From Candidatus Freyarchaeum deiterrae (GTDB lineage: Archaea; Asgardarchaeota; Jordiarchaeia; Jordiarchaeales; Jordiarchaeaceae), in NCBI GenBank assembly GCA_037305845.1, contig CP147778.1:3424001-3488000 (forward strand): a DNA stretch of 64,000 nt, written 5' to 3'. Both the position numbers and the translations under genes were made by a program. The notes below the pieces were generated by a model. It did no database searches and was not told the DNA's origin. It worked only from the letters and a program-made list of their open reading frames with translations. Positions 1 through 64,000 of this stretch are shown in pieces (within the stretch, counting starts at the first letter, position 1; each line of letters starts with the position of its first letter).

Positions 1-284
1 CATCCCACCAAAAATCCTGGAAATTTTCCCAGAGCCTTTTTCGCAAAAGCGTAAGGGCCGCCAACCAGAGGAGAGATTGTAACACAATGAGCAAAGTTTA
101 GAGCAATAATCATTATAATAACCGCGGAAGCAACCCAAACCAGCAGAGAAGCTGGTCCCACAAGATTAGCTCCAAAAGAAGCTGCGATGAAGATATCCGC
201 CCCAATCATCGCCCCGATAACTATATTTGTTACATCGAAGAGGTTAAGCTTCCGTGTCAGTTTTACTCTTTCCTCTTCCACCAT
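1..284 (-). CDS. APC-family amino acid permease (5' part; runs off window), paralog of 569..2086
   Basis: Manual translation from ATG at 284: MVEEERVKLTRKLNLFDVTNIVIGAMIGADIFIAASFGANLVGPASLLVW, highly similar to the N-terminus of 569..2086. Confidence 0.88.
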   Translation of the reverse strand, partial: MVEEERVKLTRKLNLFDVTNIVIGAMIGADIFIAASFGANLVGPASLLVWVASAVIIMIIALNFAHCVTISPLVGGPYAFAKKALGKFPGFLVG

Positions 285-568
285 AAACGCTTCTCCATCA
301 ACGCGCTTCAATTATTTCCTGCACATATCAAAAATATACTCGCTCTGAAACAGTACTGAGGCTTTTCCTTGTATAAAAACGGTTTACAAACACAATTGCA
401 ACTTTATTCAGTTTTTACTCACATATTATTTAAATTTTTCACTATGTTATAAGAATTCAGTTCACTCTTCTTCCAAGTCGCTACTAGGATGGTGAAATTG
501 CTTTGAATCCGAGTTTCCATAAATGATACCTTTTTAGTGTTTCAACAAATAAGTTTATTGCGACAAGT

Positions 569-2086
569 CTATCTAATTCTTCGAATTCGGCGGGACAATT
601 GTTTTGTATGTGTGAGCAAGTGGGCGAGGAATACATTTTCCACTTCCCTGGCTCGCCTCAATAATTGCCGTTGGGAAAGGTATACTCTTAGTTCGGAGAG
701 TTCCTTCTTTGGAGTGAAAAATACGTATATGGGAATTCCGATTGCAAGAAGTACGATTCCTATAATTAATTCCAAGTGTTCTATCTGAGTAATAAGATAT
801 ACGCAGGAAACCGCTCCGATTACCGCTAGGATTAAACTTCTACGAAATCCCTTCCGAGCTTTTGGGAACTTTTTATGAAGAACAGGAGAGGAAATGCAGG
901 TTACCAGATAAGCTAATGCTAGGAAAAAGACCGATGCCGAGATTAATAATTCTAGGTTTCCGATGATAGCAGCTACAAATGCACTCACGCTCTGGATGAT
1001 TAGACCTATGTAAGGCGTTTTATACTTGGAGTGGAGTTTACCGAATGCCTTTGGGAAAAGTCCATCTAGAGCCATAGCGTAGCTGATTTGGGATGTGCCC
1101 AGCATTCCCGATTCATTAGCACCAGAAATGGAAAGCAGTGCCCCTATACCTATAATCCCCGTCACTAGGGCAGCCGCCCATGAAGATGGGATAACTTGCT
1201 GCGATGTCAGGTAAGGATTGTATCCAGTTATAATCGATGTCAGGTAAGGATTGTATCCAGTTATAGTCTGAGCTGAGGTTATCAAGGGTGTAGACATGTT
1301 TCCCAGTTGACTCGAAGGAATGACACTAAAAATTATGAAATTTATAGAGAGGTAGAATGCCAAAACTATAAGCATACCCACAAGAATTGCTCTGGGAATA
1401 GTTTTTTCGGGCTTTTCTACTGCCCCTGCCGGAATAGTAGAAAGTTCAAATCCCGCATAAGCCCAAACAATTAAAACCAGAGCACCGCCGAATTGGGAGT
1501 AGCCATTGGGAGCGAAAGGATTGAGATTATAAACCGTCTGAGAAAGATACGATGTAGTATAAAACAGTCCTATAATTATAAAAAGCAGTAATGGGGCAAG
1601 TTTCCCAATAGTCAGAATATCATTAGCTCGACCGGCAACCTTTGTCCCCAAAATGTTTGTTATGGTTAAAAACGCCATGAATACAGCTTGGACTGCGACC
1701 TGTTGAATCTCTGTTAAAGGGTAAAAGTACGCCAAGTATTTTGTGAAAGCCAGAGGGAAAACCGCCAGCGAGAGCCACTCTGCAAGCCAGGTCGACCATC
1801 CCGTCATAAATCCGGCGAACTTTCCCAAAGCCTCTTTTGCATAAGCATAAGGACCGCCAACCACGGGAAAAACCGTGGCACACTGCCCAAAATTCAAGGC
1901 AATAACCATCATAATAACTCCAGCGGCAACCCAAACCAGCAGAGAGGCTGGCCCCATAAGATTAGCTCCAAAAGAAGCCGCTACGAAAATATCCGCACCG
2001 ATGATCGCTCCAACAACCAGATTTGTCACATCAAAAAGAGTAAGCTTCTTCTTCCCTAGTTCCGCCCGGCTTTCCTCCGTAGACAC
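569..2086 (-). CDS. APC-family amino acid/polyamine permease
   Basis: ~12 hydrophobic segments; GAIIGADIF, GGPYAY, AYAGFE and PEKTIPRAI motifs. Confidence 0.92.
   Translation of the reverse strand: MSTEESRAELGKKKLTLFDVTNLVVGAIIGADIFVAASFGANLMGPASLLVWVAAGVIMMVIALNFGQCATVFPVVGGPYAYAKEALGKFAGFMTGWSTWLAEWLSLAVFPLAFTKYLAYFYPLTEIQQVAVQAVFMAFLTITNILGTKVAGRANDILTIGKLAPLLLFIIIGLFYTTSYLSQTVYNLNPFAPNGYSQFGGALVLIVWAYAGFELSTIPAGAVEKPEKTIPRAILVGMLIVLAFYLSINFIIFSVIPSSQLGNMSTPLITSAQTITGYNPYLTSIITGYNPYLTSQQVIPSSWAAALVTGIIGIGALLSISGANESGMLGTSQISYAMALDGLFPKAFGKLHSKYKTPYIGLIIQSVSAFVAAIIGNLELLISASVFFLALAYLVTCISSPVLHKKFPKARKGFRRSLILAVIGAVSCVYLITQIEHLELIIGIVLLAIGIPIYVFFTPKKELSELRVYLSQRQLLRRAREVENVFLAHLLTHTKQLSRRIRRIR
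1202..1265. repeat. In-frame tandem duplication (31-bp identical unit, 33-bp period) inside the APC permease
   Basis: cgatgtcaggtaaggattgtatccagttata at 1202-1232 and 1235-1265; protein ITGYNPYLTS twice. Confidence 0.92.
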
Positions 2087-2319
2087 ATCTCCCTAAAACC
2101 TGATATTTAAGATAGACTTTTAATAAGACTAGAACCGTATTACCGCAAACGTTACCAAGATTTCATAAACGTATAGATATAATTCAAAAAGATAATATTT
2201 AATTTTTATCCAAGTTACATTCTTTTCAACAAGCTTAACCTGTTGAAGCCGACAGATTATCTTTATAAGATTGGTCAAGTGAAAGTGGTTCAACCAGTCC
2301 CTGACACGAGGCAAGCGAT

Positions 2320-3129
2320 ATGTTCGAAAAATTGCCCGACAAGAAGCAGGTAATCGAGTACGACGATGCAGGAGTGATCCCCGTCTACTATTACCCAGAC
2401 ACAGATTACCTGTTTCAGAAAATGGGTGTAGCAACCATCGATATGGCTGTCCTGCACAAAAAGGACTTAGCACTAGATGTGGGGTGCGGAATAGGAAAAG
2501 AAGCAGGCATAATGTATGACAGAGGAGCGAGAGCGATAGGAATTGATCCCTCCAAGATCATGGTTAAAAAGGCAAAGGATTGGTTGAGGTCAAACCATCA
2601 GGAAGTAAGCCTAGTACGTGGGACCGGTGAATATCTGCCGTTTAGAACAAACTCGCTTGACGCGGTAACCTGTAAGGGAGCCATGGATCACTTCGTAAGT
2701 CCCAGAGCAACAATGAGAGAGTTCGCCAGAGTGCTTAAGCCCGATGGAAGAGCTGTGGTATCCTTGGCAAACTTTGAGAGCCTGGGCTTCAAAATGGCGA
2801 GAAGGGTACACAAAGTGAGAAGGAGACTTAAGCTTGTGGGCGACGGCCCAACCCCCTGGGATGTCCCAAAAGACCACACGGTCAGATTTACCTACCTGGT
2901 TATAAAAGCTTACATGGAGGGGGTTCTGAAAAGAAGCGGAATGAGGGGGCTGTCCATGTTCTGGAACTTTCACTACTGGGGCAGAACCCTAAACGTTCTT
3001 CCCAAGAAAGTCTCCTGGACCATACTACGATTCGTGGATAACATAGCAAAACTTTTTCCCATGGTGGGAGACATCCTAATCGCCCGCGGAACACCCATAA
3101 AAAAGTATGACCAGAAGAGAAAAACGTAG
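2320..3129 (+). CDS. Class I SAM-dependent methyltransferase (UbiE-like)
   Basis: LDVGCGIG motif I, LPFRTNSLDAV, RVLKPDGR. Confidence 0.88.
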   Translation: MFEKLPDKKQVIEYDDAGVIPVYYYPDTDYLFQKMGVATIDMAVLHKKDLALDVGCGIGKEAGIMYDRGARAIGIDPSKIMVKKAKDWLRSNHQEVSLVRGTGEYLPFRTNSLDAVTCKGAMDHFVSPRATMREFARVLKPDGRAVVSLANFESLGFKMARRVHKVRRRLKLVGDGPTPWDVPKDHTVRFTYLVIKAYMEGVLKRSGMRGLSMFWNFHYWGRTLNVLPKKVSWTILRFVDNIAKLFPMVGDILIARGTPIKKYDQKRKT

Positions 3130-3335
3130 CATAGCAAGTTTCCCTCACAAAAATTCTGGAAATCCTTTAGAAAATTTTATTAATCACATGAATCTCCTTT
3201 TGTGAAAGGTCTGCGTACACCCTCATGATGACAAACGAACAGTGTTTAGAGCCTTTTTTTACTGGTTGTAAGCCGAGACCGGTAGGAAAAGAAGGAAGGT
3301 AGCGCAACCCTTTAGAGTGAAACAGGAGGTTCAAT

Positions 3336-4148
3336 GTGTCACAATCAGCATCATCCGTGTTTGATTACGCCAGTCTGTTAGCAATAGGCTCAGCTCTACT
3401 AGGAGCTGTAGGCTCAGCTCTCAAATGGTATTTTGACCGTAAAGAGCGACAAATGGAGATTTTTAAGCAAACTTTCGAAAAGTTCTCCCAGCTAACAGCC
3501 CAGTACTACCTACCCATGGCAGTAGAGGGCGGCAGAGCCGGGCGACTATTAAGAACACTTTTCGCTCCCAAACCGCCAGAACCCCAGTACGTCTTTTTCA
3601 ATTTGTCCCGCTTCCAGATGTACGTCCGCCGCTACGTCCAAAGCGGAGGAGGCTACCTGATGCCCAATTTGAAAGACGAGAGAATACAGGCAAACTTGTA
3701 CTTCCGAGCCTTCATACAGATGCCCTTCACGGACACCGATATAGCGGTAATGCAAGACGCCGCAGAAGGCTGCAACAGATACATATTGTTTAAAAAGAAA
3801 CTGGAACACCCAGACCCCAACGCCGAAGGAGAACCGGAACTTAAGAAAGCCTACGATAAATTCGTCAAATGGATAAAAGACAAACCCAACAATGTAAAGA
3901 GTTCTGGGCAATACCTCCAACACTACAGAGACTACATCATGAAAAACATAACCGGTCTGTACTCCGGATGGTACACCAAAACTTCACTCTCGGAATCCAA
4001 CAAAGAAGCAGTCAAGAGAATACAAAAACAAATCGAGAAAACAGAGCACAAAGTAAAAACCGAACTAAAAGAAACCGGCCTAGCAACAGGAAAACCGAAA
4101 AAGAAAACCACGAAGTCTCCAAAAAAAATAATTTTTTTTAAAAAATAA
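3336..4148 (+). CDS. Hypothetical protein with N-terminal membrane anchor and Lys-rich tail
   Basis: 270-aa ORF, GGAGG upstream, one hydrophobic helix. Confidence 0.7.
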   Translation: MSQSASSVFDYASLLAIGSALLGAVGSALKWYFDRKERQMEIFKQTFEKFSQLTAQYYLPMAVEGGRAGRLLRTLFAPKPPEPQYVFFNLSRFQMYVRRYVQSGGGYLMPNLKDERIQANLYFRAFIQMPFTDTDIAVMQDAAEGCNRYILFKKKLEHPDPNAEGEPELKKAYDKFVKWIKDKPNNVKSSGQYLQHYRDYIMKNITGLYSGWYTKTSLSESNKEAVKRIQKQIEKTEHKVKTELKETGLATGKPKKKTTKSPKKIIFFKK

Positions 4149-4310
4149 TTTAACACATTGCATATCGGGCTGATACTCTGGGGATGCTTTGTGTGTAAAT
4201 AGTCGACCATACTGTAGTCCTAACAATCGACAATAAGATGTGGATAGAAAAAAATCTTTAAATATATTAGGTTGGTGGAACAATCTAACCAAAAAATGGT
4301 ATAATAGGGT

Positions 4311-4475
4311 ATGTCAAAACAATCTATAGAGGCATCAGCGCACATGGAAGAAGCTCCTCAATCAGAACAGTTATTTCCTGTGGAAAGAGAATATGCCCGT
4401 TGCGTTACCGTCTTAAACCGCACCGGCATTCTCACACTTCTTCCGAACTCAGAAAGCATTGGGGTGATTAGGTAA
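4311..4475 (+). pseudogene. Short 54-aa ORF or truncated gene remnant whose stop overlaps the next start
   Basis: ATG 4311 to TAA 4473-4475 (MSKQSIEASAHMEEAPQSEQLFPVEREYARCVTVLNRTGILTLLPNSESIGVIR); TAATG overlap with 4475; becomes more AT-rich at the junction. Confidence 0.45.
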
Positions 4476-4843
4476 TGGAAAGAAAAAAGAAACAAGTTAA
4501 TACAATTGACGAATATATTGCAATATTTCCAAAACCAATCCAAGATATTTTGCAAAAATTAAGACAGACTATTAAAGAATCAGCGCCACAAGCACAAGAA
4601 GCTATAAGTTATCGAATGCCTACTTTTAAACTAAATGGTAATTTAGTTCATTTTGCTGCATTTAAAAATCATATTGGATTTTTTCCAACTTCATCTGGTG
4701 TAGCTGCTTTTAAAAAAGAATTATCTGAATATGAAATTTCAAAAGGAACAATTAGATTTCCTTTAGATAAGCCAATACCTTTTGATTTAGTAAGAAAGAT
4801 TGTAAAGTATAGGGTTAATGAAAATTTGCAAAAAAAGAGATAA
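4475..4843 (+). CDS. DUF1801/YdhG-like protein
   Basis: TIDEYIA...EAISYRMPTF...HFAAFKNHIGFFP...SKGTIRFPLDKPIP signature; AT-rich. Confidence 0.85.
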   Translation: MERKKKQVNTIDEYIAIFPKPIQDILQKLRQTIKESAPQAQEAISYRMPTFKLNGNLVHFAAFKNHIGFFPTSSGVAAFKKELSEYEISKGTIRFPLDKPIPFDLVRKIVKYRVNENLQKKR

Positions 4844-4999
4844 AAAAATTTATGACAAAGAAAACCAAAATTATTTCAGCATAAGGATTTTGAGGAGTTC
4901 GAAAGGGAAGTCGCCCTCTTCCTAAGAAAGTGAAAAAGTAGGCGAGTCTAGGCTACCGTTAAATCTCAGAGTCGCATTTAGTCGTTAGTCGTTTTTAAT

Positions 5000-5464
5000 T
5001 TATCTACTAGTCTTTAATTCTAATTCCGATATGAATCTTTCACTGTCTTCGGGACTGACCCATATTATTCTCTTCTCAGTGGTCATGCGTATTCCATTTT
5101 TGAATTTATTACAGTAATTACTACGCGGAGAGAGTAATATAATAAATTCGACTTTTTCTACACACTTTATCTCGTCCAACGACACACTTCCCTTTTTTAG
5201 GTACCCAAATTTCATCCAAAGTTTTTCATTCTCAATCCGGTACTCCGTATTGTACGCTGCATGAATAGCTATTCCAATAAGGAAAACATATGGAAGGTAA
5301 TAAGAAATAAAAGATATAATAACTTTCGGTGTTAAATCTTGCCCCCAAATGGTGTATGTGAAAGTAATACTAATAAGCATTAAGAGTACGGCCGCCGCCA
5401 AAGCTGCTAGTATAAAATATGAGACATAACCGTTGCTAGGCTTCGGTTTATCCACATACACCAT
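5000..5464 (-). CDS. Membrane protein with bacterial-type PH domain
   Basis: Two TM helices followed by TEYRIE...SVSLDEIKCVE...WVSPEDSERF. Confidence 0.7.
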   Translation of the reverse strand: MVYVDKPKPSNGYVSYFILAALAAAVLLMLISITFTYTIWGQDLTPKVIISFISYYLPYVFLIGIAIHAAYNTEYRIENEKLWMKFGYLKKGSVSLDEIKCVEKVEFIILLSPRSNYCNKFKNGIRMTTEKRIIWVSPEDSERFISELELKTSR

Positions 5465-5844
5465 TTTTGTTCGCCCATTTACACTGCTCGAGTGATTGCG
5501 GAATTTTTGTCTTTTTAGGTTTTTTGGAAAAAGGCTTTTTTCGGCTTCATTACCGAAAAGGAGCCTTTAAACGGCAGATTCTATAGCGGGTTTCAGACAA
5601 AATTATCATAAGCCCGATACATAATTTGGGGAACGGAGCATAAACATTTTATGCCGTCTCATAGACTTTTGTTCTCCTCGCCTATTCATTTTCCGCTTTT
5701 TTCTTTCTCTTCGATTCGCCTTAAAGTTTCTTCCGCTGTGCCCCGCTTTCAAATTAGCTAAATCAACTTAATTTAAAAAATCGAAATAAGAAGCGCTATG
5801 AGTGACTTTTTTATTCAAATCGTGGTTGTGAGAATTTGTAAATG

Positions 5845-6330
5845 TTAGATTATGAGTATACTTGCTACTTGGAGATATTCGATAAACCCCAAACTTAAAG
5901 CGATTGCCCATACGGTTGCTGTGATGCGCATCCATCTCTTGATGGATTTTGGTTTCTTTTCGATAACGAAGGCAACTCCGAGAGCTTCTGCTAGGCCTCC
6001 GGAAGCTGAGTGTAATGCTAGTAGAATGATTCCGAGAGTTGTGAATGTGTATAGAGCGGGAATGGCTCCGACGAGCGATGGGATCATTACGAGGATTATG
6101 GGAGCAGCGTTTAACACGACCATAATGGCTGTAATATCTCTGTGTCTTTTGAGGCCTTGTGCGGTTTTCTCTCTTCCAAACTTGATTCCAATAATTAGGA
6201 GAATTAGGATAGCTATTTCGACTATCAGACTTATGTTTGCGGTGAGTGGTGCGGCCATAACTTCCATTTTAGATTTCAGGATATAAGTTTTTTGTAATAT
6301 TGTTTGAAGGTTTGATGAGTGTCCCTGCAA
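5845..6330 (-). CDS. DUF420-like 4-TM membrane protein (true start probably later)
   Basis: Four TMs with His residues (KRHRD, ALHSASG). Confidence 0.6.
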   Translation of the reverse strand: MQGHSSNLQTILQKTYILKSKMEVMAAPLTANISLIVEIAILILLIIGIKFGREKTAQGLKRHRDITAIMVVLNAAPIILVMIPSLVGAIPALYTFTTLGIILLALHSASGGLAEALGVAFVIEKKPKSIKRWMRITATVWAIALSLGFIEYLQVASILII

Positions 6331-6431
6331 TTAAAGACATTTATCACTGGATTATTCGATAATTTGTATTCGTCTAAATTTGACCAATGCGTTCCCATGA
6401 ACTGGTGACTTGTAAGGTTCATTTGTCTTTG

Positions 6432-8189
6432 TCACTCGTATCTGCGTAGTCTGGCCATCCCAACTCTGAGGGAGATGTACGATGCTACAACGCCTATTAT
6501 GATGGCTGCTAGGATTCCGTACTCCCTTGGTATGATGGGAAACTGGGAGTAAAATGCCTGAAGCAGATTGGAGAAGTAGGGTAAGATTTGGATTAGAGTG
6601 CTCTGGAGGGGGTTGGAAAAGACTATGTTTATTATCCATGGAAATAGGGCGAATATTAGCATTAGGCTTCCTACCACTGAAACCACGGCGTCGATTATGG
6701 TAGAGTTTATCAGTTGTCCGCGGCCGCTCCATTTCAGGACGGGTCGTGCGCTGTAAACCCCCAATGCTATAGCACAGCTAACAACAACGATGAAGAGCAT
6801 AACTGGGACAAGCACTTGGATGCCGGGGCTCTGATTGCCTAAAAATATCTGAAAGATTATTCCCATGGCCAGTCCCAGTGGCAGTCCGACTGCGAGCATT
6901 TCCGCAAACTTTGAGTAGACCAGTAATTCAACTCCGTGGGGAACTCTTTGGTAAGTCTGGATGAGCTCCTTTCCGCTAAGAGTCATCTGTGAAGCCTCAA
7001 TCTGACCAATCATTCCTCCAACCGTGGTCATAAAAATGAAAGCTATACCCGGCGAGAGAAGAAGACTCAGCGTACTCACATTCGCGGAGAAGCTGGGGAC
7101 AAGGCTGATTATCGACACGAAGTATAATATTAGAGGGAAAAAGAATATGGCTATAACTCTCAGCAGGCTCTCGGGATTTCTGGAAAACTCCTTCAACTGT
7201 ACAACCGTTAATCTACCCAGCTTGCTGGGAACCAATCGACGCAGAAACCGATAAAATCTCTCCTCCTTCTTTACAGACACTTTCGCTCCAGGAATCAGTT
7301 CAAGCAGCTTGACTCTGCTTATAAGAATTAAACCCAGAACGAATATCGCTATAAAAAACGCTATCGTGAGAACCAAACTGGTTACAGGGTCGGGTATGAG
7401 AGGCGTGTAGAAAGTGAATCCCAGATAATTAATCGTGGTAATATTCGATCCGGTCAGAGCGTAGTAGATTATGTTTGAGACCCAGGTTGTGGGTGAAAAC
7501 CAAATGTTGAAGACTGAGGTTTGAGAGCTGGAAAGAACAAAGAAAGCTAGACCAATTGTAATAGCTCCAAAGGCGATAATCACCATAGCCAAATCTACGA
7601 ATCTATGAGAACTCTGACTCCTCAACTTTAAATAAAATGACAGAAGCAGCCCTATCCAGGTTCCCGCGACATAAATCAAACCCACTGATACGAAAAAGGC
7701 AACTAGAAACAAGGGGCCAGTATACCCGTGCTCTATTATGATTGGAACTAGTGAAACGCTTAAAATTGAGAGATAGATTGGTAAAGGAATTAGATTAACT
7801 ACTAGTTCTCCTAAGAAAATATGCCTAGGCTTAACTGGACTGGATAAAAGAATTTCCATATCCTCCGTCGGTGTCTCCCACAAAACATTCGATAACCCCT
7901 CTATGACCGGGGCAATGAGACCGATTAGGGAAAGATACTCACCAATAACTAATGTTATATCTGTCTGAGGATAAAATGAGTTTGCACTTATGCTGGGAAT
8001 GCCAAAAAAGTTCCTAGCCAGCTGCACGGAAGTATTGCTGATATAAGAGCTATTCGAAATTTGTATAACTATAAAGAACACGATTGCCGGAATAACGATT
8101 AGCAACAGGGGAATAATTTTTCGGTATTTACGCATACCACCAGTGAGCAACAAGTACTCATTTTTGGTAATGGTAAACCAGCTAGGCAT
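6432..8189 (-). CDS. Putative ABC-2-type exporter permease (two-lobed)
   Basis: DMEILLSSPVKPRHIFLG motif, ~12+ TMs, QLKEFSRNP. Confidence 0.7.
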   Translation of the reverse strand: MPSWFTITKNEYLLLTGGMRKYRKIIPLLLIVIPAIVFFIVIQISNSSYISNTSVQLARNFFGIPSISANSFYPQTDITLVIGEYLSLIGLIAPVIEGLSNVLWETPTEDMEILLSSPVKPRHIFLGELVVNLIPLPIYLSILSVSLVPIIIEHGYTGPLFLVAFFVSVGLIYVAGTWIGLLLSFYLKLRSQSSHRFVDLAMVIIAFGAITIGLAFFVLSSSQTSVFNIWFSPTTWVSNIIYYALTGSNITTINYLGFTFYTPLIPDPVTSLVLTIAFFIAIFVLGLILISRVKLLELIPGAKVSVKKEERFYRFLRRLVPSKLGRLTVVQLKEFSRNPESLLRVIAIFFFPLILYFVSIISLVPSFSANVSTLSLLLSPGIAFIFMTTVGGMIGQIEASQMTLSGKELIQTYQRVPHGVELLVYSKFAEMLAVGLPLGLAMGIIFQIFLGNQSPGIQVLVPVMLFIVVVSCAIALGVYSARPVLKWSGRGQLINSTIIDAVVSVVGSLMLIFALFPWIINIVFSNPLQSTLIQILPYFSNLLQAFYSQFPIIPREYGILAAIIIGVVASYISLRVGMARLRRYE

Positions 8190-8400
8190 ACGCCACTTGT
8201 CAATATACTAGTTATTAAACATTATCAGCAACCTCTTGGCTTTAATTTTCTGGGATATTTTCCAAAAACAGTTTTATATTTTAGACCTATCCGTAAAACG
8301 CATTAACTCCCCACACGCTATCGGTCACATCTAAAATACACGCCCAGAAAAACTTAAAAAATAAATCAGCCTCTTTGAGATAGAAGTAATCCACGAGTGA

Positions 8401-9426
<1,026 letters not shown>

Positions 9427-9491
9427 CGGCAAATATTACTTAAATTTCACAGGTAGTAAGAGGTAATAAAATAAAAGAGGAGATATACACG

Positions 9492-10007
9492 ATGAAGAAA
9501 AGTGACAATACATCAAGCACAGAAGAAAACAATATCCTTGTGGCTTATTTTTCTCATTCCGGCAACACGCGCGTAATTGCTACTCAAATACACGAAAGCG
9601 TCGGCGGCGATATCTTTGAAATTGTGTCCGTAGATCCGTATCCCAGCGATTACGATGAGGTTGTGGAGCAGGCACGGAAGGAACTTAGAGAGGAGTACAG
9701 ACCTAAACTGAAAACAAAAGTTGAGAACATGAAATCGTACAATGTGGTTTTCATTGGTCATCCTAACTGGTGGGGTACGATACCCATGCCGGTTGCAACA
9801 TTTTTGTCGGAATACGATTTTTCCGGAAAAACCATTGTACCGTTTTGCACACACGAGGGAAGCCGTCAGGGGCGAAGTGTTACGGATATCAAAAAACTTT
9901 GCCCGCAGTCAACCATTCTGGATGGTCTTGCAGTCCGGGGCGGAGACGTAAAAAATGCGCAGAATGAGGTATCTAAGTGGCTGCGTAAAATTGGAATGAT
10001 AGAGTAA
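9492..10007 (+). CDS. Flavodoxin
   Basis: AYFSHSGNT, GHPNWWG, PFCTHEGS. Confidence 0.92.
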   Translation: MKKSDNTSSTEENNILVAYFSHSGNTRVIATQIHESVGGDIFEIVSVDPYPSDYDEVVEQARKELREEYRPKLKTKVENMKSYNVVFIGHPNWWGTIPMPVATFLSEYDFSGKTIVPFCTHEGSRQGRSVTDIKKLCPQSTILDGLAVRGGDVKNAQNEVSKWLRKIGMIE

Positions 10008-10211
10008 AAAGCTAAGCCTCAGAAGTTACGAACCGGACTCGGGCTGATGCCCATGAAAACTTCGGTTGCCACTTCACTCTCTTCAAATCCATATTTGTCA
10101 ACTAATCTTCAAAACCAGTACTCATCCTATCATACAATCGCGTATATGGAAAATCATATATGCTTGAATTGGAAACTACTTTCATAAAGGGATGGAGTAG
10201 GGACACTTTAC

Positions 10212-11087
10212 ATGTCATTGAATGAATCGTTAAATGGTGGAGTTCAGGCTAAATTTTCGAAAATAGACGAATACACCATTCGTCTTTCTAGTTCTTTGTC
10301 TCTTCGAATTTACTCAGACACGAAACCCTTCAACGGTGACATAGCCGATTTGCAAAAGGGCTTAATCCTAGTTTACAAGGGAGTGGAAGCTGTTGGAGAA
10401 GGAACAGGATTCGGAGCACCCGTTATCATATATCCCAATGAAACATTTTTTTCAGGTTCGTCTCAGGTTTTCCTATCCCGGGAAAACGATTCGGTAATCA
10501 TTCGTAAAGAGTTCTTCATGGATAAGGTTCAAAGAAGCATGTTTAGAAATGTTAGTTTGAAAAACCGTAAACTACTTGCCGTACTGAGGTATTTGGCTGG
10601 CTTATACCAGGAGCATAGGCGCACACGAACTCCCATGTTGAAAAGTCAATCCCTAATGAGGAGGATGGGTTTTCACAACCGTTTCGTAAACGTTACCCCC
10701 AACGCCAAAGTGATTGTGACCTATTGCTTAAGTCAAGGGCACATCCTAGTGAAAGCAGATTTCAGGCAAATCAAGGGGAAGAACCCTCAAATCTTTATGC
10801 TAAATGAGCAGGGGACATTGTTTTTCAAAAGATACCTAGACTCAAACGGTAAGAAACTTCTTGATGAACAAATCGGTGCCTGGGAACCAATTGACAGCGA
10901 GTGGGCGAGTGTAACCAATCCCCAGGGCAGAGTAGGATTCCGCTTAAAAAGGCTGAAGAACAGTTTTCTACGAATCGGAAGAGAGTATCTAGAAGACAGT
11001 CTGGATTGGGTAGGATTAGACTATGAACTCCATCCCAACGAATACTACTTCGAATACGGAATTGAAATTTTGGAGGATAATTCATAG
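10212..11087 (+). CDS. Hypothetical protein coupled to the radical SAM gene
   Basis: 291-aa ORF (GEGTGFGAP motif); stop 1 nt before the next ATG. Confidence 0.75.
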   Translation: MSLNESLNGGVQAKFSKIDEYTIRLSSSLSLRIYSDTKPFNGDIADLQKGLILVYKGVEAVGEGTGFGAPVIIYPNETFFSGSSQVFLSRENDSVIIRKEFFMDKVQRSMFRNVSLKNRKLLAVLRYLAGLYQEHRRTRTPMLKSQSLMRRMGFHNRFVNVTPNAKVIVTYCLSQGHILVKADFRQIKGKNPQIFMLNEQGTLFFKRYLDSNGKKLLDEQIGAWEPIDSEWASVTNPQGRVGFRLKRLKNSFLRIGREYLEDSLDWVGLDYELHPNEYYFEYGIEILEDNS

Positions 11088-11088
11088 T

Positions 11089-12447
11089 ATGACGACTGTT
11101 ACATTAGTTTACCCATATTTTCACTCTCCCAGCGATAATTCAAGCTTCAGACATCCACCACTAGGATTGGGTTACATCGCCGCATATCTAAAACAACACA
11201 ACATCTCAGTTGAACTGGTAGACTGCACTTTTATCAGCCAAGAAGAAGCTCTAGAAAAAATTAGGCGTTCCAACCCCAAGATAATAGGAATTTACTCCAT
11301 GTTCTCCATGAAAAGCAAATCTCTAAAAATAGCCAAACTCACCAGAAAAAACTGCGAGCTGCTCGTTACCGGAGGACCATTACCCACACTGAAACCAGAA
11401 GAATACCTTAACGATTTCGACATAGTAGTTATAGGCGAAGGCGAGGAAACCATGCTTGAGCTGGTACAAAATTTTGAGAACCGCCATGATTTCTCGAAAG
11501 TGAGTGGAATAGCATACAAAGACAAAGGCAAAATCAAAGTCACCCCTCCGAGAGAACAAATTAAGAACCTAGATAGTATGCCGTTTCCAGCCCGAGAATT
11601 ATTTGATAACAAGGGATACAAGGAGTATTACTTCAAAAAATTCGGCTACACCACTACCACCATAATGTCATCTAGAGGGTGCCCCTTTGACTGCGACTTC
11701 TGCAGTCGACCGGTTTTTGGCAATAAATTGAGAACCAGATCTCCAGCGAACGTTGTAGACGAGATGGAGACGGTGGTTGAGCTGGGATACGACAGAATAT
11801 TTTTCTCGGACGACTGCTTCACACTGAGCCGTAAAGGGCTAATTGAGGTCTGCAATGAAATCATCAGACGAGGCGTAAAAATCGATTGGGAGTGCCTGTC
11901 CCGGGTGGATACAGTAGACCGAGAAGTAACCCAAAAAATGAAGCAAGCCGGGTGTGTACGCGTTTTCTTCGGCATCGAGTCAGGAAACGAATCCGTACTG
12001 GCTCTCATGAACAAAAGAATAAGCCTCAAGCAAGCTGAAGAAGCAGTACACCTGACCAAACAAAGCGGAATCCAAGTTGGCGCATTTTTCATAGTAGGAT
12101 ACCCAGGCGAGAACAACGAAACCATTCTCGACACGGTGAGATTCGCTTCCTCACTCCCCTTAGACTATCTCTCTTTCACCATGCCTTACCCTATTCCGGG
12201 AACACCCCTTTACGACAGAATGAAAGAGGACATAATATTTGAAGATTGGGAGGAACCCAAAAATCGGAGTCTAGTAAAACACAAACTAATGTTCGAATCT
12301 CCTTTCTCCGAAGCCAAACTCAAATTCGCCATTCTGAAAGCAAGAATACAATCCAAGCTAAGAAAACATCTCGGAACCAACGGATACAAGATAATAGGTA
12401 CACCCTTCGAACAAATAACAGACTTCACATTCAAACATTTGCTTTGA
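11089..12447 (+). CDS. B12-binding radical SAM protein
   Basis: PPLGLGYIAA B12 domain, GGPLPT, SRGCPFDCDFC (CxxxCxxC), FFGIESG; start moved to ATG 11089. Confidence 0.92.
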   Translation: MTTVTLVYPYFHSPSDNSSFRHPPLGLGYIAAYLKQHNISVELVDCTFISQEEALEKIRRSNPKIIGIYSMFSMKSKSLKIAKLTRKNCELLVTGGPLPTLKPEEYLNDFDIVVIGEGEETMLELVQNFENRHDFSKVSGIAYKDKGKIKVTPPREQIKNLDSMPFPARELFDNKGYKEYYFKKFGYTTTTIMSSRGCPFDCDFCSRPVFGNKLRTRSPANVVDEMETVVELGYDRIFFSDDCFTLSRKGLIEVCNEIIRRGVKIDWECLSRVDTVDREVTQKMKQAGCVRVFFGIESGNESVLALMNKRISLKQAEEAVHLTKQSGIQVGAFFIVGYPGENNETILDTVRFASSLPLDYLSFTMPYPIPGTPLYDRMKEDIIFEDWEEPKNRSLVKHKLMFESPFSEAKLKFAILKARIQSKLRKHLGTNGYKIIGTPFEQITDFTFKHLL

Positions 12448-12703
12448 GTCCAATCAATAACACTAAATACTTCGGAATATTTTCTAGACTAGCTATTGCC
12501 TAAAAAAATCTCTGAACCCTTCAACATTAACCTATTCAAGCATCCAGTACTAGGAAGCTGACCAAACACACCACCCCGCGTCTGATTGCTTGAAATTTCC
12601 GAGATAAAGACTCGGGCTGGCTCTTTTTCCTCAAACAGCAAATTTATTAATAGCACCAATAAATTGTTTTGTTAGAATATATAAAAAATATAATATATAT
12701 AAC

Positions 12704-14962
12704 ATGCTTATAAAATTCGAAAAACGCGAAATGCTAAAACTTAAATCGAATCAAAATATTAACCGCATAAATCAGCGAAGGGGAGCAAAAAATTTGAAAA
12801 GCACAAAGACAAGAAGGAAAAACGTAAAGATGTTATTCTTAGCAGCGATACTCCTCACAGCAACAACCACAGCTATATTACTCCAGAACCAGAACCAAAA
12901 CACCTACCCGCTCATCAATATATACATGCAGAGCGTCTCCCAGGGAAACCCTGATGTCATTCGAGAAAAAATGGACATTTCGTTTGACTACAATTTTTCA
13001 GGAGACCTCTATGAACCAATAAATGTGCTGGCGGACAACATAGTGATAGACGGAAACGGATACACCGTGCAAGGCCCTGGAGATTACTCTGGTTACGGTT
13101 TCAACTTGACTGGCAGAAGCAACGTAACCATAAAGAACGTAATAGTCACATGGTGGAACACAAGCTTTTACCTGAATTCCTGTCAAAACTGTAAACTCAT
13201 AAACAACACAGCCACATACAATTGGGCTGGCTTCTACCTATATAATTCGAGCAACAATAATACTCTTACTGGCAACACTGCCACAGACAACTGGGAAAAC
13301 GGCTTCTATCTGTACGATAGTTCGTACAATACTCTTTCGGGTAATGTTATGGTTGGGAATGGGTTATCTGTGTCGGGTTCTCTCGCAGTTTTAGCTTCGA
13401 ATGTTGTTGATCAGAGTAACACTGTGAACGGCGGGGTCCTCTACTACTATGTGAGTAGGAGTGGGCTTTCCGCTGCGAATTTCACGAACGCTGGTCAGGT
13501 GGTACTCGTCAACTGCACCAACTCCGAAATCTCCGACCTAAACATCTCCTACATCTACGCAGGAATCCAGTTACACTACTCCAGAAACATTACAATCTCA
13601 AGAAACAATGTTTCCTACAACTATTATGGCATTTACCTCAATAATTCGAACAACAACACCCTTTCAAACAACACAGCCACAGACAACTTCTACGGGGCTG
13701 GCTTCTACCTATATAATTCGAGCAATAATACTTTTACTGGCAACAATGCCACAAACAACAACAACGGAGACGGCTTCTTCCTAGAATCCAGCTCGAATAA
13801 CAATATTCTTTCGGGTAACACAGCAAACAACAACATCTGGGGCTTCTACCTATACAACAGCTATTACAATAATATTCTTTCGGGTAACATAGCAAACAAC
13901 AATTATTATGGCTTCATCCTCGATTCTTCGTGTAACAATAATATTCTTTCGGGTAACAATGCCACAAACAACAATTATGGCTTCTACCTATATAATTCGA
14001 GCAATAATAATACTCTTACTGGCAACACCGCCACAAACAACTACTGTGGCTTCTCCTTGTGGGAAAGCTTGAATAACAACATTTCGGGTAACACCGCCAC
14101 AAACAACAATGGTGATAGCTTCTACCTAGATTTTTCGAGCAATAATAATACTCTTACTGGCAACACCGCCACAAACAACTACCGGGGCTTCTATTTAGGT
14201 CAGTCGAGCAATAATACTCTTACTAGCAACACCGCAAACAGCAACATCTACGGCTTCTACCTGTACAATAGCTCTTACAATAATCTTTCGGGTAATACCG
14301 CAAACAACAACTACGACGGAGGCTTCTACTTAAATTCTTTGAGCAATGATAATAATCTTACTGGCAACAACGCCACAAGCGACCACCAATGCTTCTACCT
14401 ATATAATTCAAGCAATAATACTCTTACTGGCAACAACGCCACAAGCGACCACCAATGCTTCTACACATGTGATTCAAGCAATAATAATACTCTTACTGGC
14501 AACACCGCAAAAGACACCTCCCCGGGCTGGACGCTGATAGGATGCAAGTTCGGGTATGCATATACTCCGCGATACAATTGGGGCTTTTACTTGATTAATA
14601 GCTCTTACAATACTCTCATAAATAACACAATCGAAGACTACTGGGGCCGCGACTTTAACCAAAACTCTTACTCTATCAATAACACTCTTGAAAATAACAC
14701 AGTTATCGCCACCGGCTCACCTCTGGAAAATCTGTTATACAGTATGCTTAACGCCTCGTCTCTCTATAATCCGCAAGGTGCACAACTAGAGACCGGTCTA
14801 TTGATTACTTTGATGATAGTGGTGGGTGTAGTTTTGGTAGTAGTAGGGGTGAACTATTATCATAAGAGGAGCGAGGGCGGCGTAACGTCTCATGGTAAGC
14901 CTAAGGCTTCCAAACAGCGTAAGCCTGGGCCCGAACCTGAAAGATGGGAAACCCCATCCTAG
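12704..14962 (+). CDS. NosD/CASH right-handed beta-helix surface protein with N- and C-terminal membrane segments
   Basis: Many GFYLYNSSNNNTLTGNTATNN repeats, many N-x-S/T sequons, C-terminal TM. Confidence 0.9.
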   Translation: MLIKFEKREMLKLKSNQNINRINQRRGAKNLKSTKTRRKNVKMLFLAAILLTATTTAILLQNQNQNTYPLINIYMQSVSQGNPDVIREKMDISFDYNFSGDLYEPINVLADNIVIDGNGYTVQGPGDYSGYGFNLTGRSNVTIKNVIVTWWNTSFYLNSCQNCKLINNTATYNWAGFYLYNSSNNNTLTGNTATDNWENGFYLYDSSYNTLSGNVMVGNGLSVSGSLAVLASNVVDQSNTVNGGVLYYYVSRSGLSAANFTNAGQVVLVNCTNSEISDLNISYIYAGIQLHYSRNITISRNNVSYNYYGIYLNNSNNNTLSNNTATDNFYGAGFYLYNSSNNTFTGNNATNNNNGDGFFLESSSNNNILSGNTANNNIWGFYLYNSYYNNILSGNIANNNYYGFILDSSCNNNILSGNNATNNNYGFYLYNSSNNNTLTGNTATNNYCGFSLWESLNNNISGNTATNNNGDSFYLDFSSNNNTLTGNTATNNYRGFYLGQSSNNTLTSNTANSNIYGFYLYNSSYNNLSGNTANNNYDGGFYLNSLSNDNNLTGNNATSDHQCFYLYNSSNNTLTGNNATSDHQCFYTCDSSNNNTLTGNTAKDTSPGWTLIGCKFGYAYTPRYNWGFYLINSSYNTLINNTIEDYWGRDFNQNSYSINNTLENNTVIATGSPLENLLYSMLNASSLYNPQGAQLETGLLITLMIVVGVVLVVVGVNYYHKRSEGGVTSHGKPKASKQRKPGPEPERWETPS
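14356..14464. repeat. Recent exact duplication of a beta-helix repeat unit
   Basis: 43-bp tcttactggcaacaacgccacaagcgaccaccaatgcttctac at 14356 and 14422 (66-bp period). Confidence 0.85.
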
Positions 14963-15102
14963 TTGTCCCCTCACTGATTCTAGAGGTAGTGTATCAGAGA
15001 TTCGAGTCTAACCTGTTACATACGCAAATTTTCCCTCTATTTTTTAACTTCCCTATTCTGAAAAACATTACAACAAAAATGTGTATGCTATTGAACGAAT
15101 AT

Positions 15103-15918
15103 TCATTTTCGGCTTTTTTCTTTCTCTTCGAATCTTCGTAAGGCTTCTGTTGCGGCATCTTGGACTTCTTTTTCTTTGTCCTTTAGGGCGTGGTTGAGTG
15201 GTTTTACTGCTTTTTTGTCTCCTATTAGTCCTAGGGCTTGTACTGCTTCTCTTCGCACGTACCAGTCTTCGTCTTTGAGGGCTTGTATTAGTGGGTCTAC
15301 TGCTGTTGTGTCTCCTATTTCTCCGAGGGCTTTTGCTGCTTCTCCTCTTACCTCGCTCTCTTCGTCGTTTAGGATTTGGATGAGTGGTTCTACTGCTCTT
15401 GTTTCTTTCATGTTTCCGAGGGCCATTGCTGCTTCTCCTAGGACGTCCCAGTTTTCATCGTTTAGGGCCTGTAGGAGTGGTTCTACCGCTTTTTCGTCTT
15501 TTATTCTTCCGAGAGCCCAAACCGCGCTCAATCTAACGTCGTCGTCTTCGTCTTCCTTTAGAGTTTGTACTAGAATTTCCACAGCTTTTGCATCCCCTAT
15601 CTCGCCCAGAGCCTCCGCCGCGTTTCCTCTAACCTCACCATCTTCATCGTTCAGAAGTTGGATGAGAGAATCAACCGCCCTCCCATCTCTTATAACTCCG
15701 AGAGACTGTGCTGCTACTCCCCTAACCTCCCTGTTCTTGTCCTTTAGAACTTGGATGAGGGGCTCCACCGCCTTTGCATCCCCTAGGTCTCCGAGGGATC
15801 TTGCCGCTTCTAAACGGACTGTCCAATCTTCATCCTTAAGGTCCTTTATCAAAGTCTTTATCTCATTCTCTGCTTTCATGCTTTCCACATCCACTTGGGT
15901 AGATTCACTTTTTCCCAT
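15103..15918 (-). CDS. HEAT-repeat (PBS lyase-like) protein
   Basis: ~8 repeats of VRxxAAxALGxIGDxxAVEPLIQxLxD. Confidence 0.92.
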   Translation of the reverse strand: MGKSESTQVDVESMKAENEIKTLIKDLKDEDWTVRLEAARSLGDLGDAKAVEPLIQVLKDKNREVRGVAAQSLGVIRDGRAVDSLIQLLNDEDGEVRGNAAEALGEIGDAKAVEILVQTLKEDEDDDVRLSAVWALGRIKDEKAVEPLLQALNDENWDVLGEAAMALGNMKETRAVEPLIQILNDEESEVRGEAAKALGEIGDTTAVDPLIQALKDEDWYVRREAVQALGLIGDKKAVKPLNHALKDKEKEVQDAATEALRRFEEKEKSRK

Positions 15919-16242
15919 TTCACCCTTTAAAACTCCTCAGAACAATTTGACTATAATACTGGTATGGAATTCAAAACTCGAGCCTTTCAAATTTGGGCGA
16001 ATAATAATAAATTTGTGTAACCGCTCAATTGTCAGTTACCTATATAATTGTTACTCCTCTTCTCCTTCTACATAATGCTGCATTAAGCCACGCGGGGTCT
16101 AAATTCAATAATTTTTAATTGCGGAATGAGCTTATATGTCTGACCTCTTACTACTGCCTTTTCCTTCAACCACTCTTGGATATAGCTCGAAGCGCTCCCA
16201 CTTGTCTAAATGTGGCGTTTTACACAAAAAATGCGGCTACTA

Positions 16243-17049
16243 TTATTTAATTCCAATGCCTTTAAAGAAAGTATAACAAAATGTGCCATCCGGAGATTCC
16301 GCTACTTTATTCAGGTCTCTAATTCCTTTATCCCAGGAAGATTTGTCTATTAGCTTTAGCTCTAATGCTTGCTTTTTTACTCCCTCAACCATTGGTATAA
16401 TCGTTTTTCTCACGAACCCATCCACTAGTTCAGGTTTACTCGAATCAGCATAGACTACTCGGGGTGAGACGTTAATTTTCTGAAGATCCGCTTTGTTCAG
16501 CAGAGGGAAAAGCTGTCGTCCGATTAGTGAATTTCCTTTCAAATATGTTTGCACCTGAATTAGGCAACGCCAGGCTATTATCGCTTCGCGAGTTTCAGGG
16601 TGGAAATAGCATGAGCCGTGGTCGCCTTCTATGACTGTTAGGGAGCCAGCGGTTTTCAAGACTTTTCTTAGCTCTATCAAAGCCCTTACAGGTTCTTGGA
16701 GGTGTTCAAGCACAAAGCATACAAATACGTGGTCGAATCTCTCCTCCTCAAAGGGAAGAGCAAAGATATCGGCTTGTCGGAAATGAACGTTTGTTATATT
16801 TTCTTTGTCGATTAAATCTCTTGCTTTGTTAAGTGAGTCCTGCGAAATGTCTATTGAGGTAAACTCGGAGTCTGGACTGTTTTTAGCTAGTATGGCTGTC
16901 TGTGCTCCTACGCCGCACCCTGCTTCCAAAACTCTGCTACCTTGTGGATAAACTGTGTCATGGTGCAGAAGATCTGCGAGTGTATTGGCTTGGTCGTATA
17001 GTCTTTCTGATTCTCTTTCCGAATATCCATGTGTATATTTATTGTTCAT
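16243..17049 (-). CDS. Class I SAM-dependent methyltransferase
   Basis: LEAGCGVG, FDHVFVCFVLEHL, IEGDHGS. Confidence 0.9.
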   Translation of the reverse strand: MNNKYTHGYSERESERLYDQANTLADLLHHDTVYPQGSRVLEAGCGVGAQTAILAKNSPDSEFTSIDISQDSLNKARDLIDKENITNVHFRQADIFALPFEEERFDHVFVCFVLEHLQEPVRALIELRKVLKTAGSLTVIEGDHGSCYFHPETREAIIAWRCLIQVQTYLKGNSLIGRQLFPLLNKADLQKINVSPRVVYADSSKPELVDGFVRKTIIPMVEGVKKQALELKLIDKSSWDKGIRDLNKVAESPDGTFCYTFFKGIGIK

Positions 17050-17162
17050 AAAATAACTATCTCTCCACTACTAACTCTTGACTATAAATTTGAAGCAATA
17101 TTTCCTTTAACGCTTAGGGATATATGAATTTGTCTTAAAACATTTTGGGCCTCGAACTTAAC

Positions 17163-18533
17163 TTAGATAATGCTCAGGTGGAGCCCAAGTACTGCAATTT
17201 CTACCCAAAGAATAATTGAAGCTGCAGCAACCTCCAGGATGGATAGCACGGAGCCAACTTTGAGGTAGTCTCTGAGTCTGATGGTTAGTCCTTTTCTTTT
17301 CATGGTGGCCATCCACATTAGAATTGCCAGTGAGCCTAGTGGGAAAAAGTGGGGACCAAGATTGTTCCCGATTATGTTTGAGAAGATTAAGCCGGTAATG
17401 ATTTGAGGGCTTAAGAAAAGGCTGTAGTAGGTTGTTGCCTGCCTTATTGTTAAGAGTCCGAGTAAGGTCATTGGCCAGTTGTTCATGAAACTGGCGCTAA
17501 CTGTTACAATGAGGCTGGGGGCGAGGATGGATAGAAATGAAGGCCAATAGGAAGTAGTAACGAATAGGTATGCGAAATAATCAACTATGCCTGTGGTTCT
17601 TAAGCCTTGGACTACTAAAAAAATTGCAATCAAAAAAACTACGATATCCCAGTTGATCGCTTTCAAAATGCTTCGAACACCTTTTCTCTCTTCTTTCAAA
17701 ACATATTTCTGTTTCTGTGTCGCCCAAAAGACCGCGATAAGGAAAACGGCTCCGGAACAAATGACAAAAGAGACCGGTATTCCCTTAAACGAGGTTATAA
17801 CGTAGCCCACGTCGATGGCAATCAGGGTGGCAGCGCTAATTTTTAATCGTTTGGGTGTTATTATTGTGCCGTCGACTGCTAATGTTTCTACGAGGGTGAC
17901 GGAGTATGATTTTGGGACTTTTTTTCTGAAGAAGAGATAGACCACGAGAAGACTGATTACTACTGTGACAACGGCTATCGGTCCCATAAATGTCAGGTGG
18001 TCAATGAAGCTGTACTTGAAATAGTCTGCACTAACGATGTTTACTGGGTTGCTTGTTATCAGAGGCATTGCTGCGGTATCAGCGATGAGTCCCGCCGCGA
18101 AAAGGTACGCTAGTCTGCCCTCCTTCTCCATTTTAAGTTGGTTAACAATCTCCAAGACAATAGGTGTCAAAATCAGCACCGCACTGTCATTGGCAAAAAG
18201 TATGCTTACAGCCGCTGTAAGGAGAGCGATGTAAAAGTAGAGCCTTAGACCGCTGCCGCCAGCCAGCTTTGCCACCTTTAAAGCTGCCCATTTAAAGAAC
18301 CCCATAGCGTCCAGCGTCACGGACATCGCAACTATGCCGATGAAAGCCAGGGCGGCGTCCCATATAATTGTGAGCGCGTTAACGGCATCACTTACTGTTA
18401 CGATTCCCAGAAGAAGCATGGCGATTGCCCCGATTCCCGCAGCGACGCCCAAGTTAATATTCCGGGGTCTCCTTATCATAAGAACCAGCGTCACCAAGAA
18501 AATGCCCACTGCGGCAATAGGCTCCCAATCCAT
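17163..18533 (-). CDS. arsB: ArsB/NhaD-family arsenite efflux permease
   Basis: FANDSAVLILTP, ADTAAMPLITSNPVN, MNNWP, NLGP...GSLA motifs. Confidence 0.8.
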   Translation of the reverse strand: MDWEPIAAVGIFLVTLVLMIRRPRNINLGVAAGIGAIAMLLLGIVTVSDAVNALTIIWDAALAFIGIVAMSVTLDAMGFFKWAALKVAKLAGGSGLRLYFYIALLTAAVSILFANDSAVLILTPIVLEIVNQLKMEKEGRLAYLFAAGLIADTAAMPLITSNPVNIVSADYFKYSFIDHLTFMGPIAVVTVVISLLVVYLFFRKKVPKSYSVTLVETLAVDGTIITPKRLKISAATLIAIDVGYVITSFKGIPVSFVICSGAVFLIAVFWATQKQKYVLKEERKGVRSILKAINWDIVVFLIAIFLVVQGLRTTGIVDYFAYLFVTTSYWPSFLSILAPSLIVTVSASFMNNWPMTLLGLLTIRQATTYYSLFLSPQIITGLIFSNIIGNNLGPHFFPLGSLAILMWMATMKRKGLTIRLRDYLKVGSVLSILEVAAASIILWVEIAVLGLHLSII

Positions 18534-18976
18534 GTTTTCTCACCTTTAACGAGTTGTCTTCTGACCTGGTGCAGTTGAAGCAAACAATGGAGATGAAACT
18601 ATTACTAGTATGCTCACAAGTGTGGACACTTTACTGTCTCCCCTCACTTCACTCATTCCAATAATCATAGTAGCGTTTCTCAGTTGCATTAGAGTTCATA
18701 TTTTGAGTTCCCTCTATTTTTCCGGATGGATTGAAATAACTGTATTGTTCAGTTATACAACCTTGATATAAGCTTTTTTCATTCTAATTTATTCACACAA
18801 AAAAATGGATGCGTGGTAAACATTTACCTATAGTTTAAATTTAAACCTTAGGCTAAAGTCAAGTCAGGCTATTAAACAGCAACAGTACTTACCAAAGACT
18901 TTTGCCGCTTTCTAAATATTTTAATATTAATTAGTTCTTATTTTCTTATCAAAATAGAGGTGGAGGGATAATCTAA

Positions 18977-19495
18977 ATGAGTTCACAAAGACCCATGGGA
19001 ATAACCGCACTAGCCATAATCTTCCTAATACTTGCAACGCTAGGAATCATTGCAGGAATACTAGTCGCAGCCGTAGTGGTTCCCACGTTTCAAAACACGT
19101 TACAAAATGATTTTCTCAGTATCTTTTTCTCTTTCGGAATCACTCCAATGTACATCTATGCTCAATCTGCATTTTTACTTGATATACTTGGTGCAACCCA
19201 ATTGCTATCTTCTATTGGGGCATACCAATTCATTGCTGTGGGGGCTTTGATTGGTTCGGTTTTACATATTTTAGACGGTGTTGGCTTGTTATACATGAAG
19301 AAGTGGGCGTACTACCTTGCATTGATACTCGGAATAAGCGGCATAATCGCCGGGGTAATCGGAATAATATCTATACAGGGCATAATGGCTCTAATCGCCG
19401 GGGTAATAATAGTAATGTACCTGATATTCGCTCTGATATTCGGAATAATAATAGTAGTGTACCTGATGGTAAAAATAAAACACGAGTTTGAATAA
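18977..19495 (+). CDS. Small membrane protein, RPxG family copy 1
   Basis: QRPMGITALAIIF...GLLYMKKWAYYLAL...VYLMVKIKHEFE. Confidence 0.85.
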   Translation: MSSQRPMGITALAIIFLILATLGIIAGILVAAVVVPTFQNTLQNDFLSIFFSFGITPMYIYAQSAFLLDILGATQLLSSIGAYQFIAVGALIGSVLHILDGVGLLYMKKWAYYLALILGISGIIAGVIGIISIQGIMALIAGVIIVMYLIFALIFGIIIVVYLMVKIKHEFE

Positions 19496-19617
19496 TTACT
19501 ATTATTATTTCCTCAATTTTTTTAATTGAAATATTAAATCAATTAGGAAAAGATAATTAGTTCTTGGGTCTCTAGGAATTTTATCCCCAATGTATTTTTA
19601 CCCGGAATTGCTTCTAC

Positions 19618-19638
19618 AAAAATATTTTTATATCTAAA
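19618..19638 (+). promoter_or_regulatory. Conserved promoter cassette (AAAAATATTTTTATATCTAAA) shared by the membrane-protein paralogs
   Basis: Near-identical copies at 20416, 21012, 24192 (+) and 26587-26607, 27129-27146 (-), each about 58-65 nt upstream of the start; contains TATA-like TTTATA. Confidence 0.75.
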
Positions 19639-19680
19639 CAATGCTTTCTAGTGATTAAAAAAATATGGGTGGGATATAGA

Positions 19681-20205
19681 ATGGCTTTTAGACCGCGTGA
19701 CATAACTGGGATAGCTATAAGCCTCATAATTTTTGCCGCACTGGGAGTCATCGGAGCAATTTTTATCGAGGCTGTATTGATACCTCCTTATCAAACCTCA
19801 AACTACACCCGTCTCCTCACAATCCTCATCGGATGGTATTATTCTGGAGCCTTTTTATCTCAGGGTGAATTGATCCTTATTTCTTTCCAATCTATTTTCA
19901 TGAGCAATGGTATGACCATCGCAGGCTATTTACAATTTGTTCACGTTGGGGTTTTGATTGTTCTAGCCATTGTGCCCCTGCTTATTATTTCTGCTGTTGG
20001 ACTATTCAGGATGAAGCGATGGGGGCGCTACCTCGGGTTGGTAGTTGGATTAATATTCATAATTGGCAGTATAGCCGAAATAATAATAACAATTACAATT
20101 GGCGGCATAGTTGCGTCATTTATTGGTCTCGTTATATATTTTGTGCCCTACGGAGTATGGATAATCTTTAGAATTTATAGAGTATCAAAAGATGATTTTG
20201 AATGA
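19681..20205 (+). CDS. Small membrane protein, RPxG family copy 2
   Basis: MAFRPRDITGIA...GLFRMKRWGRYLG...KDDFE; start chosen by alignment with paralogs. Confidence 0.85.
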   Translation: MAFRPRDITGIAISLIIFAALGVIGAIFIEAVLIPPYQTSNYTRLLTILIGWYYSGAFLSQGELILISFQSIFMSNGMTIAGYLQFVHVGVLIVLAIVPLLIISAVGLFRMKRWGRYLGLVVGLIFIIGSIAEIIITITIGGIVASFIGLVIYFVPYGVWIIFRIYRVSKDDFE

Positions 20206-20242
20206 AATAAAAAAACCGCTCCCAATTTTTTTCGGGTGGTTT

Positions 20243-20427
20243 TGAATTCTTCATTATAATTTGATTTTTGCTGGTGATGTTCACCTTTCAAAAAAATTGT
20301 CTATTGCTCTGAGAAACTAAGAGAGAGTGTGCTGTTGGGAGGTGGTATCTGGTTTTGAGGATTTTTTGTTCTGAAATTTTTCTTTACTTTATTTACTCGT
20401 GATTGGTGTCGCATTAAAAATATTTTT
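20243..20427. repeat. ~185-bp intergenic repeat, inverted copy at 25828..26011
   Basis: tgaattcttcattataatttgatttt...gttcacctttcaaaaaa...gttgggaggtggtatctg...gcattaaaaatattttt matches the reverse complement of 25828-26011. Confidence 0.9.
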
Positions 20428-20465
20428 ATATTTAAATTGATAAGCCTTATCAACAGTAAAAAATA

Positions 20466-20801
20466 TTGGATGGGATATGCATTTCTTATAGACGTGGTGG
20501 TGTTACTGCACTAGCCGTACTTTTCTTATTCATCGGGGCGTATGGGGGAATTGGAGCAACATTAGCCGGGTTCTCTCTTGGCCCTACAATATTTCAACCG
20601 ATGAATATTTGGCAAATAGTATTGGTTTTGTTTATGTTTACTGTTGCGGAAATGTATGTCTTTGCTGCTTTTGGCTTGCTCCACATGAAGAGGTGGGGGC
20701 GTTACCTTGCATTGATACTTGGAGTTGGTATGATTCCTTGGATATTAGGAATAGCGATAGTAGTTTACCTTATGAGAGATGTAAAATACGATTTTGAGTA
20801 G
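20466..20801 (+). CDS. Small membrane protein, RPxG family copy 3 (shorter; start uncertain)
   Basis: SYRRGGVTALAVLF...GLLHMKRWGRYLAL...VYLMRDVKYDFE. Confidence 0.78.
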   Translation: MDGICISYRRGGVTALAVLFLFIGAYGGIGATLAGFSLGPTIFQPMNIWQIVLVLFMFTVAEMYVFAAFGLLHMKRWGRYLALILGVGMIPWILGIAIVVYLMRDVKYDFE

Positions 20802-21071
20802 CTGCAACTTTTCCTATCAAATTTTTTCTACCTGAAATGTTTGCCAAACTCCTCCTGATACTAGTCTCTTTAGCTCTTAATACTGATAATCAGAGCAGTT
20901 TCAATGTTTAAAATCCAAAAAGTGTTAAGTAGGCTTATTGGGAGGATAATCAGTTAAGTCTAAGTCTCAGTTTATAATATTTTTTGCTTGTTTTTCTTAG
21001 GTTGCTTCGACAAGAATATTTTTATATCTAAAAAATCTTTTTCAAAGGTAAAAAAGGTAGGATAGATTTAG

Positions 21072-21539
21072 ATGAGTTATAGGCCGGGTGGTGTCACAGA
21101 ACTAGCCGTAATTTTCATACTTCTTGCTGCGCTTGGCATTGGTGTTACAGTATTCATTGAGGAGGTATTAGTCGCTGGACAAGTTCAAAAGGCGTTTTTA
21201 GGCGGGATATTTTCAGTTATGACTGGGCTGTCTTTAGGATTGCCACTAGGAGATACGCTTCTCTTAGCTACGTTTTCGACAGCCAGTTACCAATCAGCTG
21301 TAGGCTTCTATCATATAGCAGCCGTGATTGCAATTATGTATGCAGCAATATGTTTACTTACTGCTATCGGCTTATTTGGGATGAAAATCTGGGGATACTA
21401 CCTAGCGTTTATAATAGGAATATTCGACATAACCGTCGGCGTAATCGGTTTGTTCTTAATAGTTGGTATAATTCCTCTGGTATTTGGAATAGTAGTATTA
21501 GTGTACCTGAGCAGAGACATAAAAGACAAGTTTAAGTAA
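21072..21539 (+). CDS. Small membrane protein, RPxG family copy 4
   Basis: MSYRPGGVTELAVIF...GLFGMKIWGYYLA...VYLSRDIKDKFK. Confidence 0.85.
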   Translation: MSYRPGGVTELAVIFILLAALGIGVTVFIEEVLVAGQVQKAFLGGIFSVMTGLSLGLPLGDTLLLATFSTASYQSAVGFYHIAAVIAIMYAAICLLTAIGLFGMKIWGYYLAFIIGIFDITVGVIGLFLIVGIIPLVFGIVVLVYLSRDIKDKFK

Positions 21540-21792
21540 AAGTCCCCCCAAATTTTTCTTCGAATCATCCATTCTTTCAAGATAGTTTGCGCGAATCCTG
21601 CCCTGGCATATTTTTGATATGAATCTGCATTCTTGATTTAAGCCAAATTTCTTGTAGTTCATAATTAGAGCTTAAGGGTTGAATGAGAAGTAATAATTTT
21701 TTTAACTCCTGATTACTTTGCAGATGAAGCGTAAACTATTCCACAAAAATTTTCTTCCAAGTTTTGAGCAGAAAACACACCATAACCAATTA

Positions 21793-23907
21793 TTAATCCA
21801 CAGAGGGTATTATTCGAACTTGTTTTCCACAATTGTTACAGAAGAAATCCTTAGGTTCGACTTTGGTACCACAGTAAGGACAATATGAAACAATCATGGT
21901 TGAAAGTTGCTGTAATTCAGGAGAAATTCCCCCGATTCCGATTCCCACAAGAGGAGCCGCGGGTTTTCTCTTACTTATTTCCCAACTAAGACTGAGTGCG
22001 ACAACTAATCCCAACGCGATTAGTCCAATTCCCCCATATGTTATATTATAGGCTGTATTTGTTAAATTGGTTATGTCGTTTAAATACAGGGCCCATAAAA
22101 CTGATGACACAGACCAGTCAACAAAAGCGGTATCGTTTAGAGCCAAGGGAATATTGAATAACGCGCTTCCACTCGCATTAACCAGCGTCAGATTTCCTGA
22201 GAAGTCATAAACCGACCTCCATAAGGGGACGATAAAACTGACTGGCACAAACAACTGTGTATCATTAAGACTGGAGAAAACCCCAGAGGATACTGTGGTG
22301 TAGGCTCTGGCATTACCGCTTACAATAAAGGATGCGTTAATGATTGGATGATTGCTGGTTATGTTTCCCACAACAACGGTAAGAACAACATCCGAGGGAG
22401 TTAGATCCCAAAAGAGCATGGGATAAGCGAGAGCCCTTATCGGAGTTATTGCAACAGGTAGGGTGAGATTGCTTCCATTATAATAACCTCGTAAATAGCT
22501 ATACGTACTAGAAATATTCAGCAGTCCGGCTCCCTGTGCAAATGGGTTCAATCCCAAGTCCTTCGCATTCATCAAAAGTGCAGCCTTAACGGTGTTCGGG
22601 GAAAGCTTAAGCCAAGGCATACCATTAGTAGTACTATTATCAAGCAGTAGAGCTATAGCTCCAGACACCACAGGGGTGGCAGCGCTAGTTCCACTAAATC
22701 CTGATGATCTAAGACCGCCAGTACTGCTCAGAGCAATTAAATTTACACCAGGAGCTACTATGTCGGGTTTGGCTCTGAGGTCATCAGTCGGCCCTAGGCT
22801 AGAGAAGTAGGCTACTGATTGGCTGGAGGAGTTAAATGCACCTACTGTAATAATGTAAGATGCCAGCCCAGGAGAACTTATAGTTCCGTAATAGGGTCCC
22901 AAAATGGTACCTCCCATGTTGATTCCACCCTCATTGCCTGCAGCTACTACCGCAATTGTGTCATTATTCACCCACGCACTGTTTACTGCCATACTCATGT
23001 CATCATAAGATGTACCGAATGAATCACCTAGAGACATTGAGACAATATCAGCCTTTGGATGGTTTATAGTATTCCATGCCTCGTTTATCGCTCCCACTAC
23101 CCAGTCCAATTGACCATATCCAGTTGCATCTAATGCTTTTAGATCCAGGAAGTTTACTGCGGGAGCTACCCCCTTCGCAGTGGGAAAATTAACACCTGAT
23201 GCTCCAATTATTCCAGCCACAGCTGTTCCGTGACCATTATGATCTAAGAAATCTTCACCTGGTACAAAACTCTGACTATAAATTATCCGGCTTCCATCTA
23301 GATCTAACTGAGGCGTAATTCCTGTGTCTATTACAGCTACGACCACTCCAGTTCCGTTTAAGTTAAATGGGGAGGCTTGGAGTGTTGTGGCTCCTATCGC
23401 GGTGTTGGCATTTGCGTCTTCGGCTTGTACTCCGTCTGTCGTTACTTGGTCGGGTACTATTTCTACTTTTTCGTTGTAGGTTATTGTGCGTATGTAGTTT
23501 TGTTGGGCTATGGTTTCAGCCATTCCTATCGGTGCCTTTATGCACACGCCGTTGATTATGGTATAGTTTGAAATGACTTCGAAGCTTCCAAGGTTTTTGA
23601 GCAGGTTTATTCCCTGTGTGTAGTTTACTGTTCCATCAAAGAAGATTAGCATCTCGCCCTGTGTTGAGGGATCGGAATTCTGGACCAAGTATTGTAGATG
23701 GGTTCCCATCTTGGAGTTTATACTGGGGGTGCTGATTGATTGATTGGGGAGGGTTAGGGTGTTTCGGGTTATTTGTTGTTGTTGTTGATTAAACGCGAGG
23801 AAAAGGGAGGCTGAAAAAATTAGTGTAACTATTATTAGGAGAAGTATGAGTTTTTTTGTTATTTTCACTCGCCCCTTCATGATATTACTACTCCCTTTTC
23901 TCCTCAT
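21793..23907 (-). CDS. Membrane-anchored S8 subtilisin-like protease with C-terminal zinc ribbon
   Basis: VIDTGI (D), GHGTAVAG (H), AAGN, GTSAATP (S); N- and C-terminal TMs; CPYC...CNNC. Confidence 0.92.
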   Translation of the reverse strand: MRRKGSSNIMKGRVKITKKLILLLIIVTLIFSASLFLAFNQQQQQITRNTLTLPNQSISTPSINSKMGTHLQYLVQNSDPSTQGEMLIFFDGTVNYTQGINLLKNLGSFEVISNYTIINGVCIKAPIGMAETIAQQNYIRTITYNEKVEIVPDQVTTDGVQAEDANANTAIGATTLQASPFNLNGTGVVVAVIDTGITPQLDLDGSRIIYSQSFVPGEDFLDHNGHGTAVAGIIGASGVNFPTAKGVAPAVNFLDLKALDATGYGQLDWVVGAINEAWNTINHPKADIVSMSLGDSFGTSYDDMSMAVNSAWVNNDTIAVVAAGNEGGINMGGTILGPYYGTISSPGLASYIITVGAFNSSSQSVAYFSSLGPTDDLRAKPDIVAPGVNLIALSSTGGLRSSGFSGTSAATPVVSGAIALLLDNSTTNGMPWLKLSPNTVKAALLMNAKDLGLNPFAQGAGLLNISSTYSYLRGYYNGSNLTLPVAITPIRALAYPMLFWDLTPSDVVLTVVVGNITSNHPIINASFIVSGNARAYTTVSSGVFSSLNDTQLFVPVSFIVPLWRSVYDFSGNLTLVNASGSALFNIPLALNDTAFVDWSVSSVLWALYLNDITNLTNTAYNITYGGIGLIALGLVVALSLSWEISKRKPAAPLVGIGIGGISPELQQLSTMIVSYCPYCGTKVEPKDFFCNNCGKQVRIIPSVD

Positions 23908-24249
23908 GGATAACCCCGTTATAATCTTTTAATCGCGAGACTACGTTTTAGATATTATTTTTGTCAAGAACTTTGGTTTTTGTTTTTAATATTTGTTTCG
24001 ATTGATGCATTCGTGTTGCATATTTTAAGTGTAATATTCATAACAATGGTGGCCCTCTATTCATTTGGCGTGATAAGATAAGATTTTCAAAGTAAAATAT
24101 GAATTCATCCGCACAATTTTTAAATTAAAAAAGTTCCCTTTTTTGTAGTGACTCGCATGATATTCCACTCTAATGTGCCTATTTTCTCTTCAAAAATATT
24201 TTTATAATTGAACAATCCTTATCAATGATTAAAAATATTAGAAGGCGTA

Positions 24250-24735
24250 ATGATGACTAATAGACCACGCAGTGTCGTCGCGCTAGCTTTAATCTTCTTA
24301 ATTATTGCACTTGCAGGAATCATAATAGGAATATACTTGCTATTTTTTGCGGTACCTGGATTTCAAAACCAGATACAAAACGATTTACTCTTTGCCATAA
24401 CCACCACCATTTCACCAACCCTTCTCGGCCCATTTACTGCACAAATTACATTGTTATTTTTGCTTGATGTACCCTCTTCGCTATCTACTATGAGTACATA
24501 CTTTTATAGTGCCCTGTTGGCTTTGATTGCTTCTGTTATGTATTTTTTCAGCGGTGTTGGCTTACTCTACATGAAGAAGTGGGCATACTACCTGGGCTTA
24601 TTAATAGGAGTATCTGATATAATCGGCGGTATAGTCCTTTTAGTAATTATAGTTGGTATACTTTTTATACCAGTCGGAATAATCATATTGGTGTATCTTT
24701 GGCGCGACGTTAAAGACGAGTTCGAGCAGGGGTAA
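24250..24735 (+). CDS. Small membrane protein, RPxG family copy 5
   Basis: NRPRSVVALALIF...GLLYMKKWAYYLG...VYLWRDVKDEFE. Confidence 0.85.
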   Translation: MMTNRPRSVVALALIFLIIALAGIIIGIYLLFFAVPGFQNQIQNDLLFAITTTISPTLLGPFTAQITLLFLLDVPSSLSTMSTYFYSALLALIASVMYFFSGVGLLYMKKWAYYLGLLIGVSDIIGGIVLLVIIVGILFIPVGIIILVYLWRDVKDEFEQG

Positions 24736-25072
24736 CATTACTCCCCCAATATTTTTTGTTTTAGAAATGGTTCGAATTTTTTAGTCCGCATAGCATTCCG
24801 TTCCAGATAGTTATGCCTCATTAAAAATGCTTTAATAGTTAAATAATGCTTATCTCTTATTAAGCAAGATATACAGGGGGGAGGGGGTCTAAATGAGGAA
24901 ATACAGACCGAGAAATAAACGCAATAATCATACATAAAGTATCCAGAATTGTAGTTTGGTATCTACTCTGGATGATGCGGAAAAAAATTAGTTGGATAAC
25001 ATTCTTCTTCCATATATCAGTTGTAAACGATCTTTTTTAGTGGAACACTTTTTTTAGTAAATTAACTTGAAC

Positions 25073-25720
25073 TCATATGGATATTTTTTTTATAGCTTCT
25101 ATTCTTTCTTTTATTGTGAGTTCTGGTAAATCGAAGCTTCCATACTTGGTTACGTGTGGCAGGCTTTCCACTTTTACCTGAGCCAGTTTCGTTAGTGCGC
25201 TTATTGCAGGTTCTTTCTTTTCCATCCAGGTGACAGCGTACTTGTCGGCGTTAAGTTCCTGATTTCTTCCAACCTGTTCTTCCAATCCGGGGTATCCGCA
25301 TTCTTTTATCACAGCTCTAATGTCTTCCAGTATGGCTTCCGTCTCTAACAGATGGATTTGTGCCCATTTTGAGAGGAGCAGGTTGAATCCCGGCTTTTCA
25401 AATTCAGACAGGAAGTTGGCTCCTGAATCATTGTTTAGAATGTGATGTATTTCGTGGAGAACAATGTATTGAAGCTCCTCGGTGTCCAACTTTTTGTACA
25501 ATTGATCAGAGACGTAGATGGCACCGAGTGGCACACAGGATTCATAGAGTCCTCTAGAGAAGACTGGGGGGTCATTGGGCTCGGCGTTAAATCTTCTTCC
25601 CGAAAGCAGCTTCAAGGGACTATTAATGCATTCAAGATGAGCGTCGATAATGTTCTGGATAACCGGCTCACCCACGGAAGACTCTTCTATTCTATCCAAC
25701 AGCTCGGACATACACATCAC
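25073..25720 (-). CDS. M48/HtpX-like zinc metallopeptidase (soluble)
   Basis: EELQYIVLHEIHH (HExxH), QELNADKYA, SALTKL, ERIEAI. Confidence 0.78.
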   Translation of the reverse strand: MMCMSELLDRIEESSVGEPVIQNIIDAHLECINSPLKLLSGRRFNAEPNDPPVFSRGLYESCVPLGAIYVSDQLYKKLDTEELQYIVLHEIHHILNNDSGANFLSEFEKPGFNLLLSKWAQIHLLETEAILEDIRAVIKECGYPGLEEQVGRNQELNADKYAVTWMEKKEPAISALTKLAQVKVESLPHVTKYGSFDLPELTIKERIEAIKKISI

Positions 25721-25827
25721 TACAACGACACGGTAAATAATCCTATTCTCTGAACTTCAACAATATTGGTCGAGGATATAAGTTAATCGCAAAAAATAAA
25801 AACACAAACACTTCAAACAATTAGAAA

Positions 25828-26011
25828 AAAAATATTTTTAATGCAACACGAATCCTGGGTAAATAAAGTTAAGGGAAATTTCAGAACTAAAAATCTTCAA
25901 AATCAGATACCACCTCCCAACGTAAATACGCTCTTAGTCTCTCAGAGCAATTGACAAATTTTTTGAAAGGTGAACATTACCAGTGAAAATCAAATTATAA
26001 TGAAGAATTCA
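25828..26011. repeat. Inverted copy of the 20243..20427 repeat
   Basis: Reverse-complement alignment by eye, high identity. Confidence 0.9.
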
Positions 26012-26042
26012 GAACATTTGGGGAAAAAATTGAGGGGGGATT

Positions 26043-26546
26043 TTATCTCATTTCAAAATCCTCTTTTACCACACTGTACAGGTACACGACTATCATTATT
26101 CCAGCTGACACAATAAGTATACCACCAGTAAGAATAAATATCACTGATATGATGCCACCGATTATGAATAGTATTCCAACTATTATCCCGAGGTAGCGTC
26201 CCCATTGCTTTATTCTGAATAATCCAACAGCAGAAATAATTAGCAAGGGCACAGCGATCAAGCTAATCAGAACCCCTATGTACATAAAGGATAAGAAACT
26301 CATATTGCTGCTTATGATAGTACCAATTATGAAAGCTATAGTGATAGGTAAAATTTGGGCTAGCTCTGGCGGTAAACTAGCTGACAAAGAATATATCAAG
26401 GGGATTGAAAGGAGATTGACGAAGTTTGAGATTTGATACTGAGGTATAAATACAGCCTCGATAAAAATTGCTCCAATGACTCCCAGTGCGGCGAGAATTA
26501 TGAAGATTATAGCTAATGCAGTCACGCCATTTGGTCTAAATGCCAT
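26043..26546 (-). CDS. Small membrane protein, RPxG family copy 6 (closest to copy 2)
   Basis: MAFRPNGVTALA...AALGVIGAIFIEAV...PLLIISAVGLFRIKQWGRYLG...VKEDFE. Confidence 0.85.
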   Translation of the reverse strand: MAFRPNGVTALAIIFIILAALGVIGAIFIEAVFIPQYQISNFVNLLSIPLIYSLSASLPPELAQILPITIAFIIGTIISSNMSFLSFMYIGVLISLIAVPLLIISAVGLFRIKQWGRYLGIIVGILFIIGGIISVIFILTGGILIVSAGIMIVVYLYSVVKEDFEMR

Positions 26547-26651
26547 TTTATATCCCGCCCATATTTTTTATCATTATGAAGTGTTGTTTAGACATAAAAA
26601 CATTTTTGTGCGGGTAAACATTGTAGAAAAAATTTGAAGGAAAAAATGTCT

Positions 26652-27087
26652 TTATTGAAACTCGTATTTTACGTCGCGCAAAAGGTACACCACTACCACT
26701 ATTCCAAATACTAATAGAATTATACTAACTATCAATAGTGATGAGCGCACTGTCCATAGTAATGAGAGCACACCGCCGATTATCATGAATACTAAGTATC
26801 AATGCGAGGGTACGTCCCCAGTTCATCATGTAGAGCAAGCCAATAGCAGTTACGGTATATATTGCCGCCACAATAATTGCACCCACCATCTCTAATTCAT
26901 AGATGCCCATGCTATTTCCATAACTAGTGCCTGACATAAATGTCCTACTGGAAAGCACCGCCCATTGAATGCTTAGCGCAGACATGTCTGTAATTACCAC
27001 GATTATTACGGTGATACTCACAACCACCCCAAAAATTATAAAAAATACAGCTAGTGCGATGACACCACCCGGTCTACCAGAAGACAT
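26652..27087 (-). pseudogene. RPxG family copy 7, frameshifted near 26790
   Basis: GRPGGVIALA...GLLYMMNWGRTLAL; the alternate frame continues FMIIGGVL...FGIVVVVYLLRDVKYEFQ* to 26652. Confidence 0.8.
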
Positions 27088-27387
27088 CCAACTCCTCCCT
27101 ATACTTTTTTAATCCTTAATAAGAATTGTTTGGATATAAATATTTGTGAAGCGGCATAATTCATTTTAAGGTGGGATAACGTAGAGACTCCGAGAGAATA
27201 TAGGTTGACTACTCCCAGCTCCCAGAGTTGAAGCACAAGAATCATGCGAATAACCGATTGGACCAAAACCCAAAAATTTTTCACCCTTACCTTAATCTTT
27301 TTTAATCTGGAGCAAATTGTTTATAACAGGAGTATTAACGGTAAGACATAAAAGCTATTGAAAAGTTTTAAGGCATAATATATATTA

Positions 27388-28203
27388 TTGGAGGCTTTCT
27401 TTTTGCCCAGAATGCGGGTTGGAAAAATTAACATGTACTACGAGACTCATGGAAACGGTTTCCCCCTAGTTATGATTATGGGTTTGGGAGGACCCTCAGC
27501 CGCTTGGGATAAGTACATCATCGACGAGTTCTCTAAAGAATTTAAGGTGATTATTCTGGATAATAGGGGTACCGGGCAGACTGATTGTCCCAAAGAGAAT
27601 TACACTGTTGACATGCTCGCCGAGGACACCGCCGGGCTTATGAACGCTCTTAAAGTGACCCGTGCCCATGTTTTAGGCGTGTCAATGGGAGGAATGATTT
27701 CTATTAAACTCGTTTTGAAGCACCCCGAAATAGTAGAAAAGCTGGTTCTCGGCTGTACGACTGGTGGAGTCTCAAGGGTTGTTCCCCCGAAGGCGGATGT
27801 AATGCAGAGCCTGAGCGGTTTGACGAGTAAAGATCCTAAAGAGGCTCTAAAGGCCGGTTTGCGTATACTCTACACCGAGGACTTTATAGCTGAGCATCCT
27901 GAGAGGATTGAAGAATTTATCGAACAAATGAAAGGCGGCACCTACTCTCAAGAGGGAGTTATGAGGCAGTTAGCGGGAATATCGGTTTACGACGCACACG
28001 ATCAGTTGCCCACGATTAAGAACCCTACTCTCATATTAGCAGGAAAAGAGGATCATCTTGTCCCATATGAAAATTCCCAAATCCTAGCTGAGGAAATACC
28101 GAACTCTAAACTCGTCCTGTTTGATGGGGCTGCTCACGGTTTCTATTCGCAGAAGAGAGAAGAATTCTGCCAAATCGTCTCAGAGTTCCTCAAAGACCCA
28201 TAA
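27388..28203 (+). CDS. Alpha/beta hydrolase
   Basis: LDNRGTG, GVSMGG nucleophile elbow, GKED, AAHG. Confidence 0.92.
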   Translation: MEAFFLPRMRVGKINMYYETHGNGFPLVMIMGLGGPSAAWDKYIIDEFSKEFKVIILDNRGTGQTDCPKENYTVDMLAEDTAGLMNALKVTRAHVLGVSMGGMISIKLVLKHPEIVEKLVLGCTTGGVSRVVPPKADVMQSLSGLTSKDPKEALKAGLRILYTEDFIAEHPERIEEFIEQMKGGTYSQEGVMRQLAGISVYDAHDQLPTIKNPTLILAGKEDHLVPYENSQILAEEIPNSKLVLFDGAAHGFYSQKREEFCQIVSEFLKDP

Positions 28204-28381
28204 GACGCTCTGCCAGCCACCCAGAAAAACAGCTCTAAAAACTTTTTGTTAGTCGTCAAGTAAATGCAATAATTCTTATACACGTAAAATATTATAAAAT
28301 ATTAATATTTTCTTAAAAACTATTATTGTGGAAATATTATTCAGAAATTCTTAAATAGTTCTGTGTTCTATTACTTGATTT

Positions 28382-29080
28382 GTGGAGAGCCAAACAGATT
28401 ACCTTTTAAAGGTTTCAAATGTCAGCGTAGAGCTCGCAAATCAGCCAATTTTGGATAATGTAAGTTTTACCCTGAAGAGGGGCACAACTCTTGCTATAGT
28501 GGGACCGAATGGTGCCGGCAAGACGACTTTGTTCAGAGTATTGTTGAATATGGTGCCGCATACCGGAAAAATTGAGTGGAGCGGCCATGTTAAGATAGGG
28601 TATGTTCCTCAGATTCTTTCTGTTACGGATGTACCGATTACTGTGAAAGAGTTTTTATCAATTAAGAGTCGTTCAAACCAAGCGGGTTCTCTTAATTCTG
28701 TTGGGCTGGATAGCAAGAGTATACTGAATAAGAGTCTCAGCGTTTTGTCTGGGGGGCAACTGAGAAGAGTATTGGTAGCTTGGGCTATAATTGATAAACC
28801 GAATGTTTTGCTGTTTGATGAGCCCACGTCAGGCGTGGATCTTGGCGGTGAGGAAGCCATTTATCAAACGCTGAAGAGGCTCACTAAGGAAACTGAAATC
28901 GCACTGCTTTTGATATCGCATGATGTTCATATTGTTAGGGAGTATTCGGATTACATGCTGGTTTTGAATAAATGTGTCACATTTTTTGGAGAATCAAAGG
29001 AAATAAAGAATCTGGATATACAGAAGTTAATTTTTGGTGAACCAGTTTGCCTAGAAAGAGAGCCAGATCGTAATGAGTGA
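28382..29080 (+). CDS. znuC: Mn/Zn ABC transporter ATPase
   Basis: GPNGAGKT, GYVPQ, LSGGQ, FDEPT, SHD. Confidence 0.85.
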   Translation: MESQTDYLLKVSNVSVELANQPILDNVSFTLKRGTTLAIVGPNGAGKTTLFRVLLNMVPHTGKIEWSGHVKIGYVPQILSVTDVPITVKEFLSIKSRSNQAGSLNSVGLDSKSILNKSLSVLSGGQLRRVLVAWAIIDKPNVLLFDEPTSGVDLGGEEAIYQTLKRLTKETEIALLLISHDVHIVREYSDYMLVLNKCVTFFGESKEIKNLDIQKLIFGEPVCLEREPDRNE

Positions 29081-29892
29081 TTTTCATGCTGATAGAAGTA
29101 CTGATTTTCAGTTTAATACTGGGAGTTTTCGTAGGTCTTGCCGCGGGTTACGTGGGATCCGTTATGGTGATGGAGAGGATGGCACTTGTCGGTGATGCTT
29201 TATCACATGTTGCTTTGCCTGGACTTGCTATAGGAATTCTGTTGAATTTTAATCCTTTCTTGGGAGCGTTTGCCTTCCTCTTCGGATCCTCGGTCGTAAT
29301 TTGGCAATTAAGAAAAGTTACCAAATTGCCTTTCGAAACCCTAGTAGGGACGATATTCACGCTAGCTTTAGCAATAGGAATACTACTAGTGCCACAGCCA
29401 GACTTGCTTGAGGCTCTCTTTGGCGACATTACTACAATAAATTTAGTGGACGCAATCATCGCAATAACTATTTCAATTGTGGTCATTTCTCTGACAAGGG
29501 TTATTTACAAGAAAATTACTCTGAGCCTGATTTCTGAAGAGCTTGCAATTTCACAGGGTGTCAACGTTAGCAGAATAAATCTTTTGTATCTTTTGCTGGT
29601 TTCCCTTGTTGTAGCTATAGGCATAAGATTCACAGGGACTCTGCTTGTGGGTATGCTTGTAGTAACTCCTGCTGCAGCTGCAAAGACTGTAAGTTCCAAA
29701 CTTTCGCGATACTTTATACTTAGTGCTGCATTTGGAGCGGCTAGTGCATTTTCGGGGATTCTATTAACCAGCTATTTGAACACTCTCCCCGGCATTAACA
29801 TACCTCCCGGTCCACTGGTTGTTATTTCGGGTATGATAATATTTCTGATAACTATAGCAATAAGACGGGCGACCAAGTTTTCTGCGGCATAA
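29077..29892 (+). CDS. znuB: Mn/Zn ABC transporter permease
   Basis: GDALSHVALPG, LFGDI; overlaps the ATPase stop. Confidence 0.85.
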   Translation: MIFMLIEVLIFSLILGVFVGLAAGYVGSVMVMERMALVGDALSHVALPGLAIGILLNFNPFLGAFAFLFGSSVVIWQLRKVTKLPFETLVGTIFTLALAIGILLVPQPDLLEALFGDITTINLVDAIIAITISIVVISLTRVIYKKITLSLISEELAISQGVNVSRINLLYLLLVSLVVAIGIRFTGTLLVGMLVVTPAAAAKTVSSKLSRYFILSAAFGAASAFSGILLTSYLNTLPGINIPPGPLVVISGMIIFLITIAIRRATKFSAA

Positions 29893-30090
29893 CTTTTTAA
29901 CTTAATCTTTCTTTATTTTTTGAATTCACTCTGACAAAAGGGTTGCTAATTATCAGATGGATAAACTCAGAAGTTTGAACGTCTTTTATAAGGATTTGAT
30001 AAAGATAAAAATATTGAGGGATTTACTTAATGATTGTAAGCCTATGATTCAAATTATTTGCAAAATGTTTTTCATTTAATTTTGATTCTT

Positions 30091-31248
30091 TTATTTTTTT
30101 GGTAGTTCACTTGCGATTCTTAGTTTCTGTACTTCGCTGGTTCCCTCGTATATGCTGATAATTCTTGCGTCGCGGAATATTCTTTCTATGGGGAAGTCTT
30201 TTGTGTATCCGTATCCTCCGTGAATCTGGAGGGATAGGTTTGCAGCTTTCATGGCGATTTCTGCCCCCGCCAGTTTTGCCATCGCCGCTTCCATGGAGAT
30301 TCTTACGCCCTTATCCTTGAAATAAGCCGCCTTGTAGGTCAAGAGGCGGGCTGCTTCTATTTCTTTGGCCATTTCGGCTAGCATCCACTGTATCGCTTGG
30401 AAGTTGGATATGGGTTGACCGAATTGAACTCTTTGTTTGGAGTATTTCAGAGCCTCGTCCAAAGCGGATTGAGCCACTCCTACGCCTTGGGCTGCCATAC
30501 CGATTCTTGCTTGGTCGAGTGTGATCATGCCTAGCTTGTATCCTTCGCCCACTTTTCCCAGCACGTTCTCCTTTGGGACGCGGCAGTCTTCGAAGGTGAG
30601 AGACTTGGCGGTTTCAGCGCAGTGCTGCCCCATTTTTCTTTCAGGCTTACCAGGCTTGAAACCCGGGGTGTTTCTATCAACTATTATAATGCTTATTGGT
30701 TTCTTTTTCGGGTCACTAGCTTCGACTCCTTCGGTTTTGGCGAAAACTAGGTAAACTCCGGCCACTATGCCGTTGGTTACCCATTGTTTTTGTCCATTTA
30801 TTATCCATTCATCGCCGTCAAGCACAGCTGTGGTTTTTATACTTGAGGCATCGGATCCCGCTTCCATTTCGGTTAGTGAGAATGCTCCTATCATTTCTCC
30901 TCTGGCCAGTTTCGGTAAATACTTTCTTTTCTGTTCTTCTGTACCGTAGCGGTTCAGGGGCCAGCAGCACACTCCGTTGTGAACTTGGATGATTGTTCCT
31001 ACTGAAGTCCAAGCTCTGGAGAGTTCCTCCGTGAGGATTGCTGCGCTTATGCTGTCCACTTCTGATCCTTCGTATTCTTCTGGTATCGTTACTCCTAGGT
31101 AGCCGAGGTCGGCTGCCTTGTTTATGACTTCCCAGGGGAACACGGCCTTTTCTTCGTACTCCACGACTCTTGGAGCCAGTTCCTTCTCTGCAAATTCTCT
31201 GGCGGTTTGCCTTATTGTTTCCTGTTCTTCATTTAGGTCAAAATCCAT
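30091..31248 (-). CDS. Acyl-CoA dehydrogenase
   Basis: FSLTEMEAGSD, GQKQWVTNG, RVQFGQPI, QIHGGYGY, IYEGTSEVQ; start moved to MDFDL. Confidence 0.95.
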   Translation of the reverse strand: MDFDLNEEQETIRQTAREFAEKELAPRVVEYEEKAVFPWEVINKAADLGYLGVTIPEEYEGSEVDSISAAILTEELSRAWTSVGTIIQVHNGVCCWPLNRYGTEEQKRKYLPKLARGEMIGAFSLTEMEAGSDASSIKTTAVLDGDEWIINGQKQWVTNGIVAGVYLVFAKTEGVEASDPKKKPISIIIVDRNTPGFKPGKPERKMGQHCAETAKSLTFEDCRVPKENVLGKVGEGYKLGMITLDQARIGMAAQGVGVAQSALDEALKYSKQRVQFGQPISNFQAIQWMLAEMAKEIEAARLLTYKAAYFKDKGVRISMEAAMAKLAGAEIAMKAANLSLQIHGGYGYTKDFPIERIFRDARIISIYEGTSEVQKLRIASELPKK

Positions 31249-31632
31249 TTCTCGATAACACCTCAAAACGGCGTCAGTGTCTGTTAAACGCATTGCGAAT
31301 AATGATACTTTCTAGACAAGTCGTGAACCTGAGGTATATATTTATAGTTTACCCGCAAAAATTTTTAACCATGGAGTGAGCCTAAGCTATTTTTCTTACC
31401 CATTGGTTTCCCTACCTCCATATGGCAATCAGGATTATCAATCAACTCCGTTTTGCCAATAAAATAGAAAAACAAGATTTAAATTTATGTTTTTTTTATA
31501 GTAAAACATTTATATTATAGATTACGAATTAATAATCAAGGAAGCATGTTTAAACTGAGCACCTTAGAGAGAAAACCATTAACTACCAATTTTACCTCGC
31601 ACACTTCTAAAAAATTTCGGAGGGGCAAAAAA

Positions 31633-32046
31633 ATGTCTGAAGATTTAAACCTTGTTGACAAATTAAAGCGGGAGTTGGCTTCCTTCGACACTCCTAGTGA
31701 AAGAGGTTTTGCTCTCTTGACTAAGAAGGGTAAGGTGCTGTACTCGGATTTGCCGAGCGATGTTGAACAGAAAGTACTTCTTTTCAAAAAAAGTCTTCCC
31801 GGTTTAACCGTTGGATCAAATATTACACTACTCGAAAAACCCCGCACCATTGTAGTAATGTGCACTTCTGAAAAAACGCTGATGGTTTTAAGGACCAGAC
31901 AGGGCATAGGCGTTACCCTAGTCAAACTATCAAGCATCGCAAAAAAATACTCTGACGAATTCGATAGATACTTGGACACCGTGCGCAAAGAAAACAAAAA
32001 TAAAACTGCAAAACAAAAGAAATCAAAGAAGCCGCAGAAACAGTAA
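31633..32046 (+). CDS. Small alpha/beta protein, putative roadblock/profilin-like fold
   Basis: GFALLTKKGKVLY...GLTVGSNI...VMCTSEKTLMVL resembles 42400 and 44015 proteins; fold inferred. Confidence 0.6.
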   Translation: MSEDLNLVDKLKRELASFDTPSERGFALLTKKGKVLYSDLPSDVEQKVLLFKKSLPGLTVGSNITLLEKPRTIVVMCTSEKTLMVLRTRQGIGVTLVKLSSIAKKYSDEFDRYLDTVRKENKNKTAKQKKSKKPQKQ

Positions 32047-32162
32047 AGAAGCTCAAGAAAATCACAGTAAAGAAATTAGATGCTAACCAAAATTCCTAAT
32101 CTAAAAACTCGCTTCTTAAATTAAAAAATATGAAAAAATAAAAAGTAAAAATTAAAATTTTT

Positions 32163-33950
32163 TTACGCTTCTTCGGATGCGCCTCTGGCTTTGACTTTTT
32201 CTTCTTCCACTTCCTCGGCTTTGGGTGGTTCGATTCCCTCTAGCCATACTGAAAGGATTAGTCCTAGGTCAGGTGGTGATAGGTTCGCTTCCTGATCTAT
32301 TATTACGTCTATTACGGCGGGTTTGTTTGATTTCACTGCTCTCTGTAAGGCTGGTCGAATCTCTCCCGGTTCTTCCACGCGTTCTCCATAGCATCCCATG
32401 GCTTGAGCCACAAGGTCGTACCTTATGTCTGTGAAGTCGACTCCTATGTATCTCTCTCCAAAGCTGAGTTTTTGTCCGCCCTTTATCATCCCCCACTGGC
32501 GATCGTTGTTTATGATAACAACTATTGGTACGCCCAATCTCGCAGCAGTTTCCAATTCATGAATCTGAAGCGTGAAGGAACCGTCCCCACAAACAGCGTA
32601 TACTGGCCTTTTGGGTTCTGTGAGTTTCGCTGCTATCGCGTAGGGGAGTCCTACTCCCAAGTGTCCCGAGTCCGCTGCTTGCAGAAATGTTCCGGGCTCG
32701 TATATTTTGTTTACGTAAGTATACCATAATGTGGTATTTCCTCCATCTACAACGCATATTGCGTTTTTGGGGAAGAACTCTCTCGCCTCTTTGATAACTC
32801 TCAAGGGGTGAATAGGCTTCATGTCTGATTCCGCAAAATCTTTAACGCTTGCAAATTGCATTTCTTGAACCTGCCTGCAGGCCTGTATATTGGGATTGGG
32901 GGGTCTCTTGTTGGTCGTTTTTTTGACTTCTTCAATTATCGCTCTCAGAGTGGCTTTGGCGTCTCCCACGATGGCAACATCCACATCGCGGTTTACTCCT
33001 ATCATTTGGGGGTCGATGTCTATTTGGATGAATTTCTGTTCCTCAGGGGTCTTCCATGCGGGTGGTTGACCCCAGAAATCATAATCACACAAGCTGCTTC
33101 CCACAACTAGAACAGTGTCTGCTTGAGTTTGGGCGGTTAGCGCCCCGTACGTGGCAGCTGTGAAGTACAGAGGGTGATCAGTTGGTAGGGCGTCTCGGGC
33201 GCACACGGTTCCAGTAACCGCTGCTCCCAAATGTTCGGCGAGCTCCGCGATTTCTTTACTGGCTTTTGACCGCATGACCCCTCCACCAGGGTGGATAAGG
33301 GGGAACTTTGCTTCCACGAGCATTTTTGCAGCCTGTTTCACAAGCTCCGGGTTCCCAACAGGGGGTTTAGTCGCGCGGTATCTTTCCACTGGGGCGATGC
33401 GAACACTTTCTTCGGGTCCAGTTTCAAACAGAATGTTTACGGGAATGTCGAGGTGCACTGGTCCCGGTTGGCCGGCGGTTGCGTTGCGGAATGCCTGCCG
33501 CACCAATTCCGGTATCCTCTTCCAGTGGGAAATCATGGCGTTCCATTTCACCACTCCCTTGAATAGCGCAAGTTGGTCTAATCCCTGAGTAGACCCGTGG
33601 TCGGGGTATGATTTCCATGTCTGGTTCTGCACTGTCAGCACCACCATGGGGATGCTGTCCGCGTAAGCGGGGTAAACTCCAGGGACTAGGTCGACGGCTC
33701 CTGGGCCTACTGTTCCCAGGCATACTCCTGGATTACCGGTGAGGCGGGCGTAGGCGTCTGCCATGTGGGCTGCTGATTGTTCGTGTCTGGTTCCTACGTA
33801 TTCTACTCCTAGGTTTTTTCCCTCTCTATATAGTGCGTCCATGAAGGGTAGCCATTGTCCTCCAACAATCCCGAATATGAAGCGCACCTTTTCTTGAGCT
33901 ATACACCTTAGAAGTAAATCTCCTCCAGAAATATTCAAATCGTTACACAC
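32163..33950 (-). CDS. TPP-dependent enzyme (acetolactate synthase / 2-hydroxyacyl-CoA lyase family)
   Basis: RHEQSAAHMA, GPVHLDIP, GDGSF...NND TPP-binding motif. Confidence 0.9.
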   Translation of the reverse strand: MCNDLNISGGDLLLRCIAQEKVRFIFGIVGGQWLPFMDALYREGKNLGVEYVGTRHEQSAAHMADAYARLTGNPGVCLGTVGPGAVDLVPGVYPAYADSIPMVVLTVQNQTWKSYPDHGSTQGLDQLALFKGVVKWNAMISHWKRIPELVRQAFRNATAGQPGPVHLDIPVNILFETGPEESVRIAPVERYRATKPPVGNPELVKQAAKMLVEAKFPLIHPGGGVMRSKASKEIAELAEHLGAAVTGTVCARDALPTDHPLYFTAATYGALTAQTQADTVLVVGSSLCDYDFWGQPPAWKTPEEQKFIQIDIDPQMIGVNRDVDVAIVGDAKATLRAIIEEVKKTTNKRPPNPNIQACRQVQEMQFASVKDFAESDMKPIHPLRVIKEAREFFPKNAICVVDGGNTTLWYTYVNKIYEPGTFLQAADSGHLGVGLPYAIAAKLTEPKRPVYAVCGDGSFTLQIHELETAARLGVPIVVIINNDRQWGMIKGGQKLSFGERYIGVDFTDIRYDLVAQAMGCYGERVEEPGEIRPALQRAVKSNKPAVIDVIIDQEANLSPPDLGLILSVWLEGIEPPKAEEVEEEKVKARGASEEA

Positions 33951-34301
33951 CTCTCAAAATAGGATTTTCAAAATATGGTTGTAATTTTATAGTTCTCTAA
34001 TTTATTATTTCTTTGGGTTTCCATCAAAGGTTTTCAATAATCCAAAATTTACCGAGGTAATTTTTACTGAATCTATCTTTCCCAGTGAAAAAAGATTCTT
34101 ATGCACTATTTGGTATTAGAACTTGTTGGGAATTGAAAGTTAAAAAAATTTAAAAAGGTATTTTGAACTTTTTACATAAAGTATAGAGGAATAATTTTCC
34201 AATACTTAAATATGCTATGATTCATTTTGAAATTTAGAATATAAATAACATAGTGATTCATCAATTGGATTAGAATTAAGGCACTGGGAGAATTAGATGA
34301 G

Positions 34302-36839
34302 GTGGAATTTATGGAAGGATTAGAGAAGCTAGGTGTATTCTATTTAGGTAAGGAATACGATTTAGAAGAAAAAAAGATTATTGATCGTCCTGTAATGTAC
34401 GATGCCCGTGATCTAACTACACATGCGGTCTGTGTGGGTATGACAGGCAGCGGCAAGACAGGACTCTGCATTGCTCTGCTAGAGGAAGCGGCAATCGACA
34501 GTGTGCCCGCAATTATTATTGACCCCAAAGGTGATATAACCAATCTGCTACTCAACTTTCCTGAGCTGCGGCCGGAGGATTTTCAGCCTTGGATTAATAT
34601 GGATGATGCGCGCCGCAAGGGAATGAGTGTGGAAGAGTATTCTAAGAAGGTCGCTACTGACTGGCGCAATGGACTCGCCGAGTGGGGTGAGGGCCCGGAG
34701 CGTATCCAACGTCTTAAAGACAGCGCCGAATTCTTGATTTATACCCCTGGCTCAGATACTGGCTTGCCAGTTAATATTCTGCACTCCTTTGACGCCCCAG
34801 AACTAGATTGGGAAGAAAACAAGGAATTGTTGCGAGAGAAAATTCAAGGCACTGTTTCAGCGATACTAGGTTTGGTGGGCATAGAGGCTGATCCTGTACG
34901 CAGCCGTGAGCACATTCTGCTCTCAAACATATTTGAGTACGCCTGGCGTAAAGGAGAAAATCTAGACATTGCCAAGCTAATCACCATGGTGCAAAATCCA
35001 CCTATGCGCAAGCTGGGGGTTTTTCAGATGGATACTTTCTACCCCGAGAAGGAACGCTTTGAATTAGCTATTGCACTAAACAACCTCCTTGCTGCCCCCG
35101 GTTTCGAACGTTGGTTGGAGGGGCAACCGCTGGACATCGGAAAGATCCTATACGGACCTAGCGGCAAGCCCCGTATGGCCATCTTTTACACCGCGCATCT
35201 TAATGATGCTGAGCGTATGTTCTTTGTTACACTATTATTGCAGCAGGTTCTGACCTGGGTGCGGAGTCAGCCTGGCACTACCAGCCTGCGGGCGCTGGTT
35301 TATTTCGACGAAGTGTTCGGTTACTTCCCGCCGGTGGGTGAGCCGCCTTCTAAGCGGCCACTACTTACACTGCTCAAGCAGGCGCGGGCCTTTGGTTTAG
35401 GCTTGGTGCTGACCACGCAGAATCCCGTAGACTTGGACTACAAAGGGCTGACTAATGCAGGCACTTGGTTTATTGGTAAACTGCAAACGGAAAGGGACAA
35501 GGCACGTGTGCTTGAAGGTGTAGAAAGCGTTGTGTCCGCATCAGGAACAACCCTTGACCGCAACTATCTTGATAAGCTCATCTCCTCGCTTGGTTCTAGG
35601 GTATTCCTGCTGCATAATATTAACGAGGAAAAGCCCATTGTTTTTCAAACTCGGTGGGCTATGAGCTACCTGCGTGGGCCTCTAACTCGCAGTCAGATAA
35701 AGCAACTAATGAAGAACATAAAAGAACAGGAAGGGATCCCTAGTATTCCAAGCACTCCTGAGGTTAAGATTAAAGCTAGAGCTGCAGCACCCTCTTCTAG
35801 GGAAGAGCTACCCGCGGGCCTCAGTTCTCAACCTCCGGCTTTGGCACCTGGTATTGAACAGGTTTTTCTGCCCGCACTGCTTTCGCTAGAGCAGGCAGTA
35901 CTTCAATTGAAAAAAAGAGAAGGTTCTTCCTTGAATATGAAGGGGGATCGATTGATTTATGAACCGGCACTTTTAGGCATGGCTGACATAAATTTTATCG
36001 ACCGCAAATACAATTTTAGTGAAAGCCGTAAAGTGACGCTATTGTTGGAGGTGCCTGAATCACAAGGATTGCTAAAATGGGAAGAGGCTGAATCGTTGAA
36101 TATCTCCCCTAAAAAACTCGCTAATAAACCCTTGGGCGAAGCGTTGTTTTCTGAAGTACCTGCCTCAGTAAGCGATGCTAGTAAGCTAAAAATTCTGGCA
36201 AAAGACTTCACCGATTACCTCTATCGTAATCAGGCAGTAGTGTTGTACTACAACCCATCTCTAAACCTTTATTCTAAGCCTAACGAGGCTCAAGGAGAGT
36301 TCACGGTACGCTGTCGCGAGGTGGCGCGAGAAAAAAGAGATTCCGAAGTGGACACGATGTCGGATCAGTACAAACGAATGACTGATAAGTTGCAGGGCCA
36401 AATGACACTGAAGAAGCGAAAGCTAGCAAAGGTAAAGAGTGAATACGACACCCGCAAAAGAGAGGAGTTCTTTGCCACAGGAGATGCAGTGATTGAATTA
36501 ATCAAGGGCCGAAGAAGTCAGGCTCTCTCTACGATATCTCGTAAGAAACAGGTAACCGGCCAAGTCAAAGCAAAAGTTCAAGATTCAAAGGACACTATTT
36601 CCGATTTGCAAGATGATATCGCTAAGTTGCAGGCGGAACTTAATAAAAAGATAGAGGGTATTACTCGTAGCTGGGATAATGTCTTGAAAGATATACAAGA
36701 AATTCGGATTACGCCCCGCAAAACTGACATAGGTGTGGAACTCTTTGCATTAGCATGGGCCCCAAAGTGGGAAATAACTTACAAGGATGCTAATGGAAGG
36801 GAGCGTACTGATGACATTCACGCATACACAGCACCCTGA
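34302..36839 (+). CDS. HerA/FtsK-like ATPase (DUF87/DUF853-type) with C-terminal coiled coil
   Basis: HAVCVGMTGSGKT, IIDPKGD, YFDEVF, KQARAFG, TTQNP. Confidence 0.85.
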   Translation: MEFMEGLEKLGVFYLGKEYDLEEKKIIDRPVMYDARDLTTHAVCVGMTGSGKTGLCIALLEEAAIDSVPAIIIDPKGDITNLLLNFPELRPEDFQPWINMDDARRKGMSVEEYSKKVATDWRNGLAEWGEGPERIQRLKDSAEFLIYTPGSDTGLPVNILHSFDAPELDWEENKELLREKIQGTVSAILGLVGIEADPVRSREHILLSNIFEYAWRKGENLDIAKLITMVQNPPMRKLGVFQMDTFYPEKERFELAIALNNLLAAPGFERWLEGQPLDIGKILYGPSGKPRMAIFYTAHLNDAERMFFVTLLLQQVLTWVRSQPGTTSLRALVYFDEVFGYFPPVGEPPSKRPLLTLLKQARAFGLGLVLTTQNPVDLDYKGLTNAGTWFIGKLQTERDKARVLEGVESVVSASGTTLDRNYLDKLISSLGSRVFLLHNINEEKPIVFQTRWAMSYLRGPLTRSQIKQLMKNIKEQEGIPSIPSTPEVKIKARAAAPSSREELPAGLSSQPPALAPGIEQVFLPALLSLEQAVLQLKKREGSSLNMKGDRLIYEPALLGMADINFIDRKYNFSESRKVTLLLEVPESQGLLKWEEAESLNISPKKLANKPLGEALFSEVPASVSDASKLKILAKDFTDYLYRNQAVVLYYNPSLNLYSKPNEAQGEFTVRCREVAREKRDSEVDTMSDQYKRMTDKLQGQMTLKKRKLAKVKSEYDTRKREEFFATGDAVIELIKGRRSQALSTISRKKQVTGQVKAKVQDSKDTISDLQDDIAKLQAELNKKIEGITRSWDNVLKDIQEIRITPRKTDIGVELFALAWAPKWEITYKDANGRERTDDIHAYTAP

Positions 36840-36989
36840 GCTCCTTACTTATTACTATTATGATTCTATAAGCTCGCTTAATCGATTCTCCCAAGACTTT
36901 CCAGAATTTAAACCCTAAAAAACAATCTTCCTGCACAAATGAAAACACCTATAAAATCCAACAATAAAAATATTCTAAGGCGGTAGCGT

Positions 36990-37958
36990 TTGAATATTAA
37001 GGACATTTGTGCAAAGCTCAGACGTTTACTGGAAGACTCCGTTAAAAGAAACCTTGCTGATGGTATACTGCTCTCAGGAGGCCTAGACACCTCCATAATA
37101 GCAACATTAGCATCCAAACATCGGAAGTTGAAGGCGTTTACTGTGGCTTTCGAGGAAGCCCCCTCGCCAGACATCGAATACGCGAAGCAAATCGCTGAAA
37201 AACTGAAACTGGAACACACCATCTACGAGATGAGCATGGATAAGATTTACGCGGAGCTTCCCACAGTTATTATTGCAATGAATTCTTTCGACCCTATGGA
37301 GATACGGAACAGTATTGTTATCCTAGTGGGCTTAGAAGCAGCAAATGAAGCAGGGGTCAACACAATACTCACCGGAGATGGAGCCGACGAACTCTTCGCA
37401 GGCTACAGCTTCCTCTTCAAATATTCCAAAGAAGAACTGAAACGTGAACTCCAAAAACTATGGGAAAACATGCATTTCTCAACAAGGGATCTTGCGGCGC
37501 ATCTCAACATGGAAGCCAAGCTACCCTACTTGGATGAAGCCTTCCAGTCCTTCGCAAAACAGATAGACCCAGAACTCAAAGTCCATAAAGAAAAAGAAGG
37601 CATGATTGGAAAATGGATTCTCAGAAAAGCCTTCGAGGAAATCCTGCCACAAAACATCGTCTGGAGAGTAAAAACCCCCATAGAGCAGGGCTCAGGAACA
37701 GCTTACCTACCCAAAATATTTAGCCAGTTAATTTCGGACACAGAATTTGAGGAGAAAAAGCAAAAAATATTGCAAGAGGATCATGTTGAGATTAGAGACA
37801 AGGAACAATTAACCTACTATGAGATATACCGCTGCGAGATAGGCGTCCCCTCCTCCAAGAAAAAAGAAGGAAGAAAATGTCCAAAATGCAACTCGAATGT
37901 CCCTAAAAACGCCACCTACTGTAGAACCTGCGGAGCTTACCCTATCTCACGCTCATAG
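36990..37958 (+). CDS. Asparagine synthase-like PP-loop protein lacking the glutaminase domain, C-terminal zinc ribbon
   Basis: LSGGLDTS, TGDGADELFAGY, KWILRKAF, CPKC...CRTC. Confidence 0.85.
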   Translation: MNIKDICAKLRRLLEDSVKRNLADGILLSGGLDTSIIATLASKHRKLKAFTVAFEEAPSPDIEYAKQIAEKLKLEHTIYEMSMDKIYAELPTVIIAMNSFDPMEIRNSIVILVGLEAANEAGVNTILTGDGADELFAGYSFLFKYSKEELKRELQKLWENMHFSTRDLAAHLNMEAKLPYLDEAFQSFAKQIDPELKVHKEKEGMIGKWILRKAFEEILPQNIVWRVKTPIEQGSGTAYLPKIFSQLISDTEFEEKKQKILQEDHVEIRDKEQLTYYEIYRCEIGVPSSKKKEGRKCPKCNSNVPKNATYCRTCGAYPISRS

Positions 37959-38240
37959 ATTCTAAATCTCGAGTAAGTAGTGCTGCTGAAAATCGGATTT
38001 TTAACAATAAAAAAATAGAGCGGATGTTTTGCATGCTTCAATCTGGAGAATTATATTTCTCTGGAGGAATAGATAACTATCGCCAATGAATTTTTCAAGT
38101 CTATTAGAGGAAGTGTAGGTGGACGAAAAAATGGAAGCAGAAACCTTACTGCTATCATGTTACCTGAAAAACTTGGCCGCGTTTAAAAGAGCTTATGTCA
38201 ACACCCGTGGTAGCACAAATAATAAACTTAATATATAGGG

Positions 38241-38999
38241 GTGAACAGAAAGGAAGGCAGAATATTAGGAGTGGCGAAAAGGAAATTGCCTAGAACTGCA
38301 TTGCTGACTGGGTCAGTTGGAGGAGTATTTGGAGCCATAGCGGGCAGTATAGGGGTAATATGGAGCATAGTAGACTTGGTATATGTGATGGAGTTAGCTA
38401 GAGCGATGAAAGACTCCCTCCTCACGATAGTTGATATTTTTAGATACTCGCCCACTTTAATGTTTTTTTACGGATCAAGCTTTGCTCCTATAAATGGACT
38501 TTTTTTCGAGTTTTCGCTCATACTGGCCATACTTCTCATAGCTGGCGGCATTTTCACCGGCGTGGGCTTCTACGGCGTACGCAAAGCGGGAGCAGGCACA
38601 ATGGGCTCTGTTGGACTCGTCTCCGGAATCATTGGAGGTACAGCTGGTGGCTTATTCCTAATTCTGGGAAATTTAATACCTGCATCGCTTAATCTAGCCT
38701 ACTTTGTAACCATTTCAGTGCCAAATTATCTTCTCATCTTTATAGGTTTTGCAATACTCGGGGTTTCCCTTATCCTGATGGGTGTGTCCAGCATAGTTGT
38801 ACGCTATGTAACCGAACATTCTTCGGCTGCCGTAGTCGCAGGAGTCCTGAGCATAGTAGGAGGCTGCCTTCTTCCTTTTTACATCGCAACTTCGCTCATA
38901 AGTATAGGTGGAGACCTCATGGTACTAACTGGCTTCGCTTTTATAATATCGGCTTTCACAATTTGGGCCATTGTTTTCTACCGCTCCAGAAACATTTAA
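38241..38999 (+). CDS. Multi-pass membrane protein of unknown function
   Basis: ~6 Gly-rich TMs. Confidence 0.75.
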   Translation: MNRKEGRILGVAKRKLPRTALLTGSVGGVFGAIAGSIGVIWSIVDLVYVMELARAMKDSLLTIVDIFRYSPTLMFFYGSSFAPINGLFFEFSLILAILLIAGGIFTGVGFYGVRKAGAGTMGSVGLVSGIIGGTAGGLFLILGNLIPASLNLAYFVTISVPNYLLIFIGFAILGVSLILMGVSSIVVRYVTEHSSAAVVAGVLSIVGGCLLPFYIATSLISIGGDLMVLTGFAFIISAFTIWAIVFYRSRNI

Positions 39000-39207
39000 G
39001 GAAAAGATAGCAGTAATAAGAGACGCAAGGAATTGGGGGTTCCGGGGTCTCGTCTGGATTTTTCAGATATTAGTGTCTTCTTTTGCTAAGTTGTCTCCTT
39101 TCCTGTTTCAGAAAGATATTTTAACCTTATCCCCTTTTTCTATTACCGAAATCGGGAGTTTTCTCGAGATTCCTTTTAGGAGGAGCATTAGGTTTAACTG
39201 GTAACCT

Positions 39208-40458
39208 ATGAGATATTTTCGAGGTGGTTTTATGAAGATTGTGATTATTGGTTTCAGTTTAGCGGGCTATACTGCGTCTAGATATATTTTAATGAACGCC
39301 CCTAAGACTGAGATGGAGATTTTCGATCAGGATAAATATCCTTATTATCCTCGTCCTTCCCTTTACGAGGTTTTATCCGGAGAATCACCTACTGATAAAA
39401 TTATTCTTCATCCAGCTGAATGGTATGAGGAACGCGGGATTAAACTACATTTGGGTGTATCCGTAAAATCTATTAAACCCACGGATAAGGAGATTGTTCT
39501 GGCCGATGGCGAAACAGTTTCATATGATAAACTTCTCATAGCTAACGGGGCTCGCCCATCAATCCCTCCGTTGAAGGGTACTGATAAAAAAGGAGTCTTC
39601 GCCATCAGAACTATTGATAATGTTCTAGCCATAAGAGAGTACGCTAAGGGTAAGAAGAATGCGGTTGTTATAGGAGGAGGTTTGCTAGGATTAGAGGCGT
39701 CTGATGCTCTGGGGAAGCTTGGTCTAAAAACTACGGTACTTGAATTCGCTCCTTGGCTTCTTCCCCGACAAATAGACCGTGAGGGTTCAGATTTGCTCAT
39801 TAGCGAATTCGAAAAAAGGGGAGTGGAAACCAAGTGCGGAGCGGAAACCGAAGAGATTACTGGAGATACCAGTGTTACAGGAGTAAAAGTAAAGGGCGGA
39901 TACACTATTCCCGCACAACTCGTCGTATTCGCCACCGGTATACGGAGCAACACTGAACTACCCAAAGTAGCAGGCATAAACGTGAATAAGGGAGTCATTG
40001 TAGACGACCATCTACGAACCAACATAGAGGACATCTATGCTGCAGGAGATGTAGCCGAGCACAAGGGAAGAGTGTACGGCATAATACCAGCCACCACCGA
40101 GCAGGCTCAGATAGCAGCGGCAAACATGATAGGAAAAGAAACCAGTTACAATGGAACCGTTGCTTTAAACACACTGAAAGTTGCGGAATACGATCTGACC
40201 TCAATAGGCCTAGTTAACCCCGAAAGTAACGAATACGAACAAATCCGAAAGGTGGACGCCGACAAGTGCATCTACAAAAAAATAGTTCTAAAAGAAGGAA
40301 AAATCGTGGGAGCAATGCTGATCGGTGACCGAAAGATAGTGAAACCCATGACCGACATAATCTCAAGAGGAATAAACGTTGAGGAAGTTAAACAGGAAAT
40401 ACTAGAAGAAGATTTCGACTTCAAACAGTTCATCGAAAAAAACAGCCCAAAACCTTGA
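39208..40458 (+). CDS. NAD(P)H/FAD oxidoreductase (rubredoxin reductase / NirB N-terminal-like)
   Basis: YDKLLIANG, VIGGGLLGLE, IYAAGDVAE; likely start MKIV at 39232. Confidence 0.9.
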   Translation: MRYFRGGFMKIVIIGFSLAGYTASRYILMNAPKTEMEIFDQDKYPYYPRPSLYEVLSGESPTDKIILHPAEWYEERGIKLHLGVSVKSIKPTDKEIVLADGETVSYDKLLIANGARPSIPPLKGTDKKGVFAIRTIDNVLAIREYAKGKKNAVVIGGGLLGLEASDALGKLGLKTTVLEFAPWLLPRQIDREGSDLLISEFEKRGVETKCGAETEEITGDTSVTGVKVKGGYTIPAQLVVFATGIRSNTELPKVAGINVNKGVIVDDHLRTNIEDIYAAGDVAEHKGRVYGIIPATTEQAQIAAANMIGKETSYNGTVALNTLKVAEYDLTSIGLVNPESNEYEQIRKVDADKCIYKKIVLKEGKIVGAMLIGDRKIVKPMTDIISRGINVEEVKQEILEEDFDFKQFIEKNSPKP

Positions 40459-40565
40459 AACAGAAATAATAGGCTAAATCAGAACCATTAACCTAAAACT
40501 AGCTCTTTTTCCAAATTTTTTCACGATTCGTAATCTTTATTACATCTTGTAAGATATGTAGACTT

Positions 40566-41429
40566 ATGTCTAGACCTATTTTCCTCAATGTAGGTTATGA
40601 TAATAACGGTAACTTCATTCCCCTACAATATGAAAACGTAGGCATCACAATTGAACACGTGAAATTCGAGAAAGACTCGGGAAGACTGACGGTGTCCGAT
40701 GTTCGCGTCGTTTGGCACAAAGATAAAAGCAGGAAAAAAGAAATCCTCAAAGAGGCTCTGCAGGTAGCGGCGGTAGTTGGCGCAGTAGCTTTAGCCGCTG
40801 CAGCCGGAGGAAGCATGGGACGTGGTGGACGTAGTTGGGCTGGCAATGCCATTGGAAACGCCATGACCGGTGCTGCCTTTGGTTTAGGCGCAGGACTGAT
40901 ATTCCATTCCATGGGTAGAAACGATTTCGAGAATAAGGATAAAGAGGGGAAGCTCGACTCCATAGCAATTCCTCTGGCTTCGATTAAAGACATTCAAACT
41001 GACAGTAAAGGTTTTATCTTATTTTTAGCAAGCGGCGACACCATGGTTTTTGAAGTAAAGGAAACAAAATACTTGCCCGCAATTAAAGCGACGATAATAA
41101 TGAAGAAAGACGAAGGAAAATGCCCATACTGTGGAACAATTGTGCCCCCTGGTAACACAGCATGCCCATCATGTGGAGCACCAGTTAGAGGATCTATAGC
41201 ACCACCATCTCCCGGAGGAGCACCCAGGCCTAGTGCACCTGTGCAGGTTGGCGTACAGGGATCTGCGGCGCAGACAGTAAAATGCGTTAATTGTGGTAGA
41301 ATGGTTCCGTTCTCAAGGTTTTGTCCCGTGTGCGGATCCCCATTAGAAAGTTTCTGTCCTCACTGTGGGAAAGCTATCCCATCAGATGTGCATGGAGAGT
41401 TCTGTCCATTCTGTGGTGGTAAGATCTAA
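40566..41429 (+). CDS. Zinc-ribbon protein with PH-like N-domain, Gly-zipper insert and Pro-rich linker
   Basis: Six CxxC motifs; GRLTVSDVRVVW...AIPLASIKDI; PPSPGGAPRPSAP. Confidence 0.78.
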   Translation: MSRPIFLNVGYDNNGNFIPLQYENVGITIEHVKFEKDSGRLTVSDVRVVWHKDKSRKKEILKEALQVAAVVGAVALAAAAGGSMGRGGRSWAGNAIGNAMTGAAFGLGAGLIFHSMGRNDFENKDKEGKLDSIAIPLASIKDIQTDSKGFILFLASGDTMVFEVKETKYLPAIKATIIMKKDEGKCPYCGTIVPPGNTACPSCGAPVRGSIAPPSPGGAPRPSAPVQVGVQGSAAQTVKCVNCGRMVPFSRFCPVCGSPLESFCPHCGKAIPSDVHGEFCPFCGGKI

Positions 41430-41463
41430 TACTAAAAAGTGCGAAATGAAGGTATAGACCTCC

Positions 41464-41490
41464 GTGAGGGAACCGCCTCACTTTTTATTT
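41464..41490 (+). terminator. Hairpin plus T-tract between convergent genes
   Basis: gtgagg-gaaccg-cctcac followed by tttttattt. Confidence 0.4.
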
Positions 41491-41593
41491 TGGCTATGAA
41501 ACAAACATTTTTGCTGGAGTTATTTCTTGTTCTGGCGCACTTTAATAACTTGAACTTGGCTACTCAAAAAAAGGGTAAAAAAAGTGCGGTAAT

Positions 41594-42406
41594 TTATTTT
41601 ATTTTTGCCTTCAGGCTTCTTTCTTTCGTGGATTTTTCTTTTTTCAGTACAAGCTTATCGAATACTCCGAAGATTCCTAAAGCAAAAAACACTGCAGCTA
41701 CTATCATTACTGATGCGCTTATATCTCCGCTTGCACTTAGCAAGAGGTTTATGTCAGCGACTATGACGCCTATGGCAAAACCCAGAGACCTACCACTTCT
41801 GTTTTTCCAAGTTAGAAAAGAGAAGAGGATTATTGCAGGAATTGAGAGTCCAAGCATGTAAAAAGGTAAAACGGTTAAGTAAGCTTGCGGAATTAATGGT
41901 GGTATCGGGTCTAATAGGGAATTTAGCACGCCAATGAAAGGATCGGTGGTTATTAACGATACCAATGTCGGGCTTACATCCTTGAAAACTATTAACCAAG
42001 GGTTGTCTAAAAAGACACCTGTAACTAGGTATGAAACGTACCTAATGAGGTAAACTGTCATTGATCGGGCCGAATCTACGAGATATATGTGAATTAGCCC
42101 TATTGAAACAATTAACAGTGGGAGTAAGTAGAGTTCCTTAATGCCTATCATCACTAGGGCAATTAGTAGCAAAATCCCGAAAATGGTTAAAGCGGCGAAT
42201 ATTATATCCCAATTACTGCTGATTGGTAGAACACCTGTAAGAGCGAGGTAGTAGCCGAAATAGAATATCGAACCGAAAGCGAAAAATGCGATTAAGAGCA
42301 GCGTGATGTTTATCCTTTTTTTTCGGTAATGGTTGGCTAGGTAAACAACGCAGACCGCGTAAATAGCTGAAATTATGAGAAGTAAAAATGGATCCAATAT
42401 TACCAC
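41594..42406 (-). CDS. Putative 7TM membrane protein, copy A
   Basis: Seven hydrophobic segments; shares ELYLLP, WKNRSGRSLGFA and FALGIFG with 43224..44021. Confidence 0.8.
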   Translation of the reverse strand: MVILDPFLLLIISAIYAVCVVYLANHYRKKRINITLLLIAFFAFGSIFYFGYYLALTGVLPISSNWDIIFAALTIFGILLLIALVMIGIKELYLLPLLIVSIGLIHIYLVDSARSMTVYLIRYVSYLVTGVFLDNPWLIVFKDVSPTLVSLITTDPFIGVLNSLLDPIPPLIPQAYLTVLPFYMLGLSIPAIILFSFLTWKNRSGRSLGFAIGVIVADINLLLSASGDISASVMIVAAVFFALGIFGVFDKLVLKKEKSTKERSLKAKIK

Positions 42407-42816
42407 ATCTCCTTTTCTTTATTACTCATCTTTTCGATTTTTTCTTGACTTTTGTCCTTCACCTTGATAAATTTTTCAAGAGCGTAAAACTCTGAAAGGG
42501 CGTTTATTCTACCCTTTAGGTTTATAGCGGCGAGCCTGGCAATGTGGGGATCTTCCATAACAACTATGACGCCAGTTTTCTCTGTGACCTTCATGAGGAA
42601 CGAGTTATTGTTGTGAATAGTGTCACCTACGTGCATTTCCGAAAGGGGGAACATTTTGTAGTAAGCAATAAACTCCTTGGGAACACTCCCCTTTTCACCC
42701 CATAAATCAAAGTTTATGTCAACTATGGCTAATGCTTCAGGTTTCCAATTACCCCCGTTTCTCTCAACCTGTTCAATCATTTTATCAACACTAGACTCCG
42801 CCAAGACTAGTCCCAA
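42400..42816 (-). CDS. Small soluble protein (roadblock/profilin-like), copy A
   Basis: WKPEALAIVDIN...FPLSEMHVGDTIHN..SFLMKVTEKTGVIVVM...INLKGRINALSEFY; stop overlaps the 7TM start. Confidence 0.78.
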   Translation of the reverse strand: MGLVLAESSVDKMIEQVERNGGNWKPEALAIVDINFDLWGEKGSVPKEFIAYYKMFPLSEMHVGDTIHNNNSFLMKVTEKTGVIVVMEDPHIARLAAINLKGRINALSEFYALEKFIKVKDKSQEKIEKMSNKEKEMW

Positions 42817-43223
42817 CCCTTTAAATTGAATTCTAGTAAATAAGTATAGTCACTACTTTATATATTTTCTCACTTATGCGCCTAATAATATTATTAGGTT
42901 CTTTTCAAGTTTTCATATACCCCCGCTTATTATATTTCCTATTTTACATCCGAACTTGTGGTATTTTAAGCAGTAATAATTAATAAAAACAGTTAATCCA
43001 GACTCTTTGAGGGATAAGGCTCGGGCAGGAGTTTAGTAGTTTATAGTCAGCTATACCAATAGCTTGTATTAAGCATTATTTTTATTGATTGAGCTATTGA
43101 AAAAGTTGGAATGACAAGATTATTACTAGGCCGACGAACTGTTTTTTGTTCTGGTTTTATTTATTGCCTAAGCTTGGATTTGAAAATAAGAATTGAGTCT
43201 AGTTGACGTAATTTGGATTAGGT

Positions 43224-44021
43224 TCAAGTTTTCGCTTCGGTTTTGGGGGGGTCTTCCTTTTTCGCAATCCTGTCGATTATGCCGAATATTCCTAGCGCAA
43301 AGATTACAGTTGCTATAATTGTTATTACGGCGCGTATGTAGACCGCTATCCAAAAAGCCATATTAAACTCTAGTAGTGTCAGTCCGAGAGCAAATCCTAG
43401 AGATCTCCCGCTTCTGTTTTTCCAAGCGAGGTAGTAGAACAGAATTATTGTTGGAGCTGAAATTATAATGAGGTAAATACCCATAGTCGTTTCTGGTACG
43501 TCTGGAATTACTACGCTCAAGGGATTTAGTAATGGTAGAATGGTTCCATAGTAGGGCAAGTTCTGAAGGAAACTTGGATTATAAGTTGCATCTGGAATTA
43601 AAAACCAAATTTGTCCTATGAATTGTCCAGTAGAGGCGTATGAGAAGTATTGAAGGAGGTTGCTTGTTAGCGTATTAGCTGAATCTGAAATATTGTAGTT
43701 AATTATTGCGATGGCGGAGATTAATTCTGGGAGTAAATATAGTTCCCTAATTTTCAACATCACTAGTCCTACAAGAAGTATGACTGCGAAGTAAAGTAAA
43801 GCAGTGAATAGTACATATGTTGTATGGTCGATTAGTAGAACATTGACAAGAATCAAGTAGTAGACTACATAGGTTGCTGCAAATATAGCGAAGAAAATTA
43901 CCAGTAGAAGAGTGGCTGTTTGTTTCCTTTCAGCGAAGTGCTTAGCAAGGTAAACCATACAGGCTGCTGGTAGGACCGAACTCGACAAAACCAGCAAGCT
44001 GTACAAATCCATGCCTACCAA
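43224..44021 (-). CDS. Putative 7TM membrane protein, copy B
   Basis: Paralog of 41594..42406. Confidence 0.8.
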   Translation of the reverse strand: MVGMDLYSLLVLSSSVLPAACMVYLAKHFAERKQTATLLLVIFFAIFAATYVVYYLILVNVLLIDHTTYVLFTALLYFAVILLVGLVMLKIRELYLLPELISAIAIINYNISDSANTLTSNLLQYFSYASTGQFIGQIWFLIPDATYNPSFLQNLPYYGTILPLLNPLSVVIPDVPETTMGIYLIIISAPTIILFYYLAWKNRSGRSLGFALGLTLLEFNMAFWIAVYIRAVITIIATVIFALGIFGIIDRIAKKEDPPKTEAKT

Positions 44022-44455
44022 ATTCCCTCTTCGGTTTTCATAGCGTCCCCAAGTCTAGACTTCTTAGACTTTTCTTTGCCTTTCTTTTTTTCTTTTATAA
44101 GCTTCTCCAAACCGTAAAATTCAGATAGGGCGTTAATCCTTCCTCTGAGGTTTATTGCTGAGAGCCTAGCTAAGTTGACATCCGGCATAACAACTATGAC
44201 TCCCGTCTTCTCTGTGATCTTCATAAGAAAGGAGTTGCTGTTATGGATACTGTCCCCCGGATGCAATTCGGATAAGGGGAACTTCTTATAGTAGTCCAGA
44301 ATCTCATCTGAGAAGCTACCCTTTTCGCCCCATACCTTATGGTTTATATCCACTACGGCCAGTCCTTTAGGTTTCCAATTACCTATATTCAACTCAACCA
44401 TTTCTATCATATTATCTACACTGGGTGTAGACAAAGCGCCATCCTCCAATAACAA
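44015..44455 (-). CDS. Small soluble protein (roadblock/profilin-like), copy B
   Basis: Paralog of 42400..42816 with the same 7-nt overlap to its 7TM gene. Confidence 0.78.
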   Translation of the reverse strand: MLLEDGALSTPSVDNMIEMVELNIGNWKPKGLAVVDINHKVWGEKGSFSDEILDYYKKFPLSELHPGDSIHNSNSFLMKITEKTGVIVVMPDVNLARLSAINLRGRINALSEFYGLEKLIKEKKKGKEKSKKSRLGDAMKTEEGIW

Positions 44456-44643
44456 TAATAATGATATAACACGCCCGTGTGTACTTATATATAAGTATAA
44501 TGTAATACTTTTTATATCTTACTATTACTCTATATATTATATAATAAATTTTGTCGAATTTTTTTATAATATTATTTTCACAAACAGTACGCTCAATCTG
44601 TTAATGTCTAAAATTTTAGAAGCAAAACTTATCCAAATTCTGT

Positions 44644-45090
44644 TCATTTCAGGTCGTACCACAGTTCAACACCACTTACAAGCCTCAGTAGACCACCCAG
44701 GTTAGAAAGGCGAAGAGCCCTATAATTCCAAAGAAGACTAAAATAGCTGCGTACCCCCTGTTGCCTGTCCAAGTACCGATAGTACTAAGAAAAATAATGA
44801 ACCCGTCAACCGAAACTATTATCCCAAAAGTATTTATATCCCAAATAAAAGTACCCGCCAGATAATCAACCAATGAACCCAAAGTAGCCAAACTAATAAT
44901 GGGAAATACAGTTAAAAGATAAGAAAAAAGTTCTTCCGCAAATACGGGAAAAGGTTAGATATACCATTAAAAACAAGAATACTCTCTCGAACACTCCCAA
45001 TGGTTAGAGATATTGCGAATCCACTAACTATACCGTATAAGCCGCCAATACACCCGAAAAGAATGAATCCTTTTGATGAATCTAGATATA
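44644..45090 (-). pseudogene. Frameshifted paralog of the 45184 membrane protein
   Basis: Pieces in different frames: KGFILFGCIGGLYGIVSG / GIIVSVDGFII...GIIGLFAF / NLGGLLRLVSGVELWYDLK*; no clear start codon. Confidence 0.7.
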
Positions 45091-45183
45091 TTTAGAACCA
45101 CTACATTTCTGCTTTAAACTTTAAAAACCGAAAACAAAAAAGAAAAAGAGGATTTATTAAACGAAGCTATACGGCTACGCTTT

Positions 45184-45621
45184 CTACTTTTCGAACCAGC
45201 CAGCTATACCTGCGACCAGGCCCAGCAAGCCACCTAGGTTGAAAGCTAGTAATCCGATGAATCCGATAACCGCCATGAGAGCTGCTCCAGCTTTTCTCTC
45301 GCCCCAGAGAAGAGCTCCACCGATGAGGATTAGTATACCATGGCCTGCGATTACGATCCCGGCTAATGTTATGCCTGATGCGCCTGCGAATCCTAGTATG
45401 GGAGCAAGCGGACCGAAAGTGAATGAAGCCAATGTTGGCGATAACTGTTGAATGAGTTGAAGAATGATGGTAATCATGTCAGGGAATATCAACATATACA
45501 TGTAATAGCTGTTAATGGTGTTTGTTAGTCCGACTCCTAGGAATAGAATCACTAGACCGGCTAAAACTGCGTAGATACCGCCTATAATGCCTAAAACGGC
45601 CCAAGCTTTAATTTCTGTCAT
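45184..45621 (-). CDS. Small Gly-rich membrane protein
   Basis: MTEIKAWAVLGIIGGIY...FNLGGLLGLVAGIAGW; start moved to ATG 45621. Confidence 0.78.
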   Translation of the reverse strand: MTEIKAWAVLGIIGGIYAVLAGLVILFLGVGLTNTINSYYMYMLIFPDMITIILQLIQQLSPTLASFTFGPLAPILGFAGASGITLAGIVIAGHGILILIGGALLWGERKAGAALMAVIGFIGLLAFNLGGLLGLVAGIAGWFEK

Positions 45622-46140
45622 GTGTTTATACCTCTCTAATTTTCTCCTTTTTCTGTTTTTTCTCCCCAATTTAGGGGGGTGTTCAATAGCATTATTTTAT
45701 GCTATTAGTGGTTATGGTTTAATACATCATTTATAAGCTTTATTGCTGGTAAAGTTAGGGTCTTCGACAATTGCTTAAATACTTCATATTACAATGTTAT
45801 TAAAAAAAATTATTAATCTAATAAAAACAATTAAGACTGATTCCTCAGCCGATTCCCAAGAAAGCTATACGCTAACAAAAAAATAAACTACAGAGCTTAG
45901 CATCTTCCAATTAAAACCAAAAAAGAACCTCACTAAAACTAATTTTTGCAGTAAACAGAATTTACTATAAATAAGAGTGGAGCATTTTCTTCCAAAAATG
46001 TTGGAAACTAACTGTTTGTTTAAAAACACTAAAGATCCGTAGGAGAAAGCAGGAGAAAACAAACCTGCTGATTTAAAACTTCCACGATTTTTACACCATC
46101 GCTGCGGCTTTTTCAGTCAACCCGATAGATTGATTTACGT

Positions 46141-46956
46141 TTGATTCCATTATTATGGATACATGTTGGAGGTAAGATAGTGGACAGACTGGATGGAAAA
46201 GTCATTATAGTTACTGGAGGTGCCAGAGGAATAGGCAAAGGTATTGCGCTGGCTTCAGCCAAGGAGGGCGCAGACATTATTATCGCCGACATACTCGTTG
46301 ATTTGGCTGAAAAAACGGTTAAAGAGATAAGGGCTCTGGGTCGGAAAGCAATGGCCGTAAAAACGGATGTCAGGGAAAGTAAAGAAGTTGAAGAAATGGT
46401 GAGTAAGACCATAGAGAAATTCGGAAGGATTGATGCCCTCATAAACGATGCCGGAACCGTTGAACCGGAAGGCCTCGACTCCCTCCGTAAATTTCCAAGT
46501 CCGCTGGAAATAGAAGAGGCAGACTGGGACGCCACCCTAGACACCAACTTGAAGGGAATTTACCTCTGCTGCAAATACGTGGTTCCCCACATGAGAGAAC
46601 AGAAAAGTGGGAAAATCATTAACATTTCCTCAATAGCCGGCAAGAGAGGCAACCCCCTTTTACCCCAATACAGCGCCTCTAAAGCCGGAGTCATAAACTA
46701 TACCGAAAGCCTCGCCATGATACTAGGAAAACACGGAATCACAGTCAATGCTATTTGCCCCTATTTCGTCTGGACGGATATGTGGAAGGCTGGAGTAGGA
46801 GGCGAACAGAACAAGGCGGCTTTCGACAACATCGTCAAGTCACAAACAATCCAGAGAAGAGAAACCACCCCAGAAAAAATAGCCGCTCTAGCCATATTCC
46901 TGATGTCAGAGGACGGCTCCGACATCACAGCACAAGCGATAGACATAGGCGCCTAA
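46141..46956 (+). CDS. Short-chain dehydrogenase/reductase
   Basis: TGGARGIG, INDAG, NISS, YSASK. Confidence 0.93.
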   Translation: MIPLLWIHVGGKIVDRLDGKVIIVTGGARGIGKGIALASAKEGADIIIADILVDLAEKTVKEIRALGRKAMAVKTDVRESKEVEEMVSKTIEKFGRIDALINDAGTVEPEGLDSLRKFPSPLEIEEADWDATLDTNLKGIYLCCKYVVPHMREQKSGKIINISSIAGKRGNPLLPQYSASKAGVINYTESLAMILGKHGITVNAICPYFVWTDMWKAGVGGEQNKAAFDNIVKSQTIQRRETTPEKIAALAIFLMSEDGSDITAQAIDIGA

Positions 46957-47061
46957 TATCTAAATATAACTAAAAAATATAAAACCAAAACCCGAAGTAG
47001 AGCATTACACAAAAACAGCCAAGTTTAAAACAAAAAAATGAAAGTCAGGACTGGAAAGCTG

Positions 47062-47946
47062 TCAAGCCTTTCCCGCCCTATCCCTACTTATTTTTGATTC
47101 AAGAGGCTTCACTGTCCAAAACGTCGTGTAAAAGACATAAACAAACAGTCCCACCGATAATGCTGATATCATAGCTGAAGCTGCAAGGGCCCCTATACTA
47201 CCAAAATGGGTCAGAACCTGAGTGGAGTCAAACAGTATGTGAAGAAGCACTGCTGCTAAGTAGTATTTCAGCGTTTTACCTCTGACCAGACCGTAGCCAA
47301 TGATAGCTGCGCTAGAAGCGTGGAACAGTAATGCGGGTGCTCTGCCAAAAATCCCGATTAAGGGAAGCCCCAACAGACTGGGTCCGAGATAGAACAACGA
47401 TAGCTCCGTTAACAAAGAACTGATATTAGAAATCAACCCCGGAAGATAATAAAGATTAAGGAGTAGAGTCTGCGGCGTTTGAGGCAGTGTTACCAGCACA
47501 TTAAGAAACGTTAGATCATATAACAGGGAGCTTATAATCGGATAATAAGATAACACAAAGCTCATTAGATAGGTCAAATCTTCTCCACCTGCAAATCCCA
47601 GTCCCACCACCATTCCGTAGAATGCTCCGTTCCTCTCGTTCATCCTTCTCCTTATGAATGGGATCAGGAGGACCAGGAGTTTCGCTGCTTCCTCAATGAA
47701 GCCTATGGGTAAGAGGTAAAGAACGTAACCGTAAAGAGGCACTCTAGCGAATAACCGATTACTACCTGTTTCTCCGATTAAAGCCAAGAGTATAACTACG
47801 TATCCCAGTATGAACGCTGCTAGAAGGTAGCGGTAGGGTTCCTGTTCAAATCTCAACTTCTTCATCAGAAGCCAGATGGCTAAAGGAACAAGAATGCAAA
47901 TTGCAATCCCAGTTATAAACGCGAGTAGTGTGTCCAATTTTTTCAT
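47062..47946 (-). CDS. prsW: PrsW-family intramembrane protease, copy A
   Basis: FIEEAAK, GLGFAGGE, FHASS, LHILFD. Confidence 0.8.
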   Translation of the reverse strand: MKKLDTLLAFITGIAICILVPLAIWLLMKKLRFEQEPYRYLLAAFILGYVVILLALIGETGSNRLFARVPLYGYVLYLLPIGFIEEAAKLLVLLIPFIRRRMNERNGAFYGMVVGLGFAGGEDLTYLMSFVLSYYPIISSLLYDLTFLNVLVTLPQTPQTLLLNLYYLPGLISNISSLLTELSLFYLGPSLLGLPLIGIFGRAPALLFHASSAAIIGYGLVRGKTLKYYLAAVLLHILFDSTQVLTHFGSIGALAASAMISALSVGLFVYVFYTTFWTVKPLESKISRDRAGKA

Positions 47947-48244
47947 CCATCCCTTTTTTAATCTATGCGAAAAATTTGAATTTAATTAATCTTTTAAATG
48001 TTTTGTTTTGCGTAATATGGGAACATTCTAAACTTACTTAATCCGCTCCTAACTAGCAAAAAATCGAAGCCTTCCTAACCACTAAAATTTTCAAGAAATG
48101 CTATTAGACGTCAGACACCAGCTGATTTTTTGGAAGATACCATATATTTTACCCTTGTTTTTGCGTTAAACTATTTCTCAATTTTTTCGTTAAGCTTCTT
48201 TTTTCCCGTTTTTGCACTGAGTTGTTTTTTTAATACGGATACTA

Positions 48245-48425
48245 CCCCGCTCCATCCCTCTCTCGTCCTGCTAACGGGCACAATGCCGCGTCACGGCTCA
48301 CCTTCCATAGTCTTACTAGAATTAGTATGAGGGTAGACCGTGAGAAGACTAGCAGGAGGGAGGGAGGGCGGCCGTTGGAACGGCCGGGAAAGACGGCATG
48401 GTGGGGATTTATGCTCGCTCATGCC
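48245..48425. ncRNA. Candidate structured non-coding element
   Basis: GC-rich island with nested complementary arms (48247-48273/48350-48371, 48291-48296/48338-48343) and a cggccgtt-gg-aacggccg hairpin; strand unknown. Confidence 0.45.
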
Positions 48426-48521
48426 AGTACATTTGTTCGCGTAAATTTTTTAAAGCTCTTGCTGCTATATTGTAACAAAATTTACTTTATTTTTAAGTGA
48501 ATTAGGATGAGGTGAATAATA

Positions 48522-49505
48522 ATGCCAATAGATGTTAAAGCAACACCCGATTACTTGGATTTGTTAAATAAGGGCGTGGCCCGGGAAATTCAAGTATCCG
48601 TGCAGTACATGCTACAGCACTCGAAGATGGAGAAACTCCTGCGCAAGATGATTCCGGAGAACATTCTTCTCGACAAAACTACCTACGAGCAAGTCGGGAA
48701 GGTTTTAAAGGACTTTGCCATCGAAGAGATGAAGCACCTCGGCAAGATCATGGAACGCATTTATATCCTCGGAGGAGAGGCAACCACCAAACCAAGCCAC
48801 ATCGAAATCGGCAACTCCCTGCGGGAATTTGGTGAACTAGGATTGAAGGCAGAGACAGAAGCCCTCAAGCTCTACAGACAAGTCATCGAAATGGCTGGGA
48901 AACTCGGCGACTGGGAGACCCGCGAGATATTCGAACACATTTACCAAGACGAGGAAAAGCACTTCCTCAAATTCCAAGACTACAGCGAAATCGAGGGAGA
49001 AAAAGACTTCCCCGAAGCGGAGCCAGAGGAATTCCAAGCAATTTATACCGATGACTGGATAGCCCTATTAAACCGGGCAGTCGCCGGCGAGCTCTCGGCA
49101 ATCATCCAGTACACGAACCAACACGAGAAAGAGAATGCTGAACTCAACCGCCGCAAGAAGTCTGCCTTGGAGGTCGTTTCCAACAAGACCAAACCGAACG
49201 TATTCGCTGACCTCCTGAAGACCATCTTCATGCAAGAGATGGACCACTTCGAAAAAATCGCCGAGCGGATTTACGAGATCAAGATGGAAGCTACCGCGGA
49301 TGTCGAGCCAATGCCAAACGTCGGTGCCGAAGTGGACGACTGGATAAAGAACGACAGGGACGCCGAGGACTACGCTATCAAGCTATACCGCCAAATCATC
49401 AACAAGGCCTTGGAAATCAATGATGTCCGAACCAGGCTCTTATTCGAGTTCATTATCAACCAAGAAGAAGAGCACTTCTGGCGATTCGACGACTTCACGC
49501 CTTAA
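48522..49505 (+). CDS. Tandem two-domain ferritin/bacterioferritin-like protein
   Basis: Both halves carry E..QY..QH, EMxH...ERIY, E..LYRQ and EExH ligand patterns. Confidence 0.88.
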   Translation: MPIDVKATPDYLDLLNKGVAREIQVSVQYMLQHSKMEKLLRKMIPENILLDKTTYEQVGKVLKDFAIEEMKHLGKIMERIYILGGEATTKPSHIEIGNSLREFGELGLKAETEALKLYRQVIEMAGKLGDWETREIFEHIYQDEEKHFLKFQDYSEIEGEKDFPEAEPEEFQAIYTDDWIALLNRAVAGELSAIIQYTNQHEKENAELNRRKKSALEVVSNKTKPNVFADLLKTIFMQEMDHFEKIAERIYEIKMEATADVEPMPNVGAEVDDWIKNDRDAEDYAIKLYRQIINKALEINDVRTRLLFEFIINQEEEHFWRFDDFTP

Positions 49506-49953
49506 AGCAGCAGGAATTTTCCCTATTGTTAACCATTCAATAGGATGAAAATTCACTCATTGCCGCGGCGATACCAAAGTAGAAACCAGTGAAAGATAAC
49601 GTTCTAACCTTAATCTTCCCTTTTTTTATATCAACTATCGAAACTCTTCTAACTAGCCAGTTCCCAATTTTTTGATTTTGTTTTTTCTTATTTTTTTAAA
49701 TTTTTCACTTATCCTTTTTTTCCCTTTTTTCACACGGTTCTCTAAAGGCTCTGCAACAACAAAATAATGGAACCAGTCAAATGCCTGAAACTTCTCGGCC
49801 CGAGAGAAAGCTGGTCACGAGAAAGATACATAACTCTGTCAGATTAGTTTCTTATCTCTGCGATTAACAAGCCTTCTCCCATTGTGTGAGGAGATAAAAA
49901 ACATTCAAAAGAGTTGTAATTAAAACTTTTGTAAAACCAAACACAGACTTACA

Positions 49954-50144
49954 TTTTGTTATTGTTTTTTCCTATTTTTTCAATTTTTGGTTTATGCTTC
50001 TTTTTTCTTTTTTTCGCTGAGTTGTTTTCTTTTTTTGGTTACTTTTTTCGATTTTTCGCAAGTCATTTGGTGGCAGTTCTGAGGCAATCCAGTATTACCA
50101 AAAATCAAAATCTTCGCATAGAACAAAACATAATAAAAATAGAA
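49954..50144. repeat. ~190-bp inverted repeat, left arm
   Basis: Reverse complement of 53876..54069; first ~105 bp nearly identical. Confidence 0.9.
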
Positions 50145-50157
50145 TTGCCCAAAAGAT

Positions 50158-50817
50158 TTAGAGTTTGAGGAGTATACCTCTACAATCGGGCATATCGAAT
50201 TCCAGCAATCGGTAATCTGTGCGTTTCTCAGACAGTCTAGAAATTCCTGAACAGTTCATTTTTAGAATCCAGCATAAAGGAGTACCATCATCTCTGAAAA
50301 GCTCCTCCGCCTGAACCGTTCGGCAGCAGTCTTTATACAAGCAATTACTGACTGTCAAGTTCAGAGTTTCGGAGTCTACCTTTTGATAGGAAGAGTGAAC
50401 ATCAACCCTAATAGAGTTAAGATACTCGAAACATTTTTGCGTAGCATCATAAATATCAGAAATCTTCAGACATTCTTTTCCTACCAGACTCGCATCCAAA
50501 ACCAGTTCAACAACCTTGTTGAAACCGTCCTCCCCACTCCTCATAGAGGCTCGGTAATCCCTATCAGCTTCAAGAAAACCGTAGAGAACAGCATTCCAGG
50601 GATCCTCAATTTTATCAATTACTTGTAGTCCGTAGTCTCGGAAACTATCAACCGTTTCAAGGGTGGATGGCCTTTTACCAGTTCTGCTATAAAGATAGTT
50701 CCCCATGTGGCGTAGAGCTATTCTCATATAGTTTTTACCCAGAATTTTTTGAATCCTGCCAGCGATCTGCAAAAACCATTGAAACAGCCAAACCTTATCA
50801 ACTTCAACCTCAACCAA
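50158..50817 (-). CDS. Hypothetical protein with V4R-like Cys pattern
   Basis: NCLYKDCC...PLCWI...PDCRG. Confidence 0.6.
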   Translation of the reverse strand: MVEVEVDKVWLFQWFLQIAGRIQKILGKNYMRIALRHMGNYLYSRTGKRPSTLETVDSFRDYGLQVIDKIEDPWNAVLYGFLEADRDYRASMRSGEDGFNKVVELVLDASLVGKECLKISDIYDATQKCFEYLNSIRVDVHSSYQKVDSETLNLTVSNCLYKDCCRTVQAEELFRDDGTPLCWILKMNCSGISRLSEKRTDYRLLEFDMPDCRGILLKL

Positions 50818-50883
50818 TCTGATACGCCCTCTGAACCTTTCTCAACACTTTTACATGTTTGGAGATATTAATTTTGCTATGGC

Positions 50884-51972
50884 TTAAACTTGCTTGTTCT
50901 CTCCATTTTCTTCTAGACTCTTTATTCTCATCTCTAGATCTTTCACCACTGATTCGGGATACCAGGTTTCCACCTCTCCCTTGAGAGGCATGCCGCACCG
51001 GGAGCAGTAATCATTAGAGGAAATATTAGCCTCCTTGCATCGGGGACACACCACCTGACCCATAGAATTATCCTTAACATCCACACTGATACCAGAAACT
51101 CTCAGAACTTCACGCACAACCTCTTTACCGGAGAGATGGCTGTAGACACCCGGCATGTTACTCGTAGACTTCCATCCGAAAAAGCCCTTCATAGTCTGAT
51201 CGGAGAGCCAGGTTGAGAGCTCGGTGGCCCGAATGTGTCTCATCAAGTGTACGTAGGTACGCTTGCTTATGCCCGCTTTCTTAGCGCAATTTTTAATTAT
51301 CCTCCAAATGGAGACCGCCGATAAACGCTTGCCACGTGAACTGAGCCATAGTGGAGCGCTCTTATCATTCGGTAAAGTAGATAGGTATTCACCCAGAACT
51401 CCGGCACTGCTGATTAAGGGTATTGTGCGAGGTCCGGTCTTGCCCTCCACGCTGAGCATGAACCCGTAATTAACAGGGATGATAGAACTAATATTAAGCC
51501 CCCTAAGCTCCTCTCTCCTTATACCCGACTCCAAAAGCACGCTTAAAAGAGCTCTATCACGGAGTGTTCTGGCACTATTAACGAGTCGTGCTATTTCCTC
51601 TTTATCCAGAAGGTCCTCCGACTTTATTTTTGTTCGAATGGAAGGAACCCTTATCCAATCCGCCCGAGAACTATCATTGCCTTTATCCAGCCACTGGTAG
51701 AAGGCACGGATGCAAATTCGGTATAGTCTAATAGAGGAATCTGAAACCTCATGTCTTTCTCTTTTTCTTTCGAGTTCGCCGAAAAATTTCTTAAGATCCG
51801 CCGCTGTGACTTCTTCAAAGTCTTTCCCTAGGTAATCCACTAGTAGGCTTACCGATTTTTCGTAATTCTTTAAAGTCAGAGATTTTACCTGCGATTCTGC
51901 CCTCTTGTCGTTAAGAAACTTACTGAGGAGCTCTTTCTGACCCGTACTAAGCGTGTAATGCCTTTGCCGCAT
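50884..51972 (-). CDS. Tyrosine recombinase/integrase with C-terminal zinc ribbon
   Basis: SGIRREE (R), GKTG (K), HLMRH (HxxR), GW, VYSH (Y); CPRC...CSRC; start probably MRQRH at 51972. Confidence 0.92.
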   Translation of the reverse strand: MRQRHYTLSTGQKELLSKFLNDKRAESQVKSLTLKNYEKSVSLLVDYLGKDFEEVTAADLKKFFGELERKRERHEVSDSSIRLYRICIRAFYQWLDKGNDSSRADWIRVPSIRTKIKSEDLLDKEEIARLVNSARTLRDRALLSVLLESGIRREELRGLNISSIIPVNYGFMLSVEGKTGPRTIPLISSAGVLGEYLSTLPNDKSAPLWLSSRGKRLSAVSIWRIIKNCAKKAGISKRTYVHLMRHIRATELSTWLSDQTMKGFFGWKSTSNMPGVYSHLSGKEVVREVLRVSGISVDVKDNSMGQVVCPRCKEANISSNDYCSRCGMPLKGEVETWYPESVVKDLEMRIKSLEENGENKQV

Positions 51973-52087
51973 AGGGTTTTCCCCTTGGAAAATGGTGGAA
52001 AATGCTTGAAAAGTATGGGGCGGAACTCCTATATAAAGGTAACATTTCATAAAGGTAAATGTTCTCGAAAGGAACATTTCATTCTCT

Positions 52088-52510
52088 TCAGATCACCCAT
52101 CTTCCCACTAAATCCAGCCGGTACTCCTCCATTGAGGCGTCATAAACCCTGATGGGCACAAATCCCCTCAGAACCATTAACAGGTTAGGAGTAATTATCT
52201 TGGTAAACTCTATGTCACTAGTTTGATACTTCCCGCATAGTTTATTTAATGATTCCTTAAGAAACCCCTTCTGCTTACTAAACACCGCCCAAATATAGAG
52301 CTTTCTTTCGGATTTGCGGTAGCCTCCTATCATAACTCCTTTTTCATCAGAAATTTCGAACGATTCAAGATCTTTCGCTACCATTCCAACGCTTCCCTTA
52401 AACTTTTCAAAATTCAAACTCCTTGCATAAATAGGAAAACCATGCAAACAAACTAAGCTCACTGAGTACAAATGCTGCGACAGATAAGAAATATGTTTTG
52501 GTACCACCAA
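52088..52510 (-). CDS. Hypothetical protein upstream of the integrase (start uncertain)
   Basis: ORF with plausible composition from MVAKDLES onward. Confidence 0.5.
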   Translation of the reverse strand: MVVPKHISYLSQHLYSVSLVCLHGFPIYARSLNFEKFKGSVGMVAKDLESFEISDEKGVMIGGYRKSERKLYIWAVFSKQKGFLKESLNKLCGKYQTSDIEFTKIITPNLLMVLRGFVPIRVYDASMEEYRLDLVGRWVI

Positions 52511-52996
52511 AATGAGCTACTAGATATACTCGAAAAATGAGGCGTTTACTCGATTTTCAAAATGGGTCGAGGCTCGAAAACTTTCTCAGAAATCAAGAAA
52601 AATAATGTTAAAACAGAAGAATTGATTTTTTCTCGGTTTTAGGCTACCGCCGCAAATTCTTTCGTCCATAGCCGCAAAAAGCGAAGCATATAGTATCGAT
52701 ATCTTGATAGGGGAAGATGGAACAAGCCGCAATAACTAACAATTAGTTATATCGGTAACTGGTTGAGCTTCATTTTAGTATTGTATTTTCGACCATCATT
52801 TCACATCGGATGACAGTTGGTGGGTTATAATGTTTCTTGAAAAGTAATGTTAATTGGCCTAGAAGAGTTACAATAATTCTGGTGGAGGAAAAAACGAAAA
52901 ATAAATTGAGTTTGGAATACTTTTCCTATTACCAAAACGTTTATAATATTTATTTAACCCAAATCCCATCATAAACAGAAATAGAGGGTACAAGTA

Positions 52997-53815
52997 TTGG
53001 ATGGGCTTGGAGTTATATTCGCGACTGTGTTTTCTGTGCTTTATCCCTTAATCATCTGGCTTCTGATAAAGAAAGTGAGATTCGAACGGGAACCCTATCG
53101 CTACCTTTTGGCAGCGTTCATACTGGGAGCGGCAGTATTCTACTTAGCGTATCTTAGAAAGTTATATGTGTTGTTCTTCAGCGGTTTGGCTCTTTACTCT
53201 GTTGACCTTGTAGCCACGGGTTTCATTGAGGAAGCAGCAAAACTCCTGATCCTGGTCATCCCCTTCATAAGAAGAAGAATGGACGAGAGGAACGGAGCAT
53301 TCTACGGACTGGTGGTAGGACTGGGCTTCGGAGGAGGAGAAGCCATACTGTTGCTGGCTTCGGCGGCGGCGTCATATTCTTCAAATCAACTCGGTCTACT
53401 TCTTGATCTAACGGCTCTTAATAGTCTGGCAATGCAGCCTCTTACACAAATGCAGAGTCTGCTTGTGGGTATCTTTGTCCTTCCCCAACTAATCTCTGAA
53501 ACCAATGCGTTGTTATCACTAATTTTCGGATTCAATCTTTTGGGAATTTCCCCAATAGCGATTTATGAGAGAATATTCACGATACTTTTCCACGCCTCTA
53601 CGGCAACTCTCATAGGCTACGGTCTGGTCAGAGGTAAGACTCTCAAGTACTATATGGCAGCGGTGGCTCTGCACATATTTCTAGACTTCTTTGCGATTCT
53701 TTACCTACTCGGTTTTACAGAGCTCATTGTGACTGAAACTATAATCACGGCAATCTCGCTACCACTGTTTGTCTATGTATTGTACAAGAAAGTTTTAACA
53801 GTGAATGCCTCTTAA
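52997..53815 (+). CDS. prsW: PrsW-family intramembrane protease, copy B
   Basis: FIEEAAK, GLGFGGGE, ER..FHAST, LHIFLD; close paralog of 47062..47946. Confidence 0.82.
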   Translation: MDGLGVIFATVFSVLYPLIIWLLIKKVRFEREPYRYLLAAFILGAAVFYLAYLRKLYVLFFSGLALYSVDLVATGFIEEAAKLLILVIPFIRRRMDERNGAFYGLVVGLGFGGGEAILLLASAAASYSSNQLGLLLDLTALNSLAMQPLTQMQSLLVGIFVLPQLISETNALLSLIFGFNLLGISPIAIYERIFTILFHASTATLIGYGLVRGKTLKYYMAAVALHIFLDFFAILYLLGFTELIVTETIITAISLPLFVYVLYKKVLTVNAS

Positions 53816-53875
53816 TCAAAAAAGTGAATGCGATTGGAATGACTTGATTTCTTCCATTCTTAATTTTTTTATTTC

Positions 53876-54069
53876 TTCTATTTTTAACCTGTTTTGTTTT
53901 TTGTGCTGCCGAGTTAGATTCTGGTAATACTAAACTGCCTCGGAACTGCCTCCAAGCCATTTACGAAAAATCGAAAAAAGTAACCAAAAAAAGAAAACAA
54001 CTCAGCGAAAAAAAGGAAAAAGAAAGCATAAACCAGAAATTGAAAAAATAGGAAAAAACAATAACAAAA
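53876..54069. repeat. ~190-bp inverted repeat, right arm
   Basis: Reverse complement of 49954..50144. Confidence 0.9.
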
Positions 54070-54399
54070 GTGAGCGGATGTCCAAAAACTTGGCTGGTGT
54101 AAAAGGGTGTTTGAGGGAAATGCCTCGGGATGATCTCCACTGTGGGCAGGAATTGTTAAGGACCAGATTGGTTGTTTATCATCTAGAGGAAGGATTTCAT
54201 TAAAAGCAGTTAAAGAGTTAGTCTGTGTTCGGTTGATACAGTCAACTTAAGGTTTATTTGGAGGGAGCCTCCTATTTTTGGATTATGCTGTGTATTACTT
54301 TTGAGAGATGGATGACTCCTCCGGAGATTATTCAATTTTCCCTGAATTTATACTTTGGGTATACCCCCTCTTCAAGAGCAAGGTATAAATAAAAACAAA

Positions 54400-54618
54400 A
54401 TGAGCTTAACCAATGCTAATAAGAGCGTCGAGAAGGTTCCACACAAGCCTGAGAAGTTTCGATCAGACAAAAAAAACGATGATGAGAAGTTTTAAAACTA
54501 TAATAAATGGATTAACAAAGGTAATGCTCTTCGTCTGCGTGGTAAATTTGAGGAAGCCCTAAAATGCTATGATGAGGCCGCCAAAATAGACCCAAGTATT
54601 CCACGCCCATCCATATAG
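54400..54618 (+). pseudogene. TPR gene remnant with in-frame stop
   Basis: MSLT...EKF*NYNKWINKGNALRLRGKFEEALKCYDEAAKIDP, a canonical TPR unit. Confidence 0.65.
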
Positions 54619-54948
54619 ACCGTTTCAAACCCCCACCCACACGCTCAAGCAGAATTTTTCAGTGTAGAAGTTAGGGGATATTCACCACCCCAGCTCTTAG
54701 TGGGTAAGACATCCTGTAATTTAACCTTTTCCAAACCCCCAAGGTGGTGAAGAATGGTTCGATTTCTCCTCTAAAATACGCGTTTATTGAGGCTTCTTTC
54801 CCGATTTAGAGCCTTAAAAAAAGAAGGCAAACCAAGTAAATCTGCATCGCCAGTTCACTGGAATTCCTCCAAATGGACCTTAAGTTGGCACTAATGTTAA
54901 GAAATTGCTCGGTCATTTCATCTCCTGTACTACTGACATTTAAATCAC

Positions 54949-55626
54949 CTAATAGCTTATTTCATAACGGTTTTTACCTATCTTTCTTCTCTTATACCTT
55001 CCTCTGTGAATATTACCATCATATTTTCTATAAATGTAGACTTTTTTAAATTCCTTCCACAATTTTTTTACTAGCTCCACATATAGCTCAATTATTATCT
55101 TCAATTCCGAGTCAGATGGAACATAAGCATGATGTACACACTTATTTCTATAACTTACGAGAGGTTCTAAATTTTTTTTCTCCAGTATTGTAAATTTTAA
55201 ATTTAATGATTCAATAGTTTCTAGATATTCTATAATTTTTTCTGACTTCTTTGTCAATGTAACTTTATTATACTTGATACTACCACCGCAGTGTGGACAT
55301 GAACTAACAATCTCATTTCTAGGTTTAAATTCACATACTTCACATAACCAGTCAATAATTAACTCAAAGGAACATAAGAAGATAACAGAAATCAACCAAT
55401 TGGGCTGAATAAATTTTAAAAATGTATTTGTATTTTGGTCACAATATTCCCATGATAATTTTTCAGGTACTTTATTATTAGACATAAACTTGTGAGCAAG
55501 TTCTCTATGAAACCAACTCTCAGAAATCTCTTTTGATATAATAGAGGCATCACTACCAAGAGATAATAGTAACTTTAATTCTTCACTAATATTCTTCAAT
55601 ATTTTCTTCATCTCCTTCTCTGACAT
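54949..55626 (-). CDS. Putative HEPN-domain protein with zinc-finger insert
   Basis: RNKCVH (Rx4H), CEVC and CPHC; very AT-rich. Confidence 0.6.
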   Translation of the reverse strand: MSEKEMKKILKNISEELKLLLSLGSDASIISKEISESWFHRELAHKFMSNNKVPEKLSWEYCDQNTNTFLKFIQPNWLISVIFLCSFELIIDWLCEVCEFKPRNEIVSSCPHCGGSIKYNKVTLTKKSEKIIEYLETIESLNLKFTILEKKNLEPLVSYRNKCVHHAYVPSDSELKIIIELYVELVKKLWKEFKKVYIYRKYDGNIHRGRYKRRKIGKNRYEISY

Positions 55627-56264
55627 AAATATCTCCTTCTTCTCATTCTACTCCACTTCTTTATCTCTCAAAGAGTTAATAGCCTCAAGCACTCCTTGAT
55701 CCCAACTCTGGGACTCCAACGTTTTCAAATCCCCACAATCTATAACATGGAACATCTCGTCGCGACGTAAGATTAGATTATTCTTCAGGTCTAATAACAA
55801 ACGGTACTGTACAAAGTCTACAACCCCCCAAGCAATTTATTAAACTCTTCCCAGATTTTACTATTTTCAGCTCAATTCACCCCCTCTACAAGAGTTTTAC
55901 ATGGGTTTTTAGCTCAAACATAGGGAGAATTTGACCTGATCCTCCCCCTTTTAGTAAATTTTATTTATTAAAAAAAGGATCCATATAGGGAAAAAATCCT
56001 CGTCATTTTAGGCTAGCCAAAAAATTCAATAACCTTATGTAACCGAAATATATTTTAATTATATCTCTTTTGAATGTTTTTTATCTCTTCGCATAATGTG
56101 AGAAGGCTTGTTAATCGCAGATATAGGAAACTGGTCTGACAGAGTTATGTATCTTTCTCGTGACCAGTCTTCTCTTGGGCCGAGAAGTTTCAGGCATTTG
56201 ACTGGTTCCATTATTTTGTTGCGGAGCCTTTAGAGAACCGTGTGAAAAAAGGGATGATGTTGTT

Positions 56265-57059
56265 ATGAGTTGGAAGGTTAAGGCACCCCTTCGGGTGGAT
56301 TTGAGTGGTGGTTGGACGGATGCCCCTCCATTCACAGAGCAGCATGTAGGATCGTTGGTGAACTTTGCTATAGATAAGTTTCAGGTTTATGATGGGAGTG
56401 AGATAAGGTGTAGCTGGTCGGGTATGGGGTTGGGAAGCAGTGGGGCCTTTAACGTTATTAAAGCGGTTACTGATGATGGGCTCAGCGATCGTGAAAAAAT
56501 TGTGGTGGGAGCATATCAGAGGGAGTTGCAGGAGAACATTTGTGGAATGCAGGATATGGCAGCGAGCACCTATGGAGGTTTGAATTACTGGGAGTTTTAT
56601 AAGGATAATTTTTATCGAACGCCGGTTCCCTTGACGGAGGAGTTGAGAAGGGGGCTTCAGGAGTGTGCGGTGCTTGTGAATACTGGAAAATCTCGTAGCC
56701 CTCGTCATGTTTTTGTTTACGCTAACTATCCTTATGTTGAGCCGATTCTGGTTAAGATGAGTGAGATTGCGACGAGAATGAGGGATGAACTCCTTTCGGG
56801 TAATATGACTCGTGTCCGGAGGCTGGTTAGGGATACGTGGTACTGGCAGAGCAGGATACCGACTGTTAGTACACCTGTGATTGCAAAACTGGTTAGTATG
56901 GCTGATGCGGGGAAGGTTTGTGGGGCGGGAGGTGGAGGCTGCGTCCTATTATTGTTTGAGAACGAAAAAAGGCTGAAAGCATTTACTGAAAAGAATTTGG
57001 ATATCACATCGTTCAAAATATGGGAGAAAGGAGTGGAAACACCAGGGGGAGAACTTTAA
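56265..57059 (+). CDS. GHMP-family sugar kinase (HddA-like)
   Basis: APLRVDLSGGWTD, GMGLGSSG, GMQD, GKVCGAGGGG. Confidence 0.85.
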   Translation: MSWKVKAPLRVDLSGGWTDAPPFTEQHVGSLVNFAIDKFQVYDGSEIRCSWSGMGLGSSGAFNVIKAVTDDGLSDREKIVVGAYQRELQENICGMQDMAASTYGGLNYWEFYKDNFYRTPVPLTEELRRGLQECAVLVNTGKSRSPRHVFVYANYPYVEPILVKMSEIATRMRDELLSGNMTRVRRLVRDTWYWQSRIPTVSTPVIAKLVSMADAGKVCGAGGGGCVLLLFENEKRLKAFTEKNLDITSFKIWEKGVETPGGEL

Positions 57060-57229
57060 ACATCAAAATTTTAAAACAGAACATTCTATCAAGTCTCAAA
57101 CTAACAAGTAAACCAAGTAAATAAAACTAAAATTTAACAAGCAGGAGTGTTTTAGATTTGCTGGAGAGAAGGAAAAAAATTCATTGGGAAAAAACTTAAA
57201 TCAGAGCTTGAATTATAATCATTCAACTG

Positions 57230-57454
57230 GTGGTTTTTATGGGTGAAGTTATTGAGGTTATATTTGAGAATGGGGTTTTCAAGCCTCTCAAAAAGGTGAT
57301 GTTGAGGGAGGGTGAGTTTGTGAAGATTGAGATAAAGGAAACCAAGAAAATTACTAAAAATTTTTATAAAAAGTTTACAGAAATTGAGGAGAAAATTGAG
57401 AGAGTTGAAGGTGCTTACAAAGCGTTAGAGGAGTTAAGGAATGATCGTTGTTGA
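57230..57454 (+). CDS. AF2212/DUF104-family antitoxin
   Basis: [20 protein letters not shown]; overlaps the PIN gene. Confidence 0.88.
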
Positions 57455-57887
57455 CACTTCCGTTTTTGTAAATTCTCTACTTGAAAAGAATGAGGATAGG
57501 ATCAGGAAATCTAAAGAATTCTTGAAGTCAATTGAGGGCTTGGCTATTTTTATTCCGAGGATTTTTCTTCTCGAGTTCATTTCTATTGCAAGAAGGCTTT
57601 CAATAAGCCTATCCAGAAAAGATGTTGAGGAGCTAGTTGCTGATTTTGAAATTCTCTCCGAAAATTTTATGTTTGATGAAGCTTTTAAAGTAGCTGAATT
57701 AGCTCATCCAAGGGCTGTTGATTCGTATTTTATCGCCGCTGCAAAGTTAACGAATTCTGTTCTCATTTCCTGCGATAGAATAATGGTTGAAAATGGAAGA
57801 AAATATGGAGTAAAGGCATACTACCTGCTTGAAGAATTGGACGATGCCATAAAGGCAGTCAGAAAGTTGAAGAGAGGAGAGCAATAG
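57441..57887 (+). CDS. vapC: PIN-domain toxin
   Basis: IVVDTSV, RAVDSYF, LISCD. Confidence 0.88.
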
Positions 57888-58025
57888 CGTCAGAATCTTG
57901 ATAAGAAACTCTAATAGGTTAAGTGGTGAAACAAGAAGTATAAACTCTTTTACAACGTGAAATAAAAGGTATCTGGTACGACGCAAAATTATTTAGTAAA
58001 TTAATCTTAATCGTGGAGATTTTTT

Positions 58026-58475
58026 ATGAGTAAGGGCAAGAAGATGCCTGAAGACGAGCTTAGAAAGGAAGTTCGAAAATTCTTGGATGAGAGAAAAGAG
58101 CTGGTGCTGTGTACTTGTAGCAATAATATTCCCCGAGCTACCCCCATTGATTTTTACACCGAGAAGGAAGGATTTAACATCTATGTGGGTCTCGCTCCTG
58201 GGAGAAAAGTGAAAAATATTGAGGAGAACCCTGTTGTGAGTATTGGGATTTATGCGCCCATGGATACGGGTAAGATACAGGGTTTGCAGGTCACCGCCAC
58301 TGGAAGGGAGAGGCTTGTCTTTTTGAGGGAGGGGGACGAAGGGTATGGAGAGGCTCAGAAATTGTTTCGGGGAAGAAGAGACTTGATTTTGAAAATTATT
58401 CCGGAAAAAATAGAACTGCTGGATTACGATTTTAGCAAAAGAGGGTATTCTAGGATGCAGGTATTGGACCTTTAG
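58026..58475 (+). CDS. Pyridoxamine 5'-phosphate oxidase-like FMN-binding protein
   Basis: LCTCSNNIPRATP, RKVKNIEENPVVS. Confidence 0.82.
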   Translation: MSKGKKMPEDELRKEVRKFLDERKELVLCTCSNNIPRATPIDFYTEKEGFNIYVGLAPGRKVKNIEENPVVSIGIYAPMDTGKIQGLQVTATGRERLVFLREGDEGYGEAQKLFRGRRDLILKIIPEKIELLDYDFSKRGYSRMQVLDL

Positions 58476-58630
58476 TCCTATTGTTATGAATAGGTTTAAA
58501 TTTTTGCAACCATTGATTACTTATGTATATGCTGCTCGAGTTGTTAGCATATTTGGAAGTATTTCAAAAATTTTATTTGTGAGTAAATGTACTTTGATGT
58601 TCATAAATTGATTATAATCGGGGTGATTAA

Positions 58631-59293
58631 ATGGGATATATTTCAGAGGCTGATAAGACTCGTCTACGTGGACTGTATGAGAGGCAATTTAAGGATGATG
58701 TTAAGATTCTTTTCTTCACGATGGAGTATGAATGCCCTATATGTTCAACTATTAGGGAGCTATTAGAGGAAGTTAGTGGTTTATCTAGCAAGATCAAGTT
58801 GGAAGTATACGATTTCGTGAAAGACAGTGAGAAGGCTAAACTGTACGGAATTGACAGGGTGCCAGCAATTGCCGTTGTTGGAAGAAAGGATTATGGCATA
58901 CGTATTTATGGTTTACCTTACGGTTACGAGTTTAAGCCTTTTACAGAGATGATACTTGATGTTTCTAGAGGGGTAACAGATCTATCCCCGGAAAACAGAA
59001 AGGTGATTGGGTCAATAGCTAAGGAAACACATATTCAGGTTTTCGTCCTGTTAACCTGTCCTTATTGTCCTATGGTAACCAGGTCGGCTTTCAAATTCGC
59101 GATTGAAAACCCTCATATAAAGGTAGATATGACGGATATTCAAATATTTCCAAATCTGGGAACAAAGTACCATGTTGAGGGTACACCCAAAACGGTCATC
59201 AATGAAAAAACGGACTTTTCCGGCGGTATTACTGAAGACCTCTTTGCGCAGCAGTTAGCCGCCATTCAAAGGACACCAACCTATTACGGTTAA
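58631..59293 (+). CDS. Protein-disulfide oxidoreductase (two thioredoxin folds)
   Basis: CPIC and CPYC, GLPYGYEF, GTPKTVIN. Confidence 0.9.
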   Translation: MGYISEADKTRLRGLYERQFKDDVKILFFTMEYECPICSTIRELLEEVSGLSSKIKLEVYDFVKDSEKAKLYGIDRVPAIAVVGRKDYGIRIYGLPYGYEFKPFTEMILDVSRGVTDLSPENRKVIGSIAKETHIQVFVLLTCPYCPMVTRSAFKFAIENPHIKVDMTDIQIFPNLGTKYHVEGTPKTVINEKTDFSGGITEDLFAQQLAAIQRTPTYYG

Positions 59294-59325
59294 ACAACCA
59301 GATATAGGAACTGCTGGCTACGCTT

Positions 59326-60147
59326 TTAATCACGGAAATACTTGATTTTTCTTTCTATTCGGAAAATGTAGAAGTATCTAGCAGGATTCTCGATTACGTA
59401 AGGTTCAAAGAAGTCAACACACTTCTGCATCTCTTCCCTTACTCCATCAGAATTCTCAAGATTCAAGTAGTCTAAGTCAATTTTTCTATGGACAGCGAAC
59501 CTTATTTTACCATCCTTCTGACGCGATGCAACAAAGGGGATAACCGTTGCTCCAGTTTCTTTGGCAAGCAGTATAATGCCTGGGGAGAAGAGAGCTTTTT
59601 TTCCCAAAAAATTAGCTTCGATAGGATGCTTACCCTGCATACCGTCAATAAAGATGAGTAGAATTTCATTTCTATTTAGGCACTGCTTCATTTCTTCAAA
59701 GGAGGAAACCGTGCTAAAATGATTCCCAAAAACATTCTTAGTAATACTAGCGATCCTTCCCCAAATAGAAACATTGATGGGATAGCCTCTACCTGCAAGG
59801 TAGAACGGTATCGGTACACTTTCCGAATGCATAGAAAAAAAGATAACACCATGCCCCAAGGCGAGTCCCTTATCCAGATTATCCAACCCTTTGGGGATAG
59901 ACATTCCCGCAAGTTTTTTCTCAGGCAGCCTACCACAAAATAAAAAGTCTACAGAAGTTTTATATTGACTAATAAGAAGGCCTCTCGCCAAGTGGCGAGC
60001 CGCATCATCACTGAGCCCTGGGAAAAAGTAGGTAACATTTCGCATATATTCCGCATAATCGCCTAGAAGAAATTTGAGTCGGGCGTAGAAATCCATGGCA
60101 AGGTAAACAAGCCTCAGGGGAAGCCAGCGAGCAGTAAAGTACAGCAC
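59326..60147 (-). CDS. LpxL/HtrB-family lysophospholipid acyltransferase-like protein
   Basis: GLDNLDKGLALGHGVIFFSMH, LIFID, FLGKKA, LAKETGATVIP, ENPARYFY. Confidence 0.72.
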   Translation of the reverse strand: MLYFTARWLPLRLVYLAMDFYARLKFLLGDYAEYMRNVTYFFPGLSDDAARHLARGLLISQYKTSVDFLFCGRLPEKKLAGMSIPKGLDNLDKGLALGHGVIFFSMHSESVPIPFYLAGRGYPINVSIWGRIASITKNVFGNHFSTVSSFEEMKQCLNRNEILLIFIDGMQGKHPIEANFLGKKALFSPGIILLAKETGATVIPFVASRQKDGKIRFAVHRKIDLDYLNLENSDGVREEMQKCVDFFEPYVIENPARYFYIFRIERKIKYFRD

Positions 60148-60464
60148 TTCTCGAATAAGTAAAACGCTAATTCGACTCAGACAAACACCTTTTAAAGAAT
60201 TATACTCTTTAACAAGAAGACTAACAGAATTTATTTTTTTCGGAAAAAGAACCTAAAAAATTTCTGGCTGGCTCTATAGTTCAAGTAGGTAGTCAAGCTC
60301 CACATCTTCTCTTAACCTGTTAAACTTTTGATTAGAAAATGCTTGTCGTAGAACGCTGACCAGAATTAACTGTCAGTACATTAGTTAATCGAAAAAAATT
60401 ATTAAGGTGTTACAGATTATAATTTAATTTATAGCCAATTGAGTATTGTTGTGGAGAATACAAA

Positions 60465-60914
60465 ATGAAAAAGGCAATAGTAATCTATGACACGATATAT
60501 GGTAACACCGAAAAGGTAGCGAAAGAATTAGCGTCCGGAATGGAAGAACAAGGAGTTAAGGTTGATATTGCCAATGTGCAGAAAGTCGATATTAAAAAAT
60601 TAGAGGAATATGATTTGCTGGCTTTCGGTGGTCCAACGCATAAGCTGGGAATATCTGACTCGATGAAAGACTTCCTTGAGAAACTGAAAAATGTGGAGGT
60701 TAAGGGTAAGAAGGCCTTCGCCTTTGATACCCGAGTAAGGATTCGTGTGGCGGGAAGCGCGGCTAAAAAAATTGAAAAGGAGTTGAAGAAGCTCCGAATG
60801 AGTATTGTCAAATCCTATTCTTCAGCCATTGTTTTGGGACGTGAGGGGCCACTTGAAGAGGGTACGGAGGAGAGATTTAGAAAAATCGCTGGTGAGATTG
60901 CAAAATTGATATGA
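60465..60914 (+). CDS. Flavodoxin
   Basis: YDTIYGNTEKVA, FGGPTH, AFDTR. Confidence 0.9.
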   Translation: MKKAIVIYDTIYGNTEKVAKELASGMEEQGVKVDIANVQKVDIKKLEEYDLLAFGGPTHKLGISDSMKDFLEKLKNVEVKGKKAFAFDTRVRIRVAGSAAKKIEKELKKLRMSIVKSYSSAIVLGREGPLEEGTEERFRKIAGEIAKLI

Positions 60915-60979
60915 TTGAACTAGTCTATTGTAGGTTGCTGGAGAATAGTGTGTTTTCTCGTTTTCAGCATGTTTTTTGT

Positions 60980-62428
60980 CTATTCTATACTTTCCAATTC
61001 TATTTTATTATTCCCCTCGGTAGTAGTGTCGGTGGCTATGGCGTATATTTTAGTTTTGGGGAACTCGCCGTATATTGTTAGTGCTCCTTTGTTTTCCATT
61101 ACGAATTGAGTTGAGGCTAGATGAATGAGTGGATCCATGGATTTGATGCCTTGTTTGGCTAGTGCAAGAATGATTCCGTTTAAAAAGCTTGATTCAAGTA
61201 CTATGGTTCCTATTGTTTTTTCAAAGATTTCTTCTCCATAGATGCGCTCCATGGTGTCTACTCCTAGGAACCACAAAAAGTTTTCAACGCCTAGTTTCTC
61301 TTTGATTTCATTTACTGACTCCCTGAAGACTTTGCTGAAATTTGTTATATCTTCTCTTGAAACACTAATTTCGTTCCATGGAGTTTTTTCCGTCGTGTCA
61401 CTGAATTGGAAAAAGTAAAGATATTGCCTAAGCTTAGAAATAATACTCTCGTCTTTGCCTACTCCTAGTAGGGATACCATGTAATCCATAGTTAATTTAG
61501 TTGTAGAGCTTTGCGAAGGAATCATAAATACAGGGAACCCCTTTTGAATAAAACTCCAAATGATGGGGTAAAGAATGTAAAAGTATTCTGTTCCCATCTC
61601 TCTAGATGTTTTAATGAGGTTAAGTGTCCCTTTTCTCAGCCCTCCCTTAAGGGCATTATCCACTTCCTTAATGGATGTGGGAATAAGCGCACTTCTCTGT
61701 TCTTCTGGTTCCGGCCCAGCAACGTATTTAATCCGCGGAAAAAGCTGGGGCGCAAAGGAGGTAAACAGGCTACCCTTAAGAGTAAAAAGATAATACGGTT
61801 GATCCATCTGTCCTCCGCGAATCTTTTCAAAATATAGTTTTCTTAAGAGCCTATCATCTATTATTTCTCTTTCAAGTCTTATCACTCCGTCAACCAAGTA
61901 GTCTAGTTTGCAAGGCTCATCGGTTTCCGTTATGAATAGCATGTTTGAGTCTGTTTTTTCACCAATTTCTAGAAGGATGGTTTCAATGGTGTTGTCTTTA
62001 TCATCGAGGTTAAGATTCGACTTGAGGGCGTCTAGACTATCAATAATGACAGTTACGGGCCGACATTCGGCTGTTTGAATCTTTTCGTTAATTGACCTTA
62101 TGAATTCAGGCTGATCCGTGTACTCAAACAGTAGCCTTTTTGGAACATCGGGGGTAATATAAGACCTCTTGGCGTCCAGAATGTTCTGCGCGTCCAAGAA
62201 TTCTCTCACCCATGGAAATTGAACTAAAACCCTATCAGGGGTCACTCGTGTAGAAAGATAAATAACAGTGCCATTTGAGGACACATTTTTAACTACCTGT
62301 AAAGCGAAGCTGGTCTTACCAGTTCCTGCAAGGCCCTTGATATGAATCGAGTATCCTCCTTTTTCTAAGAGCCCGATTATCTCATCGGGAACACTCTTTT
62401 TAATACTCAACAAAGCGCTTTCCACCAA
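60980..62428 (-). CDS. RAD55/KaiC/GvpD-like ATPase with two RecA-like domains
   Basis: KGLAGTGKT, IIDSLD, YLVDGVI, EKIRG; second domain IPTSIKEVD..LKGG with degenerate Walker A. Confidence 0.85.
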   Translation of the reverse strand: MVESALLSIKKSVPDEIIGLLEKGGYSIHIKGLAGTGKTSFALQVVKNVSSNGTVIYLSTRVTPDRVLVQFPWVREFLDAQNILDAKRSYITPDVPKRLLFEYTDQPEFIRSINEKIQTAECRPVTVIIDSLDALKSNLNLDDKDNTIETILLEIGEKTDSNMLFITETDEPCKLDYLVDGVIRLEREIIDDRLLRKLYFEKIRGGQMDQPYYLFTLKGSLFTSFAPQLFPRIKYVAGPEPEEQRSALIPTSIKEVDNALKGGLRKGTLNLIKTSREMGTEYFYILYPIIWSFIQKGFPVFMIPSQSSTTKLTMDYMVSLLGVGKDESIISKLRQYLYFFQFSDTTEKTPWNEISVSREDITNFSKVFRESVNEIKEKLGVENFLWFLGVDTMERIYGEEIFEKTIGTIVLESSFLNGIILALAKQGIKSMDPLIHLASTQFVMENKGALTIYGEFPKTKIYAIATDTTTEGNNKIELESIE

Positions 62429-62918
62429 AATTTAAATTTTAAGAGTGAAATAAATAAATTTTTTAGAAATCATTAATATTAGATATGTCTCTTACAGTTA
62501 TTATATTTTTGCTAAATGTATACACTTGAAAAAAAGAGGGTTGTTGAGGTAAAAAGTTTTCAATAATTTATTTCTTAGCCTTAACAGGCTTCTCTTCGAC
62601 TTTTTTCATAGGTTCTCCGCAACATACTATGTCGCATGGACCGCATCCACATGCGGTGTCAACCAACAAAACAATACCACAGTCTTCACACTTGTATTTA
62701 TCGCCTTTCTTTACCATATTTTTTACCTCTTGCCCGTTGCTATGATATAGAAACTTCTACTCCGCGAAATATAAAGGTATTCAGCCCTAAAATCTTCGAG
62801 ATAAAGCCGAAAAAAAATACCTTTTCGGGCTCCATATCCTGAACATTCCAAGGTAGAGGAGGTTGAATAATTTTATATGTTTATGAGGTGATAGATTTGG
62901 ACAATATAGAATGTTGGG

Positions 62919-63332
62919 ATGGTAAATGTCTTGGCGAAGAAAATGAGTAACGATCGGTATGAACGAGGCTTAAGGAAGCTAAAGGAAATCGACGGTGAGG
63001 CAGGCACCAGAGTTATGGAGAGCCTGAAAGATATCGCTCCTGACCTTGCAAGATATGTTATAGAGTTTCCATTTGGCGATATTTATTCGCGCCCAGGGCT
63101 GGACTTGAAGTCAAGAGAAATTGCTGTTGTTGCTGCGCTAACTGCTCTTGGAAATGCGGCACCCCAGCTGAAAGTCCATATTAACGGTGCCCTGAACGTA
63201 GGCTGCACCCGACAGGAGGTTATCGAGATTATTATACAGATGGCTGTTTACGCAGGTTTTCCCGCGGCACTGAACGGTGTAACCTCAGCAAGAGAAGTTT
63301 TCAAAGAACGAGACGAAAAGGGACTAAGCTAA
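62919..63332 (+). CDS. Carboxymuconolactone decarboxylase family protein
   Basis: [32 protein letters not shown]. Confidence 0.92.
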
Positions 63333-63535
63333 AAAAAGGAGAATCGCCACTCACAAAAAAGATGACGCCTCTTTAAGATAACTCCAAGAAAGGCGAACTC
63401 CAGCGATTCATCATCATTATCATCCTTTCAGGTTAACAAAAAGTATTTATAGTACATAATTCACGATATGAATAACACTACATATTGAGTAAAAGCATCA
63501 AATAGAATCTGCGAGGAACAACCGAGGTATTCTAA

Positions 63536-64000
63536 ATGAAAACCATTACTGAAAAAGAATTGAAAGAGAGAGAGAAACCAGTTTCCGAGGAAGAATCGGA
63601 ACAAAGTGAACAGATACTTCCAAGAATCGTGGAAAAGGCGAGAGAATACTTCGCAATCGCACCCGAAACCATTCTCAAACAGATTGCCATTATTCTCACG
63701 TTCTCAGTAATAATAACCATGTTCAAAGTTTACACCAGAACCCCTATGCAGTTGCCCGGACATGACGGAATATGGATCCTTCCCATGTTCATTGTACCAA
63801 GAGTTATGTCGGACAAGCGATTACTTGGAGGCTACGGGAGCACCTCAGCGATAGGACTCCTGTCAGGCTACATGATGGGCACTATGGGAGCCGCAGGAGG
63901 AGTAGGCATGGCCGTCATACACTATACGCTCATAGGTTTCCTTATAGACACACTACCCGTTTCAACCCTCAGCAGTAGGGGCGGCGTCCTAGTGTGCGGA
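63536..64000 (+). CDS. Membrane protein, probable ECF S-component-like (runs off window)
   Basis: Manual translation: MKTITEKE...TPMQLPGHDGIWILPMF...GSTSAIGLLSG; open to the window end. Confidence 0.6.
   Translation, partial: MKTITEKELKEREKPVSEEESEQSEQILPRIVEKAREYFAIAPETILKQIAIILTFSVIITMFKVYTRTPMQLPGHDGIWILPMFIVPRVMSDKRLLGGYGSTSAIGLLSGYMMGTMGAAGGVGMAVIHYTLIGFLIDTLPVSTLSSRGGVLVCG

Follow-up and report, generated by a model that had tools for sequence, protein, structure and literature searches.

A lineage-restricted clade of DUF2127/DUF7144 membrane proteins in an Asgard archaeon: array, neighbouring proteases and a possible adaptor role

Among known prokaryotes, the Asgard archaea are most closely related to eukaryotes; their membrane proteins are little known. 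DUF2127 (PF09900) and DUF7144 (PF23636) designate small, uncharacterised bacterial and archaeal membrane proteins with four helices, some of which carry the label "DUF2068 family" in IMG; no function has been described for any member of this superfamily. In tetraspanins, a chain with four transmembrane (TM) helices begins and ends inside the cell, two of the helices project outwards to form a stalk, and the external part is variable; the TspanC8 tetraspanins partner with a membrane protease. Among zinc peptidases, the M48/M56 catalytic domains (HtpX, BlaR1) combine an HExxH motif with a downstream glutamate, and the minigluzincins (projannalysin MJ1213, proabylysin) are soluble enzymes. HtpX is an example of an M48 relative that acts on membrane proteins.

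The locus described here lies in a window of 64,000 nucleotides, the whole stretch of DNA analysed, from a Freyarchaeia/Jordarchaeia Asgard archaeon. Positions 18977-27087 of the window carry seven paralogous ORFs for membrane proteins, together with two protease genes, one for a subtilase (S8) anchored in the membrane and one for an M48-like peptidase that is soluble. The seven proteins resemble DUF2127/DUF7144 in their motifs (RPxGV..LA, GLLxxKxW.R.LA and YL....VK..F), their four hydrophobic helices and their length, which is about 115-150 aa when the insert is discounted. In contrast to DUF2127/DUF7144 at large, the clade to which they belong has a variable helical hairpin, about 45 residues long, inserted between TM1 and TM2. 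After expansion it numbers about 10-15 copies per genome, some of them in tandem, and most copies are under the Pfam cut-off.

The comparison with tetraspanins is at most an analogy. The large external element is located here between TM1 and TM2 and not between TM3 and TM4, the hairpins are without cysteines or a CCG motif, and there is no sequence similarity. Membership among the tetraspanins was rejected in the absence of an EC2 with CCG and disulfides between TM3 and TM4. Claudin/PMP22 was also rejected: the hairpin is helical, the W-GLW-C-C motif is absent, and PF00822 matched only 1 of 70 members (E 6e-4). With 212 aa, the peptidase is roughly double the minigluzincins in size and, unlike HtpX, Ste24 and BlaR1, has no membrane helices; its matches to PDB sequences were weak (E 0.08).

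Superfamily membership and lineage range

Sequence comparison placed the seven paralogs in an expanded, fast-evolving, lineage-restricted clade of the DUF2127/DUF7144 four-helix superfamily, with the insertion between TM1 and TM2 as its hallmark. When the clade was aligned by hhalign with distant DUF2127/DUF7144 members, the match (99.8%, E 2.7e-30, 132 columns) extended over the full length, and the hairpin appeared as a gap. PF09900 was matched by 31 of the 70 clade members at E<=0.01 and PF23636 by 5. Within the array, copy c2 reached 28.2 bits for DUF2127 (cut-off 24.3), and the remaining copies scored 12-21 bits. The three conserved motifs described in a sequence-only reading of this DNA are present in the array copies as RPxG(V/I)xALA, GL(L/F)xMKxWGxYL and VYLxxDVKxEF. 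They are not special to the array, as that reading had implied, but hallmarks of the wider superfamily, and the consensus of distant members carries the same three.

The clade itself was found solely in Freyarchaeia/Jordarchaeaceae, as judged by sequence searches. Only 221 representatives among 1.84 billion reached E<=1e-3, and all named matches were to Freyarchaeota/Jordarchaeia. Five genomes of the genus had 9-15 matches each, and elsewhere only weak matches to the C-terminal half were obtained. As a check, the sequence-only reading had suggested comparing copy number and protease co-localisation in relatives; multiple copies recur in the genus, but the S8 link was patchy. A match to a characterised housekeeping family, which would have spoken against the sequence-only reading, was not found.

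The array, its promoters and the two proteases

A profile built from the seven paralogs recovered the same loci in the genome (E 1e-59 to 1e-29). All seven ORFs proposed earlier were located, with three corrections, namely a frameshift in c7, a short c3 and a different start for c2. The features are as follows.

HEAT-repeat protein, 15103..15918, minus strand: 271 aa, 3 kb from the array
c1, 18977..19495, plus strand: 172 aa, four-helix membrane protein with a duplicated TM4-like stretch
Promoter element CAAAAATATTTTTATATCTAAACA, 19617..19640, plus strand: BRE/TATA-like, about 60 nt ahead of the ATG
c2, 19681..20205, plus strand: 174 aa counted from ATG 19681, inverted-duplicate partner of c6
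c3, 20466..20801, plus strand: 111 aa, short form
c4, 21072..21539, plus strand: 155 aa
S8 subtilase, 21793..23907, minus strand: 704 aa, Peptidase_S8 163.7 bits
c5, 24250..24735, plus strand: 161 aa, copy used for the AlphaFold model
M48-like zinc peptidase, 25073..25711, minus strand: 212 aa, Peptidase_M48 44.3 bits
c6, 26043..26546, minus strand: 167 aa, inverted duplicate of the c2 unit
c7, 26652..27087, minus strand: frameshifted near 26795

Copy c1 matched the family profile at E 4e-54 and DUF2127 weakly (20.7 bits). The start of c2 is probably ATG 19681 rather than GTG 19651. Copy c3, which may be decaying, has a hairpin of about 8 residues, a TM3 that is cut short, RR at the position of RP and TTG as its sole start. 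In c7, a single frame covers the first 100 residues, and the +1 frame encodes the conserved C-terminus (...VVVYLLRDVKYEFQ). Copy c5 is divergent from the S8 gene and convergent with the M48-like gene, and its orthologs in the tree are P0016 and P0004. The array accounts for only some of the family in this genome, which contains about 15 strong members in total, three of them 4-6 kb ahead of the window start.

Elements related to the promoter listed above were found at 21011, 24191 and 26585 (minus strand), with weaker forms before c1, c3 and c7. When up to 4 mismatches were allowed, the element had 5 matches in 3.58 Mb, each directly upstream of an array copy. These sequence features indicate that the copies are transcribed individually, each from a family-specific TATA/leader cassette. 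The S8 and M48 genes have their own, different promoters, and the family cassette is present in neither. Since these promoters are separate and the M48 gene is convergent to array genes, the comparison of promoters and gene orientation yielded no co-transcription or shared regulation of the family and the proteases.

The S8 protein was confirmed as a membrane-anchored subtilase inside the array, with an N-terminal signal anchor, a C-terminal TM helix and the triad D194/H226/S408 (DTG at 194, HGT at 226, GTSAA at 406). It carries 18 N-x-S/T sequons, and its catalytic domain is predicted to be external and its zinc ribbon cytoplasmic. The M48-like peptidase has HEIHH and the downstream glutamate of QELNAD (Pfam cut-off 20.3 bits), and 14 orthologs all share H88, E89, H92 and E154. 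It is taken to be soluble because it has no hydrophobic segment, TM helix or signal peptide. Its gene is single-copy in the genome. At a pLDDT of 57.5, the structural model of the enzyme was too poor to use.

Synteny was compared in eight genomes/contigs, all of one genus or family. The M48 gene was found beside the array, tail-to-tail with a family gene, in seven of them, and the eighth contig ends 98 bp past M48. In contrast, the zinc-ribbon S8 orthogroup was inside the array in 3/8 (duplicated in one), and S8 orthologs with the same tail were found only in G002 and L038; S8 is an optional insert in the array. No protease was present beside five dispersed copies, which have unrelated neighbours, or beside 6 distant superfamily members in other Asgard genomes. 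Of the suggested co-localisation of both proteases with the family, M48 at the array edge thus stood throughout the genus and S8 did not, and the protease link to the array is only partly supported.

Fold, topology and rate of evolution

Hydropathy and the AlphaFold model of c5 show four hydrophobic helices, with TM3-TM4 reduced in the short forms c3 and P0078. The model (pLDDT 93.9) has helices at residues 7-54, 60-106, 110-130 and 134-152, and in it the variable segment forms, at high confidence, a helical hairpin prolonging TM1 and TM2 outwards. Mean pairwise identities among 70 family members were 0.51 for the N-terminus, 0.32 for TM1, 0.14 for the hairpin, 0.29 for TM2, 0.61 for the inner loop, 0.43 for TM3, 0.44 for TM4 and 0.58 for the C-terminal tail, and hairpin length was 45 +/- 6.6 residues. 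The constant-variable-constant layout described earlier is therefore real, with the hairpin at 0.14 versus 0.51-0.61 in the conserved N-terminus, inner loop and tail. Lysines and arginines number 5.4 per protein on the three conserved segments versus 0.64 on the hairpin and the TM3-TM4 turn. This distribution and the AlphaFold model agree in predicting both termini inside and the hairpin outside, as had been proposed for the variable segment, and this topology would group the RPxG motif, the MKxWGxYL turn and the VYLxxDVKYEFE tail on the cytoplasmic face.

The tree splits the window copies among separate old clades, where they group with orthologs from elsewhere, and sequence relationships thus identify the copies as old paralogs. 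Hairpin types persist across species, and the constant parts are partly homogenised within a genome. The sole recent event among the window copies is the inverted duplication or conversion of c2/c6, which are 77-92% identical at the nucleotide level in the promoter, TM1, TM2 and 3' non-coding flank versus 32-48% in the hairpin. At c2/c6 quartet sites, TM1 favours same-genome grouping by 3:1 and the hairpin favours orthology by 7:1.

The family evolves rapidly as a whole. Its omega values were 0.21-0.88, compared to 0.04-0.09 for the M48, CCG and FAD-oxidase neighbours in the same genome pair, and the non-synonymous rate of family genes was 3-9 times that of neighbouring genes. No hairpin-specific excess was observed in six ortholog pairs (pooled omega 0.42 vs 0.35 for the rest; Fisher p 0.30), and the pooled hairpin omega is below 1 among close orthologs (p 3e-4). 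Two ortholog pairs had a hairpin omega of 1.6-1.9, from only 11-15 changes. No diversification machinery was seen near the array. The description of the array as a diversifying repertoire did not survive these results, since the copies are old and hairpin omega is below 1, like the rest of the protein.

Fusions and candidate functions

Some family members outside the array continue beyond the conserved tail. HEAT repeats directly follow the ...VKYxFE tail in P0068, P0077, P0084, P0085 and P0086, and a Vps23-core-like segment, a zinc ribbon and a RING domain follow it in P0078. A relative of P0078 in this genome (C1:3418895-3419659) is the membrane anchor of a zinc-ribbon and RING module. The extreme C-terminal tail is conserved and is kept as the junction in every fusion. 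Unlike the membrane-tethered RING proteins of the same genome, the seven array copies stop at this tail without a cytoplasmic domain. The best match in this genome to the fused HEAT domains is the HEAT gene at 15103..15918, and in G002 a HEAT gene abuts a family gene.

These fusions suggest a membrane adaptor with a cytoplasmic docking face, and the preferred reading, to which we assign a probability of roughly 0.45, is that the members of this fast-evolving DUF2127/DUF7144 clade act in this way. The common inner face and tail would tether cytoplasmic partners to the membrane, and paralog-specific contact or self-association would come from the outer hairpin. HEAT-repeat proteins are candidate partners, as is the zinc-ribbon/RING module in one branch; the soluble M48-like peptidase, a conserved neighbour, may act in trans on the cytoplasmic tail. 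Because the superfamily has no known function, the adaptor role draws on the fusions and the conservation pattern alone. Several observations weigh against it. HEAT genes are abundant in the genome (about 27 matches), the margin of the top match is small (1.2e-18 vs 1.4e-18), and one to three events probably account for all five HEAT fusions. Both the topology and the exposure of the hairpin are predicted, and the short forms (c3 and the RING fusion), in which TM3 and TM4 shrink to about 24 residues, strain a simple four-pass arrangement with the C-terminus inside. The high omega of the whole protein may merely reflect tolerant hydrophobic helices.

In an unlikely alternative, the proteins are low-constraint membrane fillers or tetraspanin/MARVEL-like general organisers without a specific partner and their protease and HEAT neighbours are coincidental. 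High omega along the whole length, the decaying copies c3 and c7, and the unrelated neighbourhoods of dispersed copies are in its favour, as is the fact that tetraspanins were the only whole-length structural matches (Tspan15 with ADAM10, PDB 8esv, and CD53, PDB 6wvg; Z 10.1 and 9.9, 126-127 residues aligned). However, a Z of about 10 is within the helical-protein background, and mere fillers would fit poorly with inner-face motifs strongly conserved across a wide superfamily or with a tail retained at every fusion junction. Most structural matches were instead to helical-hairpin oligomerisation modules, and the long, uncharged, rather hydrophobic hairpin helices would suit bundling. Each genome also has several distinct, old paralogs that persist from species to species. 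These features would fit subunits of one hetero-oligomeric pore, channel or scaffold ring, each paralog with its own position and the hairpins bundled as an external stalk. This reading is also improbable, as copy number is variable, array order and composition are not conserved (syntenic family copies are 25-50% identical between species versus 66-76% for M48), two of the seven array copies look damaged, and the genes are transcribed separately, with many copies dispersed.

The remaining alternatives assign a role to the proteases. The sequence-only reading proposed a diversifying surface recognition or immunity repertoire, possibly processed or gated by the proteases; in this model S8 would act on the hairpins and the M48-like enzyme on the tails. 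The variability and predicted exposure of the hairpin, the rapid evolution of the family with its two high-omega pairs, M48 at the array edge, S8 in three arrays and the predicted location of the S8 catalytic domain on the same side as the hairpins all speak for it, but it now appears quite unlikely. The paralogs are old, pooled hairpin omega matches the rest of the protein, S8 is missing from 5/8 arrays, the proteases are not co-transcribed with the family and dispersed copies are without them. In addition, PADLOC gave no defence match for the family or M48, no family relatives were found in viral contigs, and the synteny, all within one genus, may be inherited order only. The same caveat affects the very doubtful reading that M48-like is a dedicated cytoplasmic processing or quality-control protease that recognises the DVKYEFE tail, with family members as its substrates. 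In its favour, the enzyme is single-copy, intact and soluble, and its range is limited to the family's own lineage. A family gene faces it tail-to-tail in every case, even where species differ in which copy that is, and its HtpX relatives provide a precedent. Nevertheless, it is also kept beside the same alpha/beta-hydrolase, so inherited order explains its position; it has its own promoter, and its structural model is of low pLDDT (57.5).

Least probable of all, and remote at present, is an Asgard-specific modular adaptor/receptor set in which the hairpin recognises partners or ligands, the inner face and VKYEFE tail dock HEAT and RING/ESCRT-type modules, and M48-like, in some species with S8, controls turnover. 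If true, such a set would be a functional analogue of tetraspanin-protease partnerships or of eukaryotic ubiquitin-linked receptor sorting.

The reading of a hypervariable, protease-gated repertoire has been removed as unsupported, and what is left of the link to the proteases is a single soluble M48-like enzyme that looks dedicated and is kept at the edge of the array. The analysis leaves a newly defined lineage-specific family with a confident fold prediction, an inside/outside split of conservation, and HEAT and RING fusions. Its members are concrete candidates for tethering cytoplasmic machinery to the membrane in this lineage. Any functional result obtained here would extend to the DUF2127/DUF7144 superfamily as a whole.

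Identity and distribution of the array family

The family genes of the array at 18977-27087 form a genuine clade, specific to its lineage, within an uncharacterised superfamily; the clade is expanded, evolves fast and has a new hairpin that is predicted to be external. Seven homologous small open reading frames (c1 to c7) were found in this region together with an S8 subtilase and an M48-like peptidase, which bears out the sequence-only reading of a seven-paralog array with two interleaved proteases.

Features of the array and of the related locus before the window (window coordinates unless marked C1, the contig)
18977-19495, +, c1, family ORF
19681-20205, +, c2, family ORF
20466-20801, +, c3, family ORF, short form
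21072-21539, +, c4, family ORF
21793-23907, -, S8 subtilase between c4 and c5: signal anchor, triad D194/H226/S408, 18 sequons, C-terminal TM helix, cytoplasmic zinc ribbon
24250-24735, +, c5, family ORF
25073-25711, -, M48-like peptidase between c5 and c6: 212 aa, soluble, HEIHH and QELNAD glutamate
26043-26546, -, c6, family ORF
26652-27087, -, c7, family ORF, frameshifted
C1:3418279-3420369, row of three additional family members, 4-6 kb ahead of the window, the middle one a fusion with a zinc ribbon and RING finger

A profile built from c1-c7 recovered the same loci genome-wide (E 1e-59 to 1e-29). The closed host genome (3,576,204 bp, 40.7% G+C; the window is C1:3424001-3488000) carries about 15 strong family members, comprising the seven of the array, the three before the window and five dispersed copies. 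In c3, the hairpin (the segment of about 45 residues between TM1 and TM2) is almost absent, TM3 is shortened and the sole start is TTG, while c7 has a frameshift near 26795, with the conserved C-terminus encoded in the +1 frame.

Taken singly, c1-c7 are weak matches to Pfam DUF2127, with c2 alone above the cut-off. PF09900 is matched by 31 of 70 clade members and PF23636 (DUF7144) by five of the 70 (E<=0.01). HMMER, run exhaustively against 1.84 billion representatives, returned only 221 proteins at E<=1e-3, of which 83 reached E<=1e-10; the weaker, shorter matches (115-150 aa) are ordinary DUF2127/DUF7144 proteins, some labelled "DUF2068 family" by IMG. The ESM Atlas provided leads only, at 0.88, towards DUF2127/DUF7144 clusters. 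The consensus of distant DUF2127/DUF7144 members carries the same motifs (RPxGV..LA, GLLxxKxW.R.LA and YL....VK..F), and profile-profile comparison of the clade with these members gave a full-length match at 99.8% probability (E 2.7e-30) in which the hairpin is an insertion of about 40 residues. These results indicate that the "constant" motifs are superfamily hallmarks and that the "variable" segment is a clade-specific insertion. The literature search found no functional studies of DUF2127 or DUF7144. A protein at 45184-45669 (-; 161 aa, four helices) passes Pfam DUF2127 (25.4 bits) and is without a match to the clade profile; within the same window it represents the more ordinary kind of superfamily member.

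Each of the five other genus genomes contains 9-15 family matches, and 35 other Asgard genomes yielded zero or one weak match each, to the C-terminal half. PF09900 is sparse in the phylum, being found in 7 of 61 genomes searched. Where relatives of the family or the M48-like peptidase are named, all are assigned to Candidatus Freyarchaeota, Jordarchaeia or Jordarchaeum, and family relatives were not found among IMG/VR viral contigs. PADLOC gave no defence-system match for the family or the M48-like protein, and the S8 subtilase matched generic subtilase models only.

About 60 nt before the ATG, every copy has a BRE/TATA-like element, and its leader contains a GGAGG/GGTGG site. In the genome, a 24-nt promoter consensus (<=4 mismatches) has five occurrences, each of them before an array copy, and related elements also precede dispersed copies and orthologs in other genomes. 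An orphan promoter cassette just after c5, at 24813-24866 (65-81% to the others), is not followed by a family gene and may be a remnant of a lost copy.

Predicted structure and divergence of the copies

An AlphaFold2 model of c5 built on a 70-sequence alignment (pLDDT 93.9, pTM 0.82) has helices at 7-54, 60-106, 110-130 and 134-152 and a short one at 155-160, so that TM1 and TM2 run on into a long helical hairpin, with the variable segment as its distal half. Among 70 members, lysine plus arginine residues are most frequent in three segments, the N-terminus (1.5 per protein), the TM2-TM3 turn (2.3) and the C-terminal tail (1.5), and are scarce in the 45-residue hairpin (0.63) and the TM3-TM4 turn (0.01). 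The positive-inside rule then predicts both termini inside and the hairpin outside, in agreement with the earlier suggestion of an external variable segment. In c3 and the RING-fused forms the topology is uncertain, as TM3 and TM4 shrink to about 24 residues. In the same 70 members the three inner segments reach pairwise identities of 0.51, 0.61 and 0.58, the helices 0.29-0.44 and the hairpin 0.14.

Foldseek with the family model found no match in the PDB at E<=0.001. A fold assignment from a wide VIA search was dropped, as it returned generic helical hairpins only (Z 9-10.7, inside the helical background); the sole whole-length structural matches to the model were tetraspanins, at Z of about 10 and likewise inside that background.

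The low identity of the hairpin had been read as the mark of a diversifying surface repertoire, which the evolutionary analysis did not bear out. A tree of 75 members separates the copies of the window into old clades, each with its own orthologs: c5 groups with P0016 and P0004, c2 with P0006, c6 with P0005 (database family proteins) and c3 with a dispersed copy. Synonymous sites approach saturation between the window copies, and between them and other genus genomes, which makes dN/dS uninformative there; it was taken instead from six ortholog pairs of the close genomes G004 and G005. Pooled omega was 0.42 in the hairpin versus 0.35 elsewhere (Fisher p 0.30), and the hairpin value is below 1 (p 3e-4), with two pairs above 1 on very few changes. 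The paralogs are thus old, omega in the hairpin does not differ from that in the rest of the protein, and a hypervariable repertoire is not what the array represents. Taken together, the family genes gave omega of 0.21-0.88 and dN of 0.06-0.13 in this genome pair, and the neighbouring M48, CCG and FAD-oxidase genes gave 0.04-0.09 and 0.014-0.027. Syntenic copies in more distant genus members are 25-50% identical, compared to 66-76% for M48.

The c2 and c6 genes form an inverted duplication of about 800 bp, with 77-92% nucleotide identity in promoter, leader, TM1, TM2 and 200 nt of 3' non-coding DNA and only 32-48% in the hairpin. One other organism has both a c2-type (P0006) and a c6-type (P0005) protein. 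Quartet-informative sites group the N-terminus and TM1 by genome (3:1) and the hairpin by orthology (7:1), and a 10-residue TM3-TM4 insert likewise tracks orthology. This mosaic pattern, in which the site numbers are small, fits a history in which gene conversion acted on the constant parts and old hairpin types persisted. The non-coding DNA downstream of the two genes includes a 94-nt stretch with 88% identity between c2 (20334-20427) and c6 (25828-25921), a higher value than for the hairpin-coding segments; its c6 copy is located upstream of the M48-like gene, at a distance of about 110-210 nt. Furthermore, two family pairs (c and e) of loci L013 and L014 have dS of 0.08-0.14 compared to 0.31-0.43 in flanking genes of the same two genomes, which may reflect recent conversion or exchange, or small-sample noise.

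Linkage of the two proteases

Co-localisation of the proteases with the family in relatives, which the sequence-only reading had named as a check, was seen for the M48-like gene within the genus and for the S8 gene in three genomes or loci only. The M48-like gene is tail-to-tail with a family gene in G000 (the genome under study), G001, G002, G004 and the loci L037 and L038, the latter from a metagenomic relative. In G005 the same arrangement is broken by an IS605-type TnpB gene, and in G003 the contig ends 98 bp past the M48-like gene. At L014:1870-3012 (G005) and in L036, such a TnpB/OrfB gene (Cas12f1-like TNB plus OrfB_IS605) separates the M48-like gene from the first array copy. The M48-like gene also stays near the same alpha/beta-hydrolase, so inherited gene order suffices as an explanation; the linkage, consistent within the genus, is a candidate for a functional one.

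The M48-like gene is single-copy in G000 and, among 41 genomes searched, was seen only in the genus. All 14 of its database clusters are at least 66% identical to the window protein, and HEIHH and the QELNAD glutamate are invariant in 14 orthologs. NCBIfam gave only HExxH-local matches to HtpX, BlaR1 and Lit, far below cut-offs, and an AlphaFold model from 14 close orthologs was poor (pLDDT 57.5).

The S8 subtilase with its ...NYCPYCGT...FFCxNCG tail lies inside the array only in G000, G002 and L038, and G004 and G005 have only a dispersed S8 paralog; it is an optional array component. In L038 (3957-8349) two S8 subtilases stand in tandem, with the cytoplasmic zinc-ribbon tail on the second only. 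A link from this zinc ribbon to the RING protein was considered and dropped, the likeness being a generic CxxC pattern only. A 422-aa ORF without a Pfam match lies inside the arrays at L014:5365-6633 and L037:3562-4830, at roughly the place of S8 in others.

The upstream regions of both protease genes differ from the family promoter cassette. A protease neighbour was found for none of the five dispersed family copies in G000 and for none of six distant superfamily members in other Asgard genomes.

Domain fusions and a possible adaptor role

Five of the longer family relatives carry HEAT repeats straight after the kept ...VKYxFE tail, another has a Vps23-core-like segment with a zinc ribbon and RING finger, and one has a charged coiled-coil region. 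The RING form of G000 is encoded at C1:3418895-3419659. Among about 27 HEAT genes in G000, the best match to the fused HEAT domains, by a narrow margin, is a stand-alone HEAT protein encoded at 15103-15918, a distance of 3 kb from the array; G002 has a HEAT gene directly next to a family gene. These fusions are a better lead than the protease linkage. Conservation in the family is centred on the inner face and the extreme C-terminus, and this, together with the fusions, favours a membrane adaptor. The family protein would then present a common docking surface to cytoplasmic partners.
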